NCBI GenBank assembly: GCA_013166775.1
Contig: JABLTJ010000012.1
Coordinates: forward strand, 1 to 64,000
Source of the DNA: Promethearchaeati archaeon
GTDB lineage: Archaea; Asgardarchaeota; Heimdallarchaeia; Heimdallarchaeales; Heimdallarchaeaceae
Reading direction: 5' to 3'
DNA: 64,000 bases
The notes below the pieces were generated by a model that saw only the letters and a list, made by a program, of their open reading frames with translations, did no database searches and was not told the DNA's origin. This document shows, piece by piece, positions 1 through 64,000 of the stretch. How positions within the stretch are numbered: the stretch's first letter is position 1; each line of letters opens with the position of its first letter. A program made the position numbers and the translations under genes.

Positions 1-43
1 GATAGCCGTTTGTGAAGCCTGGGCTGAGCTGGGCGAAATTCCT

Positions 44-217
44 TCAGAATAGATACTCCTTTTCTCTCTTTCTCAAATTAGATTTAATTTTTATTATCGT
101 ATTATCAGGAAGGTAATTGCCACATTCCTTACATTTAATCTGATATTTCTTTAGAGAGAATCCACATTTCAAGCACGAGATTCTTGTCCGAGATGTAATT
201 CTTCTGAAAATGTCCAT
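44..217 (-). CDS. Small double zinc-ribbon protein (57 aa), not in the ORF track
   Basis: Hand translation: MDIFRRITSRTRISCLKCGFSLKKYQIKCKECGNYLPDNTIIKIKSNLRKREKEYLF*; two CxxCG knuckles; ATG at 217, TGA at 46-44. Confidence 0.65.
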   Translation of the reverse strand: MDIFRRITSRTRISCLKCGFSLKKYQIKCKECGNYLPDNTIIKIKSNLRKREKEYLF

Positions 218-402
218 AATTTATGGTTGTATTTTCAAAATATTTATACTTTGGCATAATTAAACGAGAAATTTTCATCTATCCATGAGCCTATTAGAAT
301 GAAATTATGATGAATAAATAACAATCAAAATCTCGAAAATTAAGAATTACTTGTCTGATGGGATTAGATAAGTTTAAATTAATTTAATCTCGCTAAAAAA
401 CA

Positions 403-1431
403 ATGATTGACTTACGTTCTGATACATTTACACTTCCTTCCAAAGATATGATGGAAACAATAATGGCGGCTGAATTAGGTGATGATGTTTGGGAGGAAGA
501 CCCAACTGTCAAGAAATTGGAAGCATTAGCAGCTGATAAGTTAGGGAAAGAAGCTGGTTTGTTAGTTAGTAGTGGTACTCAAGGTAATCTTGTAGCTGAA
601 ATGACCCATCTTAATCGAGGCGATGGTGTAGTTTTAGAAGTTGAGAGTCACATCAATTTGTATGAAGTTGGCGGATTAGCTCAAATTTGTGGAGCCTATC
701 CCTTTCTTGTCAAAGGTCAAAATGGACTGATGGATCCAAAAGATGTTGAAGCTATTTTCACTCGAGCTTACAATGTTCATTATGTTGAACCTAAACTTCT
801 TTGCTTGGAGAATACACACAACCGAGGAGGGGGCAAAGTTATTCCACAAGAAAATATAGATTCTTTAGCTAAAATTGCTCACGATAATGGAGCTTCTGTT
901 CATATAGATGGAGCTAGAGTTTTCAATGCAGCAGTAGCTTCTGGAATTCCTGCTTCCCGAATCGTTAAGAATACTGATAGTGTTCAAATATGTTTAAGTA
1001 AAGGTTTAGGATGCCCCATTGGTTCTGTCATTGTAGGTTCAAAGGAGTTCATTCATAAAGCAAGAAAAAACCGTAAGGTTGTTGGTGGAGGAATGAGACA
1101 AGCAGGTATAATCGCTGCACCTGGAATTTATGCGTTAAATAATATGATAGACAGACTAGAAGAAGACCATAAACACGCTAAAATCATTGAGAAAGCGTTT
1201 TTAGAAATACCTGGTTTGAAAGTAAAGGATGTTGATTCAAATATTATTATTGCTGATCTCACTGGAACAAAGTGGACACCTGAAAGAGTTACTGAAGCTT
1301 TCAAGAAAAAAGGTATTTTGGTTTCTAAAATTCCAGGAATTCAGCCAATGGTACGTTTAGTGACTTACTTTGGTATTACTCGAGAGGATGTTGAGAAAGT
1401 TGCGGAAGTTATACCAGAAATTTTCAATTAA
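403..1431 (+). CDS. ltaE: Low-specificity L-threonine aldolase (PLP-dependent)
   Basis: MIDLRSDT start, SGTQGN, LENTHNRGGG, HIDGARVFNA, CLSKGLG (PLP lysine), GGGMRQAG. Confidence 0.93.
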   Translation: MIDLRSDTFTLPSKDMMETIMAAELGDDVWEEDPTVKKLEALAADKLGKEAGLLVSSGTQGNLVAEMTHLNRGDGVVLEVESHINLYEVGGLAQICGAYPFLVKGQNGLMDPKDVEAIFTRAYNVHYVEPKLLCLENTHNRGGGKVIPQENIDSLAKIAHDNGASVHIDGARVFNAAVASGIPASRIVKNTDSVQICLSKGLGCPIGSVIVGSKEFIHKARKNRKVVGGGMRQAGIIAAPGIYALNNMIDRLEEDHKHAKIIEKAFLEIPGLKVKDVDSNIIIADLTGTKWTPERVTEAFKKKGILVSKIPGIQPMVRLVTYFGITREDVEKVAEVIPEIFN

Positions 1432-1581
1432 AAACTTAATAGAATGAAGAATTATTCTTTTTCTTTTAATTTTCTTTCTAAAGATGTAGAAACTATCAAA
1501 TAGACAAAATTCTTTTTTGATATAAAATTGAGAAATATCATAGACTTTTTATATTTCCATTTTGGAGTTAACGTGATACAA

Positions 1582-2526
1582 GTGTCAATCGATGACTATC
1601 TAGATGGTTTACTTTCTGGAAGTTCTGAACCCTCCAGAAAAGCTATTATGAAACTGACGAGACTAATCGAGAATTTTGGTGCGATTATGGTTAAATCCAC
1701 CGAGAGGATGGAGGATTATATTAATACTTTAGATACAAGAATATCTACTATTGAACAATCCCTTGGGATTGCATCACAAAGATTAATGGTTGGAAGAGGA
1801 ACACTCGCAGCTGCACCAATGGCAGCTCGAACAGCAGCACCAGTAGCAACAGCACCAGTAGCAACAGCACCAGTAGCAACAGCACCAGTAGCAACAGCAC
1901 CAGTAGCAACAGCACCTTCTGGAGCACCAAACTTAAGTGCAGCACCTTCTGGAGCACCAAACTTAAGTGCAGCACCTTCTGGAGCACCAAACTTAAGTGC
2001 AGCACCTGGTAGTAATGTTGCTGCTCCTTCTTTAAGTGGAGGTGGAGATAATATTCCTGCACCAACAATGCCAAGCGGACCTGGTTCAGGAGGTATCAGC
2101 AGTGCTGATCTCATGAATGCAGCAGCTAATCTTCAAAAAGCACCAGAACAGCCAGCTCCTGGAGATCCTGGAGCATTAGGACCTGCACCAGTGTTTAGTC
2201 CATTTGGTGTAAGTGCAACAGATATACAAGACGTCAAATCTGGACTTACAAAAGTTGATCCTGATGAACACAGAAAAGAGAGAGCAGCAGCAACAGCAGG
2301 TGGTTCTATGCCAGCTTCACAGGTTCTAAATATGGAAGTTAAAGAAGCTCTTCAAAAGAGAAAATCTAAAAGTGAAGATGATGACGAAGACGACTTTGAA
2401 CCAGCACCTGTAGCACCAGCAGCACCTCAGAAATCAACTAAACAGATGAAGGAAGCATTACAAGGAGAATTGCGAGACGCCTTTAGCAGTCTTCTTGAAA
2501 GCGATACTCAGGATGAGGAAGAGTAA
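1582..2526 (+). CDS. Pro/Ala-rich protein with N-terminal coiled coil, two WH2-like motifs and a central/acidic C-terminus; candidate WASP/WAVE/WASH-like actin nucleation-promoting factor
   Basis: ORF track 1528..2526; more likely start GTG 1582 (or GTG 1573) after GGAG/GTGAT. Coiled coil AIMKLTRLIENF...INTLDTRISTIEQSL; SSADLMNAAANLQKA; SATDIQDVKSGLTKV; LNMEVKEALQKRKSK-SEDDDEDDFE. The CDS is solid; the functional call is inference. Confidence 0.6.
   Translation: MSIDDYLDGLLSGSSEPSRKAIMKLTRLIENFGAIMVKSTERMEDYINTLDTRISTIEQSLGIASQRLMVGRGTLAAAPMAARTAAPVATAPVATAPVATAPVATAPVATAPSGAPNLSAAPSGAPNLSAAPSGAPNLSAAPGSNVAAPSLSGGGDNIPAPTMPSGPGSGGISSADLMNAAANLQKAPEQPAPGDPGALGPAPVFSPFGVSATDIQDVKSGLTKVDPDEHRKERAAATAGGSMPASQVLNMEVKEALQKRKSKSEDDDEDDFEPAPVAPAAPQKSTKQMKEALQGELRDAFSSLLESDTQDEEE
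1837..1911 (+). repeat. Perfect in-frame tandem repeat, 5 x 15 bp GCACCAGTAGCAACA (APVAT)
   Basis: Read directly; five identical units. Confidence 0.95.
1912..2001 (+). repeat. Perfect in-frame tandem repeat, 3 x 30 bp GCACCTTCTGGAGCACCAAACTTAAGTGCA (APSGAPNLSA)
   Basis: Read directly; three identical units abutting the 15-bp array. Confidence 0.95.
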
Positions 2527-2627
2527 TTACATTCTTTTCTTTTCATTTTATATTCATTCTATATCATTACAGATAGTTTTTAATCCTAGTTGAAATGAGT
2601 AAGTAATAATTTAATTAAGAGATTTAT

Positions 2628-4757
2628 GTGAAAATTATGCAACAGCTAATAGATTTCAGTAAGCACGTTTTATCCAAAACTTCGAAAAAAAATTACAAAA
2701 TCCCAGAATTGAAATCCGATTTACTTGAAATTATAAATGAAATAGAGGAATATTCAGAAAAAAAAGATGATCCATACTATATCATCGATAATAAGATGAT
2801 CAAATCGTTATTTGATCTTTCATGGCTTAAAGAAATTGAGAACGATGATAAAAACCTTGAGTATTATTTAATTGGATTATTCTTATTTGATTGTATGAAT
2901 ATTGAGCTTTATAGATCTGTTATCCAAGAGCTGTTTTTTACCAAAAATAATAGAAATGAATTTTCTGTGCTTCTATATTGGGTTTTTGAGAATAAGATTC
3001 ATGATACTTCTTCTGGTGATGAGCTTAATTTCTCTTCATATCTCGATTTTAGCAGATTAATAGGTTTTAACCCAATACTTCCTAGTGATTTCACTGAACA
3101 AATGTCTAAAATTTTACCCAATTTTGAGGTGAAAGCTGAGGAAGTTGAAAAGGAAGAGCAGATAGAGAAGAGTGTAAAGAATCTTACAGAAAGAAAAGAG
3201 TATGTTGAGGAGATATCTAATTACTTTGACAATGCTTCTTTACCTTATCTTGACTATTTTATTGAATACAGTATATTGAATCAGCTATCATATAATATCA
3301 CAAAGAAACAGAGTAACAAGATTGAGCTTAAAACAAAAACTTCAATTGCTGAATTTCAAAAGAAAATTGAAAATATCTATCATGAGGAGGGATTTCCCGT
3401 AGTTCCAACAACAGTTGATCCCGTCCTTCAACCACACCTTACAAAAATTGACGCAAAATCAGTTCAAATGGACAAACTTGCTACTTTACCAAAAGAGCTG
3501 ATTAAAGAATTCGTTTCAAGCAAAGCTTATTCAAGTCCTTCCAATGCACACAAAATTAGAATCACATTTTTGGGTGGGGGAGGAATTGGAAATATGGGAA
3601 TTGTTGTTCAACATGATAATAATGCTATTCTCTTAGACTTCGGAATGAGTGTAGCAAATAACGCAATTCCAAGATGGCATCCTTCTTTACAGTTTGTAAA
3701 GGCAGTCTTAGTTTCTCACGCTCATTTAGATCATTCTGGTGGTCTTGCGTATTTGATTAATTCAAAGAATGATAAGAGATGGTACGGTAGCCCAACAACC
3801 AAAGTATTGGTAGAAAAGCTTCTCTACAATACTTCCAATATCATTAAAGAGAAAAAGAGACAACAAAATCAATTCACTCCTGCAATGCACTCTTATCTAC
3901 AGACATCAAATCTCATAAATCTATTCAATGCTTTTCTTCCATTAAAACCTAAAAAGACAATTGAAGTTGCTCCTGGTTTTGAAGTTACTCCTTATCCAGC
4001 TTCCCACCTCTTTGGTAGTTATGGATATGAGATAAATATTTTTGGAAAACGAATTTTCTTTACTGGAGATTTTTCTACTGATCCTAGCGAATTATTCTCA
4101 GGAGCAAAGTTCCCAAAGGATTGCGATTTAACTATTTTTGATGGAACCTATTACAACGGTCATATTCCAGAAGAAGATCCTAACACACAAATACTTCAAG
4201 CAGTTGAAAGAAACACTCGATTAATTGTCCCTGCATTTTCTGTTGGAAGAACTCAAGAGATGATTAAACGTCTTCATCGACTTGGTATCTCTAAAAAGAG
4301 ACAAATAATTACAACTGGTTTAGCTGCTGAAATAACTAAATTAATGGGTATAAAAGCTGAGTATGATATCAAAAAAAGTTTCCAGCCAACAGATTTTGAA
4401 GAGAATGATATTGTTATTGCTGGACATGGAATGTTGCAAGGAGGAACTGCGAGAACATTATTAGACTCAACAAAAGAGGATAATAAAACAGGAATTATCT
4501 TATGTGGTTATCAAGCTCCAAATACACTTGGATTTGCATTAAAAATATCTCATCCATTAGCTAAGCAACAGTTTCATCAAGATGTAACAAGTGCTCATAT
4601 TAGCGGACATACTACACCATCATCATTAAATGAGTTTATTGCTAATTTAGAGGGTAAAAAAGTGATGATTCATACTCCTAGGGGAGTAAATACATTAAAA
4701 GAACATAAGGAAGTCACAATTCCATCTTATTTAGAAGAAATAGTAATAAAAAACTAA
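2628..4757 (+). CDS. Metallo-beta-lactamase/beta-CASP nuclease (CPSF-like RNase) with about 300 aa unknown N-terminal domain
   Basis: ITFLGGGGIG, LLDFG, SHAHLDH, ASHLFGS, TGDF, DGTY, PAFSVGRTQE, GYQAPNTLG, SGH, MIH motifs. Confidence 0.85.
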   Translation: MKIMQQLIDFSKHVLSKTSKKNYKIPELKSDLLEIINEIEEYSEKKDDPYYIIDNKMIKSLFDLSWLKEIENDDKNLEYYLIGLFLFDCMNIELYRSVIQELFFTKNNRNEFSVLLYWVFENKIHDTSSGDELNFSSYLDFSRLIGFNPILPSDFTEQMSKILPNFEVKAEEVEKEEQIEKSVKNLTERKEYVEEISNYFDNASLPYLDYFIEYSILNQLSYNITKKQSNKIELKTKTSIAEFQKKIENIYHEEGFPVVPTTVDPVLQPHLTKIDAKSVQMDKLATLPKELIKEFVSSKAYSSPSNAHKIRITFLGGGGIGNMGIVVQHDNNAILLDFGMSVANNAIPRWHPSLQFVKAVLVSHAHLDHSGGLAYLINSKNDKRWYGSPTTKVLVEKLLYNTSNIIKEKKRQQNQFTPAMHSYLQTSNLINLFNAFLPLKPKKTIEVAPGFEVTPYPASHLFGSYGYEINIFGKRIFFTGDFSTDPSELFSGAKFPKDCDLTIFDGTYYNGHIPEEDPNTQILQAVERNTRLIVPAFSVGRTQEMIKRLHRLGISKKRQIITTGLAAEITKLMGIKAEYDIKKSFQPTDFEENDIVIAGHGMLQGGTARTLLDSTKEDNKTGIILCGYQAPNTLGFALKISHPLAKQQFHQDVTSAHISGHTTPSSLNEFIANLEGKKVMIHTPRGVNTLKEHKEVTIPSYLEEIVIKN

Positions 4758-4903
4758 AATCTATCTCTAAACTCAATTTTCATCTTTTTACCTCAATTGT
4801 AGCAAAATACATAGTTTTATAAGTTTCGCAACTTAATACTTTAGAGTTAAAGATATTCTAAATTATCTCTGATTTACTAATCAAAAATAAAACGGGATCT
4901 TCA

Positions 4904-6586
4904 ATGAGATTTTCTGAGCTTAAGGACCTTGATATTGCAGACATTGAGGATACAGACTTATTTAGAATTTATGTAAATTATTTACTTGCTATTAGTAGAA
5001 CAAAAGAACCAAAAGAAGCTCTCGAGCTTATAGAATTATCAATTAAAAGAAGTAAACAACTTAATGATAGTAGGTCTTTAGCTGTTATCTATTATATCAA
5101 ACATATTCTTATTTTTGGTTTTGAAGATACGATTGCTGAAGTTAATGATCTAAGTGGAAAAGTAAAGAAGATTTCTGAGGAAATTGGATTCAAAGAAGGG
5201 GTAGCCTTAGCTGCAATTATGAAGTGGGGAACATACAAACTTGAAGGGAATTATGAAGAAGCAAAACAAGCAAGAGAAAAAGCTATGCATATAATGGATT
5301 CCATTGGAAACCCAGAACCTGTTTACTATTATTGGGTAAAATACTCTTTCGCAATTGGTGAATGGACAGAAAATCAAAATCCTTTAGCTGCTGATATGAT
5401 TAAAAAGTGTAGAGATTTTTTTAGGCGAAAAAGTTTCTACATGTCCGAAATTAAAGCTTCATCTTTGCTTTCGAGAATATATTTCAGATTAGGATTAGAT
5501 GATGATCTTCAAAATCTTGTGCAAGAGTTAATGGTTAATGAGGAATTGTTTGATTATTATCCAAAAACAAGTCTTGCAAGATTCAATCTTCTACTTGGTC
5601 AAATTGCATTAGATTCTTCAGATAAAATAATGGGTGAAATGTATATCTTTACTTCTACACAATTATTCCAGAAATTTGGGTATGAAGGAGAGTATGTTTA
5701 TGATTACCTTTGTGGATTATCATATCTTACCAGAATCTATTCATCAACGGGAAAGTTTAGAGAAGTTTATAATATTTTAGAGGAACTTAAGAGAGTTCTT
5801 TCAAATCTCAAAATGACAATCCCTAAGAGATTTATTAATAAATTAATTGGATCATTTACGTTTTCATATTTCTATGTTTCTTCACATAAAGGACAGGAAA
5901 TAAATGCAAATGAAGAATCTGCTCAGTACCGAAAAAAATCAGCTAAGCAACTGATGTTACATCCAGAAATGTTGAAACAATTGATGGTTTACTCTGGTCT
6001 TACAAAAGATGAACTGAAACAAACAAAAGAGCTAGATGACAAAGATAGTTATCGTTTTTTCAAGAAAGTAATTAATTTCCTTTTGGAGCTGGAGAATCCA
6101 AAGATTAGAAATTTCAACACAAGAATAATGAATGCAATAAGAATTCTAGCAATTGAAGAAAAAAGTGAAGCTTTGGATAGTTTTGAAAAAACATTCAGTG
6201 AACTCATTATAGCTAGACTTTATCTCTCAATGGGGAAGAATGAAGAATTCAAAAAAATCATGAAAAATTATCTTGGAAAAGAATCGCAATATGAAAATAC
6301 AACTCTCAATGTTTGGATTAAACTGCTTAATGTTATTTTTAGTTATTTGCAGGATGATAACAGAGAAAAAGCTCTTACAAAAATAGAGGAAATAGGTTGG
6401 TTCTGTCTGGATAATAAACTTTCTCGCTTACATAAAGAATCCATATCCATCTATAACCTATTTCTTAAGGAGAATTATATGACTTACTCAAACCACATGT
6501 TTGAGAATCTTATGTTTCATGATATATTTATATCATCAGGTGATTTTCGATCGAATCTGCTTCAACAAATCAATGCTGAAGCATAA
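4904..6586 (+). CDS. Alpha-helical (TPR-like) hypothetical protein
   Basis: 560 aa ORF; TPR-like segments such as GNYEEAKQAREKAM and GKFREVYNILEEL. Confidence 0.6.
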   Translation: MRFSELKDLDIADIEDTDLFRIYVNYLLAISRTKEPKEALELIELSIKRSKQLNDSRSLAVIYYIKHILIFGFEDTIAEVNDLSGKVKKISEEIGFKEGVALAAIMKWGTYKLEGNYEEAKQAREKAMHIMDSIGNPEPVYYYWVKYSFAIGEWTENQNPLAADMIKKCRDFFRRKSFYMSEIKASSLLSRIYFRLGLDDDLQNLVQELMVNEELFDYYPKTSLARFNLLLGQIALDSSDKIMGEMYIFTSTQLFQKFGYEGEYVYDYLCGLSYLTRIYSSTGKFREVYNILEELKRVLSNLKMTIPKRFINKLIGSFTFSYFYVSSHKGQEINANEESAQYRKKSAKQLMLHPEMLKQLMVYSGLTKDELKQTKELDDKDSYRFFKKVINFLLELENPKIRNFNTRIMNAIRILAIEEKSEALDSFEKTFSELIIARLYLSMGKNEEFKKIMKNYLGKESQYENTTLNVWIKLLNVIFSYLQDDNREKALTKIEEIGWFCLDNKLSRLHKESISIYNLFLKENYMTYSNHMFENLMFHDIFISSGDFRSNLLQQINAEA

Positions 6587-6657
6587 ACAATAATTTGATT
6601 CACTTTTCTCCAAAGTTGTTCAGAGATGTTTATAAATAGAGAAAAGGTTAAAACACT

Positions 6658-8025
6658 ATGTCTGAATATAAAATTTCTATCGTTGGAACAGGTTTCGTTG
6701 GTTTAGTTACTGCTGTGTGTTTTGCTGATAGAGGAATTAAAACAATTTGCAGTACTAGAAACGAAAAAAATGCGGAAATGATAAACAAGGGGATTCCTCC
6801 ATTCTTTGAAAATGGTTTGGAAGAACTTCTGAAAAAAGTGGTTGATGAAGGCAATCTTGTTTGTACAACTAATAGAGAAGAAGCAATTCTAAAATCAGAT
6901 ATGACTCTAATTATCGTTGGTACTCCTTTCAATCATATTGATAAATCAATCAATCTTGATTACATGGAACAAGCAGCCATAGACATTGGGAAAGCTTTGG
7001 TGAAAAAAAACAGTTACCATTTGGTTGTTGTTCGTTCTACTGTAGTTCCAGGCACTAGCAGGAATATGGTTGGAAAACAATTGCAAAATCACTCTGGAAA
7101 AGAACTTGGAAAAGAAATAGGATTGATTATGCAACCTGAATTTTTAGCAGAAGGGAGATCTATTGAAGATACTTTCTGGCCTGATAGGGTTGTAATTGGA
7201 GAGTATGATAAGAAGAGTGGTGATTTGCTCCAAGAACTTTACGAAGAATTTTATGGTGATCATATCGGTGAAAAGTGTCCTATTATTAGAATGAACGTAG
7301 AAAGTGCTGAATTAGTAAAGTATGGTAACAATTGTTTCCTTGCTACAAAAATTTCTTTCATCAACGAACTCTCAAGGATTGCTGAACTTGTTCCTGGTGT
7401 TGATATTGGCAAAGTAGCTTATGGAGTAGGGTTGGATTATCGCATCAATCACCGTTTCCTAGGTTCTGGTGTTGGTTGGGGGGGAAGTTGCTTCCCAAAG
7501 GATTTGAATGCCATTGTAGCATTTGCTCGATCTCAAGGATTAGAAGCTCAATTAATTCAATCAGTTATAGATGTTAATGACAGACAAGCAAATCATGCAG
7601 TTACACTAGCAGAAGAGCTACTTGGAGATCTGAAAGGAAAAACAATCGCTCTTTTAGGTTTAGCTTTTAAACCGGGAACTGATGACATGCGATATGCTCC
7701 AAGTCGAAGAATCACAGCTGAAGCAGTTTCTAAGGGAGCTGTAGTTAAAGGATATGATCCAAAGGCAAAAGAATCTGCACAAGAAGCTTTTGAGCAAGAT
7801 AAAACTGTTATAACTATCACAGATTCAGTTGTTGATGCCATCAAAGATTCTGATTGTGCAATTATTTGTGCAGAATGGGATGAATTCAAGAATCTAGAAC
7901 CATCATTCTTTAAATCACATATGAGAACTCCTTGTGTAGTTGATGGTAGGAGAATTTATGATCCTATATTGTTCTCAAGTGAATTAAAATTCAGGATTAT
8001 TGGTTATAAGCTCAAAGAGGATTAA
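6658..8025 (+). CDS. UDP-glucose/GDP-mannose dehydrogenase family protein (paralog 1)
   Basis: GTGFVG Rossmann motif, RSTVVPGT, PEFLAEG, AELVKYGNN, GWGGSCFPKD, GLAFKPGTDDMR. Confidence 0.92.
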   Translation: MSEYKISIVGTGFVGLVTAVCFADRGIKTICSTRNEKNAEMINKGIPPFFENGLEELLKKVVDEGNLVCTTNREEAILKSDMTLIIVGTPFNHIDKSINLDYMEQAAIDIGKALVKKNSYHLVVVRSTVVPGTSRNMVGKQLQNHSGKELGKEIGLIMQPEFLAEGRSIEDTFWPDRVVIGEYDKKSGDLLQELYEEFYGDHIGEKCPIIRMNVESAELVKYGNNCFLATKISFINELSRIAELVPGVDIGKVAYGVGLDYRINHRFLGSGVGWGGSCFPKDLNAIVAFARSQGLEAQLIQSVIDVNDRQANHAVTLAEELLGDLKGKTIALLGLAFKPGTDDMRYAPSRRITAEAVSKGAVVKGYDPKAKESAQEAFEQDKTVITITDSVVDAIKDSDCAIICAEWDEFKNLEPSFFKSHMRTPCVVDGRRIYDPILFSSELKFRIIGYKLKED

Positions 8026-8045
8026 AAGAATAATATCTCATATTC

Positions 8046-8420
8046 TTATTCTTCATGACAAATTTTTATTGTCCAGTCTACCAAAGGTTCTAAAGCTTTT
8101 GAAAGATTTTCTCCTTTTTCTGAAAGTCTATATTCAACTTTAGGAGGAAGTTCTGGATACACTTCGCGAAGCAAAAAACCTTCCTTTGATAGTTCTAAAA
8201 GTCGAGTAGATAAAGTAGCATCGCTGATTTTATCTTCTTTCCAACCTAAATGGAGAGATGACTTTAGATCATTATATCTAAATCGTTTGCCTTCTCGAAG
8301 TAGATAAATTAATTGAATACTCCACTTCTTGCTTACAAGATTCAAAATTCTTTGAGCAGGCACAAAACATGGGAAGATTCTATTATCGTTATCACAACCA
8401 TTTTTCTCCATTTTTTTCAC
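8046..8420 (-). CDS. HxlR/DUF24-family winged-helix transcriptional regulator
   Basis: ILNLVSKKWSIQLI, RYNDL, ISDATLSTRLLEL, REVYPELPPKVEYRLSEKG; N-terminal Cys residues. Confidence 0.88.
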   Translation of the reverse strand: MKKMEKNGCDNDNRIFPCFVPAQRILNLVSKKWSIQLIYLLREGKRFRYNDLKSSLHLGWKEDKISDATLSTRLLELSKEGFLLREVYPELPPKVEYRLSEKGENLSKALEPLVDWTIKICHEE

Positions 8421-8449
8421 AATACTCTGTATTTCTTTAGTTAATTAAG

Positions 8450-8467
8450 AACACTTTAGAAAGTGTT
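8450..8467. promoter_or_regulatory. Perfect palindrome AACACTTT-AG-AAAGTGTT, candidate HxlR operator next to a TATA box
   Basis: 8-bp arms read directly, between the divergent HxlR and small-protein genes, followed by TATATATAAAT. Confidence 0.6.
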
Positions 8468-8524
8468 TATATATAAATACTTCTAAATCTAAAGTAATTA
8501 GCTTTACAAATTGAAGTGATTGAA

Positions 8525-8680
8525 ATGAAAACAAAGAAATGCAGAGAACACAAACATGAATGCGGTAAATTTACTGGTGGAGAAAGTAGAGAAGAAAAAT
8601 TAAAACATCTTAAGGAATGCAAACAAGGATTACGAAGTCAGATAGAAAAAATCGATAAAGCTATCAAAGATTTGGATTAG
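8525..8680 (+). CDS. Small Cys/His-containing coiled-coil protein (51 aa, DUF5320-like), not in the ORF track
   Basis: Hand translation MKTKKCREHKHECGKFTGGESREEKLKHLKECKQGLRSQIEKIDKAIKDLD*; upstream AAGTGAT SD-like motif. Confidence 0.7.
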   Translation: MKTKKCREHKHECGKFTGGESREEKLKHLKECKQGLRSQIEKIDKAIKDLD

Positions 8681-8686
8681 TATTAG

Positions 8687-10018
8687 TTAATGCCCTAAAC
8701 CTATTCCTCTATATCTTATTCCTTCTTCTCTCATTTTTTCATAATCATATTTTCTTCTACCATCTATGAGTATAGGAGATTTCATTTTCTCTAAGAAAAT
8801 TTCAATAGGGAGATGAGTATAGTCGCTCCATTCAGTTACAAGAACACAAGCATCTGCTTCAGTTAAGGCTTCATCTGCTGATGTAACAAATTCTAAATTC
8901 TTATGGTTTAACATTTTTTTAGCTTCTTCAATGGCTATCGGATCTGTAGCGACTACTCTAGCTCCTTCTTTAAGAAGTAAGTTAATTATGGGAATGGAAG
9001 GAGCTTCTCTCATATCATTTGTATTAGGTTTAAATGCCAATCCTAAGACTGCTATTCGTTTGTTTTTTAGTTTTTCTTCCCCTAGTTCTTCCTTTAGAAG
9101 CCTAATAGCTTCAAAAGGCTGAGCTTCATTTGTATCTAAAGCAGCTTGTAATAATTTTGAGGAAATCCCAAATTCTCTAGATTTATGTAATAAAGCTCTG
9201 ATATCTTTAGGAAAACAAGAACCACCCCACCCTATTCCAGCGTTCATGAATTTCTCTGATATTCTGTGATCCATCCCGACTGCTTCAGTAATTACAGAGA
9301 TGTCAGCTTCAAATTTTTCAGCTAGATTCGCCATTTCATTAAAGAAGGAAATTTTAGTTGCTAGAAACGTATTAGCAGCATACTTAATCATTTCAGCAGA
9401 AGTAGGGTCGACTATAACAAAAGGAGCGATGAATCCAGCATAGCATTGCATCATAATATCCTTAGTATTTTCATCTGAAACACCAATTACAACTCTATCT
9501 GGATAAAGGAAGTCATTTACAGCTACTCCCTCTCTTAAGAATTCAGGATTCATTCCTAGACCGAACCCAAATTGAACTTTTAATCCACTTTCTTGTTCTA
9601 TAATAGGACCGACATGATTAGTTGTTGTTCCTGGAATACATGTACTCTTTACAATAATCACTTTGAATTTTTGTTGTTTTTTGAGGATTCGACCTATGTT
9701 TTTTGCAGCTTCCTCAACATACTCATAATTCATTGAACCGTTAGGTAGAGAAGGAGTACCAACACAAATGAAGATGACGTCTGAATTTTTGATTACGTAG
9801 TCTACATCAGTTGTCGCTTCAAGCAACTTATTTTCTAAAGCTGATTGGAGCAAATCATCTAATCCTTCTTCAAAAATTGGAGAGAAACCTTTGTTTATAG
9901 AATCAATCTTTTCTGGAATTATATCTGCACATAGAACCTTATTCCCTTTACTAGCAAGACAAACACCAGTTACTAATCCAACGTAACCCGTACCTATAAT
10001 CCCAATATTCATTAACAT
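8687..10018 (-). CDS. UDP-glucose/GDP-mannose dehydrogenase family protein (paralog 2)
   Basis: GTGYVG, CADI, CVGTP, KSTCIPGT, NPEFLREG, GWGGSCFPKD, GLAFKPNTNDMREAPS; start may be ATG 10012. Confidence 0.93.
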   Translation of the reverse strand: MLMNIGIIGTGYVGLVTGVCLASKGNKVLCADIIPEKIDSINKGFSPIFEEGLDDLLQSALENKLLEATTDVDYVIKNSDVIFICVGTPSLPNGSMNYEYVEEAAKNIGRILKKQQKFKVIIVKSTCIPGTTTNHVGPIIEQESGLKVQFGFGLGMNPEFLREGVAVNDFLYPDRVVIGVSDENTKDIMMQCYAGFIAPFVIVDPTSAEMIKYAANTFLATKISFFNEMANLAEKFEADISVITEAVGMDHRISEKFMNAGIGWGGSCFPKDIRALLHKSREFGISSKLLQAALDTNEAQPFEAIRLLKEELGEEKLKNKRIAVLGLAFKPNTNDMREAPSIPIINLLLKEGARVVATDPIAIEEAKKMLNHKNLEFVTSADEALTEADACVLVTEWSDYTHLPIEIFLEKMKSPILIDGRRKYDYEKMREEGIRYRGIGLGH

Positions 10019-10110
10019 CCAGACTGCAAAAAGGAGTATATCAATTTTTGTTTATTATTTATTTTCGTGAACCCAAAACATTATTTTATAGTTAATATTA
10101 CAATCCTTCA

Positions 10111-11427
10111 ATGACAGTTTACAGATCGATAGCTGACACAGTACACAAATACATTGATGTCCCTGAAAAACTCTTTATAGATATTATAGATACTGGAGAA
10201 TTTCAGAGATTGAGACGAATAATTCAACTTGGTGGAGTCTCAATTTCATATCCTTCTGCCACACATAGTCGTTTTATGCATAGTCTGGGAGCAAGTCATG
10301 TAGCAAATGGGCTTGCATCAGAGTTAAATCAACGACACCCAGATATTCTCTCCAAAGACGATATAGCTTTAGTTAGCCTCACAGCATTAATTCATGATAT
10401 TGGTCATGGGCCTTTCAGTCACATGTTTGAGGATACAATTAGAATGCTCTGCAGAAATTCAGAAAATCCCAATTGTACTGAGAAATTCACAGCTTTTGAG
10501 AGACATGAGAATCTATCCGAACAGATAGTTTTAGATGGCATCTCAGAGATAGCAACAATTTTGGAAAAAGAGGGATATAATAGACATAGAATTGCGGATT
10601 TAATTCAAGGAAGAAGTGTTGAAGATAAACCCTTCTATAATCAAGTGATAAATTCTCAATTGGATGCAGATGCACTGGATTATTTGATGCGAGATTCAGT
10701 GGCCACAGGTGTCTCTTTTGGCATGTATAATCTTGAAAGATTGTTTGCTATGCTAGAACTTACACCTAAGGGATTAATTGTTATCAGAGAAAAAGGATTA
10801 CAATCAATTGAGCAGGTAGTTATTGCACTTTACATGCAATTCACAAGGGTCTATTTCCACAAAACTGTCAGATGTTGGGAGTATATGTTAAAACTATTCA
10901 TATCTCAAGTACTTCAAAAAATAGAAGAAAAAAATAAATTAGCTGTTTTACCATTCATACAGGACTTTGTTGATAAACCATATTGGAAATCACTAATGGG
11001 ACTTACCGATGATATCATTTATACACAGTTGCAATATTCAGCAACAAAAGAAGAAAACGATCCTTTCATTAGAAAATTAGCAAAGGATATCTTGCATAGA
11101 AACCTCTACAAGAGCATTCCTTTGACTGAGGAAATGGCACAGAATATAATCGAGAATGAGGATAAAATCAATTTCATTGTTAGAAAACATGGTTACCCCA
11201 CAGTGAGTTGGGAAGTTGATCAATTTATGAGTAGATACTATACTACTTTCGATGAAGAAGATAGATTTGCCATTATGTTGAAAATGAAAGATGGATCTCT
11301 TAAACAACTATCAGAAGTATCTGAGATTGTTGCAGGATTGACAAAGCCAAAATATAATAATCTATTAATTTTCCCTGCTCCATGTAGAGAAGATATAACT
11401 AAACTTGTAAAAGAATTTCTAATATAA
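10111..11427 (+). CDS. HD-domain phosphohydrolase, SAMHD1/dNTP triphosphohydrolase-like
   Basis: FQRLRRIIQLG, HSRFMHSLG, HDIGHGPFSH, DADALDYLMRD, VYFHKTVR. Confidence 0.88.
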   Translation: MTVYRSIADTVHKYIDVPEKLFIDIIDTGEFQRLRRIIQLGGVSISYPSATHSRFMHSLGASHVANGLASELNQRHPDILSKDDIALVSLTALIHDIGHGPFSHMFEDTIRMLCRNSENPNCTEKFTAFERHENLSEQIVLDGISEIATILEKEGYNRHRIADLIQGRSVEDKPFYNQVINSQLDADALDYLMRDSVATGVSFGMYNLERLFAMLELTPKGLIVIREKGLQSIEQVVIALYMQFTRVYFHKTVRCWEYMLKLFISQVLQKIEEKNKLAVLPFIQDFVDKPYWKSLMGLTDDIIYTQLQYSATKEENDPFIRKLAKDILHRNLYKSIPLTEEMAQNIIENEDKINFIVRKHGYPTVSWEVDQFMSRYYTTFDEEDRFAIMLKMKDGSLKQLSEVSEIVAGLTKPKYNNLLIFPAPCREDITKLVKEFLI

Positions 11428-11448
11428 AGAAAAAAAGAAAAGGAATGA

Positions 11449-14130
11449 TTAATACTGATTAGAGTAATTTGAATAAGCATCATCCTTTTTTTCAGGTTCG
11501 GATGGTTTAAATTCTGAAAGTCGAGGTTCAGGTGGTTTCTGTTCTGGAAGTTGAGGTTCAGGTGGTTTAGGAGCTGGAAAATCTGGAGGATCTGATTTAG
11601 CTTCAGAAGGGAGTTTTTCTGGCCTTAGAACATGTCCGCAGTTTTTACACAGTGCGAATTTCTTTTTAGTGGTTTCTCCACAATAATGGCATCTCACATA
11701 TCTTCCAATTATTAGAAGATTAAATTGCTTCCAAAGTAATGCCCACAAGATACCCAATGAACCGATAACCTGCACTGCAGTAGATTGTAATGCTTGTTCT
11801 ATCCAAGTATAAACTTTCTCAAGTGTTCTCAAGGGGATTACGTTTATTTCAAATACCTGTCTAAAGATAAAGTTCCCGAAATTAGTATCAGATACAGCAA
11901 CTATTAGAGTTGTATTTCCAGTCTTTAGATCAGCACTTTCAATAGTTAGGGATGCAGGAAGATCAAAATCCTCTTCAATCAACTCATCACCTAGAAATAT
12001 ATTAGCAGAAGGGTCTATAATACTAGCTGGTATTTGAGTTTTAACATCGATATACAGATTCAAATCACTGAGCTCCTTAATTTCAAGGGGGGAAGGATCA
12101 ATCTCTACAATTAGTGGATTCAGGTATATTGTAACTTCTTTAGATAGCTCTGTTGATAAGTAACCAATCTTTGATGCGTTTATTATTATAGGGATTCCTA
12201 TTTCTGATACCTCTTGAGGAACATTGATCCCATTTAAAATTTCTAATAGATCAATATTAATATCTACATTACCTGCATTATCTGTTTGCGTTGGAGGAAT
12301 AACAATGGGAGAAGGTAATCCTCCAAGATCTATACGAATTTCAACAGCAGCATTTTTAACACTTAGACCTTGCTCATCCACACATTTTATTGTAAATGAA
12401 ATTTCATTCTTTACTCCTTGAGTCACTGTAATATCTAATGGATCTGTTTCAATTCGTATTTCTTTATCGATATAGAAATAATAAGTAAAATCAGATATAG
12501 GGAGTAAAGCATGATAGAAATCTAGAGTAATTTCATGATTACCTCCGAGTTCGGATTGGAAGAACAATTGCTTCAGATAGTATGTTCTGTTACGGATTCC
12601 ATTCAAAGCTGTAGTCTTAATTTGAATATGAGTTGCATAAGACACATTTAGGTTTGATTGAGAGAAGATATTGTATTCGAAATTATATGGAAGTATTGAA
12701 GCACTACTCTGATAGATAGATGTTGTTTCAGCAAATTCTAGATACAAATCAAATGAGGTTAGTTGAAATAATGGTATATCATGTGGAGATACTAAGTATG
12801 TGAGTATTGGGAATAATTTTGTAAACATTGTAACTGCTTGAAAGTTTACCATGATTGGATTTTCATACAATACATCCCATTTATTAAAAATTATTGTACC
12901 TATCTCTGAAAAACCTGCTTCAAATGCAAGTGGAGCATCAAAAACCAAATCGATCAATGTAGAAAGTAAATCTAAATACCTAAACACAGAAGGCAGAATA
13001 TTAAAATCTTCAAATCTCTTTCTCTGGAATTCTATAACCTGTGATATAACCATACAGTTCTCATAAGTCAATGCATCAGGTGATAGAGTGAAAGCATTCA
13101 AGTCATATCTTGAATGTAGCAGATTAGTTGTTGTACTATAGAAGGCATCAAAAATAGTATTTTCTACTAAATCAGCAAGTCCATAGTATTCTAAGCTTGC
13201 AGTATTATTTGCTGCAATCCTTTTCTGATATGTACTATGCTGTAGAATGGCAGTACTCATGTACACATTTCCTTGTATATCAGCTTCGTTATCGGATGCA
13301 GCACCAGAACCAAGTGTTGTTTGAAATAGAGCACCAGAACCAAGAGCTGATCTATTACCGTTTGCGATATAGGTATCCACAGCTGTTTTTGTTTGAGAAT
13401 AAAATAGTGTGTTATCATTCAACAAATAATTCGCTATAGAGAATAAACCTGTCGCTTTTGCAGAAGCAAAAATTGAAGCTCCTTCAATCCAAAGAGTGAT
13501 TTCATCCAAAAATAGTGTACTATTTATTGTCCCAGTTGTTGGAAAATAGAAAATATCGAGTAGATTCGAAAAAGTTGTATTCGCTAAATTTCTATAAAGA
13601 GTCGTATCTGTATCACCATTAACTTGTAAAGCTTCAGCTAATCTAGCATATGCAATAACCAAAAGAAAATTATCTGCAGCATGAAGCTCGTATTGATTAG
13701 TTCCGGTATTTTTCCCTCTTATATATGATCCATTGACATCTAAGTAAAGATTTTGCAAATGAAACTTCGCTTCATTTATGAAAAAGGTTTCATTTGTTGT
13801 ATAGAAAAGATCAATATATCCCAGTGCCATTTGAATTCTTGACATGTCATGAAATCTAGAAGTTGGATTCGCTGTTGGTTTAAAATTATCCCAGGTGTGC
13901 CACTCTACTGATTTAGCATATTCAATAGAGGAACTTTCAATGAAAATCAAATCGTAATCTTGTCCCACAGGAGGTTGTCTTTTGATCATAGAAGAATCAA
14001 TTTCAGTTTGGTAAGAGGTACTCTTTTCACCTATTTCTATGATAGAATAAGCATTTTGTGAAGGAATACATGGCACCACTACCAAAGCCAATAAAATTAA
14101 ACTTAGAAAAAGTACTTTTTTAGAATGCAT
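11449..14130 (-). CDS. Large single-pass membrane protein: signal peptide, extracellular domains, TM helix, cytoplasmic double zinc ribbon and Pro-rich tail
   Basis: KKVLFLSLILLALVVVP signal; VIGSLGILWALLW TM; CHYCG...CKNCG; PPDFPAPKPPEP tail. Confidence 0.75.
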   Translation of the reverse strand: MHSKKVLFLSLILLALVVVPCIPSQNAYSIIEIGEKSTSYQTEIDSSMIKRQPPVGQDYDLIFIESSSIEYAKSVEWHTWDNFKPTANPTSRFHDMSRIQMALGYIDLFYTTNETFFINEAKFHLQNLYLDVNGSYIRGKNTGTNQYELHAADNFLLVIAYARLAEALQVNGDTDTTLYRNLANTTFSNLLDIFYFPTTGTINSTLFLDEITLWIEGASIFASAKATGLFSIANYLLNDNTLFYSQTKTAVDTYIANGNRSALGSGALFQTTLGSGAASDNEADIQGNVYMSTAILQHSTYQKRIAANNTASLEYYGLADLVENTIFDAFYSTTTNLLHSRYDLNAFTLSPDALTYENCMVISQVIEFQRKRFEDFNILPSVFRYLDLLSTLIDLVFDAPLAFEAGFSEIGTIIFNKWDVLYENPIMVNFQAVTMFTKLFPILTYLVSPHDIPLFQLTSFDLYLEFAETTSIYQSSASILPYNFEYNIFSQSNLNVSYATHIQIKTTALNGIRNRTYYLKQLFFQSELGGNHEITLDFYHALLPISDFTYYFYIDKEIRIETDPLDITVTQGVKNEISFTIKCVDEQGLSVKNAAVEIRIDLGGLPSPIVIPPTQTDNAGNVDINIDLLEILNGINVPQEVSEIGIPIIINASKIGYLSTELSKEVTIYLNPLIVEIDPSPLEIKELSDLNLYIDVKTQIPASIIDPSANIFLGDELIEEDFDLPASLTIESADLKTGNTTLIVAVSDTNFGNFIFRQVFEINVIPLRTLEKVYTWIEQALQSTAVQVIGSLGILWALLWKQFNLLIIGRYVRCHYCGETTKKKFALCKNCGHVLRPEKLPSEAKSDPPDFPAPKPPEPQLPEQKPPEPRLSEFKPSEPEKKDDAYSNYSNQY
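11491..11580 (-). repeat. Three imperfect 30-bp in-frame repeats encoding (L/F)xxxKP(P/S)EP units
   Basis: Units at 11491, 11521 and 11551 share AGGTTC-G-TGGTTT. Confidence 0.75.
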
Positions 14131-14217
14131 ATTGGAAAAAAGTAAGAAATGAAAAAAATGCTTCGTAATATTACAGTAACATTGGAGGCTATATTTAGAT
14201 ATACAATTTCTATTAGA

Positions 14218-14928
14218 TTATTGGAAGATTTCTATATACATTATACTTCTGGCAGTAAATAGATCCTGATCATCTTTGTCCTCGAGAGTAAAATATCTAA
14301 ATAAATCTGCAAGACTTATTAGAAGAAGAATTGGGTAGAGAGGAATTAAGAGTATGTAAAGAGCAATTGATTTTAGAATAAACATCATTTTATTTTCGAT
14401 TTTCGATGGAAGGGATTGAATGAAAATTATAGTAAATCGGTCATAAAATAGGAAGAGATTTGCAAAAAGAATAAATCCAATAACAATGTACACATATTGA
14501 ACATAGTCTACCAAAATGACTCCTTGTGAAAGAAGAATGAATAGAACAATCACTAGTGAACTATGTAAAATCTGTACTATACTGTAAAGCAATTTATTTT
14601 TCCAGTTGGAATAAAAATCTATTTTTGCTTGTTTTCTAGCTTCTTTTCGTTTAGCACCATCATCTTTTCTTTTAGGCACTAGAAGTACTATCCACAATAG
14701 ATTGAATAGGTAGGAGACTAAAACAACGAAAAATCCAGCAGCTATTAGAAAGAAAACAGTTTGATACCATATAGCTTGATCTACTTCCAATGGTCCATAG
14801 AAACCTCCAATAAAAGCTAATGGACCGAGTGCTAAACTTATAGCTAAGAATATTCGATGATTATACCATTTTCTGTTCAGTGCTTGGATTGCAGAGACTA
14901 TCTCTTCTTTTTGATTGTCTTCGATCAT
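14218..14928 (-). CDS. Multi-pass membrane protein, hypothetical
   Basis: About 5 hydrophobic segments. Confidence 0.7.
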   Translation of the reverse strand: MIEDNQKEEIVSAIQALNRKWYNHRIFLAISLALGPLAFIGGFYGPLEVDQAIWYQTVFFLIAAGFFVVLVSYLFNLLWIVLLVPKRKDDGAKRKEARKQAKIDFYSNWKNKLLYSIVQILHSSLVIVLFILLSQGVILVDYVQYVYIVIGFILFANLFLFYDRFTIIFIQSLPSKIENKMMFILKSIALYILLIPLYPILLLISLADLFRYFTLEDKDDQDLFTARSIMYIEIFQ

Positions 14929-15037
14929 TATTTCTTAGGATATTTGGTACGATAATAAATCTATCGACAAAACCAGAAAATCAATTCACAATGAGAGTTA
15001 AAATAATATATGGGAATACTAAAAATAATTTGGAAAA

Positions 15038-16084
15038 ATGGAAGTAGATGACAGAATTCATGGGATTTTAAATTTTAGTCAGCTGGAATTCTTCTGTAAA
15101 AGATTCAATATAGAACCTAAAGAACTTCATGCTAATTTTGATGGATGGAGGAAATTGATTTTATATACTGAAGATAAGGTTTTTCTTTTTCCCAGAGATC
15201 CTAGTGGTATTTTTTGGTTAGATATGGAAACGACAGCATATGAATTATTTAATGATTATCCAAATCTGCCTGTTCCTAGATTTCTCGAGAAAGTTGAGGA
15301 TGATAAAATAAGTTACTTTAACTTTACTGTTGCTTCAAGATTGACAGGAATCCCTTATTCAAAATTGGAAGATGATGTTAATTTTGAAATGCTTTCAAGG
15401 ATGCTTACCAATTTATCATCTGTTTTCACTTTATGGCATGAGATTCCTATACAGAAACTTCCTGAAAAAATCAAGCAAAGAATAGAACTGTTTGACGAAA
15501 ATCAATACAAATGGGAGATTCAGTTACTAAATCCAGATACAATGCCTGAAGCAATAGATTATGTTCACCAGAAATTTATAGAGTATATAGAAAAATATCA
15601 TAAAGATTTACTGAAAATTCTGAACTCACATCAGACAAAAAATATTTGGAATCAATGTTTGGAAGAGATAGTCTCTCTACCTCATACTCTAATTCATGCC
15701 GATATTCACGAAGATCAGATTCTTATTGAATCAAAAGATAATATGAGAATCACAGGAATTCTTGATTGGGAAACTGTAATGTGTGGAAATCCAGTCTGGG
15801 AATTTAATTTCTTTGAATGGGGTCTAAAAATCTGGAACTGGTGGAAATATTTCACTGAAATTAGGAGAAGTATGTGGAAAATTTACTTAGAAAAAAGAGG
15901 AATTGAATTAAGAACATTGGAAGGATTGGATCTTTTTTACACTCTCTCTGAATTCTTGATAATATTAAAGCCTGAAAAATCTTTGAGAAATTTAATTGGA
16001 AATGATTTCTCGAGCTCGCTAAAGTTATGTTTAGAAAAAGTAGTTAAAATAACAGAAAGGATAGCTTTTGAATTAAAAAAGTAA
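15038..16084 (+). CDS. Aminoglycoside phosphotransferase/choline kinase-like protein
   Basis: LPVPRF, IHADIHEDQIL (Brenner-like motif), ITGILDWE. Confidence 0.82.
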   Translation: MEVDDRIHGILNFSQLEFFCKRFNIEPKELHANFDGWRKLILYTEDKVFLFPRDPSGIFWLDMETTAYELFNDYPNLPVPRFLEKVEDDKISYFNFTVASRLTGIPYSKLEDDVNFEMLSRMLTNLSSVFTLWHEIPIQKLPEKIKQRIELFDENQYKWEIQLLNPDTMPEAIDYVHQKFIEYIEKYHKDLLKILNSHQTKNIWNQCLEEIVSLPHTLIHADIHEDQILIESKDNMRITGILDWETVMCGNPVWEFNFFEWGLKIWNWWKYFTEIRRSMWKIYLEKRGIELRTLEGLDLFYTLSEFLIILKPEKSLRNLIGNDFSSSLKLCLEKVVKITERIAFELKK

Positions 16085-16098
16085 TAAGAAAAGAGGTT

Positions 16099-18231
16099 TT
16101 AATCACCATGCATTTTCTTCTTTTCTTTCTTCTTCATATCTCCCAGTGTATGCATTGAGACTGTATCTGTTTCTTTACCATTTGCTATTTGTAACAATAT
16201 CATTTTTACTTCATTGGGAGCTTCTTTTCCAGTTCTTTCTTTAATCTGTTTTAGCATCGTTTTTATTTCTTTAGGAGATTTTCCTTTTGCATTCTCTTTG
16301 ATATGAGCTAACATTTCTGGGGACAATCCTCCAGTAGTCATATGTCCCATAGGAACCTTCATAGGTTGTATATGTTCTTCCTCAAGTTCTTCAGGTTCAA
16401 GTTCCTCTGGTTTAATATCAATTTCCTCCAAACCTTGATGAACATAATAAGTGTTGTAGAGATCGGCATAAATACCATCTTCTTTCATCAGCTCATCATG
16501 TGTCCCATTTTCCACCAGTTTCCCTTCTTCTAAAACAATTATTCTATCAGCGTCTTTTATTGTAGAAAGTCTATGAGCAATTACAAAAGTGGTTCGTCCT
16601 CTAAATAACTCTCTTTGAGCAGCTTGAATCAATGATTCTGTATATGCATCTAATCTACTAGTAGCTTCATCAAGAACTAGAATTCTAGGATCTGCAAGCA
16701 TCATTCGAGCAATTGTTATTATTTGTCTTTGTCCAGAGGATAGCTTTTTACCGCCTTCAACAATCATGGTGTCATATCCATTTGGCAAAGCATCAATGAA
16801 TTCATCAGCATTTATCTTCTTAGAGATTTGTTTGACATCTTTTTCTGTTGATTTTGGAGCTCCATACAAGATATTTTCCATGACAGAACCTGTAAATAGA
16901 AAAGGCTCTTGCGTAACTAAACCAATTGCGTTTCGCAAGGATGATTGTGTAACATCTCTAATATCTTGTGATCCAATTCTAATCTCACCTTCTTGAACGT
17001 CATAAAACCTTGTGAGAAGAGATGACATTAATGTTGTTTTACCTGCACCAGTATGACCGACGATTGCAATCATCTCACCAGGTTGTGCAAAAAAACTCAC
17101 ATCTTCTAAGACGTTTATGTTCTTCTCATACGCGAAGGTTAGATTTTCAAAATGAACACTATCATCATCTTCTTGTAAAGGTCTAGCAGAATCTGAATCT
17201 TCTACAGCAGATTTCGCTTCAAAAACATCGATTATTCTATCCATTGCTCCAAAAGCAGCTTCTAGTTGTGGGAAGACCATAGAAAGCATTACTATTGGAA
17301 ATAGAAATTGTTGAGACAGATTGACAGCAAGATAAATATCTCCTAAAGGAATTGTGGTGGTTTGATTAATCCACCCACTGAAATAAATTATCACTGTAAA
17401 TAGTAAATAGCTTAGAGAAGTCATCGTTGGCATAACGAACATCATTAACATACCGAATTGTTTAGAATATTTGTAATGTTGTTGATTCAATTCTCGGAGT
17501 TCAGTTGCTAGTTCCTCTTCCCTATTAAATGATTTTGCAACTGCGATTCCAGTAAGACCTTCTGCCATCTTGCCAGAAACAACACCAAACGCTCTTCTTA
17601 CTCTTAAGATAATTTTGCGTCCAAAGTAACTTAACACTCTACTCATCGCAAAAGCGATAGGAATAGCACAAAGAGAGATAAGAGCTATCATCCAATTTGT
17701 AAGAAGAAGAATTATGAATGATCCAATAATTAATAGCAAATGTGAAACGATACCTGTTGAGAGTTGAACACCTGTGGCCAATTCTCCAGTATCTGCGGTT
17801 ACTCTTGCTGTTATATTACCTGACTGTTCTCTCTTTAAGTAAGCCATATCTGAATAGCTTAATTTGTGATAAACATCTGCCCTGACCTCATGCAACATTT
17901 TTGAATTCATTTTAGCCATTATTCTAGTAGAAAATGAACTTATTATCCACCCTGTAATAGTAAGAGCGAAAAAGATTATAGATAATGGTAAGAGAGACAT
18001 GAAATTCACCTCTCCTCCTTGAATAGCGTTTAGACCATGTCTAATTATAAGAGGATTAATTAAAGCTGTAACTGAATAGAGAATGGAAAGCAAACCTACA
18101 ACTATTATTGTCCATATGTACTTCTGAAGATACACCCATAAATTACTGACCAAGATTTTAGTTGATCGAGCTCTCTCGTATTTTTCAAGTCCTAATGCTC
18201 TTCCAGGACCTCTTCTTTGACCGTGTGCCAT
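16099..18231 (-). CDS. ABC exporter half-transporter (TMD+NBD), consensus-site subunit, with charged Met/Lys-rich C-terminal extension
   Basis: GHTGAGKTT, LSSGQRQ, LVLDEATS, IAHRLST. Confidence 0.92.
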   Translation of the reverse strand: MAHGQRRGPGRALGLEKYERARSTKILVSNLWVYLQKYIWTIIVVGLLSILYSVTALINPLIIRHGLNAIQGGEVNFMSLLPLSIIFFALTITGWIISSFSTRIMAKMNSKMLHEVRADVYHKLSYSDMAYLKREQSGNITARVTADTGELATGVQLSTGIVSHLLLIIGSFIILLLTNWMIALISLCAIPIAFAMSRVLSYFGRKIILRVRRAFGVVSGKMAEGLTGIAVAKSFNREEELATELRELNQQHYKYSKQFGMLMMFVMPTMTSLSYLLFTVIIYFSGWINQTTTIPLGDIYLAVNLSQQFLFPIVMLSMVFPQLEAAFGAMDRIIDVFEAKSAVEDSDSARPLQEDDDSVHFENLTFAYEKNINVLEDVSFFAQPGEMIAIVGHTGAGKTTLMSSLLTRFYDVQEGEIRIGSQDIRDVTQSSLRNAIGLVTQEPFLFTGSVMENILYGAPKSTEKDVKQISKKINADEFIDALPNGYDTMIVEGGKKLSSGQRQIITIARMMLADPRILVLDEATSRLDAYTESLIQAAQRELFRGRTTFVIAHRLSTIKDADRIIVLEEGKLVENGTHDELMKEDGIYADLYNTYYVHQGLEEIDIKPEELEPEELEEEHIQPMKVPMGHMTTGGLSPEMLAHIKENAKGKSPKEIKTMLKQIKERTGKEAPNEVKMILLQIANGKETDTVSMHTLGDMKKKEKKKMHGD

Positions 18232-20096
18232 TATTTAGAACCTCCTTCTAGAACATCAATATCACTATAAACACCCATGCTTTCTGCCATTGGAAGATGC
18301 TGACACATAAACTGATAGTCGACACATCTCTGCAATAATTCTTCATGGGAACCAATATCGACTATCTCTCCTCTTTTCATAAGAATAATAATATCAGCAG
18401 CAACAAGTGTTGTAAGCCTTTGAGTAACAACAATACTAGTGCGATCTTTCATCAGTTCCTCCATAGCATAACGAAGTCTAAGTTCTGTTTTTATGTCAAC
18501 AGCACTTGTACTATCATCTAAAAGCAGCAGTTTAGGATCTGATAATAGAGCTCGTGCTATTGCTATCCTTTGTCTTTGACCTCCAGAAAGTGTAACTCCT
18601 CTCTCACCAATCACTGTTTCATATTTGTTGGGTAGAGTTTCTATAAACTGCGAGATTTGTGCTCTTTCAGCTGCAGATTTAATCTCTTTATCAGATGCTT
18701 GTGGTTTAGCAAAAGTTATATTAGCTCTCAACGTATCAGAGAAAAGGAAAATATCTTGCTCAACCATTGTTACATTCGATCTTACATAATTAGTGTGTAT
18801 TGAGTCTAGTCTAGTTCCGTCAACTTCTATTGATCCATTTGTTGGATCATAGAGTCTTAAAAGAAGCTTAAGGATTGTTGATTTTCCTGAACCTGGACCT
18901 CCAATCAAAGCAACTTTTGAACCTGTAGGTATTGTAAAAGAAATGTTTTTCAGCACTACTTTCTCAGTCCCAGGGTAAGCAAAATTTACATCTTTGAAAT
19001 GAATATCTTTTTCCCAATCGCCCTCGATTGGATTTTCAGGTTGCTGTAGTGGATCGTCGAAAGTCATCATAGACCATAGTCTTTGAGAGTTTTCAAGACC
19101 TGCTTGTAGCATGATTAAACGTTGGGGTATCATGAAATTTTGTCTATTAAGTGACATAAGTAAACCTAAGATTGATATTAATACTCCTATTGTAAAAGAA
19201 GTCCCAGTTGAAGATGTTACCATCCAGAGTCCATAAGCAAATGCTCCAGCTGTAACAACAATAGTAATCAATGCTGGCCAATAAAAAGCGCTAAGAAATC
19301 CTTCTTTCTTCATATCTTCTGCATATTCCAAACTTTTCGCATTAAATTTGTTAATCTCTTTTTCATGATTATCAAATGCCCTGACAACTTCCACTCCTCT
19401 AAACATTTCTTGTGAAATAGCTGATAGATCACCAAGATCAGTAGCAAGTTTTTGTCTAATTGGTCCTACCTTTGCAGCATATCTCCAAGCAATTATTAGA
19501 TAAATAGCAAAGGATACAGCTAAAACTACACCAACTATCCAGTCATACTGTATTAAGAGAACAGTTGTAATAATAATGGTAAACATAGAGCTCAATAACA
19601 TTCTAAAACCTGGGTGAATAGCCATTCGAATCTGATTAATCTCGTTCATACCCATTGACAAAATAACACCAGAATCATTGATATCATAAAATGCCATTGA
19701 GTGATCCTGAATTACTTCATAAAATTCTTGTCGCATGTCTCTTTGTACTCTGAAGGTTGCATCAGCCCAGATATAAATATTCAGACTAAGTGACACCCAA
19801 CTAATTAGAACGAAAATAATCATTCGTACTATAAGCGAGTTAAATTCGGTCGAAAAAATCGTACCTGCATTGATATCAATCAAAAGGATATCTAATACAT
19901 CTCCAACAAGAGCAATTGTTTTTGTTGTTAGATACGTACTTGCTACGAGTAAAACCAATGCAAAACCATACATCAAAGGTTGTCTCTGAAAGGCGGACCA
20001 AAACCATCGTGTAGCTGATTTGTATTTCTTTGTAATCTCTAGTTGAATTTCTGGACTATACTGTGTTTTCTGTTTTTCAATAGTTGATGTTGCCAT
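18231..20096 (-). CDS. ABC exporter half-transporter (TMD+NBD), degenerate-site subunit
   Basis: GGPGSGKST, LSGGQRQR, LLLDDSTS (E to D), VTQRL (H to Q); TAATG overlap with partner gene. Confidence 0.92.
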   Translation of the reverse strand: MATSTIEKQKTQYSPEIQLEITKKYKSATRWFWSAFQRQPLMYGFALVLLVASTYLTTKTIALVGDVLDILLIDINAGTIFSTEFNSLIVRMIIFVLISWVSLSLNIYIWADATFRVQRDMRQEFYEVIQDHSMAFYDINDSGVILSMGMNEINQIRMAIHPGFRMLLSSMFTIIITTVLLIQYDWIVGVVLAVSFAIYLIIAWRYAAKVGPIRQKLATDLGDLSAISQEMFRGVEVVRAFDNHEKEINKFNAKSLEYAEDMKKEGFLSAFYWPALITIVVTAGAFAYGLWMVTSSTGTSFTIGVLISILGLLMSLNRQNFMIPQRLIMLQAGLENSQRLWSMMTFDDPLQQPENPIEGDWEKDIHFKDVNFAYPGTEKVVLKNISFTIPTGSKVALIGGPGSGKSTILKLLLRLYDPTNGSIEVDGTRLDSIHTNYVRSNVTMVEQDIFLFSDTLRANITFAKPQASDKEIKSAAERAQISQFIETLPNKYETVIGERGVTLSGGQRQRIAIARALLSDPKLLLLDDSTSAVDIKTELRLRYAMEELMKDRTSIVVTQRLTTLVAADIIILMKRGEIVDIGSHEELLQRCVDYQFMCQHLPMAESMGVYSDIDVLEGGSK

Positions 20097-21056
20097 TTAA
20101 TTCAGCTCCTTCAAGAGTTTGCTTATTGATTCTTTTCTTTCAACAAGTTTGATTTTAAGATACTCTTTAGCTAGTTCTCTCTCATCCTCTGATTCAATTC
20201 TGTCCAGATGTTCTTTAACAAGACCTGGATGCCTCAGAAAAACTCGAAAACTTGGCAAAGGCAAACCATGTTCCATAAACATTCTTGAAAATGGTCGTTC
20301 ATTTTGCTTTCCTTTATGATGAAGCAAATATTTTCTGTCTTCATGAGGGATGTCATCTGCTAATCGTCTGAACACATCTCCAAAAGGATTGAAGAATAGA
20401 ACTTTTCTTTGTTTTTTAGGCATAAAATGTTTATCATCTACATGGAAAACAAAACCTGTAATATCAATAATATTGATTAGTAGCCTTGCTAATGTGTTTC
20501 TTCCCAGCTCTGTAATTTGGTAGATTTTCTTTAATCTTCCTCCCTCTTTGTCATCTTTGACATACTCAATCAAACCACTTTTCTCTAAGGATTCTATTGC
20601 AGGATAAATTCCACTAATATTGCTCCAAATTGTGGTCATTGATTTTATTTCTTGAACAGATTTTTCCAAATCCTTAGTTATCTCAGAGAGGTAAGCTAAA
20701 TCCTTTTTGATATTGTCTTCTTTATCCCTAGTTAGAAGGTTCTTTATCCGAGGATTTAACTTGAATATTGGGCAGTCCTCAATACTCTTTTCTATAGCTC
20801 TCCTCTTTGAATTATACTCATCTGTATTAATAATATTTTTTGTAATTAGTTGTTGTAAATCATGAAGAGTCTTTATATGATCATCAATGAATTCCAAACT
20901 GTTTCTTCGTTTTTCATATAAAATATCTGAAGCTTTAGAACACATCTCATAGGCATGAGAACCTTCAGGAGAACGAGCAAGGTGTATTAAAATCGCAATT
21001 TCCCCTAATTTTCTTGCTAGCTTCTCTTCATATTTGCTTGTTAAATTTTCTTTCAT
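20097..21056 (-). CDS. PadR-family regulator with a large internal insertion
   Basis: GEIAILIHLA...SHAYEM and GIYPAIESLEKSGLI...GGRLKKIYQITELG; first gene of the ABC operon. Confidence 0.78.
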   Translation of the reverse strand: MKENLTSKYEEKLARKLGEIAILIHLARSPEGSHAYEMCSKASDILYEKRRNSLEFIDDHIKTLHDLQQLITKNIINTDEYNSKRRAIEKSIEDCPIFKLNPRIKNLLTRDKEDNIKKDLAYLSEITKDLEKSVQEIKSMTTIWSNISGIYPAIESLEKSGLIEYVKDDKEGGRLKKIYQITELGRNTLARLLINIIDITGFVFHVDDKHFMPKKQRKVLFFNPFGDVFRRLADDIPHEDRKYLLHHKGKQNERPFSRMFMEHGLPLPSFRVFLRHPGLVKEHLDRIESEDERELAKEYLKIKLVERKESISKLLKELN

Positions 21057-21188
21057 TTTTTGCTTTCACCAAACAAAAGTTTATTATCGAAAGTCGCATT
21101 AATATTCTTTTTATATAATATTCAGAAACCTGAATATTAATAAATCTTACCATATGTAAGAATTAGAAAATACTAAATAAAAGTTCAA

Positions 21189-21518
21189 TCACAGCTTAAT
21201 TGCTTGTGCTAAAAGATCTACTATCAGCTCTGATTTGATGTCGCTTAAAGACTCAACTCTAATGAATTTAATCATTTCATTCCTTCCCTGTAATAAACTA
21301 TGAGAATCTTTTATTTCTCCTCTAATCCATATCATAAGATTAACATGATCTTCGAAGGAGTTAATTGAACAAATCTTTTTTTCTGTCATATAGACTGGGA
21401 TACAGAATTTGATGTCCTCATTTAAGAACGAAAAATTTGATAAAATAATATTACGTAATTCTTCTACAATCTCTTGAATTTCAGTTGGAAATTGTATTAT
21501 ATATTCTCCAATCTCCAT
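21189..21518 (-). CDS. DUF1801/YdhG-like protein
   Basis: IGEYI...QEIVEELRNII, EDIKFCIPVY, HVNL, LLQG; start at ATG 21518 preferred over 21602. Confidence 0.75.
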   Translation of the reverse strand: MEIGEYIIQFPTEIQEIVEELRNIILSNFSFLNEDIKFCIPVYMTEKKICSINSFEDHVNLMIWIRGEIKDSHSLLQGRNEMIKFIRVESLSDIKSELIVDLLAQAIKL

Positions 21519-21726
21519 TCTATTACCAATAATCACTTTACTCAACCATTTAGCTGTGAAGGATTTTATTAGTAATCCTTTATAAATTTGATAAAATGAC
21601 AAAAAAACTATTGATTGGAAAATTAGAAAAATAGAAAATCCATTAATTTAAGAAGGTGGATAAGATGAATAAAAGAAAATTTGAATATTAAAACAAGTTT
21701 ATCCAATAACAGCATAATCAGTTAGA

Positions 21727-22410
21727 TTATTTTTTGGTAAAAAACCAAAAGAATTTTCGTTTCTTTTTCGTTTCTTCTGAAACAGTTTTTCTTAATTCAA
21801 TAACTCCATCACGTAATGCAAGTTTATAAACTAAGTCTCTAAAACCTTCAGGTTCCTCTTCTTGTTCAATTACATACACCAAAGGTATTCGTTTTCTTTC
21901 TGTTTCTAAAGCTCTAGTTATCCTACCAGCTTCATATTTTTCCTTAACTTGACTATCTTTTCCTATCCAGACGAATATTTCATTATAAGCATCTAAAACA
22001 AAAGCATCATCTGATTTGAAACCTCGATAATCTATGGGAATTTCTGTTGTAATAATCTCACCCTTATCATTTTGCTTGATTTGTAGGAGTTGATAGTCTT
22101 TTTCAAATTTCTTCTCAATTTTCTTCAGAATTCGTGGAGTATCACCTTCTGTAATCTTGAAAGAAATTATTTTCTTGAATTCTTCAGGTTCTTCATTTTC
22201 AGATATAGTTTTGATTTTTAAATCCTTTTTCTTCTCTTGAAGGATTTTTGCTGACCAAATTCCAGCAAATTTATCATCAACATATGATTTTGAACCCAAC
22301 CATAACCAAAAAACACTCTCTGTTTCTACAATATATACATCTCCTCTATAGAATACATATGGTTCATTTAAAGGAACCAAATCATTTCCTACTATTCGAA
22401 AAATCTTCAT
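21727..22410 (-). CDS. Two-domain gelsolin-like actin regulator (Asgard 2DGel type)
   Basis: FYRGDVYIV/WLWLGSKS/EEPEEF (G1), ILKKIE linker, FKSDDAFVLD/IFVWIGKDS/EEPEGF (G2); start at ATG 22410 preferred. Confidence 0.88.
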   Translation of the reverse strand: MKIFRIVGNDLVPLNEPYVFYRGDVYIVETESVFWLWLGSKSYVDDKFAGIWSAKILQEKKKDLKIKTISENEEPEEFKKIISFKITEGDTPRILKKIEKKFEKDYQLLQIKQNDKGEIITTEIPIDYRGFKSDDAFVLDAYNEIFVWIGKDSQVKEKYEAGRITRALETERKRIPLVYVIEQEEEPEGFRDLVYKLALRDGVIELRKTVSEETKKKRKFFWFFTKK

Positions 22411-22527
22411 AAGGTTTTTTTTCTGCAACGCATAAATACTTTTGCACAACAAGTTTTTTACTGATCTTAGAGTATTTATTTCATTTTTGATGAAAAAGAA
22501 TATATACAGTCTAGAGATAAAATAATT

Positions 22528-23100
22528 ATGGCTGAAAATTCTGATTTTATTGGATTGTTAATTCGAATTTTCAATCTATTTTCTGGAATAATCTATATTA
22601 TTACTGCAATTCTATTATTTGCACAGATAAATCTTAATACTCAAAACACTCTTTTATTTATATCAATCATTTTAATATTTATTGGCATATTACGATTTAT
22701 AAACGGAAGTTTAAACACAAATCTTCAGAAATACTTAAGAATTTCTCGAATAATAGCTGGCATCATTATTTTGGCTTTAGCAGTTTCAGCAGTTGCTAGA
22801 GGCTCTATAGAATCAACTGCTATAATTCTGCTAGCAATTGCTGTTCTTATAAACAGTATTCAAAAATCGCTAATTGGTGTTTTTGAAAAACATTATCCAG
22901 TTTGGTTTAGAGCAATATCAATATTAGGAGGAACAATAACAATAGTATTAAGTCTTCTTGTAATATTTGGGACTTCTTGGGACGTATTTATTTTGATAAT
23001 CTTATTCGCAATTGTGTTTTTGTTAAATGGAGTAAGCAGATTAATTAATGCTATTTCTAATCCCATAGAAAAGAAAGGAAGAAAAGTCTCAGCTCGCTGA
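22528..23100 (+). CDS. HdeD/DUF308-like six-TM membrane protein
   Basis: Repeated TM hairpins; YPVWFRAISILGG; NGVSRL. Confidence 0.7.
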   Translation: MAENSDFIGLLIRIFNLFSGIIYIITAILLFAQINLNTQNTLLFISIILIFIGILRFINGSLNTNLQKYLRISRIIAGIIILALAVSAVARGSIESTAIILLAIAVLINSIQKSLIGVFEKHYPVWFRAISILGGTITIVLSLLVIFGTSWDVFILIILFAIVFLLNGVSRLINAISNPIEKKGRKVSAR

Positions 23101-24471
23101 TTCTTCTGCAATCTTCTTTTCTCGCATTTTTATTGAATACCATAAGATTATGTACCCAATTATTCCAGCAATAACAGAAGCTAACAAAATTCCAAACTTC
23201 GCAGTATCAAGAAGATTGTCTGTATCAACAAATGCTAAACCTGCAATAAAATTAGACATTGTAAAACCTATTCCTGCTAGAAATCCAATTCCTGCTAATT
23301 GCATCCAATTTACATTTACAGGAAACTCAAAGATTTTAGTTTTAGAGTACAAGAAGGAGAATGTCAACATACCCAAGGGTTTTCCTATTAATAATCCTAG
23401 AAATACTCCAAAGAAAACATTAGTTGAAAAACCTCCTCCACCTAAGGAACTAAAATCTATTCCAGAGTTAGCTAATCCAAACAAAGGAACTATAAAGAAG
23501 ACTACCCAATTAATCAATTTGTGTTCAATAATTTCAAGCGGAGTCAGTATATTAGAAAAACCATCTTCTAATGCTTGTATCGAAGCTTTATATCTAGAAT
23601 ATACAATACTATCGCCTTCACTCAACTCTATTTCAGATATATATCCTAGTGTTTTTGTACTAATCTCATGAAATTCTGACACATCTATCCTTTTGGTTGC
23701 AGGAATAGTTGTAGCAAGGAGAATTCCTGTAAGGGTTGAATGAACACCTGATTGAAATATAAAGAACCACAGAAGGATACCCGGAATAATATAAATTATA
23801 CTTCTACGCACTCCAATCTTGTTTAAAAGGTAGAGAATACCTAAGATTAAAGCACTTACTAACAAGAAAATCCATTGAATCTGACTTGAGTAGAAGATTG
23901 CTATTACTAAAATTGCTCCAATATCATCTATAATTGCAATAGAAGTTAAAAGAAGTTTTAATTTCTTTGGAATGTTGTAAGTAAATAATGCTAATATTCC
24001 TAAAGATATAGCAATATCTGTTGACATTGGTATACCCCAACCGTTTACACCACTACTTTGAGGAGGATTAAAAATCAAATAAATAATAGCAGGAAAAATC
24101 ATACCGCCAAGAGCTGCGATAATTGAAAGAGAAGCTTCCTTTAAATCTGTTAAACCGCCAACAATCAATTCACGTTTTAATTCCAATCCAATTATGAAGA
24201 AAAAAACAGCCATTAAACCGTCATTTATCCAATGTAGGAGTGATTGATGAAAATTAAAAGAACCTATACTGAATCCAATATAAGTATTCCATAAGCTAGT
24301 ATAAGTATCACCAAAAGGGAGATTGATCCATATTAAACCAATTAAAACACAGAACAATAAAATATGGCTTCCAGATGCTTCTTTATGTATAAATCTCTGG
24401 AGTGGAGAGATTATTCTGACTATTGGGGGATTCTTCAAAGTGTTATAGATTTTTTTTGGAATCTCTGACAT
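23089..24471 (-). CDS. nhaA: Na+/H+ antiporter NhaA
   Basis: WINDGLMAVFF, GLELKRE, GWGIPMSTDIA, AIIDDIGA, SGVHST, GKPLG, GIGFTMS. Confidence 0.93.
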   Translation of the reverse strand: MSEIPKKIYNTLKNPPIVRIISPLQRFIHKEASGSHILLFCVLIGLIWINLPFGDTYTSLWNTYIGFSIGSFNFHQSLLHWINDGLMAVFFFIIGLELKRELIVGGLTDLKEASLSIIAALGGMIFPAIIYLIFNPPQSSGVNGWGIPMSTDIAISLGILALFTYNIPKKLKLLLTSIAIIDDIGAILVIAIFYSSQIQWIFLLVSALILGILYLLNKIGVRRSIIYIIPGILLWFFIFQSGVHSTLTGILLATTIPATKRIDVSEFHEISTKTLGYISEIELSEGDSIVYSRYKASIQALEDGFSNILTPLEIIEHKLINWVVFFIVPLFGLANSGIDFSSLGGGGFSTNVFFGVFLGLLIGKPLGMLTFSFLYSKTKIFEFPVNVNWMQLAGIGFLAGIGFTMSNFIAGLAFVDTDNLLDTAKFGILLASVIAGIIGYIILWYSIKMREKKIAEESAS

Positions 24472-24615
24472 AAGAAAGATTTATCATTAGTGTTTTTTAA
24501 TTTTTTTCCTATATTTTCTTTTAAATACTATAAGTTTCAGTTAAGATTTTTTTTACCAAATTGCTTTTCTTAACAAACTATGCTCTAGAATGCTTTTTGT
24601 CTATTCTTACAAATC

Positions 24616-24658
24616 TTTAAATAAAAAGAAACGATAATAATACAATTACAAATGGAGG
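24616..24658 (+). promoter_or_regulatory. TATA box (TTTAAATA) and Shine-Dalgarno (GGAGG) of the histone gene
   Basis: TTTAAATA at 24616, GGAGG at 24654, ATG at 24666. Confidence 0.55.
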
Positions 24659-24665
24659 TTTAAGT

Positions 24666-24869
24666 ATGTCAAAGAAAAAGAAAGATTTACCTACAGATAT
24701 GTTGATTGTTAAATCAAAAGTAAAAGAGTATGTAAAAACACTTGGTGACTATAATGTTTCTTCAGAATTCTATGAAGTGTTTAATCATAAGGTTGCAGAA
24801 ATGATAAGAAAAGCAGCTAAAAGAACTAAACACAATAATAGAAAAACAGTAGCTGCAAGAGATGTATAG
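24666..24869 (+). CDS. Non-canonical histone-fold protein (face-to-face/Bd0055-like type, truncated alpha3)
   Basis: MLIVKSKVKEYVK...NVSSEF...IRKAAKR...NRKTVAARDV; ends immediately after RKTVxxRD. Confidence 0.85.
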   Translation: MSKKKKDLPTDMLIVKSKVKEYVKTLGDYNVSSEFYEVFNHKVAEMIRKAAKRTKHNNRKTVAARDV

Positions 24870-24900
24870 AATTCATTTTCCTTTATCTTTTCTTTTTTTC
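24870..24900 (+). terminator. T-rich archaeal-type terminator after the histone gene
   Basis: TTTTCCTTTATCTTTTCTTTTTTTC just after the stop codon. Confidence 0.5.
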
Positions 24901-24964
24901 TCGGATTTTAAATAAAATTTAATAATATTCGATAATTTAAAATATCAAGAAGCTAATATGTTGG

Positions 24965-25945
24965 TTGAAAAAAATGCATATAAAGAAAAAATATATAATT
25001 TATAGTATTCTCTTGAGTATCTTCAGCCTAGTAGTTATACTCTTTTTCTTTAGTTATTTTAAAGTAAATAATTTTATTGAGAATGCCTTTAACAATGCTT
25101 TTCCTCAAGAAGGAATAGAAAATCCATATCACTTATTTTTACAAACATATATTTTATCATTAATCATATATGTTATCATCGGTGTAGTTTTGATATGGTT
25201 GTGGAGATTATTGATAAGAGCGATAAAAGCAAAAGTTTCTCCTTCAATTCTAAATACCTTGAAAATCCTTGGAGATATAATAATTATCCCTTTTGTTGCT
25301 ATAGCATATCTAAATAAGTTCGAAGCTCTGAGTGGAACACTGATTGGTGTAGCTGCTATCGTTGGGACAGCTATTGGTTTTGCTTCGACTACTACTGTAG
25401 GTAATTTAATAGCAGGTCTTTATCTAATAGTAAGTAGACCCTTCCAGATAACCGATTACATTATCATACCTGATATGAGTACAGAAGGTGTTGTTAGAGA
25501 GATGGGTATAAACTACACAAAAGTAGATCAACCAGATGGAAACACAGCGATTTTACCAAATAGTGGATTATTGAACAAATGGATCTATAATACTAAAATT
25601 GTAAAATCAGTAAATGACAATGACAAAAAAAATAGTTATTTCCATAAAATAAAAAAGAAAGTCTCTATAGTGTATTCATATCCCTTAAAATGGGCATGTT
25701 TCTCTGATGATAGTCATAAAGAATGTGTTAAGGCAATTGAAATAACATCAAACCAGTTTGAAACAAAATTGCTGGAATCTGTAACATGGTTTATTGTTAC
25801 CAGGGATCGCTTTCACAGAACTTATCAGATGAATTTAACAGTGGATGATTCATATCAATTAATAGATTTAACTGGAGAATTTATGAATGCTCTAGAAGCT
25901 AACTATGAAGAAATAAAAATAAAAGATTCTGTAACTAATGTATAA
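24965..25945 (+). CDS. MscS-family mechanosensitive channel
   Basis: AIGFAS...VGNLIAGLYL..SRPFQITDYI, GVVREMGINYT, DGNTAILPN. Confidence 0.85.
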   Translation: MKKMHIKKKYIIYSILLSIFSLVVILFFFSYFKVNNFIENAFNNAFPQEGIENPYHLFLQTYILSLIIYVIIGVVLIWLWRLLIRAIKAKVSPSILNTLKILGDIIIIPFVAIAYLNKFEALSGTLIGVAAIVGTAIGFASTTTVGNLIAGLYLIVSRPFQITDYIIIPDMSTEGVVREMGINYTKVDQPDGNTAILPNSGLLNKWIYNTKIVKSVNDNDKKNSYFHKIKKKVSIVYSYPLKWACFSDDSHKECVKAIEITSNQFETKLLESVTWFIVTRDRFHRTYQMNLTVDDSYQLIDLTGEFMNALEANYEEIKIKDSVTNV

Positions 25946-26010
25946 AGTTTCTTTTTTCGTAATCCAAAGACTTTATAAATTATAAAGAAAATTAGGAATT
26001 TGGTGAGAAT

Positions 26011-26406
26011 TTGGCAGCAATAGTATTTGCTTTTAGTGCTGTATGGTGGGAGTGGCTCATTTGGGCTGGAGAAATAGTTTTTGTATTTGGAGTTCTTCTT
26101 TTAATTGAATTTCTAATAAGTAGAAAAGAGTTCAGAAAGGATTTGGTTTGGAAATCTTTTGTCACTGCAATTTGTATCATAATCTTTGTTGTAATAACAG
26201 GATGGATAGCCTCATTCTTTAAATTCGAACAAAATCAATCCTTGTTTCCATTATCGATCGTGTTAACTTTTGCTTTATCAATGCTACTTATTTACAAATG
26301 GTTAGAACCTCAACATTTCAATATTTCACTTGCGATAACAACTATAATATTGCTAGTTATCTACTTACTAAGAATTCTATTAGATTTAAGTCTTTATCTA
26401 ACTTAA
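26011..26406 (+). CDS. Small four-TM membrane protein
   Basis: Hydrophobic segments throughout. Confidence 0.65.
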   Translation: MAAIVFAFSAVWWEWLIWAGEIVFVFGVLLLIEFLISRKEFRKDLVWKSFVTAICIIIFVVITGWIASFFKFEQNQSLFPLSIVLTFALSMLLIYKWLEPQHFNISLAITTIILLVIYLLRILLDLSLYLT

Positions 26407-26467
26407 AATTAAAAGAAGAGTTTTTTTTTTTGAAAAAATTTTTAAATTTAAAAACGCATCTAGAACT

Positions 26468-27163
26468 ATGAAAATTAGAATGGATTTCGAAACAGAGTGG
26501 GGATATCTCATAAATCCAAAGAATTTTCAAATATTACGAATAAAGGATGATATTCCTGAAGGATTTTTTGTTATACTAAAACAGAGAGAGTTTGTTATAG
26601 AAATTAATAGAACAGTAGTTAAGAATACTTATGGTTTTGTCAAGAAGAATGCACTACAAAAGTTGGATAAGAGAAAATTATCAGAATATTTAGCTGCTGC
26701 ATGTGCTGATTTCATTCTAAAGAATACTAATTTACCTCCGAATGTACTAATTGAAGGAGATCTAAAATATATGAAACCTGCAAATCTTGCATTTTCTGTA
26801 ACTAGCTATGATGTTTTTCATCTAAAAATAGATTCAGTTCTTCTAAAAGGAGAAAATCCTAAAGAACTACTTGAATCAATCATGAAAGAAAGAAATCGCA
26901 GCTTGTCCTTCAAGAAAAAAGAGATGAGATGGAAAGTGGAATATGCTAAAAGTAGTAGAGCAACATGCAAAAAATGTAATAACAAAATAGAAAAAAACAC
27001 TCTCAGGATAGGAGAACCAAGTTATTATCAAGAACATCTTTCATTCAAGTGGTTTCATGAAGATTGTGTAGACTTATCCAAATTTGATGAAACAAAATTA
27101 TCTGGGCTTGTAGAAATAAAACCTCATGATAGACGGAGAATAGAGAAGAAGCTTAAGAAATAG
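26468..27163 (+). CDS. Protein with C-terminal PARP-type zinc finger
   Basis: VEYAKSSRATCKKC..KIEK..LRIG...WFHEDC matches zf-PARP (CxxC...HxxC). Confidence 0.85.
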   Translation: MKIRMDFETEWGYLINPKNFQILRIKDDIPEGFFVILKQREFVIEINRTVVKNTYGFVKKNALQKLDKRKLSEYLAAACADFILKNTNLPPNVLIEGDLKYMKPANLAFSVTSYDVFHLKIDSVLLKGENPKELLESIMKERNRSLSFKKKEMRWKVEYAKSSRATCKKCNNKIEKNTLRIGEPSYYQEHLSFKWFHEDCVDLSKFDETKLSGLVEIKPHDRRRIEKKLKK

Positions 27164-27268
27164 TAAGGATTGCGAAATTTGTTTTCTAGTATATTGTACT
27201 AAGAAAAATAATCAATATAAAGATTTTTTACTAGATTTCAGAAAATAGAAAAAAACAGAAGAAATAGT

Positions 27269-27829
27269 TTAGGGTACAGCTTCTGTTGGAGTATATCCTG
27301 CAAGACCATACATAATTCTCGCTATTCCATTGAATATGAAAGTTAAAGATAGCAACAATATTAATGTTATAAATCCGTAACTAGTAAAGACTATTACAAC
27401 TATACCAAGGAATATAGTAATCAAACCAACAATGATTAGTAAAACTCTGAACCAACCAGGCAATTTATCCTCAGTTCCAGCAACCATTATTCTTAAAACA
27501 CCATTTGTAATCAATGCACTAGCTAACAGAATTATTAAAATATCTACACCTAGAGAAGGATAAGCAATTACTATTATTCCTATAGGCAGCATTAAAGTTC
27601 CCACAACTATCTTTAGTATTCTTATAAACCATGATTGTGTTTTGTTGAAAATTCCATCTCCAATCCTGGACAAACCAAGAATTAATAATGAAATGCTGAG
27701 CAAGGTCAAAAGAGTTAAAGTTGCAAAACCAAAGTCAATTATTACAATAAATGCTAGTATAAGGAATATTACTCCTGCAATAATATTGAATAATCGCATC
27801 CAGAAAGATAATTTTTTTGTAGATGACAT
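27269..27829 (-). CDS. HdeD/DUF308-like membrane protein
   Basis: LPGWFRVLLIIVG, NGIARI; paralog of 22528. Confidence 0.72.
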   Translation of the reverse strand: MSSTKKLSFWMRLFNIIAGVIFLILAFIVIIDFGFATLTLLTLLSISLLILGLSRIGDGIFNKTQSWFIRILKIVVGTLMLPIGIIVIAYPSLGVDILIILLASALITNGVLRIMVAGTEDKLPGWFRVLLIIVGLITIFLGIVVIVFTSYGFITLILLLSLTFIFNGIARIMYGLAGYTPTEAVP

Positions 27830-27933
27830 ATAATAATAATTGTATAATATTTATATAAGTTTTTTTAAGAAAATGAATGTAAGATTCAAAAATTTCTAAA
27901 AAAGTTTTTATGAGAGAAGAACAATAGGATATT

Positions 27934-28644
27934 ATGAGTTCTGAAGTAAATTTACAAACTAAAGAAAAAGTAATAATTGAAACAAAAATGCCTGGATGGT
28001 TAAGATTCTACAACATAGGCTTTGGATTAATACTTTTTGCAGGTGCTTTCGTAATCTTATTATTTCCTGAAATTCAACCATACACCGTAATTGCTTTTGC
28101 GACTTTGATAGTAATAATTGGAGTTTCTAGATTAATCAATGGACTTTTTGATAAAGGTCTAAAAGTAAGCACAAAAGTCTTCAAGATAACAATCGGATTT
28201 ATCTTAACAGGTTTAGGTATTGTTACTTATTTCGCTCCAGATTTTGGAGAGGACTTCTTTATTATTTTCGTTTCAAGTGCTCTAATCCTAAATGCTTTAA
28301 CTAGAATGGCTATAGTCGCTATCCGAAAAAGACTTCCAGATGCAGTAAAAGTGTTATTATTATTGTTAGCATTATTTATGTTTGCAATTTCTATAATAAT
28401 TCTGCTAGTACTATTAACAGGTATTCTATCAGTTTTAACTGATGATCTATTAATAGGGTTGTTAGGTTTGACTGTACAGTTTTCTGGAATAGGAAGACTC
28501 ATCTCTGGAGTTTCAGGATTTAGATTAACAACCACAAAAACAGAAGAAGAATACCAAAAACAACAAAGAACCAAGAAAGAGAAGAAGAAACAAGCTAAAC
28601 TGGAAAAAGAATTACGCAAAGAAAAACGAAAAGCAAAGAAATAG
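27934..28644 (+). CDS. HdeD/DUF308-like membrane protein with Lys-rich C-terminal tail
   Basis: MPGWLRFYNIGFG, IGVSRL, GIGRL; tail KKEKKKQAKLEKELRKEKRKAKK. Confidence 0.7.
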   Translation: MSSEVNLQTKEKVIIETKMPGWLRFYNIGFGLILFAGAFVILLFPEIQPYTVIAFATLIVIIGVSRLINGLFDKGLKVSTKVFKITIGFILTGLGIVTYFAPDFGEDFFIIFVSSALILNALTRMAIVAIRKRLPDAVKVLLLLLALFMFAISIIILLVLLTGILSVLTDDLLIGLLGLTVQFSGIGRLISGVSGFRLTTTKTEEEYQKQQRTKKEKKKQAKLEKELRKEKRKAKK

Positions 28645-28712
28645 AATAATAATCTTCCTTTTTCATATTTTTTCTATGTAACATATTTATACTTTAAAGA
28701 AAATTCATTATT

Positions 28713-29777
28713 ATGTTTTTTCCCAAGAAGAAAAGAAATTCTAAAGCAGGTTTACCTCCTGGAAGTATAGTCTATACAGGAGAGCGAGAGGCTGAAAGCA
28801 TATATCTAACTGCATTAGGATATAATGAAAAAGACATAACACACAAGAAATTAGAAAAAATAGAAGAATTTTTTGAATTAAAAAAAGAATCAGCACAGAA
28901 TTGGTTAATTGTCGAAGGAGTCCATCAAGTAGAAAATATTGAAAAAATAGGGGGAGAATATAATTTGCACCCTCTTGTACTAGAAGACATAGTAAATGTA
29001 TTCGGAAGATCGAAAATAGATACATTTGATGAATATCTATGCATTATTATGAAGATGTTCCAATATTCTTCTGAATCAAACCAGTTAGAGGAGGATCAAA
29101 TTAGTCTTTTACTTACTCATGATAGTGTAATCTCTTTCAGCGAAAAACAATCAGAAATTTTTACTCCCGTAATCAACAGAATAATAAGTGGATATGGAAG
29201 AATTCGTAAAACAAAAAATGATTATCTGCTATATTCTCTAATAGACATAGTCGTTGATAATTATTTCTTGGTTTTAGAGCAAATTGGTTTAGGATTAAGT
29301 GATATAGAGGAAGAATTAGTTTCGTCTCCGAATCAAAATACCCTAATACAGATTCAATACCTAAAACGGAACATCATACATCTTAGAAAGACAATTTTTC
29401 CCGTAAGGGAGATTCTAAACAGTATAATTAGAGGGGATGCAACTATAATCGAGGATTCTACTATGCTCTATTTTCGAGACGTTTATGATCATGTAATAAG
29501 AATAATTGAAACAATTGAGTCTTACAGAGACATGGTTTCAGGATTATTAGACATTTACCTATCCAGTGTAAGTAATAAAATGAATGAAATCATGAAAGTA
29601 TTAACTATAATTGCTACTATTTTTATTCCGTTAACATTTATTGCAGGAATTTATGGTATGAATTTCTTGTATATGCCTGAATTACAGTGGCAATGGGGAT
29701 ATTTGTTTGTCTGGATAATAATGATTATCATTACAGGTTTCATGATATTCTATTTCAGAAAGCGGAAATGGATTTAG
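28713..29777 (+). CDS. corA: Magnesium/cobalt transporter CorA
   Basis: GLPPGS, LHPLVLEDI, YFRDVYDH, GIYGMNF, MPEL.W.WGY. Confidence 0.95.
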   Translation: MFFPKKKRNSKAGLPPGSIVYTGEREAESIYLTALGYNEKDITHKKLEKIEEFFELKKESAQNWLIVEGVHQVENIEKIGGEYNLHPLVLEDIVNVFGRSKIDTFDEYLCIIMKMFQYSSESNQLEEDQISLLLTHDSVISFSEKQSEIFTPVINRIISGYGRIRKTKNDYLLYSLIDIVVDNYFLVLEQIGLGLSDIEEELVSSPNQNTLIQIQYLKRNIIHLRKTIFPVREILNSIIRGDATIIEDSTMLYFRDVYDHVIRIIETIESYRDMVSGLLDIYLSSVSNKMNEIMKVLTIIATIFIPLTFIAGIYGMNFLYMPELQWQWGYLFVWIIMIIITGFMIFYFRKRKWI

Positions 29778-29858
29778 TACTATTACTGAAAATTAGAAGA
29801 ATTCATCACTAAATAGAAGATAGAGAAATATCTGAAAAAATTAATATATTTTATTTAT

Positions 29859-30644
29859 TTAATCTATATCAGGGATATATTCTTCTTCCTTCAAAGCAAG
29901 ATCAACTAGCTCGTTGTAAGCTTTCTTCACATCTTCATCTTCTCCAATAAGTAAGAAATGTAATGATCCTTCACCTGAACCAACACCACTCGAACCTATT
30001 TGAAACACATTGATATCTGGATAGAGTAATTCAAATGCTTCGAACTCAGTGAAAACCTCTCCAGGGATTGGCATTATACCTATTGGTAAACCCATGGTGT
30101 ATTCTTTGTCTATTGCTTTGTTGCCAAGAATTTGTGATAATTCCCATACACTATCATCAATGGATCTAGACAAACTGATCGGAGAGATAATACTTATTCC
30201 TCTTGCTATTGCAATTGGAACAATACCACCAATAGTACCTCCTTCAGGATGAGCAAGATATACGCCTGCTATACCATCGCTTCCTAATGTGTTTCCTCCC
30301 TTGAAAATCACATCTCCTGGTTCAAAAGACTGTAAAGCTTCTTTAAAGCTATCTACTTCCTTCTTTACACCTTTATCGATAACGACTTCTTTAAGTCTTT
30401 TTTCTCCTTTCAAGCTTCCTAATCTAAATAAATCTCTCTTTTCTCCGGTTACTTGACCAGCAACATAGTGAGATTTGTTAATTGGTTCTCCAAGTAATTC
30501 TTCTAAAACATAAGCTGTAGTTGAACCTCGCGAAACAAATATTTTACCTTTTTCTAAAGCTTCTTGCACTTCTGGGTGTTGTTTAATTCCTCGTGCAATC
30601 AACCTTTTACATTCTGAATGAGTTAATACTACTAAAGCACGCAT
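29859..30644 (-). CDS. Conserved hypothetical alpha/beta protein
   Basis: VLTHSECKRLIARG, GSTTAYVLEEL, KGGN, GGTIG, GVGSGEGS; looks like a conserved family, function not recognised. Confidence 0.6.
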   Translation of the reverse strand: MRALVVLTHSECKRLIARGIKQHPEVQEALEKGKIFVSRGSTTAYVLEELLGEPINKSHYVAGQVTGEKRDLFRLGSLKGEKRLKEVVIDKGVKKEVDSFKEALQSFEPGDVIFKGGNTLGSDGIAGVYLAHPEGGTIGGIVPIAIARGISIISPISLSRSIDDSVWELSQILGNKAIDKEYTMGLPIGIMPIPGEVFTEFEAFELLYPDINVFQIGSSGVGSGEGSLHFLLIGEDEDVKKAYNELVDLALKEEEYIPDID

Positions 30645-30708
30645 AATTTTTTAGTTCAAGATAGAAATAAAAATGTTTCCAGAAAGAAGAAAGAAAAGAA
30701 TACTCCCT

Positions 30709-33700
30709 TTAGAAGTATTCCTCAAAGTTTGTTTGAGTAAAAGGACGTATCGACTCAAGATCTTTAGTTAGAATATAAAGGGTATTGAAAACAAATTTCT
30801 CTTTTGGTTTTACAATTATATTTTTTGTATCACTGCCCAATGTGGCAAAGGAAAGATCAGGTGAGTAAGTACCCACATTCACATATTTTTGATTAGAATA
30901 AGCAACTGTACCAAAGGTGTAATCGTTTTCAATATTTTTGTATGCAGCCCATTTCACGTCATAATCTTGATGTCTACGAGCATATGCTTGAAAGTCACTA
31001 AGTTTGAAAGTAGTGATCTTTTCCTTAACCTCTGTATAGTATTCATCCTCAGGCTTTCCACTTGTTTTCATTTGTGCATCACTAAAGATTGAAAAAGTTC
31101 TATTAGTTTCAGAGTGATTTTCAACTATTTGTTGAAAAAGAACAATAGGTGAGGTGGGCAGAGTCAAATAGTTATTTATTACTTGTAATCCCTTAAGTTT
31201 CGATGAATATTCTATTATCTCTGATTTGAAGGATATACCTTTCCAATACCCTCTTTGAATTTTGGACCCCTCAAATTTAAGTCTATTATAGTTATATTCA
31301 TCTCTTTGTGGTGCAGAATAAATCTCACCACTTAACCCACCATAAAATTCATTCCACCATAAAAACGGTTTTACATTAGGATAAAAGGTTTGTAAGTAAT
31401 TATCATTATTCTCAACTGAAAGATGATACACTTGACCTCTGAATGAGGAATCAGCTTTGAAATGGAGAAATCCATTATCCACTATGAAGGTTTTTTTCGA
31501 ACCCTCGATTACTTCTTGAACAGAGATTTCTGTTCCCTCATCAAAACAACATATTGCAATCGGATATTCATAATTTAATGATAATGTCTTAAAGAGTAGT
31601 TTTCCTGAGTAGAGTCTTTTAGTTAGTTTGTCAAAGTTAAACAGAACCTCTAATTTACTTGTTTTGGTTTTATTAATTATATACTCTTCAGGAGATATAT
31701 TCAATTTTGGAAAATTCAACCCAATACTTCCTTCAAATCCTGTTTCTTTCTGTGTATCAATAGAAAGGACTACATTTTGATTTGATTTAGGAAGAATTAT
31801 ACCTCTACATAGGTATTTTAAAGTAGAATCTGAATACAATCCAATTGCTTTATAATCTGAAGGAGATCTCCAAAGTTCAAGTCTTTTTTCTGCAAGATTC
31901 AGATATTTTTCTTTCCATTTAAGCTGAATCTCTTGCCATGTATCAGCGAAATAGAACCAAATCATTGATGTTTCATATGATTCATTTACTCTAAGTTTTG
32001 GAATTTTTTCCTCAGTACTTTGGAATTTTATTTTATCTAATCTATCAAGATTGTATAAACAGCCGACATACCCTTCAGGATATTTTCCAGCATTCCATCC
32101 TTCTTGAAAATCTTCAGGTTTGTTTGGATCATCAATCGGGAGTTCTGGTAAGTTAAAGTATTTTATTCCTTCTTTGAAATGGAAAATAAGTTGTTCCAGC
32201 CTATCTCCTCTCCACCACCAGAATTCCGTTTGGACACCTAAATCACCCATTTCTTTATCTGAATTATTATCTAGTGTAAAGCATAAACCTATTGGCTCAT
32301 CATCATTTGGTACAAATATCTTGCGAGTAAACTGTATTCCTTTCTTTTCAGTTGAAGAAGCACTAGAATGCAACCAAATTCCATCTTCTGTAATATTAAT
32401 TGAGTGATCAAGATTTTTTGTGTAAAATTCACTTCCTTCAGTATCAAAAGGATAACCAAGAACCATGGTGAATCCAGTTCTTTCAAGATTTCTTTTCTTA
32501 TCCCTAATTGTTACTAAATTTTCCCCTATCGAGTATCCTTTGTAATAACTCGCTCTTACATCTCGGTTTTCGATGAATACCTGTTGATCAATTTCATAAC
32601 TAATCGCTTTGTTTTTCTTGAAAATTATAATTGGTAATTTCTTTGAGATTATTTCTGTTTTGTCAATTGAAGAGACTTTAATCTCGAAATAATCTACATT
32701 TGTACTAGATTCTTTAATCTTCACTGGGATGTCTATTTGTGAATCATATTTTGAGAGTTTAATATTGTAATTCTTCTTTTCAAAATAGAGCAATTTACTA
32801 TCTGCAACTGTAATTATTATTTCTCTTTCTTCTTCAAGAAAATTCGAGATTATAACGGGAAGGGTTACCTCTGTATTAGATTTTGATATGAAATTCTTAG
32901 GATCAGTCTGAATATCAACAGCATTTTTGGGAATTTTACCCAATGCAATTGGAAAAGAAACACCATTTAAGGAAAGTTGAAACACTAATTCATTCAAACT
33001 ATAGATTTGAGGGAAAATCTGAACATCTAGTTCTTCTGTATCAGAGAGAAAAGATCCTGTATAAGTAAGTTCTTTCTGTTGATTTGTTAATAGTTCTATT
33101 GTTGCTTGTTTATCACCAGAGAATTTCAGACTGGATGTTGAAGAAGCTGATAAAGAAATCTTAACGTTTTCTTCACTCTGGTTCTTTAGTAAGAGATTAA
33201 ATGGAAATTCATCAATTCCAACAAAAGCTTGTGAATTAGGTGTTTTTGCTTGAATATGTAAATCAAGGTTTTTGAACTTAAAGTGAAAACCACTTATTCT
33301 TCCTATTGAGCGATCGATCCAAACTCTCAGTGATTCCCCTTCTTCTGTTTCAAAATAATATTCATAAATATGCATTTCATTATCTAGTTCATTATTTTGT
33401 TCTTGATTTATTACAGGTTTAAAGATATCATACCAAGAATAGATTGAAAAGAATTCTCTGAAAAGGGAATAATTTAGAATTTGAGGGATATAATTTTCCA
33501 TATATACAGAGGTTCTTGGTCTCCATTTGTATCCTTGACGTTTGTATAAAGGCATTGCTTTGAGATTACCTCCCCATGTATGTAATCCGATAAATCGTGC
33601 TCCCCGTTCCATAGCATACTGTGTTGCTTTCAGAAGGAGTGCTTTTCCTAGTTTTTGTCCTTGATAAGCTGGATCAACACCTATTATAGCAACGTACCAT

Positions 33701-33978
33701 CCATCAGGTGTATCCCAACTTTTATTGCAAATGCAAACACCTACCATTTTATTTTCATCATCAGGTGCATAAACAACAAAAAAACTACTCATATCCACTG
33801 ATTTGTAGTAATCTTCAGCCCATTCTGCTGTAAAAACAAAGGAACCACCGAATCCTCCTGGCCATGAATCAGAATCCTTGAAAGAATTAAAACATCTTGC
33901 TAATTTTTCATACTCTTTCTGAGTTTGTTGCATATTTTTAACAAGTTTATTTTTCTCATTGGGTGGAAAGAGAATCAT
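30709..33978 (-). CDS. Large GNAT acetyltransferase fusion protein
   Basis: VDPAYQGQKLGKALL, HTWGGNLKAMPLYKRQGY; about 900 aa beta-rich C-terminus; start may be the internal ATG (MQQTQ). Confidence 0.8.
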   Translation of the reverse strand: MILFPPNEKNKLVKNMQQTQKEYEKLARCFNSFKDSDSWPGGFGGSFVFTAEWAEDYYKSVDMSSFFVVYAPDDENKMVGVCICNKSWDTPDGWYVAIIGVDPAYQGQKLGKALLLKATQYAMERGARFIGLHTWGGNLKAMPLYKRQGYKWRPRTSVYMENYIPQILNYSLFREFFSIYSWYDIFKPVINQEQNNELDNEMHIYEYYFETEEGESLRVWIDRSIGRISGFHFKFKNLDLHIQAKTPNSQAFVGIDEFPFNLLLKNQSEENVKISLSASSTSSLKFSGDKQATIELLTNQQKELTYTGSFLSDTEELDVQIFPQIYSLNELVFQLSLNGVSFPIALGKIPKNAVDIQTDPKNFISKSNTEVTLPVIISNFLEEEREIIITVADSKLLYFEKKNYNIKLSKYDSQIDIPVKIKESSTNVDYFEIKVSSIDKTEIISKKLPIIIFKKNKAISYEIDQQVFIENRDVRASYYKGYSIGENLVTIRDKKRNLERTGFTMVLGYPFDTEGSEFYTKNLDHSINITEDGIWLHSSASSTEKKGIQFTRKIFVPNDDEPIGLCFTLDNNSDKEMGDLGVQTEFWWWRGDRLEQLIFHFKEGIKYFNLPELPIDDPNKPEDFQEGWNAGKYPEGYVGCLYNLDRLDKIKFQSTEEKIPKLRVNESYETSMIWFYFADTWQEIQLKWKEKYLNLAEKRLELWRSPSDYKAIGLYSDSTLKYLCRGIILPKSNQNVVLSIDTQKETGFEGSIGLNFPKLNISPEEYIINKTKTSKLEVLFNFDKLTKRLYSGKLLFKTLSLNYEYPIAICCFDEGTEISVQEVIEGSKKTFIVDNGFLHFKADSSFRGQVYHLSVENNDNYLQTFYPNVKPFLWWNEFYGGLSGEIYSAPQRDEYNYNRLKFEGSKIQRGYWKGISFKSEIIEYSSKLKGLQVINNYLTLPTSPIVLFQQIVENHSETNRTFSIFSDAQMKTSGKPEDEYYTEVKEKITTFKLSDFQAYARRHQDYDVKWAAYKNIENDYTFGTVAYSNQKYVNVGTYSPDLSFATLGSDTKNIIVKPKEKFVFNTLYILTKDLESIRPFTQTNFEEYF

Positions 33979-34125
33979 GCACTTTCTTCCATAAAAATAG
34001 TTAATAAGATTACTATTTTGTAGAGAATTTCCTTTTACTTCTTTTTATATCGTTTAATACTACAACATACTTTTTAATATGAAAGAACCTACTATACATT
34101 CTGAGAGTACTTATTCGGTGCAATC

Positions 34126-34581
34126 ATGAGTAAGAATAAAGCGAATGCTGAAAAACTAGCAAAAATACCAAAAAGACCACCATTATTACGTTTTACTGTC
34201 GTAGATTTAAGTGGGTTAACTGTATTCCATCGATCCTTTGTTAGTGAAGTTTTAGATGAAGTTCTTTTCTCAGGTTTTAGTGCTGCAATGATTGCTTTTT
34301 CAAGAGAACTTGGGAGTGATTTACATTCAATCAGAATGGAAGGAGTAAATTACTTTTTTCAAACAAGGGGGGATTTTATCTTTGTAGTTGGTATGTATCC
34401 AAGGGTTCATTCAAATAGCGCAAAACGTTTTCTCAGACTTATCAACAATCTCATTGCTTGGGATGAACTGGAGGGATATCTAAACAAAGCGATTTATTTT
34501 CAAACAGAGAATTTTCAAGATGAAGCTGAACAGTTAATACTAGAATTTCAGATTAAATTTAAACATCTAATTCATACTTAA
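34126..34581 (+). CDS. Stand-alone longin-like domain protein
   Basis: VVDLSGLTVFHRSF...DEVLFSGFSAAMIAFSRELG..LHSIRMEG..YFF, a pattern typical of Asgard longin-like domains. Confidence 0.65.
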   Translation: MSKNKANAEKLAKIPKRPPLLRFTVVDLSGLTVFHRSFVSEVLDEVLFSGFSAAMIAFSRELGSDLHSIRMEGVNYFFQTRGDFIFVVGMYPRVHSNSAKRFLRLINNLIAWDELEGYLNKAIYFQTENFQDEAEQLILEFQIKFKHLIHT

Positions 34582-34657
34582 TAGCACAGTGAAAGAATTC
34601 ACAATAAGTTTTAAAGTAATAAATTATAAATTATAACACAACATTAGGTGTCCTTGC

Positions 34658-35905
34658 ATGCTAATAACAGAGAAAAAATCCCTCAAAATTCAAGAAAGGG
34701 ACATGACTAATATTCTCAAGTTTAAAGAGAAAAACGAAATTACTGATCTAAATGTAAGAAATAAGAGAGTACTCGTAAGAGTTGATTATAATCTACCTCT
34801 AGATTCTGACGGAAATATAGCTGATGATAGAAGAATCAGATATACTCTTCCTACAATTTACTATCTTCTAAATGAGAACTGCAAGATAATTCTGATGTCT
34901 CACTGGGGAAGACCAAAAGGAAAGATTGTAGAAGAATTGAGACTTGATCCAATAGCAAGAAGATTAAGAGAATTACTGCCATTATACAGAATTTACAAAG
35001 TTGATGATTGTATAGGAAATGAAGTAAAAGCTATGGCAAATAAGCTAAATCAACAGCAAATACTATTGCTTGAAAATACTCGTTTCCATCCTGAAGAACA
35101 GAAGAACGATGATGATTTTGCTAAGGAATTAGCAAATTATGCAGATGTTTTCATAAATGAAGCTTTTGCTACTGCTCACAGGGAACATGCTAGCACTTGT
35201 GGAGTAGCTAAATTTATCGAGGAAAAAGCAATTGGATTCCTCATGGCAAAAGAATTAAAATTTCTATCACATACAATTGCTGAACCTAATCGTCCAATGA
35301 CAGCTATAATTGGAGGAGCTAAGATTGAAGATAAATTACCTGCTATTAAAAATCTGATTGGTTTAGCAGATAATATTCTTATTGGTGGTTCAATTGCTTT
35401 TACTTTTCTTTTAGCACAAGGTTATGAAGTTGGAATGTCTCAAAAGGATTTAGCATATATTGACACAGTTAAAGAGTATGTTCAATTAGCAAACGAAGTA
35501 GGTACAAAAATCTATATTCCCTCAGATGTGGTCGCAACTGAAGATCTAAGAAGAATCATACCTGTTGAAATTGTATCAACTAAAGAAATGAATAAAAGAC
35601 AAATTGGTGCAGATATTGGACCAGAGACTATCAAGGAATATACAGAAGTATTAGGAAATTCAAAAGAAGTTCTTTGGACAGGACCAATGGGAATATTCGA
35701 ACAGAAAGAGTTTGAAAAAGGGACAAAAGAACTAGCTCAGTTCCTTGTAGAAAACAATATAACTACATTTGTAGGTGGAGGAGATTCCGCAGCAGCTTTC
35801 GAGAAATTTGACTTTGAGAAAGATATTTCATTTGTATCAACAGGAGGAGGAGCATCTTTAGCGGTCATGAAAGGAGAACTCTTGCCAGCTATTGATTATC
35901 TTTAA
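34658..35905 (+). CDS. pgk: Phosphoglycerate kinase
   Basis: RVDYNLP, SHWGRPKG, LENTRF, AHREHAS, GGAK..DK, GPMGIFE, GGGDS, STGGGASL. Confidence 0.94.
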   Translation: MLITEKKSLKIQERDMTNILKFKEKNEITDLNVRNKRVLVRVDYNLPLDSDGNIADDRRIRYTLPTIYYLLNENCKIILMSHWGRPKGKIVEELRLDPIARRLRELLPLYRIYKVDDCIGNEVKAMANKLNQQQILLLENTRFHPEEQKNDDDFAKELANYADVFINEAFATAHREHASTCGVAKFIEEKAIGFLMAKELKFLSHTIAEPNRPMTAIIGGAKIEDKLPAIKNLIGLADNILIGGSIAFTFLLAQGYEVGMSQKDLAYIDTVKEYVQLANEVGTKIYIPSDVVATEDLRRIIPVEIVSTKEMNKRQIGADIGPETIKEYTEVLGNSKEVLWTGPMGIFEQKEFEKGTKELAQFLVENNITTFVGGGDSAAAFEKFDFEKDISFVSTGGGASLAVMKGELLPAIDYL

Positions 35906-36905
35906 ATTCTTTCCATTTCTCAAGTAGCTTCTGTTCTTTTTTAGGATTTAGTCCACCTGCAAATCCGTAGTTGTATTTCTTGGGAGCGATTTTTTCCCAT
36001 TCTAATATATCGATTATTGTATCCTTAAGTTGTCTAAAAGCTAATCCTTCAGCGATAGCTTTACCAATGTTACAGCTATTTGTCATTAATAATAACTGGT
36101 CACTAGTTGTCCAGAAAGGTAATTCTCTCCATTGTCCAATCTTGTTTTTCAGCAAAAATTCATTAGAGACCCAAGTGAATTCCCCTTTACTTTTACTTAC
36201 CTCTTTGCAAGTGTTCAAAATTTGACCAATTGTTAGCTTGTAATCAGGTCCTGTAACGTTGAAATCACCGCCTTTTCCTTGATTAATCATCTTGAAAACC
36301 CAACGAGCTATATCGGAAGCATCTATTAACTGAATAGGATATTCATAACCAACAGGAGCAAGAATTTCACCACCTTTTTCAACTCTCTTCACCCAATAAG
36401 AAAAGCGGTTTGTTTTGTCATATTTACCTACAATCAAACCTGCTCTAACATTCAATGCTTTGGTTCCAAATACGCGATTATTTATTTTTTCAGCTAGTGC
36501 TTTATTTACTCCATATCGTGTAGCTAATGTTTTCTTCTGATTTACTCGTGTAGGTGTAGTTTCATCAAAATTAGGTTTTACTTCAGAATAAGTTTCAATG
36601 CTTGAAATAAATGTGTAGTGTTTGACTTGGTCTTTAAGTAGATGAGTAGATTCTTCAACAACTTGAACCAAATTTTTCATATAACCTATGGTATCAATAA
36701 CACAATCCCATTCTCTTCCCTTAAGAGATTCCAAATCCCCTTTCTTTCTATCTCCAATTAATTTTTCAACATCAGGATAGATTTCTCTGTTTGATTTTCC
36801 TCTATTAAAAAGAGTAATCTCATAACCTAGATTTAGAGCCTGTTCAACGAAATGTCTTCCAAGAAAATGTGTCCCCCCTAGTATTAAAACTCGCATTATG
36901 ATCAC
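35889..36905 (-). CDS. NAD-dependent epimerase/dehydratase (isoflavone reductase-like atypical SDR)
   Basis: LGGTHFLG, LFNRG, YGVNKALAE, RFSYWV.R. Confidence 0.87.
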   Translation of the reverse strand: MIIMRVLILGGTHFLGRHFVEQALNLGYEITLFNRGKSNREIYPDVEKLIGDRKKGDLESLKGREWDCVIDTIGYMKNLVQVVEESTHLLKDQVKHYTFISSIETYSEVKPNFDETTPTRVNQKKTLATRYGVNKALAEKINNRVFGTKALNVRAGLIVGKYDKTNRFSYWVKRVEKGGEILAPVGYEYPIQLIDASDIARWVFKMINQGKGGDFNVTGPDYKLTIGQILNTCKEVSKSKGEFTWVSNEFLLKNKIGQWRELPFWTTSDQLLLMTNSCNIGKAIAEGLAFRQLKDTIIDILEWEKIAPKKYNYGFAGGLNPKKEQKLLEKWKEFKDNQ

Positions 36906-36955
36906 TTGACATTCGATGTTTTATGCAATCGATAAAGGAAGAAATAAACGGACAT

Positions 36956-37945
36956 TTATTTAATTTGTGCTGTTTTGAGATTTGTTTTATAATAAGGAGA
37001 TTTTCGAATTAAATATCTTCTAATAAAAGAACGCAACAAGAAAACAAAAAAACGCGAATATCGCATTTTATCATTTATTTCTGCAAGAAAATCGTCAAAT
37101 GAATGATGTTGGTAATTCAATAATTTCTGCGATTCTTCAGTTTCTAACCAATTAGTATAATACCAATCATCCTTCGTTTCTGGTTCTTTGAAAACTGCTT
37201 CTGGAAGCATCCCAATTCCTAATACTTGAAAATACTTAGTCAGAAAATCACGATTTATATACTGACATTTCTTACCTCCACCAAGCATCATAATTCTTCC
37301 TTCAGTTTGAAATGTAACAGCATTAGCAAAGGCAAGTCCTACATCATAAGTATGAGCAAATTCTATTTTTTGTCCCATAGGTATTTCATATAGAAGATTC
37401 ATTGCATTATCTCTAAGGGATAGTGAAGGAACAGCAGTGGTTCTAAAAATTATCCATGGTAATCCACTTTCTTGGATGATATTTTCTGCTTCAGCTTTTG
37501 TTTTAGTATAAACATCTGAGGGATTGATTGGATGTTCTACGGTTCTAGGAGGCAAATCTGGAGCTTGAGGACCATAGATAGATATCGAACTTGGAAAAAT
37601 AATCTTTGGTGGATTCTTTTGCTTTTTCGCTTCTTTCAAAAGAACTTTTGTCCCTTCAACATTAATTAGATAAGCAAGTGCAGGTTTTTTCTCAGTAAGT
37701 GGAGGAGTTATACCTGCTAAATGAATTATACAGTCTTGATCTTTTACTGTTTCAGCGATTAAAACCTCATTTAGGATATCTCCAAAAATTGTTTTGAAAT
37801 CATACTCTCTTAGAAGTCGTTTAGCGAATTTTAGATTCTTATTTGTAAGCAGGTCAAAGCAAGTAACACAGTGTTTTGCTTTTGCTAGAAACTTCAAAGT
37901 ACTCTGTCCCAAATTCCCATATGCACCTGTAAGGAGAACATTCAT
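36956..37945 (-). CDS. Extended SDR NAD(P)-dependent oxidoreductase
   Basis: TGAYGNLG, IHLAG, NVEGT, SSISIYG, YTKTK. Confidence 0.87.
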   Translation of the reverse strand: MNVLLTGAYGNLGQSTLKFLAKAKHCVTCFDLLTNKNLKFAKRLLREYDFKTIFGDILNEVLIAETVKDQDCIIHLAGITPPLTEKKPALAYLINVEGTKVLLKEAKKQKNPPKIIFPSSISIYGPQAPDLPPRTVEHPINPSDVYTKTKAEAENIIQESGLPWIIFRTTAVPSLSLRDNAMNLLYEIPMGQKIEFAHTYDVGLAFANAVTFQTEGRIMMLGGGKKCQYINRDFLTKYFQVLGIGMLPEAVFKEPETKDDWYYTNWLETEESQKLLNYQHHSFDDFLAEINDKMRYSRFFVFLLRSFIRRYLIRKSPYYKTNLKTAQIK

Positions 37946-38005
37946 AATTAGAAGTATTCTGATAAGAAATTTAAGCTTTCTTAAGGAAGAAAAAAGAGAA
38001 GAAGA

Positions 38006-39784
38006 TTATTTCTTACGTTTCGATGAGCTACCTTTTGTTAGTGAATACGTAATAACAGAGACTATTATCTGCAAACCTAGAACAACGCCAGCCATTATTA
38101 GAATCTCTGATAAGCTTAGTGAAGTGAATAATCCAGTTTTAGTTTCTTCAGCAATCTCTACATATTCTACATTTGAAATTGCACTGGTTCCATACTCGTT
38201 ATTTGCAAGGATAGCATAGTAATAAAAACCAGTTTCGTTTAGTGTATCAGTAAAAGAAACATCAGTAGTAATAGATAGAGGTTCCCTTCCTGAAATTGAC
38301 CAGATGTAAGAAGTATCACGATAGACAGCATATTCTTCTGCACTCAAGATTTCACTCCATTCTAAAGAAACATTCCCGATGGATGAAGGATTAGGTATAA
38401 TTGGAGATAATATTGGAATAGAGGGAGTACCAGCAAATTTACGATAACAGATATCAGGATCGGTTCCTGAGCTGTCAAGATCTTCCTGTTCAATCCAGAC
38501 GCAAGAAACAAAACCAAATGAATCTACTTCTAATTCTGGTTGATGCGATAAATCATTACTCTCCACAGATACGACTTCAGTTATAGACCATTGATTTATA
38601 CTTGGATCCCTAAACTTGAAGAATATGTCAAAATCCGTTCCAGCCCCACTATATTCTGTTGCATCATACCATGCAACAAAAACAAAACCGTTTTTGTCTA
38701 CGACTATATCTGGATGTTCAGTACTATGTCTGCTTTCACTAGAAACAACTTCAGTTAAACCCCAAGAATCAGAAGAAGTATAGAGCTTTTTGTAGAATAA
38801 ATCCTGATTAATACCTGAATCTAAATAATCAGCATAATCAGCCCATATTACATGTATATCGTCATTTTGATCAAGAGCAATTTTAGGATTATATGAATTT
38901 AGGTCACTAAAAGAATTTAATAGGTTCAGATCAGACAATGTTGAAGTATAAACATTCCATCTTCGATAAAAGATATCACCGTCAGTGTCAGCTCCGAGTA
39001 TATCAGTATAATCATACCAGACAAAATGCACATCACCCGAGAGTGAGTTTGCTACAATTTGAGGTTTATAGGCATAAGCGCTACTTTCAGTTGAAATCAA
39101 TGTAGTTGATGACCATGAAGAAGCTGTATCATTGTAAAATTTCAAGAAAATATCGTTATCTCCATCAGCTCCGAGAATATCTGTTGGATCTGACCACGCA
39201 ATGTATAAATTATCATTGTTGTCTACATAAATAGTCAACTCTTCATGTATCGTTAGAGTACTATCAGTTGAAATCACAGAAGTAATAGTCCATGATCCCC
39301 CAGCATTTTTCTTTTTGTAGAAAACATCTCTATCTGTATCAGCACCTAAATAGTCAGACCAATCTGTCCAAGCAATATGTATGTCATCATTTGTATCCAC
39401 TGCTATTACTGGATGAAGAGAGGTATCAGTACTTTCTGAAGACACTAATTCAAGAGGAGACCAAGTTTCAATCTCTGAGTTATATGAGATATAGAATATA
39501 TCCGAATCTCCACCAGAACTAAGTAGATCTGGTGTATTATCGTACCAAACAACATGAATGTTATTATCTGAATCTATTGCTATTTGAGGACTATATGCGT
39601 TAGCTGTACTGGTATCTGATAAAATTTCATAGTTAGACCAGAACCAGGAGGAATTTGCATTTGGAAGAGAAGGATGAGCATCATTATCAATAAAAGCTTG
39701 AGGTAGAATACAACAGGAAATCATTAAGGACAAGGTTATTAAAACAGCTAAAACTAATCTAAAGAATATGTCTATTTTTTTCAA
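38006..39784 (-). CDS. Surface-anchored beta-propeller repeat protein with FN3-like domain and C-terminal TM (paralog A)
   Basis: Signal peptide; about 7 repeats IAxDxxxxIHxxWxD...DxDIFY; YYYAILANNEYG; TM plus basic tail. Confidence 0.8.
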   Translation of the reverse strand: MKKIDIFFRLVLAVLITLSLMISCCILPQAFIDNDAHPSLPNANSSWFWSNYEILSDTSTANAYSPQIAIDSDNNIHVVWYDNTPDLLSSGGDSDIFYISYNSEIETWSPLELVSSESTDTSLHPVIAVDTNDDIHIAWTDWSDYLGADTDRDVFYKKKNAGGSWTITSVISTDSTLTIHEELTIYVDNNDNLYIAWSDPTDILGADGDNDIFLKFYNDTASSWSSTTLISTESSAYAYKPQIVANSLSGDVHFVWYDYTDILGADTDGDIFYRRWNVYTSTLSDLNLLNSFSDLNSYNPKIALDQNDDIHVIWADYADYLDSGINQDLFYKKLYTSSDSWGLTEVVSSESRHSTEHPDIVVDKNGFVFVAWYDATEYSGAGTDFDIFFKFRDPSINQWSITEVVSVESNDLSHQPELEVDSFGFVSCVWIEQEDLDSSGTDPDICYRKFAGTPSIPILSPIIPNPSSIGNVSLEWSEILSAEEYAVYRDTSYIWSISGREPLSITTDVSFTDTLNETGFYYYAILANNEYGTSAISNVEYVEIAEETKTGLFTSLSLSEILIMAGVVLGLQIIVSVITYSLTKGSSSKRKK

Positions 39785-39862
39785 ATTTTAATCACTAATT
39801 GAAAGGATTCTCAATAGTAACTATAAATTTTGTCCAAAAAAAAAAGTAAAAAAAAGAAGAAA

Positions 39863-41644
39863 CTACTTCTTCTTACCTTTTGAGGGTGGTGTCTTCAGAA
39901 TTACAACCATCGTTAGTGTCAGAATTATCTGTAAAGCACCCACTATACCAACGATTATAATGACTTCTCCCCAATTAAAATCTTCAAAGAATCCTTGTTG
40001 ATCAGCTGGATCATGAACTACGACTGATTCAACATTTGATAAATCACTATCTGCATAATCATTACTCGCTATTACTGAATAGTAGTAAGTTCCGCTTGCA
40101 TTCAACTCATCCTCGAAAGTATTCGTACTAACAGAAGCTATTGGAGTTAGAGAATCAGTGGTTGAGATGTATGATAAATCTCTATAGATGTCATAATTTA
40201 AAGCACCAAAGGATTCTTCCCAATCAATTGTTATATTTCCAACTATTGATGGATTAGGTGAAATTGGGTATAAAGTAATATCCTCAGGCGGTCCTACGAA
40301 TTTTCGATAGAAGATATCATAATCAAACCCACAACCATCATAATCTGTCTCATCATACCATACAATATGAACATGACCTAAACCATCTACAGCAATAATA
40401 GGAACAAATGAATTAAGTGTCATTTCATTGGAAACTAGTGTTAATGATGACCAATCATCAGAAGGTGAATTTTTAAATTTATAATAGATATCATAATCAG
40501 AACCAGTGCCTGGAAAAGGTGTTAAGTCTTCCCACGTAACATGTACTATTCCCTTCTTATCTACTGCTACTGTAGCATAAGTAGATACGGTTGTACTTTC
40601 GATGGTGATAACTTCAGTCGTTGACCAAGATGATAATTGAGGATCATAATATTTGTAAAAAATATCTTTATCTACACTAGACTCTTCATAGTCTGTTATA
40701 TCTTCCCAAACAATATGTATCTTCCCTACATTGTCAATAGTCATGGATGGATGGCGTGAATCGTCAGTACTTTCAGAGCTGATAAAAATAAGTGGTAACC
40801 AATCTGCTTCTGCGACCATGTATTTTTTATAAAAAATATCTTGATCAGCCCCACTACCTAAATCAGAGTAATCATACCAAGCAAAGTGAATATCATCATT
40901 ATCAGCTATAATAACATCTGGATTATATGAACCAGTATCTGATTCTGTAGACACTAAAGTCATTCCCAACCAGGTACTTGTTAATACAGTTAGACTATTG
41001 TAAAAAATATCATAATCTGAACCTCCAAGATCACCAACATCTGTTTGGTCTGTCCAAGCTATAGATGGATTTCCACTATTATCAACATCAATTGATACCT
41101 GCTGTAAATTTGCTGTACTATCAGTGGACACTAGTTCTGAAGTAGTCCAGACCCCTGCAGGAGTTCTTCTTTTGTAGAACACATCACGATCTGAACCAGC
41201 ACCAAGAATGTCTGTAAAATCTACCCAAGCAACGTGGATATTGTTATTTTTGTCAATAGCTATTGCTGGGTTGTCAGAATTTCCACTACTCTCAGTTGAT
41301 ACAGTTTCAGGATCTGACCAAATTTTTGTTTCAGAGTCCCATCTCATGTAAAATACGTCTCTATCAGAACCTGATCCATCTAAATCACTAGTATCATCAT
41401 TGAATACGAAATGAATGTTATTATTATCATCAATTTTAATGGCTTGACCATGAGAATCATCACTAGTTTGAGATAGAACCTCAACAGATGGCCAGAACCA
41501 TGTCGATTTGTCACTTTGAACTACTTGATAGACATTGTTCGAGATATTTTGTTCACCTTGAATTCTAATTAACAAAGAGCTAGAAAACATCATAGTTGAT
41601 AAAATCAAACTTAAACAGAAAAACAGTTTTTTTCTTTTTACCAT
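39863..41644 (-). CDS. Surface-anchored beta-propeller repeat protein (paralog B)
   Basis: Same repeat, WFW start motif, PNPS..GNI, YYYSVIASNDY, TM plus KGKKK. Confidence 0.8.
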   Translation of the reverse strand: MVKRKKLFFCLSLILSTMMFSSSLLIRIQGEQNISNNVYQVVQSDKSTWFWPSVEVLSQTSDDSHGQAIKIDDNNNIHFVFNDDTSDLDGSGSDRDVFYMRWDSETKIWSDPETVSTESSGNSDNPAIAIDKNNNIHVAWVDFTDILGAGSDRDVFYKRRTPAGVWTTSELVSTDSTANLQQVSIDVDNSGNPSIAWTDQTDVGDLGGSDYDIFYNSLTVLTSTWLGMTLVSTESDTGSYNPDVIIADNDDIHFAWYDYSDLGSGADQDIFYKKYMVAEADWLPLIFISSESTDDSRHPSMTIDNVGKIHIVWEDITDYEESSVDKDIFYKYYDPQLSSWSTTEVITIESTTVSTYATVAVDKKGIVHVTWEDLTPFPGTGSDYDIYYKFKNSPSDDWSSLTLVSNEMTLNSFVPIIAVDGLGHVHIVWYDETDYDGCGFDYDIFYRKFVGPPEDITLYPISPNPSIVGNITIDWEESFGALNYDIYRDLSYISTTDSLTPIASVSTNTFEDELNASGTYYYSVIASNDYADSDLSNVESVVVHDPADQQGFFEDFNWGEVIIIVGIVGALQIILTLTMVVILKTPPSKGKKK

Positions 41645-41791
41645 AATAAAACCTCTAAAGCTAAGATACTGTAATTGAACCTATAAGTATTTTCTAGAAA
41701 AGTTAGATTTCAGAATTAATGAATTAATTTATAAATGCTTCAACTTACCGCTCATCGCAAGAGAGTCTCTCTCTTTTAAGAAAATAATTCG

Positions 41792-42109
41792 GTGAAAAAA
41801 ATGACAATTAAAATTACGGTTTTAAAGATGCTTAATCCAAAGGAAGTATTTGGGAAAGAGATAAAGAATCCAGAAGGAAAAACTGTTCCTACATGCTCTG
41901 CTTTCGAAGAAGGGCAAGAATTTCTAATTGAGAAACTAAATAAACCGGAAAATTTCTGTGGATGGGCATGGAGAGATATCTACAAGGATTTATCTGTTTT
42001 AGATTTTGGCGGAGATTTTAGCTGGTCTGAACCAAATCAAGCAATAACTTGCTGTACAGATGGTATGAGACCTGTGATTTTCAAATTGGAAAGATTGGTA
42101 GAACAGTAA
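41792..42109 (+). CDS. TIGR04076-family Cys-rich protein
   Basis: KITVLK, C..FEEGQEF, PENFCGWAW.DI, CCTDGMRPVIFKLER. Confidence 0.8.
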   Translation: MKKMTIKITVLKMLNPKEVFGKEIKNPEGKTVPTCSAFEEGQEFLIEKLNKPENFCGWAWRDIYKDLSVLDFGGDFSWSEPNQAITCCTDGMRPVIFKLERLVEQ

Positions 42110-42942
42110 TGATAAATGAAGAAATTCCACTCATAGAAGAAGCTCTTCGAAATTATGGTGAAGCATTCCAAGAGTGGAACATAGAAAAATTATCAATTGC
42201 TTTTCACCCTGAAGCTATGACTTATTGGTTTATTCCAGAGAGAGGAGGTTTCATCAAGGGTTATTGTTACGGATGGATTAGAATGTTCTTGAGAAACCAG
42301 AAAGATAATCCAGGAACCAATTTCATACCCTTTCCTGAAGAAATTGACTATGAGGGAACAGCAGCTTATGTTAGATTGAGATTTCTTGTTGAAGATGCTC
42401 AGGATCCAAGAGATACTACTGATTATCTAACACTACTGAAGTTCAGAGAAGGTTGGAATATCATTCACAAATCAGGTTTTACTAGGAGTATTTCTTTAGA
42501 AGAACTTAACACTATTCTTAAAGAGAAACAGGAAACAGTCAGAAATAATCCTGAGGAAGTAGAAAAAATCGAAAGAGTTCTAAAAACATATGCGGATGCA
42601 TTTCATGAATTAGACAAGAATAAAGTTGTTCAGGTTTTTCATAACGATATGAAAGTCAATAGTTTAGATGTTGAAAATAATAAATTCAGGAATCGGTTCA
42701 GATCTCTTGCTGATTGGAGAGAAGTTATTGATAATCACAAAAGAATGAATATATCTTTTAAAACAGAAGTAGAAAAAATAGATCAGCTTGGCAGTTCTGC
42801 TGTAGCAAAAATGAGATGGTTTGCTTTTAGAGAAGATGGAACATCCGAAACTGTTGATTTTCTTACTTTGCTTAAAGTTGATGGAAGATGGCTAATAGTA
42901 AATAAGACTTGCTATAGTCAGTTTAAGCCAAAAAAAGATTGA
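42109..42942 (+). CDS. Tandem NTF2/SnoaL-like (putative lumazine-binding) domain protein
   Basis: Two units ending in TDYLTLLK..EGWNIIHK and VDFLTLLKVDGRWLIVNK; ATG 42109 overlaps the upstream stop (TAATG). Confidence 0.8.
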   Translation: MINEEIPLIEEALRNYGEAFQEWNIEKLSIAFHPEAMTYWFIPERGGFIKGYCYGWIRMFLRNQKDNPGTNFIPFPEEIDYEGTAAYVRLRFLVEDAQDPRDTTDYLTLLKFREGWNIIHKSGFTRSISLEELNTILKEKQETVRNNPEEVEKIERVLKTYADAFHELDKNKVVQVFHNDMKVNSLDVENNKFRNRFRSLADWREVIDNHKRMNISFKTEVEKIDQLGSSAVAKMRWFAFREDGTSETVDFLTLLKVDGRWLIVNKTCYSQFKPKKD

Positions 42943-42954
42943 TTTCTTATTGAG

Positions 42955-43782
42955 GTGAAGAAGATAAAGAATAATAATTTAACAGAAATTCAAGAAATCA
43001 AGAATACTGTTCACGATTTCTATAATGGAATCTTTGAACATGACTATGATAAAATCTGTTCTTTTTTTTATTCAGAAGGAAAATCAATGGGTTACAGTTC
43101 TAGAAGAAAGGAGATTGGTATTGTTTCCAGAAATCATTGGAAAGAGATGTTTGAAAATAATCCAATAGATCCTAATCAGAGATATCACTTTGAGATAGCA
43201 AATATTGAATATTTCAAAACTGCAGCAACAGTTCAAATTGACATCTGGGAGGAATTTGATGAAACTAGGATGGAATACAGAGATTTTCTATCTCTACTTA
43301 AATTGGAAAGTAAGTGGTTGATTGTAAACAAGGTTTTTCACAGCAATACTATGCAAATAAACAAAACAGCAGTGAAACAAAATGGGGAAACGGAAATGAA
43401 ACATAAACAAACAGATGATATAGATCTGATAATTAAGACAGTTCAGTATTATATAGACGCTGTTACTAATATTGAGCTTTCTAAAGTGAAAAAAGCTTGG
43501 CACACAAACGGCCAAAGAATATTTGTTGATAAGAAAAGCAATGAAATTGTTTTCTTAGAAAGTCCAGTGAAAGACGATGTTAAGAAGATAGAGTCTGCAC
43601 TTAAGAACACAAAACAAAGATGCATGATTGAGAGCATAAATAAGAGTGGTACATCTGCTACTGCACGAATTAAATGGTTTGTTGAGAGTCCAGATTGGGT
43701 AGGTACTGAGATAAATTTCTTGTCACTTCTCAAAAGGGAGGATAAATGGGAAATTGTAGGAAAAATTGCTCACAAAGATTAG
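42955..43782 (+). CDS. Tandem NTF2/SnoaL-like (putative lumazine-binding) domain protein
   Basis: RDFLSLLKLESKWLIVNK and NFLSLLKREDKWEIVGK. Confidence 0.8.
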   Translation: MKKIKNNNLTEIQEIKNTVHDFYNGIFEHDYDKICSFFYSEGKSMGYSSRRKEIGIVSRNHWKEMFENNPIDPNQRYHFEIANIEYFKTAATVQIDIWEEFDETRMEYRDFLSLLKLESKWLIVNKVFHSNTMQINKTAVKQNGETEMKHKQTDDIDLIIKTVQYYIDAVTNIELSKVKKAWHTNGQRIFVDKKSNEIVFLESPVKDDVKKIESALKNTKQRCMIESINKSGTSATARIKWFVESPDWVGTEINFLSLLKREDKWEIVGKIAHKD

Positions 43783-44627
43783 AGATATGCAATTTCTAGA
43801 GCTTGTAATAGTTCAGCAGGGATTATCCTATCCTCTGCAAATTCCCAAAGGCTTGGATCTCTGCGTTCCATAGAAGGAGGATTAACAGCTCTTCTAAGAA
43901 GGAAGTATAAAATGTCTTTTGAAGAAATAAAAGCAATTGTCCAATTCTCATTTTTTATTGCTTTTTTGGCATCTATAACTTCTGTCCACTCTCTTTCGAA
44001 TCTTGCTTCTTCAAATAATTTCATTGTAATCTGAAATAGATCTTTTGCTCTAGTTTCATCAGCTGGTAAATGTAATTCAGGATAATCTTTAAGTCTGTGA
44101 GTGATTGGTAATCCGTTATCAAATCGATTTTCAAATAAAGCAAGCATATGCAAATTCTCTTCATAAGCATTTTTTGCCCAAGGAGTTTTTGGAGGTTTAC
44201 CCATCATTTTAATGAATATTCTATGCTCAGGTTTCCATTCCCACTCTTGACATAACGTGATTCTGTTTTGAATAAACTGTTCTTTTTCAAACCAAACTTC
44301 ACAATTTCGTAGAAAGGAGAGATAAAGAGATGCTTGATAAATATCGCTTAAACTTTCAATCTGCTTGTTCAGTGCTTTCATCATATATTCTACGTCATGA
44401 AACCATACATCAAGAATCTTACCTTGAAATTCATATTTTTTATTATGTATAAATGGAGTTTGATTTGTTCTAATCACGACTAAATCAATATCACTAAATT
44501 CTTTAGCAGTTCCATCAGCCCAAGATCCCACAAGTAACACAGCTAGAGTGTTCTCATCTAGTAAATCTTCCAAAACCAGATTTTTTAATTTAGTAAGAAT
44601 TTCGGATTCAACTGATTTCTCTTCCAT
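43779..44627 (-). CDS. Nucleotidyltransferase (Pol-beta/MNT superfamily) with helical C-terminal domain
   Basis: LLVGSWADG....SDIDLVVI and a third Asp in LDV. Confidence 0.78.
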   Translation of the reverse strand: MEEKSVESEILTKLKNLVLEDLLDENTLAVLLVGSWADGTAKEFSDIDLVVIRTNQTPFIHNKKYEFQGKILDVWFHDVEYMMKALNKQIESLSDIYQASLYLSFLRNCEVWFEKEQFIQNRITLCQEWEWKPEHRIFIKMMGKPPKTPWAKNAYEENLHMLALFENRFDNGLPITHRLKDYPELHLPADETRAKDLFQITMKLFEEARFEREWTEVIDAKKAIKNENWTIAFISSKDILYFLLRRAVNPPSMERRDPSLWEFAEDRIIPAELLQALEIAYL

Positions 44628-44780
44628 CGTGATGTGAAGGAATTTCTAGAATATTAGTTTATCTGAAAACAGTAGCATCATTAGCAGTTGGATTCTCTAC
44701 TAAGCTTACTTAGAACTGGATATTAGAGTTTCTAACTGTTACCTAAAGAGTAAACTTGAAAAATCAATAGAAACTAATTC

Positions 44781-44814
44781 AATTGTTTCAAATTGGTTGG
44801 AAAGTGAAACAATT
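44781..44814. promoter_or_regulatory. Inverted repeat AATTGTTTCA-N14-TGAAACAATT upstream of a TATA-like TTTAAAAA
   Basis: Perfect 10-bp arms read directly in a divergent intergenic region. Confidence 0.45.
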
Positions 44815-44860
44815 TAGGTGATCGTTTAAAAATAGTTCAAATTTATGGTGAGGTCTCTCT

Positions 44861-46669
44861 ATGTCCACAAGGCAAATCCTCCAAGAAGTACTTGATATCA
44901 TGAATGATATTCATACCACTGTAACTAATATCAATTGGAGAGATTATTCGGAAACTCGAGTGAAGATTTTAGTTACCAGGAAAACTGATGAGCTGAAACA
45001 CATTATAAGTGATCTACCGGATGAAGATATTTTCAGCTCTGATGAAGCATCAACGTTTTTTGAAAAAATCCTTGACAAAATCACAAGAATTCTAAGTAAT
45101 TTACCTTCAGATAAAATGCCTTTACAATGGTACGAATTAGAACTATGGAGGTTAAGATATGCTTCTATGTATGCTTTACAGTGGGGACATGGGGGTGAAT
45201 TACAGGTGGCAGGTACAGCTCATGCTCTTGCTAATGTTCTTATTGGAATTCAGACTATGGATGTGCAGGATCTCATCGTAGATTGGGATCATCCTGAATT
45301 TGAAAAACGAAGGAAATTAATTTTGAATTATCTCAATTCTGCTTATCTTTTCTTCTTTAGTTTGTGCACATCTCTTAACCATATTTACAAACATGATGTT
45401 GAACATTGGTTATCGGAAGGAGTTAAGGCAAGTATTCAGTATCTAAAATATCTGGATTACTTCTGGAATGTCCCTAAAAATATCCAACTTGAAAAGAAGA
45501 AATATAAGAATGTAAGAGATCCTAATTATTCCCCATATTATGCGACTTTTGCTGGAATTGATTACATAGTTTCTTTCCTCTTGGATTTACAGAAATACTT
45601 CTTCAGAGATAATATAAAAATTGACACTAAAGAAGAAATCATAAATCTCAGAGAACCTGAAAAATTTCTTGAATCTCTTCAGAAGCTGGTAGAAAAAGGA
45701 GAAAATTATATTGCTGATTTCAAAAAACATGTGGATGAAGGATTTTTTGACATCAATGAAGAGCCATTGAATGATCCAGATATAAAAGAAACGATTTACG
45801 AATTATATGTATCCAAGATCTGGATAAAAGGTTTAATCGCAATAAATGAGCTAGTCATTAATGAGAATGAAGATGAGATTACTTCTTTAGTAGAATCGGT
45901 GATTCCTGAGTTATTCAAGTATGTAGATAAATATAACCATCTCTTTAGTGAAGAGGATTTCATTCATAGTCAAATAGCTGATGGGATTAATTCAATTCTC
46001 AACGAAGTGATTTTATTTTCAGGAGTCATTGCAATAAAAACAGGGAAAACTTCAGATATAGAGAAAATTGAAAATGATTATAGAATGTTTTTCACTGAAG
46101 AAGCTATGAAAAGATATCCAACACTCAATGGTCTTTTTACAACATTTAAAATCACAAATTCAATCATAAAAGATGAAATCATCAATCTAGAAAAATATGC
46201 TCTGAAACTAATTCAACTCTCCGAGTATACTTTATACGAATCAAGGAATTCTTTTTCTTATTCTCTATTAGGTAACATGATTCTCTTAATTCTTGGTTCT
46301 ATTTCAAAAGAAGAGTTCCAGAAAAATGTTAGAGATAAATTTGAATATTTGTTGCCTTCATTTTCAGAGAGCTTGATTTCAGAGATAGAGATTTATCTAG
46401 CAAATCTTAATCTAGCACTGAACGATGAGCAATCTTCTTTCGATATGAACAGATTACTAATACCACAATATTTTGACCCTTATTCAGTTTTCATTCCTGA
46501 GTTAGGTATGCTAGCAAAGAAGTTTGAATTTAAAGAGATAGTGTATTTACCATTTAATCTTCAGAAGGACTACTTAGCTGATTCTGACCAAAAAATGATG
46601 AAGCAAATTGATACAGCTATAGAACAAACTGAAACATCCGTAGAACAACCAGATACACTTTCAGATTGA
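44861..46669 (+). CDS. Alpha-helical hypothetical protein
   Basis: 602 aa ORF preceded by GGTGAGG SD; no family recognised. Confidence 0.7.
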   Translation: MSTRQILQEVLDIMNDIHTTVTNINWRDYSETRVKILVTRKTDELKHIISDLPDEDIFSSDEASTFFEKILDKITRILSNLPSDKMPLQWYELELWRLRYASMYALQWGHGGELQVAGTAHALANVLIGIQTMDVQDLIVDWDHPEFEKRRKLILNYLNSAYLFFFSLCTSLNHIYKHDVEHWLSEGVKASIQYLKYLDYFWNVPKNIQLEKKKYKNVRDPNYSPYYATFAGIDYIVSFLLDLQKYFFRDNIKIDTKEEIINLREPEKFLESLQKLVEKGENYIADFKKHVDEGFFDINEEPLNDPDIKETIYELYVSKIWIKGLIAINELVINENEDEITSLVESVIPELFKYVDKYNHLFSEEDFIHSQIADGINSILNEVILFSGVIAIKTGKTSDIEKIENDYRMFFTEEAMKRYPTLNGLFTTFKITNSIIKDEIINLEKYALKLIQLSEYTLYESRNSFSYSLLGNMILLILGSISKEEFQKNVRDKFEYLLPSFSESLISEIEIYLANLNLALNDEQSSFDMNRLLIPQYFDPYSVFIPELGMLAKKFEFKEIVYLPFNLQKDYLADSDQKMMKQIDTAIEQTETSVEQPDTLSD

Positions 46670-46681
46670 ATAATATGGTTT

Positions 46682-48367
46682 TTAATCTTCATCTACCTTT
46701 TCCGTTAAAAGCTCTAAATCTCTTTTCCTATTTTCAATTTCCTCTTTTTTCCGTTTGATTTGATCATCTAATTCCTGAATCTCTTTTGAGATTTTCTGAG
46801 CTTTTGAATAATCCTCTTTATCATCAATGGAGCTCAACAAAGTTTTTTGTATATCTAATTCAGCTTCTAATTCTTTGTATAAAGCATTTAATTGCTTATC
46901 TTTGAGATCTAGCTCCTCTTTTGCTCTTTCCAATCTTCCTCTCTCATTCTTCATTTTGGTTATCAAATCTTTTAATTCTTCATAACTTTCTTCTAGTTTT
47001 CCTTTATCTTCTGCTATATTATCGTGGCAATCACAGACCTCTTCATTGAGTTTTTCTTTTTCCTTTTCATACTTCTTTATCTTTTTCTCATCGTATTCAT
47101 CCTTGATTAGGCTATTAATCTCTTCTATTCTCGCTTTCTTTTCATTAATCTCGATTTGTAAATCATTAATCTCGTCGCTCATTTCATTTTCTTTCTTCTC
47201 GTGTTTCTCAATTTCCTTTTCAATGTCTGAAATTCCAGATTCTAAATCTTGCATCTCCTTTTTCTTTTCTTCAGAAGTTATTTTCAATTGTTCGATTTTT
47301 TCATTTAGATTTGTGATCTCTATTTCGATTTTATCTATTTTATCGATATCATCTTTTAGTTCAACAACTTCTCTCAAGGTCTGTGCATCTTTCATCTTCT
47401 TCTTAAGTTCTCTATTTAAAGCTAGAATTCTCTTTTCTTTTGCACCCCTATCCTCTTCAACATCTACAATACGTAGATTATCTTCTTCTAATTTGATTTT
47501 TAGAAGATCAAGATCTACTTCTGTGTCTTTAACCTTATGTTGAGCTATTTCCAATTTTTCGTTAATTCCGTTAATTTCAGTGAGAATATCTTGGAATTTC
47601 TCCTCATCCCTTTCTTCAATTTCTATCGTTTCGAGAGAATTCCTTCTTTCTGTTTTCTCTTTGAAAATTTTCTTCAAATCTTTTACATCATCTTTCTTCA
47701 ATTTCAGCTCTTTAGATAATAAATCGATTCGTTCTTCTTCGAACATTATTTTTTCATTTAATCTTGTAATTTCTTCAGTTCTTTGATCCTTCTCTATTTC
47801 TTGTTTCTGTATCTCAGAATTAAGATCTTCAATCTCTTTTTCGATTTTTTCAGCATCTTTCATATCATCAGATGAAGCCCCTAAAAGAATTTGGATGGAT
47901 TTTTGCTTTTCTAATTTCACTTCCATTTCTTCATATAGACTCTTTAAATCTCTCTCCTTTGAGCGGATATCTTTCTCAAATAGATCCATTTGTCCAATGT
48001 CAATGAGTTTCTCTATTTTTGTGATATATTTTTGGATGTTTTTAATTCTTATTTCTCCATCTTCCAAGGATTTCCTAAAGAATAAAGCTAGATTGGAGTT
48101 TTCCCCGAGCTTGAGAATTAAAACATCTATTTCATCAGTATCAAAGAGGAGTTGATTATATCCTTTGTAATTATAATTGCATATTTCATATAATGTTCTC
48201 AAATTTGAAAGAATATTTGATAAATCGTTTCCTAACTTAGGTATGTTTACTGACTCCTCAAATTGTTCAAAAGTAGTCTGATAGACAATACCATCATTAT
48301 AAAACATTACAATATGCTCTACTTCAGGCAGAGCTCTTTTTATTCTTTCTATTGTTTTTAGCACCAT
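46682..48367 (-). CDS. Roadblock/profilin-like N-terminal domain fused to an about 450 aa coiled coil
   Basis: VEHIVMFYNDGIVYQTT...LLFDTDEIDVLILKLGENSNLALFF, then E/K-rich heptads with no Pro. Confidence 0.7.
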   Translation of the reverse strand: MVLKTIERIKRALPEVEHIVMFYNDGIVYQTTFEQFEESVNIPKLGNDLSNILSNLRTLYEICNYNYKGYNQLLFDTDEIDVLILKLGENSNLALFFRKSLEDGEIRIKNIQKYITKIEKLIDIGQMDLFEKDIRSKERDLKSLYEEMEVKLEKQKSIQILLGASSDDMKDAEKIEKEIEDLNSEIQKQEIEKDQRTEEITRLNEKIMFEEERIDLLSKELKLKKDDVKDLKKIFKEKTERRNSLETIEIEERDEEKFQDILTEINGINEKLEIAQHKVKDTEVDLDLLKIKLEEDNLRIVDVEEDRGAKEKRILALNRELKKKMKDAQTLREVVELKDDIDKIDKIEIEITNLNEKIEQLKITSEEKKKEMQDLESGISDIEKEIEKHEKKENEMSDEINDLQIEINEKKARIEEINSLIKDEYDEKKIKKYEKEKEKLNEEVCDCHDNIAEDKGKLEESYEELKDLITKMKNERGRLERAKEELDLKDKQLNALYKELEAELDIQKTLLSSIDDKEDYSKAQKISKEIQELDDQIKRKKEEIENRKRDLELLTEKVDED

Positions 48368-48378
48368 TTTTTCTCACA

Positions 48379-49845
48379 TTATGATATAATTAATGACCTA
48401 AATTTATTGATCCCTCTGTTAATGTTAGATTTTATCTGTTCACTTCCATATTTTGAAAATATAAAAAGGATTCCAATTGTTGCAAAAACCGCTAGAATTA
48501 AGATCAGACCTATTAGATATGTTCCTCTTGAAAGCATTGTGAAGTAGATGGAAACTATGAATAGTTGTAAGATTGTCGTACTGAAGCCTATCTTCCAAAA
48601 GGTTTTCATTTTTATTGGTCGGTTATTTTGTTCAGCTATGTTGAGAACTAGTATATTATCTCCTAAAGGTGTCAAATTATCTCCCCAGTTTGCTCCGAAA
48701 GAAAGGGCATAGTAATAATCATTACTTGGTGACATGATTCCAACAACAGGTATCAAAATCTTAGTTATAGGGATATTATCAATCATTGAGCTTAGGAATG
48801 CTGAAACCCAAATAACAAGTATAAGTTGAAATACGGGATTATTTGCTCCTAATCCTTTTAGTAAATTTCCGATTAAAGCAACGATTCCAACAGCTTCTAA
48901 TCCCCCAGCTAGAACAAATATGCCTAGTAGATATAGAATAAGTTCAAGATCAAATCTCTTAATTATTTCTTTTGGTTTGAGTCCTAGAAATGCACTGAAA
49001 ATTGTTAATAACATTGCTACACTCATCGCGAATATATCTATAGGTACTTTATCTGAAGGGATAACTGGACCAATGAGTATGAATCCGATAAATAATATTC
49101 CTAAACTACTCATTGAAGCATATAACAATCGTCGACTTTGAACGAAGTTCCACACATTAAATTCATCTAAGGTTTCAATCAATTTTCTTCCAGGATCTCT
49201 GAATTCTTTTCTATATAGAAAGATGAAAAATGTAATTGTTATTCCAGCAGTTAAAATCGAGAATAAACCTACATTTACAAAGAATTCATTGAATTTTATG
49301 TTAGTTTCAGTTACAATTAAAATGTTTGGTATTGATGAAATAGAAAAGAAAGTACCTCCAATATTAACCATGATTGCTTCAGTGATAATATACGGCGTTG
49401 GATCTATTTTTAGAATACGTGAAATAGTAATTGTCAATGGTATTAGAATCATAACTGTTAGAATATTATTGATAATTGCAGAGAAGAAAACTGAGATTAT
49501 ACACAGAATGGTCATCAGTGCTATAGGTTTCCCTTTTGATAGTTTAATTGCTAGAACACCAAGAAATTGAAAAAGCCCCACTTCGTCAGAAATTTGTACA
49601 ATAAACATCATCCCCAGTATTAGTATAAGTGAGTGTAAGTTAACAAACCCATCATCAGGAGTTCCAAACAATAAATCCACAATAACAGAAAAATTTTTTT
49701 TCTCAATAAAGGTCAAGACAAAATAGGTGATAACTGCAGCTGTTATAGCAGCAACCGCTCGATTTAATTTATCTGTGAAAATTAGAACAATGACAGCAAG
49801 GAAACATAAAGATATAATAATCTGACTCGCTAGAATTTTTGGCAC
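48379..49845 (-). CDS. SLC13/ArsB/NhaD (P-protein-like) permease
   Basis: SAIINNILTV, NIGG...SIPNIL, SSMIDNIP, GANWGDNLTPLG. Confidence 0.85.
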   Translation of the reverse strand: MPKILASQIIISLCFLAVIVLIFTDKLNRAVAAITAAVITYFVLTFIEKKNFSVIVDLLFGTPDDGFVNLHSLILILGMMFIVQISDEVGLFQFLGVLAIKLSKGKPIALMTILCIISVFFSAIINNILTVMILIPLTITISRILKIDPTPYIITEAIMVNIGGTFFSISSIPNILIVTETNIKFNEFFVNVGLFSILTAGITITFFIFLYRKEFRDPGRKLIETLDEFNVWNFVQSRRLLYASMSSLGILFIGFILIGPVIPSDKVPIDIFAMSVAMLLTIFSAFLGLKPKEIIKRFDLELILYLLGIFVLAGGLEAVGIVALIGNLLKGLGANNPVFQLILVIWVSAFLSSMIDNIPITKILIPVVGIMSPSNDYYYALSFGANWGDNLTPLGDNILVLNIAEQNNRPIKMKTFWKIGFSTTILQLFIVSIYFTMLSRGTYLIGLILILAVFATIGILFIFSKYGSEQIKSNINRGINKFRSLIIS

Positions 49846-50021
49846 CTTTATCTAATTTTCTCATTTAATTCCAAGACTAGTTGCTTTTTATGCAATTTCT
49901 AACCGATGATTTGTCTTTGTAAGTAATTTCAAAACTACAATTATAAAACAGTTTTGTCATCTTGTTACCTCAAGTGGATAAGTCATCAACTTGAACTACA
50001 TAGAAAAACAGTTATTTTATA

Positions 50022-51884
50022 TTAAGAGAAGATTTCTTGTGCCCATTTTTCCATAATGTCACTTTTTTCTTTTTCCAGATATCTACCTGTAAGAATAGTA
50101 TGACCAAAATATTGCATAAATGAAGAGGATACTAATTTACTAGCGAATGTTTCTACTTTCTTTCTTGCTGAATAAGATGAACCCTTGAAAGCATAACATA
50201 CTATGATATTTTCAATATTCTGAAAGATAAGAAGATAGTTTTGGTGCTCAATTCGTCTAATTAAACCTTCAGTCGCGAATATTTCTTGAACAATGTTATT
50301 TATCGCAGATAAGAAACCAGATAGAAGAACCTGATCTACTTTTGTATCATCACCAAATTGCATCGAAAATAACGGAATACCATTTTCATTCAAAATAATC
50401 AACATAACAGGTATATCATTTTCTATTTCGTCAAGCTCAAAAGTGGCTCTATTTATCATATTAAGTACTAAGTTATCTATTTTTGATTCCTTAATTCTAT
50501 CAGCAAGACTAACATTTTCTTCGATTAAATTCTTCCATTTATTCACTTCTGAAAGCAAATTATCATGGTCATTCGAAATTCTTCTAGCTAAGTTTTCTAA
50601 ATCCTGTCCTTCAGCAATTGCTTGAGCTTGCGATAAGAATCCACTAGCTTTACCTATATCTGTATCAAGCAAAGCTAGCCTCCCCTTTAGCCAGTAAACT
50701 TCTGCAAGTAGAGATTTAGAAAATTGTTGCTGAGCAATTTTCAGTATCTTATTTGTCAATTCCTCAAGATCTGAAAGGATAGTTCGATTATCGGTGAATC
50801 TTAATTCATGTAATAGAATTTCACAGAGATTTAACATTGCATGAACATTGATTTCTTGATATACTAGATTTCTCTCAATTATACTTTGAAGAATTTCTTG
50901 AGCTCTCCCTAAACTGTAGAATCTATTAATTTTGCGGAGTAATATTGCTTCAGATAAAATCGAATAGTAAAAAATCATTGTTCCGGAATGTTCTTTACTG
51001 GTTTTTTTTGATAATTCAAGATATTTCTCAGCTTCAGCAAACTGATTCTTATTTGATAGAATATTAATTAGATAATAGGAGGATTCAACAACAGTGAATT
51101 TGAAGTTTATTTCTAGAGATCTTGCCAAGCTTTTGGAAAAATATTCTAAAGCATTATCAAGATCACCTTTACTATAATATACAATCCCCACATTATTGTA
51201 AGTAATCGCCATTCCATATATATTACCAAGTTCTTGGTGATAAATCAAAGCAGTATTGTAGAATTGAAGAGCTTTACCAAAATCTCCCTTGAGTCTGTAA
51301 ATCTCTCCAATAGCCACGTTACACTTCGCTACAATGATGCTATTATTCAGTGCTCTTCCTTTTACCAAACTCTGTTCAAGTAATAACATAGATTCTTGTA
51401 AACTTCCTTTGAATGTCAGAATCTTTCCTTTACGATATAAACATTGAGCATAGAGATCATCATTCTTTGTAATTTTGGATAAAATGAGACACTCATTTAA
51501 GTATTCCAAAGATTTTACCAAATCAACGAAACAGAAAACAGATCCTTTTTGAAATAAGATTTTGGCAGTAATTTCCTTTGAAGAAAGAGAATTAGGATCG
51601 TTAATTTCCTTTGTTGCAAGGTATTCTGCTTTCTCAATTATAAGTAGACTATCTTCAAATCTACCCTGTTGCCAGAGAGATTCAATAATGTAACAGTAAA
51701 AATCACATTTTTGTTCGAGTGATAAGAATTTCTCTTCGAAATTGTTAAGAATTTGTTGAGACAAAATAATGCTTTTTTCAAAAAATCCAAGTTGAGTGTA
51801 GATACGTGATTTTGATAAAGCTAATTCAACCAATGAACTATCAGAGATGTCAGGAGTCTCCTCTAAACGATCTATTTCATCCAA
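50022..51884 (-). CDS. TPR-repeat protein with C-terminal longin-like domain
   Basis: TPRs (NNVGIVYYSKGDLDNALEYF); C-terminal ILNENGIPLFS...LLSGFLSAINN...IRRIEHQNY; frame open further upstream to 51953. Confidence 0.82.
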   Translation of the reverse strand: MDEIDRLEETPDISDSSLVELALSKSRIYTQLGFFEKSIILSQQILNNFEEKFLSLEQKCDFYCYIIESLWQQGRFEDSLLIIEKAEYLATKEINDPNSLSSKEITAKILFQKGSVFCFVDLVKSLEYLNECLILSKITKNDDLYAQCLYRKGKILTFKGSLQESMLLLEQSLVKGRALNNSIIVAKCNVAIGEIYRLKGDFGKALQFYNTALIYHQELGNIYGMAITYNNVGIVYYSKGDLDNALEYFSKSLARSLEINFKFTVVESSYYLINILSNKNQFAEAEKYLELSKKTSKEHSGTMIFYYSILSEAILLRKINRFYSLGRAQEILQSIIERNLVYQEINVHAMLNLCEILLHELRFTDNRTILSDLEELTNKILKIAQQQFSKSLLAEVYWLKGRLALLDTDIGKASGFLSQAQAIAEGQDLENLARRISNDHDNLLSEVNKWKNLIEENVSLADRIKESKIDNLVLNMINRATFELDEIENDIPVMLIILNENGIPLFSMQFGDDTKVDQVLLSGFLSAINNIVQEIFATEGLIRRIEHQNYLLIFQNIENIIVCYAFKGSSYSARKKVETFASKLVSSSFMQYFGHTILTGRYLEKEKSDIMEKWAQEIFS

Positions 51885-52057
51885 AGCTTCTTGAAATTTA
51901 GATGTCGAGATGAATGATTGAATTATTTTCAGTTTTTCTTGTTCTACGGAGAATTAAATCACACTCACAGTTAACAATTAGTATTAAGCATATAAGGAGT
52001 CAAATAAATATGTTTCATTTGAGGCTAGTAAAATGAAAAAGAATAAATTAGATGAAA

Positions 52058-53803
52058 TTATTTCTTTTTGTTATCTTTGATCATTAGATATTCCTTTACT
52101 ATGCTTTCTAATTCCTTTTTTGTGATTCTACTATCTTCCTCGATTTTCCCATCCAAGAGTCTGATATGTCTAAAACCTGGACGAAGCAGAGATAAATCGT
52201 GAGAACAGACAACTACAGTTGCTTTATTTATTCGTACAATATCCATGAGGAGATCCATGATTGTTCGAGCTAGTTCACTATCCATATTTGCAGTTGGTTC
52301 GTCAGCTAAGATGACTATTGTTTTTCGAGATAAAGCAGCAGCTAGAGTAGCTCTTTGGATTTCACCTGCTGAAAGCTCGTTTGGATATGAATCAAGCTTG
52401 TGGTCGATGTGACATTCTTTCACAATAGAATTACTATATTCCACATCATACTTTTCACCAGAGAAGAGATTCGGGATAAGTAGATTGTCCTTAACTTGTA
52501 ATGGATCAAATAGATTGTTGTGTTGTGATATGTAAGCAATGTTATTTAATCTGTAGAGTGAAACCAAGCTTTCTTTCTCTTCTGTTATCGGAAACTTACT
52601 CACCTTAATTGTACCTTCATTAGGTTTTATCAGTCCTGCTATAAGATTAAGAAGTGTAGTTTTACCTACACCAGAAGGACCAGACAAGAAAACAAAGTCT
52701 CCTTTGTCGATATTTAGGTCAATTTTCTGAATAACTTCATTGTAACCAGCTTCAGATTTATATCCTTTTGAGAGACCTTTTATTCTTATGAGTGGTTGAG
52801 CTTTCTTAGGAGGAATAAATTCTCTACTTAAAATGGCTTCGACATCTTCAAATTTGACTCTCTCTATTTGTTCTTCTATGTCTTCAGCAGGACTGGTTAA
52901 TAGATTGTAAATTTGATCTCGAGTGATGATTTCTGGATTCCAGAAGAGACCCATTTTTTTCGAAGGGTGCATATCAAATTCTATTATATCACTCAAAGCT
53001 GCTATTGATTTTATTTCATCAGGTATTCTGACAAAATTTGAGGGATCAATGTAAGCTTTATTAATCTCAGAAGAGTGCATCAGAAATTCTAATTGATCTC
53101 TCCCCATATCTCTACTGATACCTGCTAATCGTCCATCTCTTAATATGAAACTTTTTTCGAAGATTGTTCTGTAGCGAATATCATGTGTTACAACAAGAAT
53201 AGTTGTACCTAATGACATGTTTACTTGCTTGATTGTCTCAATCATTTCACGAGTGTGTTGACTGTCCAATTGCCCTGAAGGTTCATCTGCCAAGATAATT
53301 TCAGGTTTTTTAGCAAGAGCTACTCCCAGAGAGAGTCTCATTGCTTCTCCTCCAGATAACTTTGCAACAGTATTATTCTTGACATGTTCTAAGTTCAGTA
53401 GTTTAATTAGCTCATCAACTTCTCTGTTCGATTGCTCTCTAGGTAGGTAGAAGATTTTCTTAGGGATAAGTAAATTCTGTCGTACACTTAGATGAGAAAA
53501 GAGATTTTCACTGATGAATTGATTAATCATTCCAACACTATAAAATCTGAACTCTCGTCTTTCATACTCATTCAGCTTGTCAAATCTTTGATCCTTAATG
53601 TATAATGCACCACTAGTTAATTCATCGACTCCAGCTATCATATTAATTAGGGTGGTCTTTCCTGAGCCACTTGGACCGATAATACTTACTAGTTCTCCTT
53701 CCTTTATGTTAAGATTAAGCCCTCTTAAAGCTGCAACTGAAACTTCTGTAACAGAATCTTGGTAGATTTTTATTATATCTTCGCATCTTATCATCTTTAT
53801 CAC
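52058..53803 (-). CDS. Tandem LolD/MacB-like ABC ATPase (two NBDs)
   Basis: GPSGSGKTT/LSGGE/LADEP/THD and GPSGVGKTT/LSAGE/LADEP/SHD. Confidence 0.9.
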   Translation of the reverse strand: MIKMIRCEDIIKIYQDSVTEVSVAALRGLNLNIKEGELVSIIGPSGSGKTTLINMIAGVDELTSGALYIKDQRFDKLNEYERREFRFYSVGMINQFISENLFSHLSVRQNLLIPKKIFYLPREQSNREVDELIKLLNLEHVKNNTVAKLSGGEAMRLSLGVALAKKPEIILADEPSGQLDSQHTREMIETIKQVNMSLGTTILVVTHDIRYRTIFEKSFILRDGRLAGISRDMGRDQLEFLMHSSEINKAYIDPSNFVRIPDEIKSIAALSDIIEFDMHPSKKMGLFWNPEIITRDQIYNLLTSPAEDIEEQIERVKFEDVEAILSREFIPPKKAQPLIRIKGLSKGYKSEAGYNEVIQKIDLNIDKGDFVFLSGPSGVGKTTLLNLIAGLIKPNEGTIKVSKFPITEEKESLVSLYRLNNIAYISQHNNLFDPLQVKDNLLIPNLFSGEKYDVEYSNSIVKECHIDHKLDSYPNELSAGEIQRATLAAALSRKTIVILADEPTANMDSELARTIMDLLMDIVRINKATVVVCSHDLSLLRPGFRHIRLLDGKIEEDSRITKKELESIVKEYLMIKDNKKK

Positions 53804-56800
53804 TCCAGATTCCTTGGTGTAAACCTCACAAAGTTTATTTTCATTGCTACAAAGAAAATTAAATAGAACAGAATAGGTATTCCCAGAAATATCAGTAACA
53901 TTGCTGGATAGGGATAAGGAATAACATAAGGAATTGATGAGTATGTAAAACTCAACATCAAAAATCCTGTTAATCGAACTAATCCGTAACCTGCTACTCC
54001 ACCAAGAAGCAAACCAGGGAGGATTGCAGAGATTAGAAGTTCTAATCCTGTCATGAGAATAATATTATTTGAAGGGATACCTATTTTTTTCAAGACATCA
54101 TGTTTAATAATACGTTTTTGCAAAATCTTGATTGGATTACTTAGACTTGTAAATATAATTGCTACCAAACAGATTAGAATTCCAAAAACAAATTCAGCTG
54201 TCATCAACGAATAGAATGGAAAATCTCTGATCAACAATGTATCAGCTTCTTCTTCTGTTGATTCCACATTTATGTTGAGATCCTTCTCAAGTTGTTCTGC
54301 AAACTTAATTTGATTTATCGTTGGTTTCAATTTAATTAATAATCTATCAATTGTATTCCCTTCGTATTCATGAGTTGACTCATTAAGTTTCTTGTAATTT
54401 TCCTTATTAGTTACAAAATAATAATCACTGGGAAGGAGTGATTCTTGTTCATCATAAAAAATCGGATAGAGGTTAAAAGTTGAGGAAATAGTAAATGTAA
54501 ATTCTGCTGATCCATTTGAAAAAGTATAACTAGATTCTTCTCTAGATACAAAGTTGAAAAATGCTCTTGAGACCATCATGGTATCTAGTAAGTCTGTTTC
54601 TTGAACTCTATCGTTCCAGTCCTCGAAGATGTACTTCGGTGGTTTGAATGCTGATGATAGATAATCATTAATGTTATTGTAGACAAGAGTATATAATGAC
54701 GTATAATAATAGAAATTATGATATACAGAGATATTAGATATGCTATCAATTTCATTATAAAGATTTAATTTACCCAATATGCTGGAAGTATCAAGATCTT
54801 GCCAATTACTAATATATAGATCACTTCCTCCATGAAGTAACGTTTCGTTTTGAATCTTAGTTTGGATTGCTATCGGTGACAAAATGAATGGCATTATTAC
54901 TCCTATAATGATAACGTAAGTTAAAAAAGTGTTATTGAATAAATTGATATCAGAACGTACATCAACTAGAGAAAGAGAAAATTTGGTTTTCTTTATTCTC
55001 CAAGATATTTTACTTAGAACAATCATTAGAATTTTATGAAGATCTTTCATCAATAATCCGACGCCAAGTAGAGCAACCATTACTCCTATACCCATAAGAT
55101 AAATGAAGATTAGAGCAAAACTTGCAATGCCAGGGACAGCGAAACCAAATGCAAACATACTAAATAACCAGATACCTATTCCAGCTATTATCCCTCCAAG
55201 AATGATAATAAAGATGTGATTTAATCTAAGTATTTTAAGTAATTTAACTAGTCTTCTTGGAGTTTTTTGTATTTTCTTCTCAGCTTTTGACATACGAACT
55301 ATTCGTGGAAACGAAATTAGTATTAAAAGAATCAAAGTTATACCTACTGAGAGAGGAACACTAGTGAAACTTATTTTTGCGGGTGTTTGTTTAAATTCAA
55401 GAAACTTGTCTACCCTTATTAATGGAGGTAAAAGAGCTAGAGTTATTAAAAATCCAATTAGAGCTGAAAGTATTGCTTCTATTGTTTTCATAGAGAGATA
55501 AATGAAGGAGATATTACCCGTTGATAATCCCTTGGATCTTAAGATTCTTATTTCTTGTTCGAAACTTAATCCAAATAATTCATTCACTTCGAAAATTAGA
55601 AACCACGCTAGATATATAATTGGTACTAAGATAAAGAGGACAAGAATTTGAGCTGTTGCTAAAGTAGATTCTATACCATAAAATGCATATAAGAATTCAT
55701 TATTAATTATCCAAATACTTTGAGGGAGATGAGAAAAACTGTAAGGACTTCTGCTTACCAAAGTATTCAGTTCTTCATTCAAAACTGAAATTTCATTTGG
55801 AGAAATATCTGAAAAATCATAGGAAAACTGAATATTACCTAGTATATAAAGAGAAGAACTTGTTACGTTTTCATAAGTCTTGAAGAAATAATCCACAGGA
55901 TTTAATGCAATATTGTGATTAGTTAGGAAATTAACAGGATCTTTAGGTAGATTAAGTTCTTTACATAATGAGATCAAGACTGAATAACTGGGAACACTAA
56001 TTATTCCCTTAATTGTCAGATTGTTGTCAGAAAATGGCAAATCAATAATTTCACCAAGTTGAAGATCAAGTAAATCTTGAAGATATGAAGAAATGAGAAT
56101 ATCTCCACTATCAGTTGGAAGATTACCTTCTTCAAGCAAGGATTTTAGAAGTGGATTATAGCTTTCTGTATATGCATGATTTTCTATATAATCATCCAGA
56201 CCTACTTGAATTGACAAAGATGAACCTAAAGAATAATAATATCCTGTGATTATTCTAGAAAACAAAACTGTGTTTCTCTCTATTGAATTTACTATTTCTT
56301 CTATCGCCATTTCTGTTATGTTCTTGGTTAAATCACCTATGGTTACACCTATAGAAGGTATACTGAAATATACTGATGAAGTACCGTTATCATATATATC
56401 ATAATTAGAAATATAATCAAAAACTAAAGAATTTCTTTTTGAATCATAAAGACTTGCGCTTGCAATAATTATTGTTGCTAGGATAGTAAACCCAAGCAAA
56501 TTGATAACCAAACGTTTCTTATTAGTTCTCCACAGCACAAAAATCAAACTTGAAGCATTTAGAAAGAATAACCAGATATTAGTAAATACAAGTTTTGCTT
56601 TTGAAACATCAGCAATAATGGGTCGAAGTAAGAAAGCTTTCAGTTTCTTAATACCTCTGTTTATTCTTTTGTGAAAGATTGCATAAGTAAGACCAAAAAC
56701 TGCAATTGGGACTGCCAATGCGTACCAATATTTTAACCAAAAATATGCAAATGCAGAATAATTCTTAAGACCAAATAGTAATGGTTGTTCTGGGTAAAAA

Positions 56801-58062
56801 ATAGAGAGATCAGAATACAGATTCATTGCAATTACGAACTTACCTAGAAAATGAAAATTGGAAATTTGCTTAGTGCTCAAAGATGATGTATAGCTTACGA
56901 GATAAGACCCGTTTTCAAAAACATATGCAGATGCTGAATAAAACGAATATCTTACTACTCCCCTTTCAAGAGTAATTTCTTCAGCAGATAAGGTATTTTC
57001 TTCTTCTGTTATGATTGTAATTTTCCCAGTAACACTATAGTCATACCCATATCTAGATGCATCCTCAATATAGTATACATCACTGAATTCATCAAATACA
57101 TAGTAAGTAGCATTCTCATAAGAATGTACATGATATTCACTCATATAATACTTTTCAAGAGCTATAGACGTAAAAGATGATTCAGATATTGTTTCATTTA
57201 TATCGAATTCAGCGGTATAAAAACTTCCATAGGACACGAAAGAAATATGGAATTTGTTATCAGATCCAACAGCTAAATCTGATTCGAACCAGTCCATTTC
57301 AAGTGTGATAGAGGTAGAATTATAATAACTCTCTACCTGATATCCGGTACTAAATCCAACTACAGTAAGAGTCATATTATAATGATCTTGACCATAATTA
57401 GAAAACTGAAGTAATCCAAATAACTCTCCATTCATAATTGCTAAGGAGCGTAAATAATATGGGGAAAATGGTAACTCATAATTCTTGTTTATTACTGAAC
57501 CATTTGGATAGATTGCTCTATGATAAATAATTGAGTTGGCTTCCCAATTCTCGTCAACATACAGAAGATGAATGGCATCGTCTTCTACAAAGAAATAAGC
57601 AGATTCATGATACTCTTGAGAAATAAAGATTGAAGATATTTCAGAGTTTTCTTCAGTCCATTCATAGAGTCTTAAGATTGTACCGTAATGTTGACCACTA
57701 AGTGAATAGAAGAGATAAATCCCATCCCCTACAGTTCTAGCTTCAAAAGTATAAGAAGCATAATAATCGCTTTCAATGACTCTTTCAATTTCATCATTTA
57801 CAACATGTAAGATAACAAATGAATAATTAAAATAACTAATCTGAACAAAGTAATGAGTCCTATCCTCAGAATCAAGCAAAGCTCTTGTTTGTATCCAACT
57901 TATATCATCAGAGCTTTTTGTATACATTATTGGTTGGTCAGTAACAACATCGGGGAGAGCAAAAGAATTTGTGGAACTTAGAAAAGTCATAAAGATAACA
58001 ATTGCCAGAGCAACAGTAAGAATTTTTTTCCTTCCAAGTTTTAACATTACCATGGTTATCAC
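53800..58062 (-). CDS. Very large FtsX/MacB-like ABC permease with N-terminal extracellular domain
   Basis: EIRILRSKGLS and VLKKIGI FtsX-type motifs, many TMs, signal peptide; ATGA overlap with the ATPase gene. Confidence 0.8.
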   Translation of the reverse strand: MITMVMLKLGRKKILTVALAIVIFMTFLSSTNSFALPDVVTDQPIMYTKSSDDISWIQTRALLDSEDRTHYFVQISYFNYSFVILHVVNDEIERVIESDYYASYTFEARTVGDGIYLFYSLSGQHYGTILRLYEWTEENSEISSIFISQEYHESAYFFVEDDAIHLLYVDENWEANSIIYHRAIYPNGSVINKNYELPFSPYYLRSLAIMNGELFGLLQFSNYGQDHYNMTLTVVGFSTGYQVESYYNSTSITLEMDWFESDLAVGSDNKFHISFVSYGSFYTAEFDINETISESSFTSIALEKYYMSEYHVHSYENATYYVFDEFSDVYYIEDASRYGYDYSVTGKITIITEEENTLSAEEITLERGVVRYSFYSASAYVFENGSYLVSYTSSLSTKQISNFHFLGKFVIAMNLYSDLSIFYPEQPLLFGLKNYSAFAYFWLKYWYALAVPIAVFGLTYAIFHKRINRGIKKLKAFLLRPIIADVSKAKLVFTNIWLFFLNASSLIFVLWRTNKKRLVINLLGFTILATIIIASASLYDSKRNSLVFDYISNYDIYDNGTSSVYFSIPSIGVTIGDLTKNITEMAIEEIVNSIERNTVLFSRIITGYYYSLGSSLSIQVGLDDYIENHAYTESYNPLLKSLLEEGNLPTDSGDILISSYLQDLLDLQLGEIIDLPFSDNNLTIKGIISVPSYSVLISLCKELNLPKDPVNFLTNHNIALNPVDYFFKTYENVTSSSLYILGNIQFSYDFSDISPNEISVLNEELNTLVSRSPYSFSHLPQSIWIINNEFLYAFYGIESTLATAQILVLFILVPIIYLAWFLIFEVNELFGLSFEQEIRILRSKGLSTGNISFIYLSMKTIEAILSALIGFLITLALLPPLIRVDKFLEFKQTPAKISFTSVPLSVGITLILLILISFPRIVRMSKAEKKIQKTPRRLVKLLKILRLNHIFIIILGGIIAGIGIWLFSMFAFGFAVPGIASFALIFIYLMGIGVMVALLGVGLLMKDLHKILMIVLSKISWRIKKTKFSLSLVDVRSDINLFNNTFLTYVIIIGVIMPFILSPIAIQTKIQNETLLHGGSDLYISNWQDLDTSSILGKLNLYNEIDSISNISVYHNFYYYTSLYTLVYNNINDYLSSAFKPPKYIFEDWNDRVQETDLLDTMMVSRAFFNFVSREESSYTFSNGSAEFTFTISSTFNLYPIFYDEQESLLPSDYYFVTNKENYKKLNESTHEYEGNTIDRLLIKLKPTINQIKFAEQLEKDLNINVESTEEEADTLLIRDFPFYSLMTAEFVFGILICLVAIIFTSLSNPIKILQKRIIKHDVLKKIGIPSNNIILMTGLELLISAILPGLLLGGVAGYGLVRLTGFLMLSFTYSSIPYVIPYPYPAMLLIFLGIPILFYLIFFVAMKINFVRFTPRNLE

Positions 58063-58319
58063 TTACACTATTATAAATCTAGGTTAAAATATACTAATAA
58101 ACTCTAAAAGATAATTGTGTATTCATTAACACAAATGGATTAGGATTCATTATTCCTACAACTTCTTACTCTAAGAAAATGCATCCTTTGATTCTAAAGC
58201 AAATTCTTGAAATTAATTTTAGGGGTTCAAAACTATATTTTCACACAAAATCTTATAATCAACTATCACATCTCTAGTAAAAATCTTTCTCTTTCAAACG
58301 ACTAGGAGAGGTTTATAAA

Positions 58320-59129
58320 ATGAGTAAAATTATCAATGATTTTCGTCATTATCCTAAATGGATAAAAAACATCATGAATAGATTTATGCATAGATTATTG
58401 TTGTCAAAATATGACTATTCCGATTTAAAATTCTTAAACTATGGGTATGAAAACTTAGATTCTGAAAGAGAAGATCTTGAATTAGAGGAAGATGATGAGT
58501 CGGAACGTTATTGTCTTCAACTCTATAATCATACTATAAGTGGAGTTGATCTTAAAGGGAAGGATATCTTAGAAGTTGGAAGTGGACGTGGTGGTGGTGC
58601 ATCTTTTATTACACGTTACTATGATCCAAATTCGTATATTGGTCTAGATCTTTCAAAAAAATTGATTCGTTTTTGTAATAAGAACTGCAATCTGCCAGGT
58701 CTTTCATTCGTCTACGGTAACGCTGAGAACCTCCCATTTGATGGTAATTCATTTGATGCTATAGTGAATATTGAATCTTCTAGAGATTATTGTAATGTTG
58801 ACATTTTCTTGACTGAAGCATACCGAGTTCTTCGTCAAGGTGGCTTTCTACTTTTTGCTGATTTGAGAACAGTTGAAGGCAAAGAAATATTGAAAAATCA
58901 AATCAATGAAGCAGGTTTTGATATAACAGAAGAAGAGGATATTACAAAAAATACACTGAAAGCTCTTGATTTAGATTATAAAAGAAGATACAAATTAGTT
59001 GACGACAAAGCTCCTCGTTTTCTGGAAAAACTAGGAAAAGAATGGTCGGGTCTTAGGGGTACAGAGAGATATGAATCATTTGCAGAGGGTTCTTTGATTT
59101 ACCTAAGATATTTATTAAAGAAACCATAA
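58320..59129 (+). CDS. Class I SAM-dependent methyltransferase (FLNYGY lipid O-methyltransferase-like)
   Basis: FLNYGY, LEVGSGRGGG, GNAENLPF..SFDAIVNIES, RVLRQGG. Confidence 0.88.
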   Translation: MSKIINDFRHYPKWIKNIMNRFMHRLLLSKYDYSDLKFLNYGYENLDSEREDLELEEDDESERYCLQLYNHTISGVDLKGKDILEVGSGRGGGASFITRYYDPNSYIGLDLSKKLIRFCNKNCNLPGLSFVYGNAENLPFDGNSFDAIVNIESSRDYCNVDIFLTEAYRVLRQGGFLLFADLRTVEGKEILKNQINEAGFDITEEEDITKNTLKALDLDYKRRYKLVDDKAPRFLEKLGKEWSGLRGTERYESFAEGSLIYLRYLLKKP

Positions 59130-59186
59130 ACTATGAATTATATTTTAAGTATAATTTTAAGAATTAAAAAAAAGAAATAAAGAGAA

Positions 59187-60112
59187 TTATTTTTTAGACT
59201 TCTTGAAAGAAGATGTTGTTTTAAGCACAAAGAAAGTAGCAACGCTGAGAATTATTTGAAATCCTCCAAGAATTCCTGCTAAGACAAGAATTTCTCCCAT
59301 TCGTAATGCTTTAAAGAAACCTAATCCAGATACGTCATCATTTATTACTATAGAATTTACATTAGACGAATCACTTTCTCCAAAATCATTTTTAGCTACA
59401 ATTGAATAATAATAGGTACCGGTTTCATTGATGGTATCGAAAAAACTACTAGTAGTTACAGAAGCAATAGGAGTCAAACTTGAGATTGACCAAATGTAAA
59501 CTTCTTCTCTATAGATATCGTAATCTGTTGCACTTAGGGAATCACTCCAATCAACACTCAAATCACCAAGTGGTGCAGGATTTTGAGTAAATGGAGCTAA
59601 AATAGGTATTTCTGGTGGTTCTACTAGCTTATTATAGAAAACATCCCATTCAGATCCAGCACTTAAAACATCTTCATAATCTGTCCATACTACATGTATA
59701 TTTCCAAGAGAATCAATTGCTAGCCGAGGAGCTTCATTAGTTACAGTACTTTCAGTAGAAACAAGCTCAAAACTAGACCAGGTTTCAGATGCATAATCCC
59801 AATTCATATAAAAAATATCAACATCTGAACCTGAACCTGCAAGATCATTTGTATAATCTTGCCAAACAATGTGAATATTGTTTGAATCATCAATTATCAT
59901 CTCTACATTAAAAGCATTCGCATCTCCTTCAGTTAAAACTTCAATATCTGTCCAGAACCAATTAGAATAATCAACACTGCTTAAAGATATTTCAGAGTTT
60001 TCGTCACCTGCATAAGCTAAAATATTACTAGAGTAAATTAGGGGAGAGATAAGAATAACAAAACAAAAATCTGTAAGAATCTTTTTTTCAGAATAAACAC
60101 CAATATCGACAT
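59187..60112 (-). pseudogene. Shortened, 5'-frameshifted paralog of the beta-propeller surface protein (paralog C)
   Basis: Frame of 59187..59900 continues upstream through SNWFWTDIEVLT and a hydrophobic stretch without a start codon; ATG 60112 (MSILVFILKKRFLQIFVLL) is in another frame; only about 2 blades remain. Confidence 0.6.
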
Positions 60113-60226
60113 GGCTGCCTCTAATCTAAAAAGATTATTCACAAAGAAAAAGAGAAATTTTGATTGGATTCCTATATTCGAAAGAGTAATATTATTAAAT
60201 AACATAATGATGTTTATCTGATAATA

Positions 60227-61459
60227 TTGAAAAAAATTATTAAAGCAGCTCCTGATTATTTACCTTTAAGTATTCTTGAATTTATAAGACATTTTGCTAA
60301 TCTTCTTACTCGAAAAAAGTATAACCTCTGGATAAATTACGACTATTATACAAAGATAATAGGATATTCATGCAGGTCACTATTTGAAGTTTGTATGGAG
60401 TATTTTCACAAAGATGATTTAACAATCGCTACCTCACCTTTACATCACACTTCTTTTAGAAATATAATTGAAAGATTTGTAAAGCCTGAAAATATACACA
60501 TAATCAAGTTAAATAGTAATTATAATGAAATTGAAAAAATTCCTGAAATGGAAAAATGCGATTTAGTAATTATAACTCACTTATTTGGTCAAGACATGGA
60601 TTTATCTTGTTTATTAGAATTTAAAGAAAAACATAACTGTATAATTATAGAAGATAGAGTTCAAGGTGGAACTCTTGATTTAGAATTCAGTACCGATATT
60701 GTTGATATCTCTCTTTATTCAATGGCTATGGATAAAAGACCTGTTGCTCTAGGGGGAGGATTCATGAATATTATTAATAAACGTGAAAAGTTAATTGAAG
60801 ATGCAAAAAAAAGGATTGAAACATTACCAAGAGAAAAAAGAAGGAAGAGGTTTTTTGATTTACTAAAAAAAATCCCTACTTATATAATATATAATAGTAG
60901 AACGTTTCTATTCATAGTTATGAATATAATCAGATTTCTAAGTGTTTTTAGTAGAAGAATAAGTTTATTGAAAATTACCATATCTTATAGAACTAAAAAT
61001 CCAGGTTTTAGTCATTTTGATTATATGCTGAAACCATCAAATGCGTTATTAAAATCAATGTTTAAAAAATTTGAAAACTATGAGAAAATGGAAAAATTAT
61101 ATAGAGAGAAATTTACACTTTTCTTTAATTGTTTTTCTCCAAATATAATTTCCTACTTCTTCCCATGGATTAAGGATTATGCCTGTCTAACACCATATAA
61201 TACCATTTTGATAGAAGAACATCTAGTAGATCAATTTCTCGAATTTTTAAATAATGATTTTGTGTTTTGTATCCCTAAACCTACTTATAAAGTGTTTAAT
61301 TTTTCTTATGAGAATGATTCAATAGATAAGAAATTCAATATTGGAATAATATATCTCCCTTCACTTGCAAATATGAAACTGAAAGAGATTAAATATCTAT
61401 CTAGTAAAGTAAAGGAATTTTATGATACAATTTATTCTGAGAAAGAAAAGAAAAAATAG
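60227..61459 (+). CDS. DegT/DnrJ/EryC1/StrS-like PLP-dependent protein (divergent)
   Basis: ITHLFGQ, IIEDRVQ, YSMAMDKRPVALGGG, IIYLP. Confidence 0.65.
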   Translation: MKKIIKAAPDYLPLSILEFIRHFANLLTRKKYNLWINYDYYTKIIGYSCRSLFEVCMEYFHKDDLTIATSPLHHTSFRNIIERFVKPENIHIIKLNSNYNEIEKIPEMEKCDLVIITHLFGQDMDLSCLLEFKEKHNCIIIEDRVQGGTLDLEFSTDIVDISLYSMAMDKRPVALGGGFMNIINKREKLIEDAKKRIETLPREKRRKRFFDLLKKIPTYIIYNSRTFLFIVMNIIRFLSVFSRRISLLKITISYRTKNPGFSHFDYMLKPSNALLKSMFKKFENYEKMEKLYREKFTLFFNCFSPNIISYFFPWIKDYACLTPYNTILIEEHLVDQFLEFLNNDFVFCIPKPTYKVFNFSYENDSIDKKFNIGIIYLPSLANMKLKEIKYLSSKVKEFYDTIYSEKEKKK

Positions 61460-61670
61460 AAACGGTTTTTCAATATTTTCAATTGTATAAGGAGTTTTCT
61501 AAGTGAGATTATTTGTTAAGATTTTACTTTTCCTTCTATTTCTTCTTTTTCTCATAACGTAAATTGTTCTTATAATTGTTTAAATTTTTAGTTCAAAATT
61601 CCTTGTTTAGTTCCCATTTAAAAGGGAAAAGATGAAGTATAGGTTATATATCAACACAGAAAGCTTTATC

Positions 61671-62270
61671 TTATTTCTTCGCTTTTAGGAGATACCAGTG
61701 TTTATGAATTTCTGTTAATTTCACTTTGAATCCTATAGCTTGAAGCATTTCTTTAGTTAACTCTGCATTCTGTTTTTTTGATGGCACACCATAAGCTGTT
61801 CTAACAGCTGTTTTATCTGGAAAAATAACCTTTATCTTAATCAGAAAAACACCTTCTTCTTTTGCAATAGATGCATCCCATATCCAAAATTCTCCTTTTT
61901 GAGAAATGACTCTATAGACTTCTTTGAACACTTCTCTTTTATCCTCGTTTGACATGTACATGATACTGAAAAAAGCTGTTGCGCTATCAAATTGTCCATC
62001 AGAGAATTTCAGATTTCTTGCATCAGCTAGTATCCATTTAGCTTCTGGAGCTTTATGTTGAGCTTCATCTATTTCACTTTGAAGTTTATCTACAACTGTA
62101 ATTCTGTCTCTTCCAATTTGTGCAATGATTCCTTCTCCACCTCCACCAATGTCAATAACAGAATTTTCTGGGATCGATTTGATTTCTATTTTGTGTGTTC
62201 TTTTTATTAATAGCTGAAGGATAAACTTTGCATAATTGGATTTCTTAGATTTTTTCGGAGGTGTAGTCAT
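61671..62270 (-). CDS. Class I SAM-dependent methyltransferase
   Basis: VIDIGGGGEG, ADARNLKF.DGQFD, EVYRVI..KGEFWIWD. Confidence 0.85.
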   Translation of the reverse strand: MTTPPKKSKKSNYAKFILQLLIKRTHKIEIKSIPENSVIDIGGGGEGIIAQIGRDRITVVDKLQSEIDEAQHKAPEAKWILADARNLKFSDGQFDSATAFFSIMYMSNEDKREVFKEVYRVISQKGEFWIWDASIAKEEGVFLIKIKVIFPDKTAVRTAYGVPSKKQNAELTKEMLQAIGFKVKLTEIHKHWYLLKAKK

Positions 62271-62515
62271 ATTGAAAGATAATTAATTCAGCTTAAAATT
62301 CTTTCTCATTATTTTGTAATGTTTCAAGCTGATTAGCTTATTATTTCATGAAGCTAATAGAGAGATTAAGATTAGTATTAACATTATCATTTTGTTAGTT
62401 TTAATAATATCACATCTAACAAATCATGAATTTTATTTCACAATATATAAAGATATCTTGGACAAAATGAGATAGAAAAAAAAGAGCTCCCGTTAAGAAT
62501 GAAAGAGAAGAAGAA

Positions 62516-64000
62516 TTACTTCTTCTTTCCACTTTTAGGTCTACTTGTGGATTGAATTTTACTACTTAGAAGAGCGTATGTAAGAACAGAGAATATCAAC
62601 TGAAATCCCAGAACTATTCCTGCAAATACAAGTATCTCACTAAGCTCAAGTGAAGCGAAGAATCCTGTACCTCTTACTACTTCAACAAACACAGTGTTTG
62701 AAATAAGACTATCTCCATAGTCATTTGTAGCAACAATTGCGTAATAGTAGATGCCTGTGGTATCAACTGTATCAGTGAAGTATGAATTATTAGTCGTAGC
62801 TATTGGGATTAATCCTGTAACTGAAGAGAATGGAGAAGTTTCTCTGTAGATTGAGAAGTTTTTAGCACCTTGTATTGCTGACCAACTCAAAGCAATGTTT
62901 CCAACAGAGCTTGGATTTGGATTTATTTCTTCTAAGATAGGTTGCATCGGAGCTCCTACAAATTTCTTGTAAAAGAGATCTTGATCGGGACCAGCTCCTA
63001 ATATTGAAGAAGTATCAAGAAATATCATATGCACATGACCTAGTGAATCAACAGCTAAAACGGGGAATGAAGCTATTCCTTCATGATCATATGTAAGAAC
63101 ACTTAGGGACGACCAAATATTTGTATTTAAATCAAGATATTTGAAAAATATGTTATCGTTGGAACTTGGACCTCCAACATCTGTAGTGTCTTGCCAAGCT
63201 AAGTAGAGATAATCTGTACCATCGATTTCGATTTCTAAGTTCCAAGAATTTCCAGTACTCTCAGTTGAGATAACATCTGTTATAGACCAAGAATTTGAAT
63301 TGGGATTATACTTCCTGTGAAAGATATCAAAATCTACTCCAGAATCTAAATAATCTGTATAATCGTACCAAACAAGATGAATCATACCATCAGTACTTGT
63401 TGACATTTTGGCTTTGTATGATTCACCATCGCTAACAGAACTGATTAGTTGAGTTGAAGACCATGTCGTAAGATCGCTATCAAGTTTTCTAAAGAATATA
63501 TCTGTATCTGCTCCAGCGGCTATAATATTTGTAGAATCATGCCAAGCAATAATTATGTTCTCTTGAGAATCAAGTTGAATTTCTGGGAGATACGCATTCA
63601 TTGTACTCAGATCAGAAACCATTTCAGCAACTGACCATACTCCCGCTGCTGTTCTATATTTGTAAAGTATATCTTGATCAGCATCAGCATCAATGAAAGT
63701 CGCAGGATCTTCCCATACTACATGAGCAAAACCATTGGAATCAGCAACAATTGCTAAGTAAACAGAAACATCGACACTTTCCGTTGAAACAACTTCTACT
63801 ACACCCCATCCTGAGGAGGTTTTCTGTCTATAAAATATATCTGGATCTAATCCTGAACTTAAGATATCGTCTCCTTCACGCCAAGCAATATGCACTGTTC
63901 CTAAAGGATCAACAGCAATCACTGATATTTCAGAATAATCTGAACTACCTTCAGATACAAGTTCTAATTCTGACCAGCTTTTAAGCTCATAATCATATTT
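62516..64000 (-). CDS. Surface-anchored beta-propeller repeat protein (paralog D), 5' end outside the window
   Basis: Same repeat family; frame open to 64000 (KYDYELKSWSELELVSE...). Confidence 0.8.
   Translation of the reverse strand, partial: KYDYELKSWSELELVSEGSSDYSEISVIAVDPLGTVHIAWREGDDILSSGLDPDIFYRQKTSSGWGVVEVVSTESVDVSVYLAIVADSNGFAHVVWEDPATFIDADADQDILYKYRTAAGVWSVAEMVSDLSTMNAYLPEIQLDSQENIIIAWHDSTNIIAAGADTDIFFRKLDSDLTTWSSTQLISSVSDGESYKAKMSTSTDGMIHLVWYDYTDYLDSGVDFDIFHRKYNPNSNSWSITDVISTESTGNSWNLEIEIDGTDYLYLAWQDTTDVGGPSSNDNIFFKYLDLNTNIWSSLSVLTYDHEGIASFPVLAVDSLGHVHMIFLDTSSILGAGPDQDLFYKKFVGAPMQPILEEINPNPSSVGNIALSWSAIQGAKNFSIYRETSPFSSVTGLIPIATTNNSYFTDTVDTTGIYYYAIVATNDYGDSLISNTVFVEVVRGTGFFASLELSEILVFAGIVLGFQLIFSVLTYALLSSKIQSTSRPKSGKKK

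Follow-up and report, generated by a model that had tools for sequence, protein, structure and literature searches.

Eukaryotic gelsolin is regulated by membrane lipids, namely phosphoinositides. Like the archaeal protein described here (P0001), eukaryotic gelsolin and villin are built from gelsolin-homology domains and carry a WH2-like linker after the actin-capping domain; they are also controlled by Ca2+, as P0001 probably is. Unlike it, they have three or six domains and bind PIP2 at basic sites within or between domains, with no terminal anchor peptide. Closer relatives are found among the two-domain gelsolins (2DGels) of Asgard archaea. The Thor proteins 2DGel and 2DGel3 (7C2G, 7C2H; Akil et al. 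2020, PMC7444086) share the two-domain core and a central LRRV-type motif with P0001, but are ~200 aa long and have no C-terminal extension. Representatives of the Thor kind retrieved in our library search (195-202 aa) have acidic C-terminal ends. The Heim2DGel of Heimdallarchaeota LC_3 (7WHF; Akil et al. [quoted passage not shown] Ten ordered tail residues, among them the Ca2+-binding Asp222, prolong the last helix of domain 2, and beyond these ten residues the tail is disordered (PMC9433394). According to the same study, the F-actin loss that Ca2+ triggers in U2OS cells does not require the tail, and the tail alone excludes GFP from the nucleus; the authors left the role of the tail open.

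Precedents for a terminal peptide of the kind we find come from proteins that are not gelsolins. MinD, both in E. coli and as MinD4 of H. volcanii, and FtsA carry terminal membrane-targeting sequences (MTS) that resemble the end of P0001 in being short, basic-hydrophobic peptides at the extreme terminus behind a flexible linker. The MTS of E. coli MinD, KGFLKRLFGG, has been used as a transplantable tag (PMC5471200). In H. volcanii MinD4 a long linker, a conserved 'extended MTS' and a terminal MTS provide an archaeal precedent for a terminal anchor, and OdinFtsZ1 and OdinSepF, which bind liposomes through terminal helices, provide one from Asgard archaea. Against this background, we propose that P0001 is a Ca2+-regulated 2DGel of the Heimdallarchaeaceae with a two-part tail, whose terminal peptide would insert into the membrane from its cytoplasmic side, in the manner of the MinD and FtsA anchors. 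We put the probability of this reading at roughly 60%. In the searchable literature we found neither a membrane anchor on Asgard gelsolins nor the two sequence elements described below, an ELRxTV island and a KW[WY]x[FILV]WK end motif; relative to that literature these three points are new, and the 2DGel family itself is known.

The window, a stretch of 64,000 nucleotides, is contig C7 of a 3.85-Mb genome bin from marine sediment that is 89% complete and whose relatives are labelled Heimdallarchaeaceae. The public sequencing runs that contain this stretch are three marine-sediment DNA runs from a single study, with no RNA run listed. The coding sequence occupies 21727..22410 on the minus strand, on which all features given below also lie, with its stop codon at 21727-21729. 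Translation yields 227 aa from an ATG, exactly the protein that a first-pass annotation of this DNA had described. The ATG at 22410 is the start common to the homologues, which open with MK[VI][FY] in the alignment. Starting from the upstream TTG (22452) would lengthen the protein by 14 residues that lack conservation.

We collected 74 homologues of P0001, mostly 225-230 aa long. The protein matches Pfam PF00626 (Gelsolin) in two stretches (E 2e-18), and its best solved relative is 7whf_G (E 2e-42, a full-length match), followed by the Thor and Loki 2DGels (7c2g_G, 7whg_G). An AlphaFold2 model built on 43 homologues (mean pLDDT 72) displays two gelsolin folds with a disordered linker between them. 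Foldseek searches with this model returned 7whf as the top match (E 3e-20) and also 7c2g/h and 7whg. The two PF00626 stretches, the matches to solved 2DGels, the Foldseek result and the predicted secondary structure together bear out the original assignment as an Asgard two-domain gelsolin: the gene product belongs to the known 2DGel family.

Domain 1 comprises residues 1-87 (22150..22410) and is outlined by the Pfam match, the alignment with 7whf_G and the strands and long helix (46-59) of the AlphaFold2 model. Its residues G23-D24 and D45 are invariant among the homologues and identical in the LC_3 Heim2DGel. The inter-domain linker, residues 88-104 (22099..22149), was delimited from the homologue alignment and has a pLDDT below 50 at residues 90-103. 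Within it the alignment places the central WH2-like motif, LKKI, at residues 95-98 (22117-22128). An equivalent motif has been described in the Thor and Heim 2DGels, with L-basic-basic-T/V as its four-residue signature (PMC9433394). Among the homologues D90 and L95 do not vary, and K96 is conserved in 81%; at the last motif position the Heimdallarchaeaceae family has I, F or V, not T or V. The LKKT-like linker motif proposed earlier for the segment ILKKIE is therefore present between the two domains. Domain 2 spans residues 105-189 (21844..22098), with the best Pfam stretch at 123-191 and an hhalign probability of 95.6% for domain 1 against domain 2.

Domain 2 ends in a helix that runs on beyond the domain. 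This extension, residues 190-205 (21796..21843), is defined by the alignment with 7whf_G, by conservation and by a helix that starts at residue 190 in the AlphaFold2 model. It contains D201, which is conserved in 98% of 43 homologues and aligns with Asp222 of Heim2DGel; D201 thus probably binds Ca2+. Both proteins therefore have an extended last domain-2 helix with an Asp in the tail. The first-pass annotation had also directed attention to the Ca2+ ligands of characterised Asgard gelsolins. The acidic residues at these positions, D24, D45, D135, E157 and E171, are conserved and identical in the LC_3 protein, and we infer from a pairwise alignment that they map onto the Type I/II Ca2+ sites of Heim2DGel, so that conservation stands as observed and the assignment to sites as putative. 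The likeness extends to a C-terminal tail with a basic-hydrophobic end. The two proteins differ in sequence (~37% identity), in insertions that LC_3 Heim2DGel has in each domain, and in their tails: that of LC_3 has 68 aa, lacks LRxTV and closes with the MinD-like KKGFFGRLFGR, whereas that of P0001 has 32 aa with ELRKTV and an FFWFF cluster.

Following the domain boundaries of Akil et al. 2022 (PMC9433394), we take residues 196-227 as the tail. Regional conservation, expressed as the mean frequency of the top residue over 43 homologues, is 0.80 for ELRxTV, 0.76 for the terminal peptide, 0.72-0.75 for the domain cores and 0.48 for the spacer 211-218. Because both islands match the cores and the spacer reaches only 0.48, the tail consists of two conserved islands and a variable spacer. 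The first island is LRKTV, residues 206-210 (21781-21795), recognised from homologue conservation and kept as ELRxTV in the Heimdallarchaeaceae (E205 98%, L206 86%, R207 91%, K208 47%, T209 81% and V210 77% in 43 homologues). The variable stretch begins with residues 211-214 (21769..21780), where its low conservation coincides with a pLDDT of ~44. Residues 215-218 are Lys-rich and form the second half of this stretch, yet we count them with the second island, the terminal basic-aromatic peptide of residues 215-227 (21730..21768), which is composed of a Lys/Arg cluster, FFWFF and TKK and was delimited by its physicochemistry and by the ends that orthologues carry at the same place. Both the LRKT and the basic-aromatic C-terminus noticed in the first-pass annotation are found here. 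AlphaFold2 draws residues 190-225 as a single helix with a pLDDT of ~44 toward the end, and the model is therefore uninformative on the conformation of the tail.

What the first island does can be approached through its resemblance to the central motif. The first-pass annotation had taken the helix after domain 2 together with LRKT as a second WH2-like motif that may bind a second actin. Domain 2 plus LRKT would then do for this second actin what domain 1 plus LKKI does for the first, a model that is compatible with a membrane anchor further on. LRKT does match the L-basic-basic-T/V signature quoted in PMC9433394, and the pattern L[KR][KR][TV] occurs within the last 40 aa of 0.76% of the ORFs of at least 150 aa in the same genome. 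Divergent relatives have LRRV or LRKV at this position, and also FRKM. Read directly from the sequence, each motif has a near-invariant Asp five residues ahead of its Leu (D90...L95; D201...L206), and an EPExF helix precedes the Leu by 17 residues in the first and 16 in the second, a spacing that is equal within one residue. The core-like conservation of ELRxTV speaks for the same model, as do the solved actin complexes of the Loki and Heim 2DGels, in which the first 10-20 residues past domain 2 sit on actin, and MKD1-2DGel, whose domain 2 alone sequesters actin.

Other observations weigh against it. The second basic position of LRKT is Lys in only 47% and T, S or E in many members. Conservation of the element as ELRxTV holds within the Heimdallarchaeaceae but not outside, since LRKT is missing from the tailless paralogues and from the LC_3-like 2DGels examined, the characterised LC_3 protein among them. 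It is also absent from the solved Thor chains (7c2g/7c2h), whose 200 residues reach no further than the domain-2 boundary in the alignment. When domain 1 plus linker was compared with domain 2 plus tail in hhalign, the alignment stopped at residues 82/194, before both motifs, and so does not show LRKT to be a copy of LKKI. The helix that precedes LRKT is the packing helix of domain 2 itself rather than a free WH2 helix. Some tailless paralogues retain E205-L206, and this suggests that the pair has a structural role within the helix extension. Scanning the isolated tail against Pfam (E up to 10) gave no WH2 match, a weak test given that the accepted central motif, used as a control, gave none either; nor did it give a villin-headpiece match, and its only hits were G5 and Musclin at chance level. 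On balance we regard a second WH2-like motif that binds a second actin as rather unlikely, and assign LRKTV, a conserved part of the proximal tail, a probable role at actin or at the Ca2+ site.

The second island carries the evidence for the membrane anchor. The last 11 residues of P0001 have a charge of +5, five aromatics and an interfacial energy of -1.5 kcal/mol, compared with -0.6 for the MinD MTS. Over the 2DGel ends the net charge is +3 to +6 and the Wimley-White interfacial energy is equal to or beyond that of the MinD MTS. Such ends are rare in the genome of P0001: C-terminal 11-mers as basic and as interface-favourable as that of P0001 occur in ~0.2% of same-genome ORFs, and the combination of charge and interfacial energy of the 2DGel ends in 0.1-1.5% of the C-termini of the same genome's long ORFs. 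The helical hydrophobic moment is 0.31 for the end of P0001, 0.45 for MinD and 0.65 for a paralogue ending in KKWWQFWK. With so low a moment, the end of P0001 is a basic-aromatic cluster and not a clean amphipathic helix. The putative anchor thus has a charge and interfacial energy comparable to those of the MinD MTS, but it differs from the MinD and FtsA peptides in its aromatic cluster and weak amphipathic pattern, and the proteins that carry them are not homologous to P0001.

Further evidence comes from comparing orthologues. In the P0001 group ELR[KR]TV is constant and the end alternates between FFWFF, GFLSFLKKK-like, RFFSFLRKK-like and KKWWEFWK sequences. Differing basic-hydrophobic ends at the same site in orthologues are what one would expect of a physicochemical signal. 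Similarly, the 2DGels of other families in the class have basic-hydrophobic ends behind unrelated linkers of 10-60 aa, for example ...KKSFWSKLKFW, ...KKGFWSKIFRR and ...GLFSKIKRIFGK. The LC_3 Heim2DGel (P0237, 284 aa) has KKGFFGRLFGR as its very C-terminus, and the same type of end, KKGFF[SGA]RLFG[RK], is found in 33 of 52 short LC_3-like proteins, so that peptides nearly identical to the MinD MTS occur on orthologous gelsolins. A Hodarchaeota relative (P0076) has no C-terminal tail and instead opens with an N-terminal MSFLRRLF-type peptide followed by ~40 K/E-rich residues. This interchange of ends gives the membrane-anchoring tail suggested in the first-pass annotation strong comparative support, and an anchor also fits the tail-deletion data on the LC_3 protein (PMC9433394).

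Besides the low hydrophobic moment, three points count against an anchor. Nuclear exclusion by the LC_3 tail in human cells may have alternative causes, archaeal ether lipids are unlike the bacterial lipids with which MinD-type anchors have been characterised, and the near-exact recurrence of KKWWQFWK in bacteria and phages, to which we return below, could reflect recognition by a protein rather than by lipid. The tail might also serve as a latch. Eukaryotic gelsolin has a C-terminal latch helix, and by the same logic the tail would fold onto the actin-binding surface until Ca2+ releases it; its start adjoins the probable Ca2+ ligand D201. However, the linker varies from 10 to 60 aa and the peptide is N-terminal in one relative, and AlphaFold2 docks the tail on neither domain. 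Full-length Heim2DGel showed no activity in U2OS cells until ionomycin was added, and the F-actin loss that followed was similar whether or not the tail was present; for the truncated form the resting state is not described. Autoinhibition by the tail therefore appears highly improbable.

A different possibility is that the tail, being basic, attaches to an acidic partner, such as the surface of F-actin, and so mediates side-binding or bundling. The MARCKS effector domain and similar basic-aromatic segments bind membranes and F-actin alike. The net charge of +5 in the last 11 residues of the tail is in keeping with this possibility. A role in binding the side of actin has been proposed for the C-terminal extension of 1DGelX (PNAS 2020). 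Deleting the LC_3 tail, however, had no noticeable effect on the loss of cellular F-actin, and all that is described for the fusion of the tail to GFP is its exclusion from the nucleus, co-localisation with F-actin not being mentioned. Moreover, aromatics are conserved together with the charge, and pure electrostatics would not need them. We consider such binding very unlikely, and continue with the membrane anchor as the preferred reading.

The paralogues in the same genome add to the picture. The bin encodes two actins, one Arp-like gene and three 2DGels: P0001, a tailed copy with a KKWWQFWK end on contig C22, and a tailless copy of 204 aa on contig C112. By GC content and tetranucleotide composition, C7, C22 and C112 are all typical of the bin, a result that does not discriminate between one and two source organisms for the tailed paralogues. 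Two 2DGel matches are present in 20 of the 24 other genomes of the genus, and the match spans and the loci examined indicate one tailed and one tailless copy. In a quick tree, midpoint-rooted and with some tail columns kept, the tailless clade is nested inside the tailed ones, which suggests that the tail was lost after duplication. A basic, Trp/Phe-rich end of the gelsolin type occurs in this genome on the two tailed gelsolin paralogues only. The other matches are the end of a membrane protein, a single long ORF whose pattern differs, and spurious short ORFs, and the gelsolin-type end is therefore no general sorting signal in the host organism.

P0001 lies among genes for PadR, DUF1801, DUF308, NhaA and ABC transporter proteins, and no cytoskeletal link was found among these neighbours. 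An orthologue with 81% identity is set in the same PadR-ABC-ABC-APH gene order. The idea that this gelsolin complements an 'NPF-like protein' elsewhere in the window accordingly finds no backing in gene order, as its neighbours are non-cytoskeletal.

The end of the C22 paralogue leads beyond gelsolins. This copy and most members of the family carry KW[WY]x[FILV]WK directly before the stop codon; P0001, which ends in FFWFFTKK, does not. When KWWQFWK was searched for together with a stop codon directly after it, genome contigs yielded at least 120 matches, where base probabilities predict ~0.3. Viral contigs yielded 63 matches, whereas two scrambles with the composition of the motif yielded 0 each. 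Among the matches listed, a true stop codon follows KWWQFWK in 178 of 184, and the residue before it is K or R in 159 of 184. The wobble bases of the motif track the GC content of the genome, and the peptide is therefore under selection. Its carriers are unrelated and include TPR, PP2C phosphatase, HTH, eCIS-core and carboxypeptidase-regulatory-like proteins. They are mostly without a signal peptide, and an N-terminal hydrophobic segment is absent from 98 of the 114 complete carriers among the matches listed. Scans of one position at a time yield the profile K-W-[W/Y]-[Q/E/...]-[F/I/V/L]-W-K, with conservative substitutions at the hydrophobic positions. KWWQFWK is thus a portable end motif on unrelated bacterial, phage and archaeal proteins.

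So precise a motif raises the question of whether the end is read by a protein, as a signal for sorting, degradation or docking to a scaffold, instead of anchoring in lipid. Its near-identical occurrence with the stop codon on unrelated proteins of many bacterial phyla, phages and archaea would agree with a protein reader, and so would the absence of matches for either scramble and the retention of the last Trp in 59 of 62 cases. Yet the other motif positions tolerate exchanges between W and Y, among F, I, V and L, and among Q, E and K, and a reader common to bacteria, phages and Asgard archaea is hard to name. The end of P0001 itself differs from the motif, and orthologous gelsolins bear MinD-like, SFWSKLKFW-type or FFWFF ends at the same place, which points to a physicochemical role. 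For the gelsolins we therefore hold a protein-read tag to be improbable, and infer that the terminal peptide binds lipid. A broader version of the preferred reading would make Heimdall gelsolins Ca2+-switched, membrane-tethered cappers or severers by virtue of a portable end, with LRxTV as an additional actin contact and KW[WY]x[FILV]WK as a membrane tag across bacteria, phages and archaea; taken as a whole this is tentative, and we would set its odds well below even.

Combining these observations with the published biochemistry, the following mechanism can be envisaged. At resting Ca2+ the protein would be inactive, by analogy with the LC_3 protein (PMC9433394). Ca2+ bound at the domain sites and at D201 would open it, upon which domain 1 could cap or sever, the LKKI linker would run up the face of actin, and domain 2 would bind beside it and hold the side of the filament. 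The proximal tail (196-210) would prolong the last helix of domain 2, with LRKTV most likely on or near actin, or else stabilising domain 2. The terminal peptide, 8-10 residues past LRKTV, would then insert at the membrane interface. A single peptide of the MinD type is a weak membrane binder (PMC8155659), so that stable attachment would come about through several gelsolins per filament or through local anionic lipid. As an outcome, capping and severing would be concentrated at the membrane, with capped barbed ends kept no more than a few nanometres away, and the tailless paralogue would presumably serve the cytosolic pool of actin.

If the terminal peptide is indeed an anchor, the consequences reach beyond this locus. 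The LC_3 protein, already purified and crystallised, has the same kind of end peptide, and the published effect of its tail on localisation would have to be reinterpreted. The short end motif on many unrelated bacterial and phage proteins would likewise gain a function. Asgard archaea form dynamic actin-filled protrusions, and we know of no protein that links their actin regulators to the membrane. Barbed ends that are held and remodelled at the membrane would represent an archaeal forerunner of cortical actin control, and a gelsolin with its own membrane anchor would be the simplest link between an actin regulator and the membrane in the closest archaeal relatives of eukaryotes.

The tailed paralogue P0053, a second two-domain gelsolin of this genome (contig C22, positions 20121-20792, minus strand), has KKWWQFWK as its C-terminus, and KWWQFWK followed by a stop codon proved to be a portable end-motif shared by unrelated proteins, most of which carry no signal peptide. 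Searches with this string gave at least 120 genome and 63 viral matches, while two scrambled motifs of the same composition returned 0 each. The carriers (other loci L086-L268) span many bacterial phyla, phages, one Methanoperedens and Heimdall archaea, and their ends can be summarized by the profile K-W-[W/Y]-x-[F/I/V/L]-W-K. The motif is absent from the searchable literature.

Three two-domain gelsolins are encoded in the bin, on contigs C7 (which holds the window), C22 and C112, representing two tailed lineages and one tailless copy. Elsewhere in the genus the usual complement is a pair, one gene with the tail and one without. The third gene may be a genuine additional paralogue or the product of a mixed bin, two readings that the base composition of the three contigs does not separate. 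The genome also contains two actin genes with a mutual identity of 83%: one (contig C1, 257723-258865) is 98-99% identical throughout the genus, and the other (contig C97, 141791-142927) is found in only some of its genomes. Close to the gelsolin gene of the window lies a PadR-family regulator with long insertions (20097-21056, minus strand), followed by two ABC exporter genes (16099-20096, minus strand), an order repeated beside a gelsolin orthologue on a different contig.

The published and crystallized Heim2DGel of Heimdallarchaeota LC_3 (P0237, PDB 7WHF) closes with the 11 residues KKGFFGRLFGR, a MinD-like sequence that is not discussed in its paper (PMC9433394). P0076, a 258-residue two-domain gelsolin labelled Hodarchaeota, lacks the C-terminal tail; it begins with an MSFLRRLF-type peptide and about 40 K/E-rich residues preceding domain 1, an arrangement that looks as if the candidate membrane anchor had shifted to the opposite end of the protein. 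The long two-domain gelsolins of Hodarchaeales (P0079, P0236, P0240, P0248 and P0261, about 390-415 residues; locus L049) share a C-terminal domain, conserved and about 190 residues long, that ends in ...RLLQ.GH.YR, has no match in Pfam and is an alternative to the short putative anchor tail.
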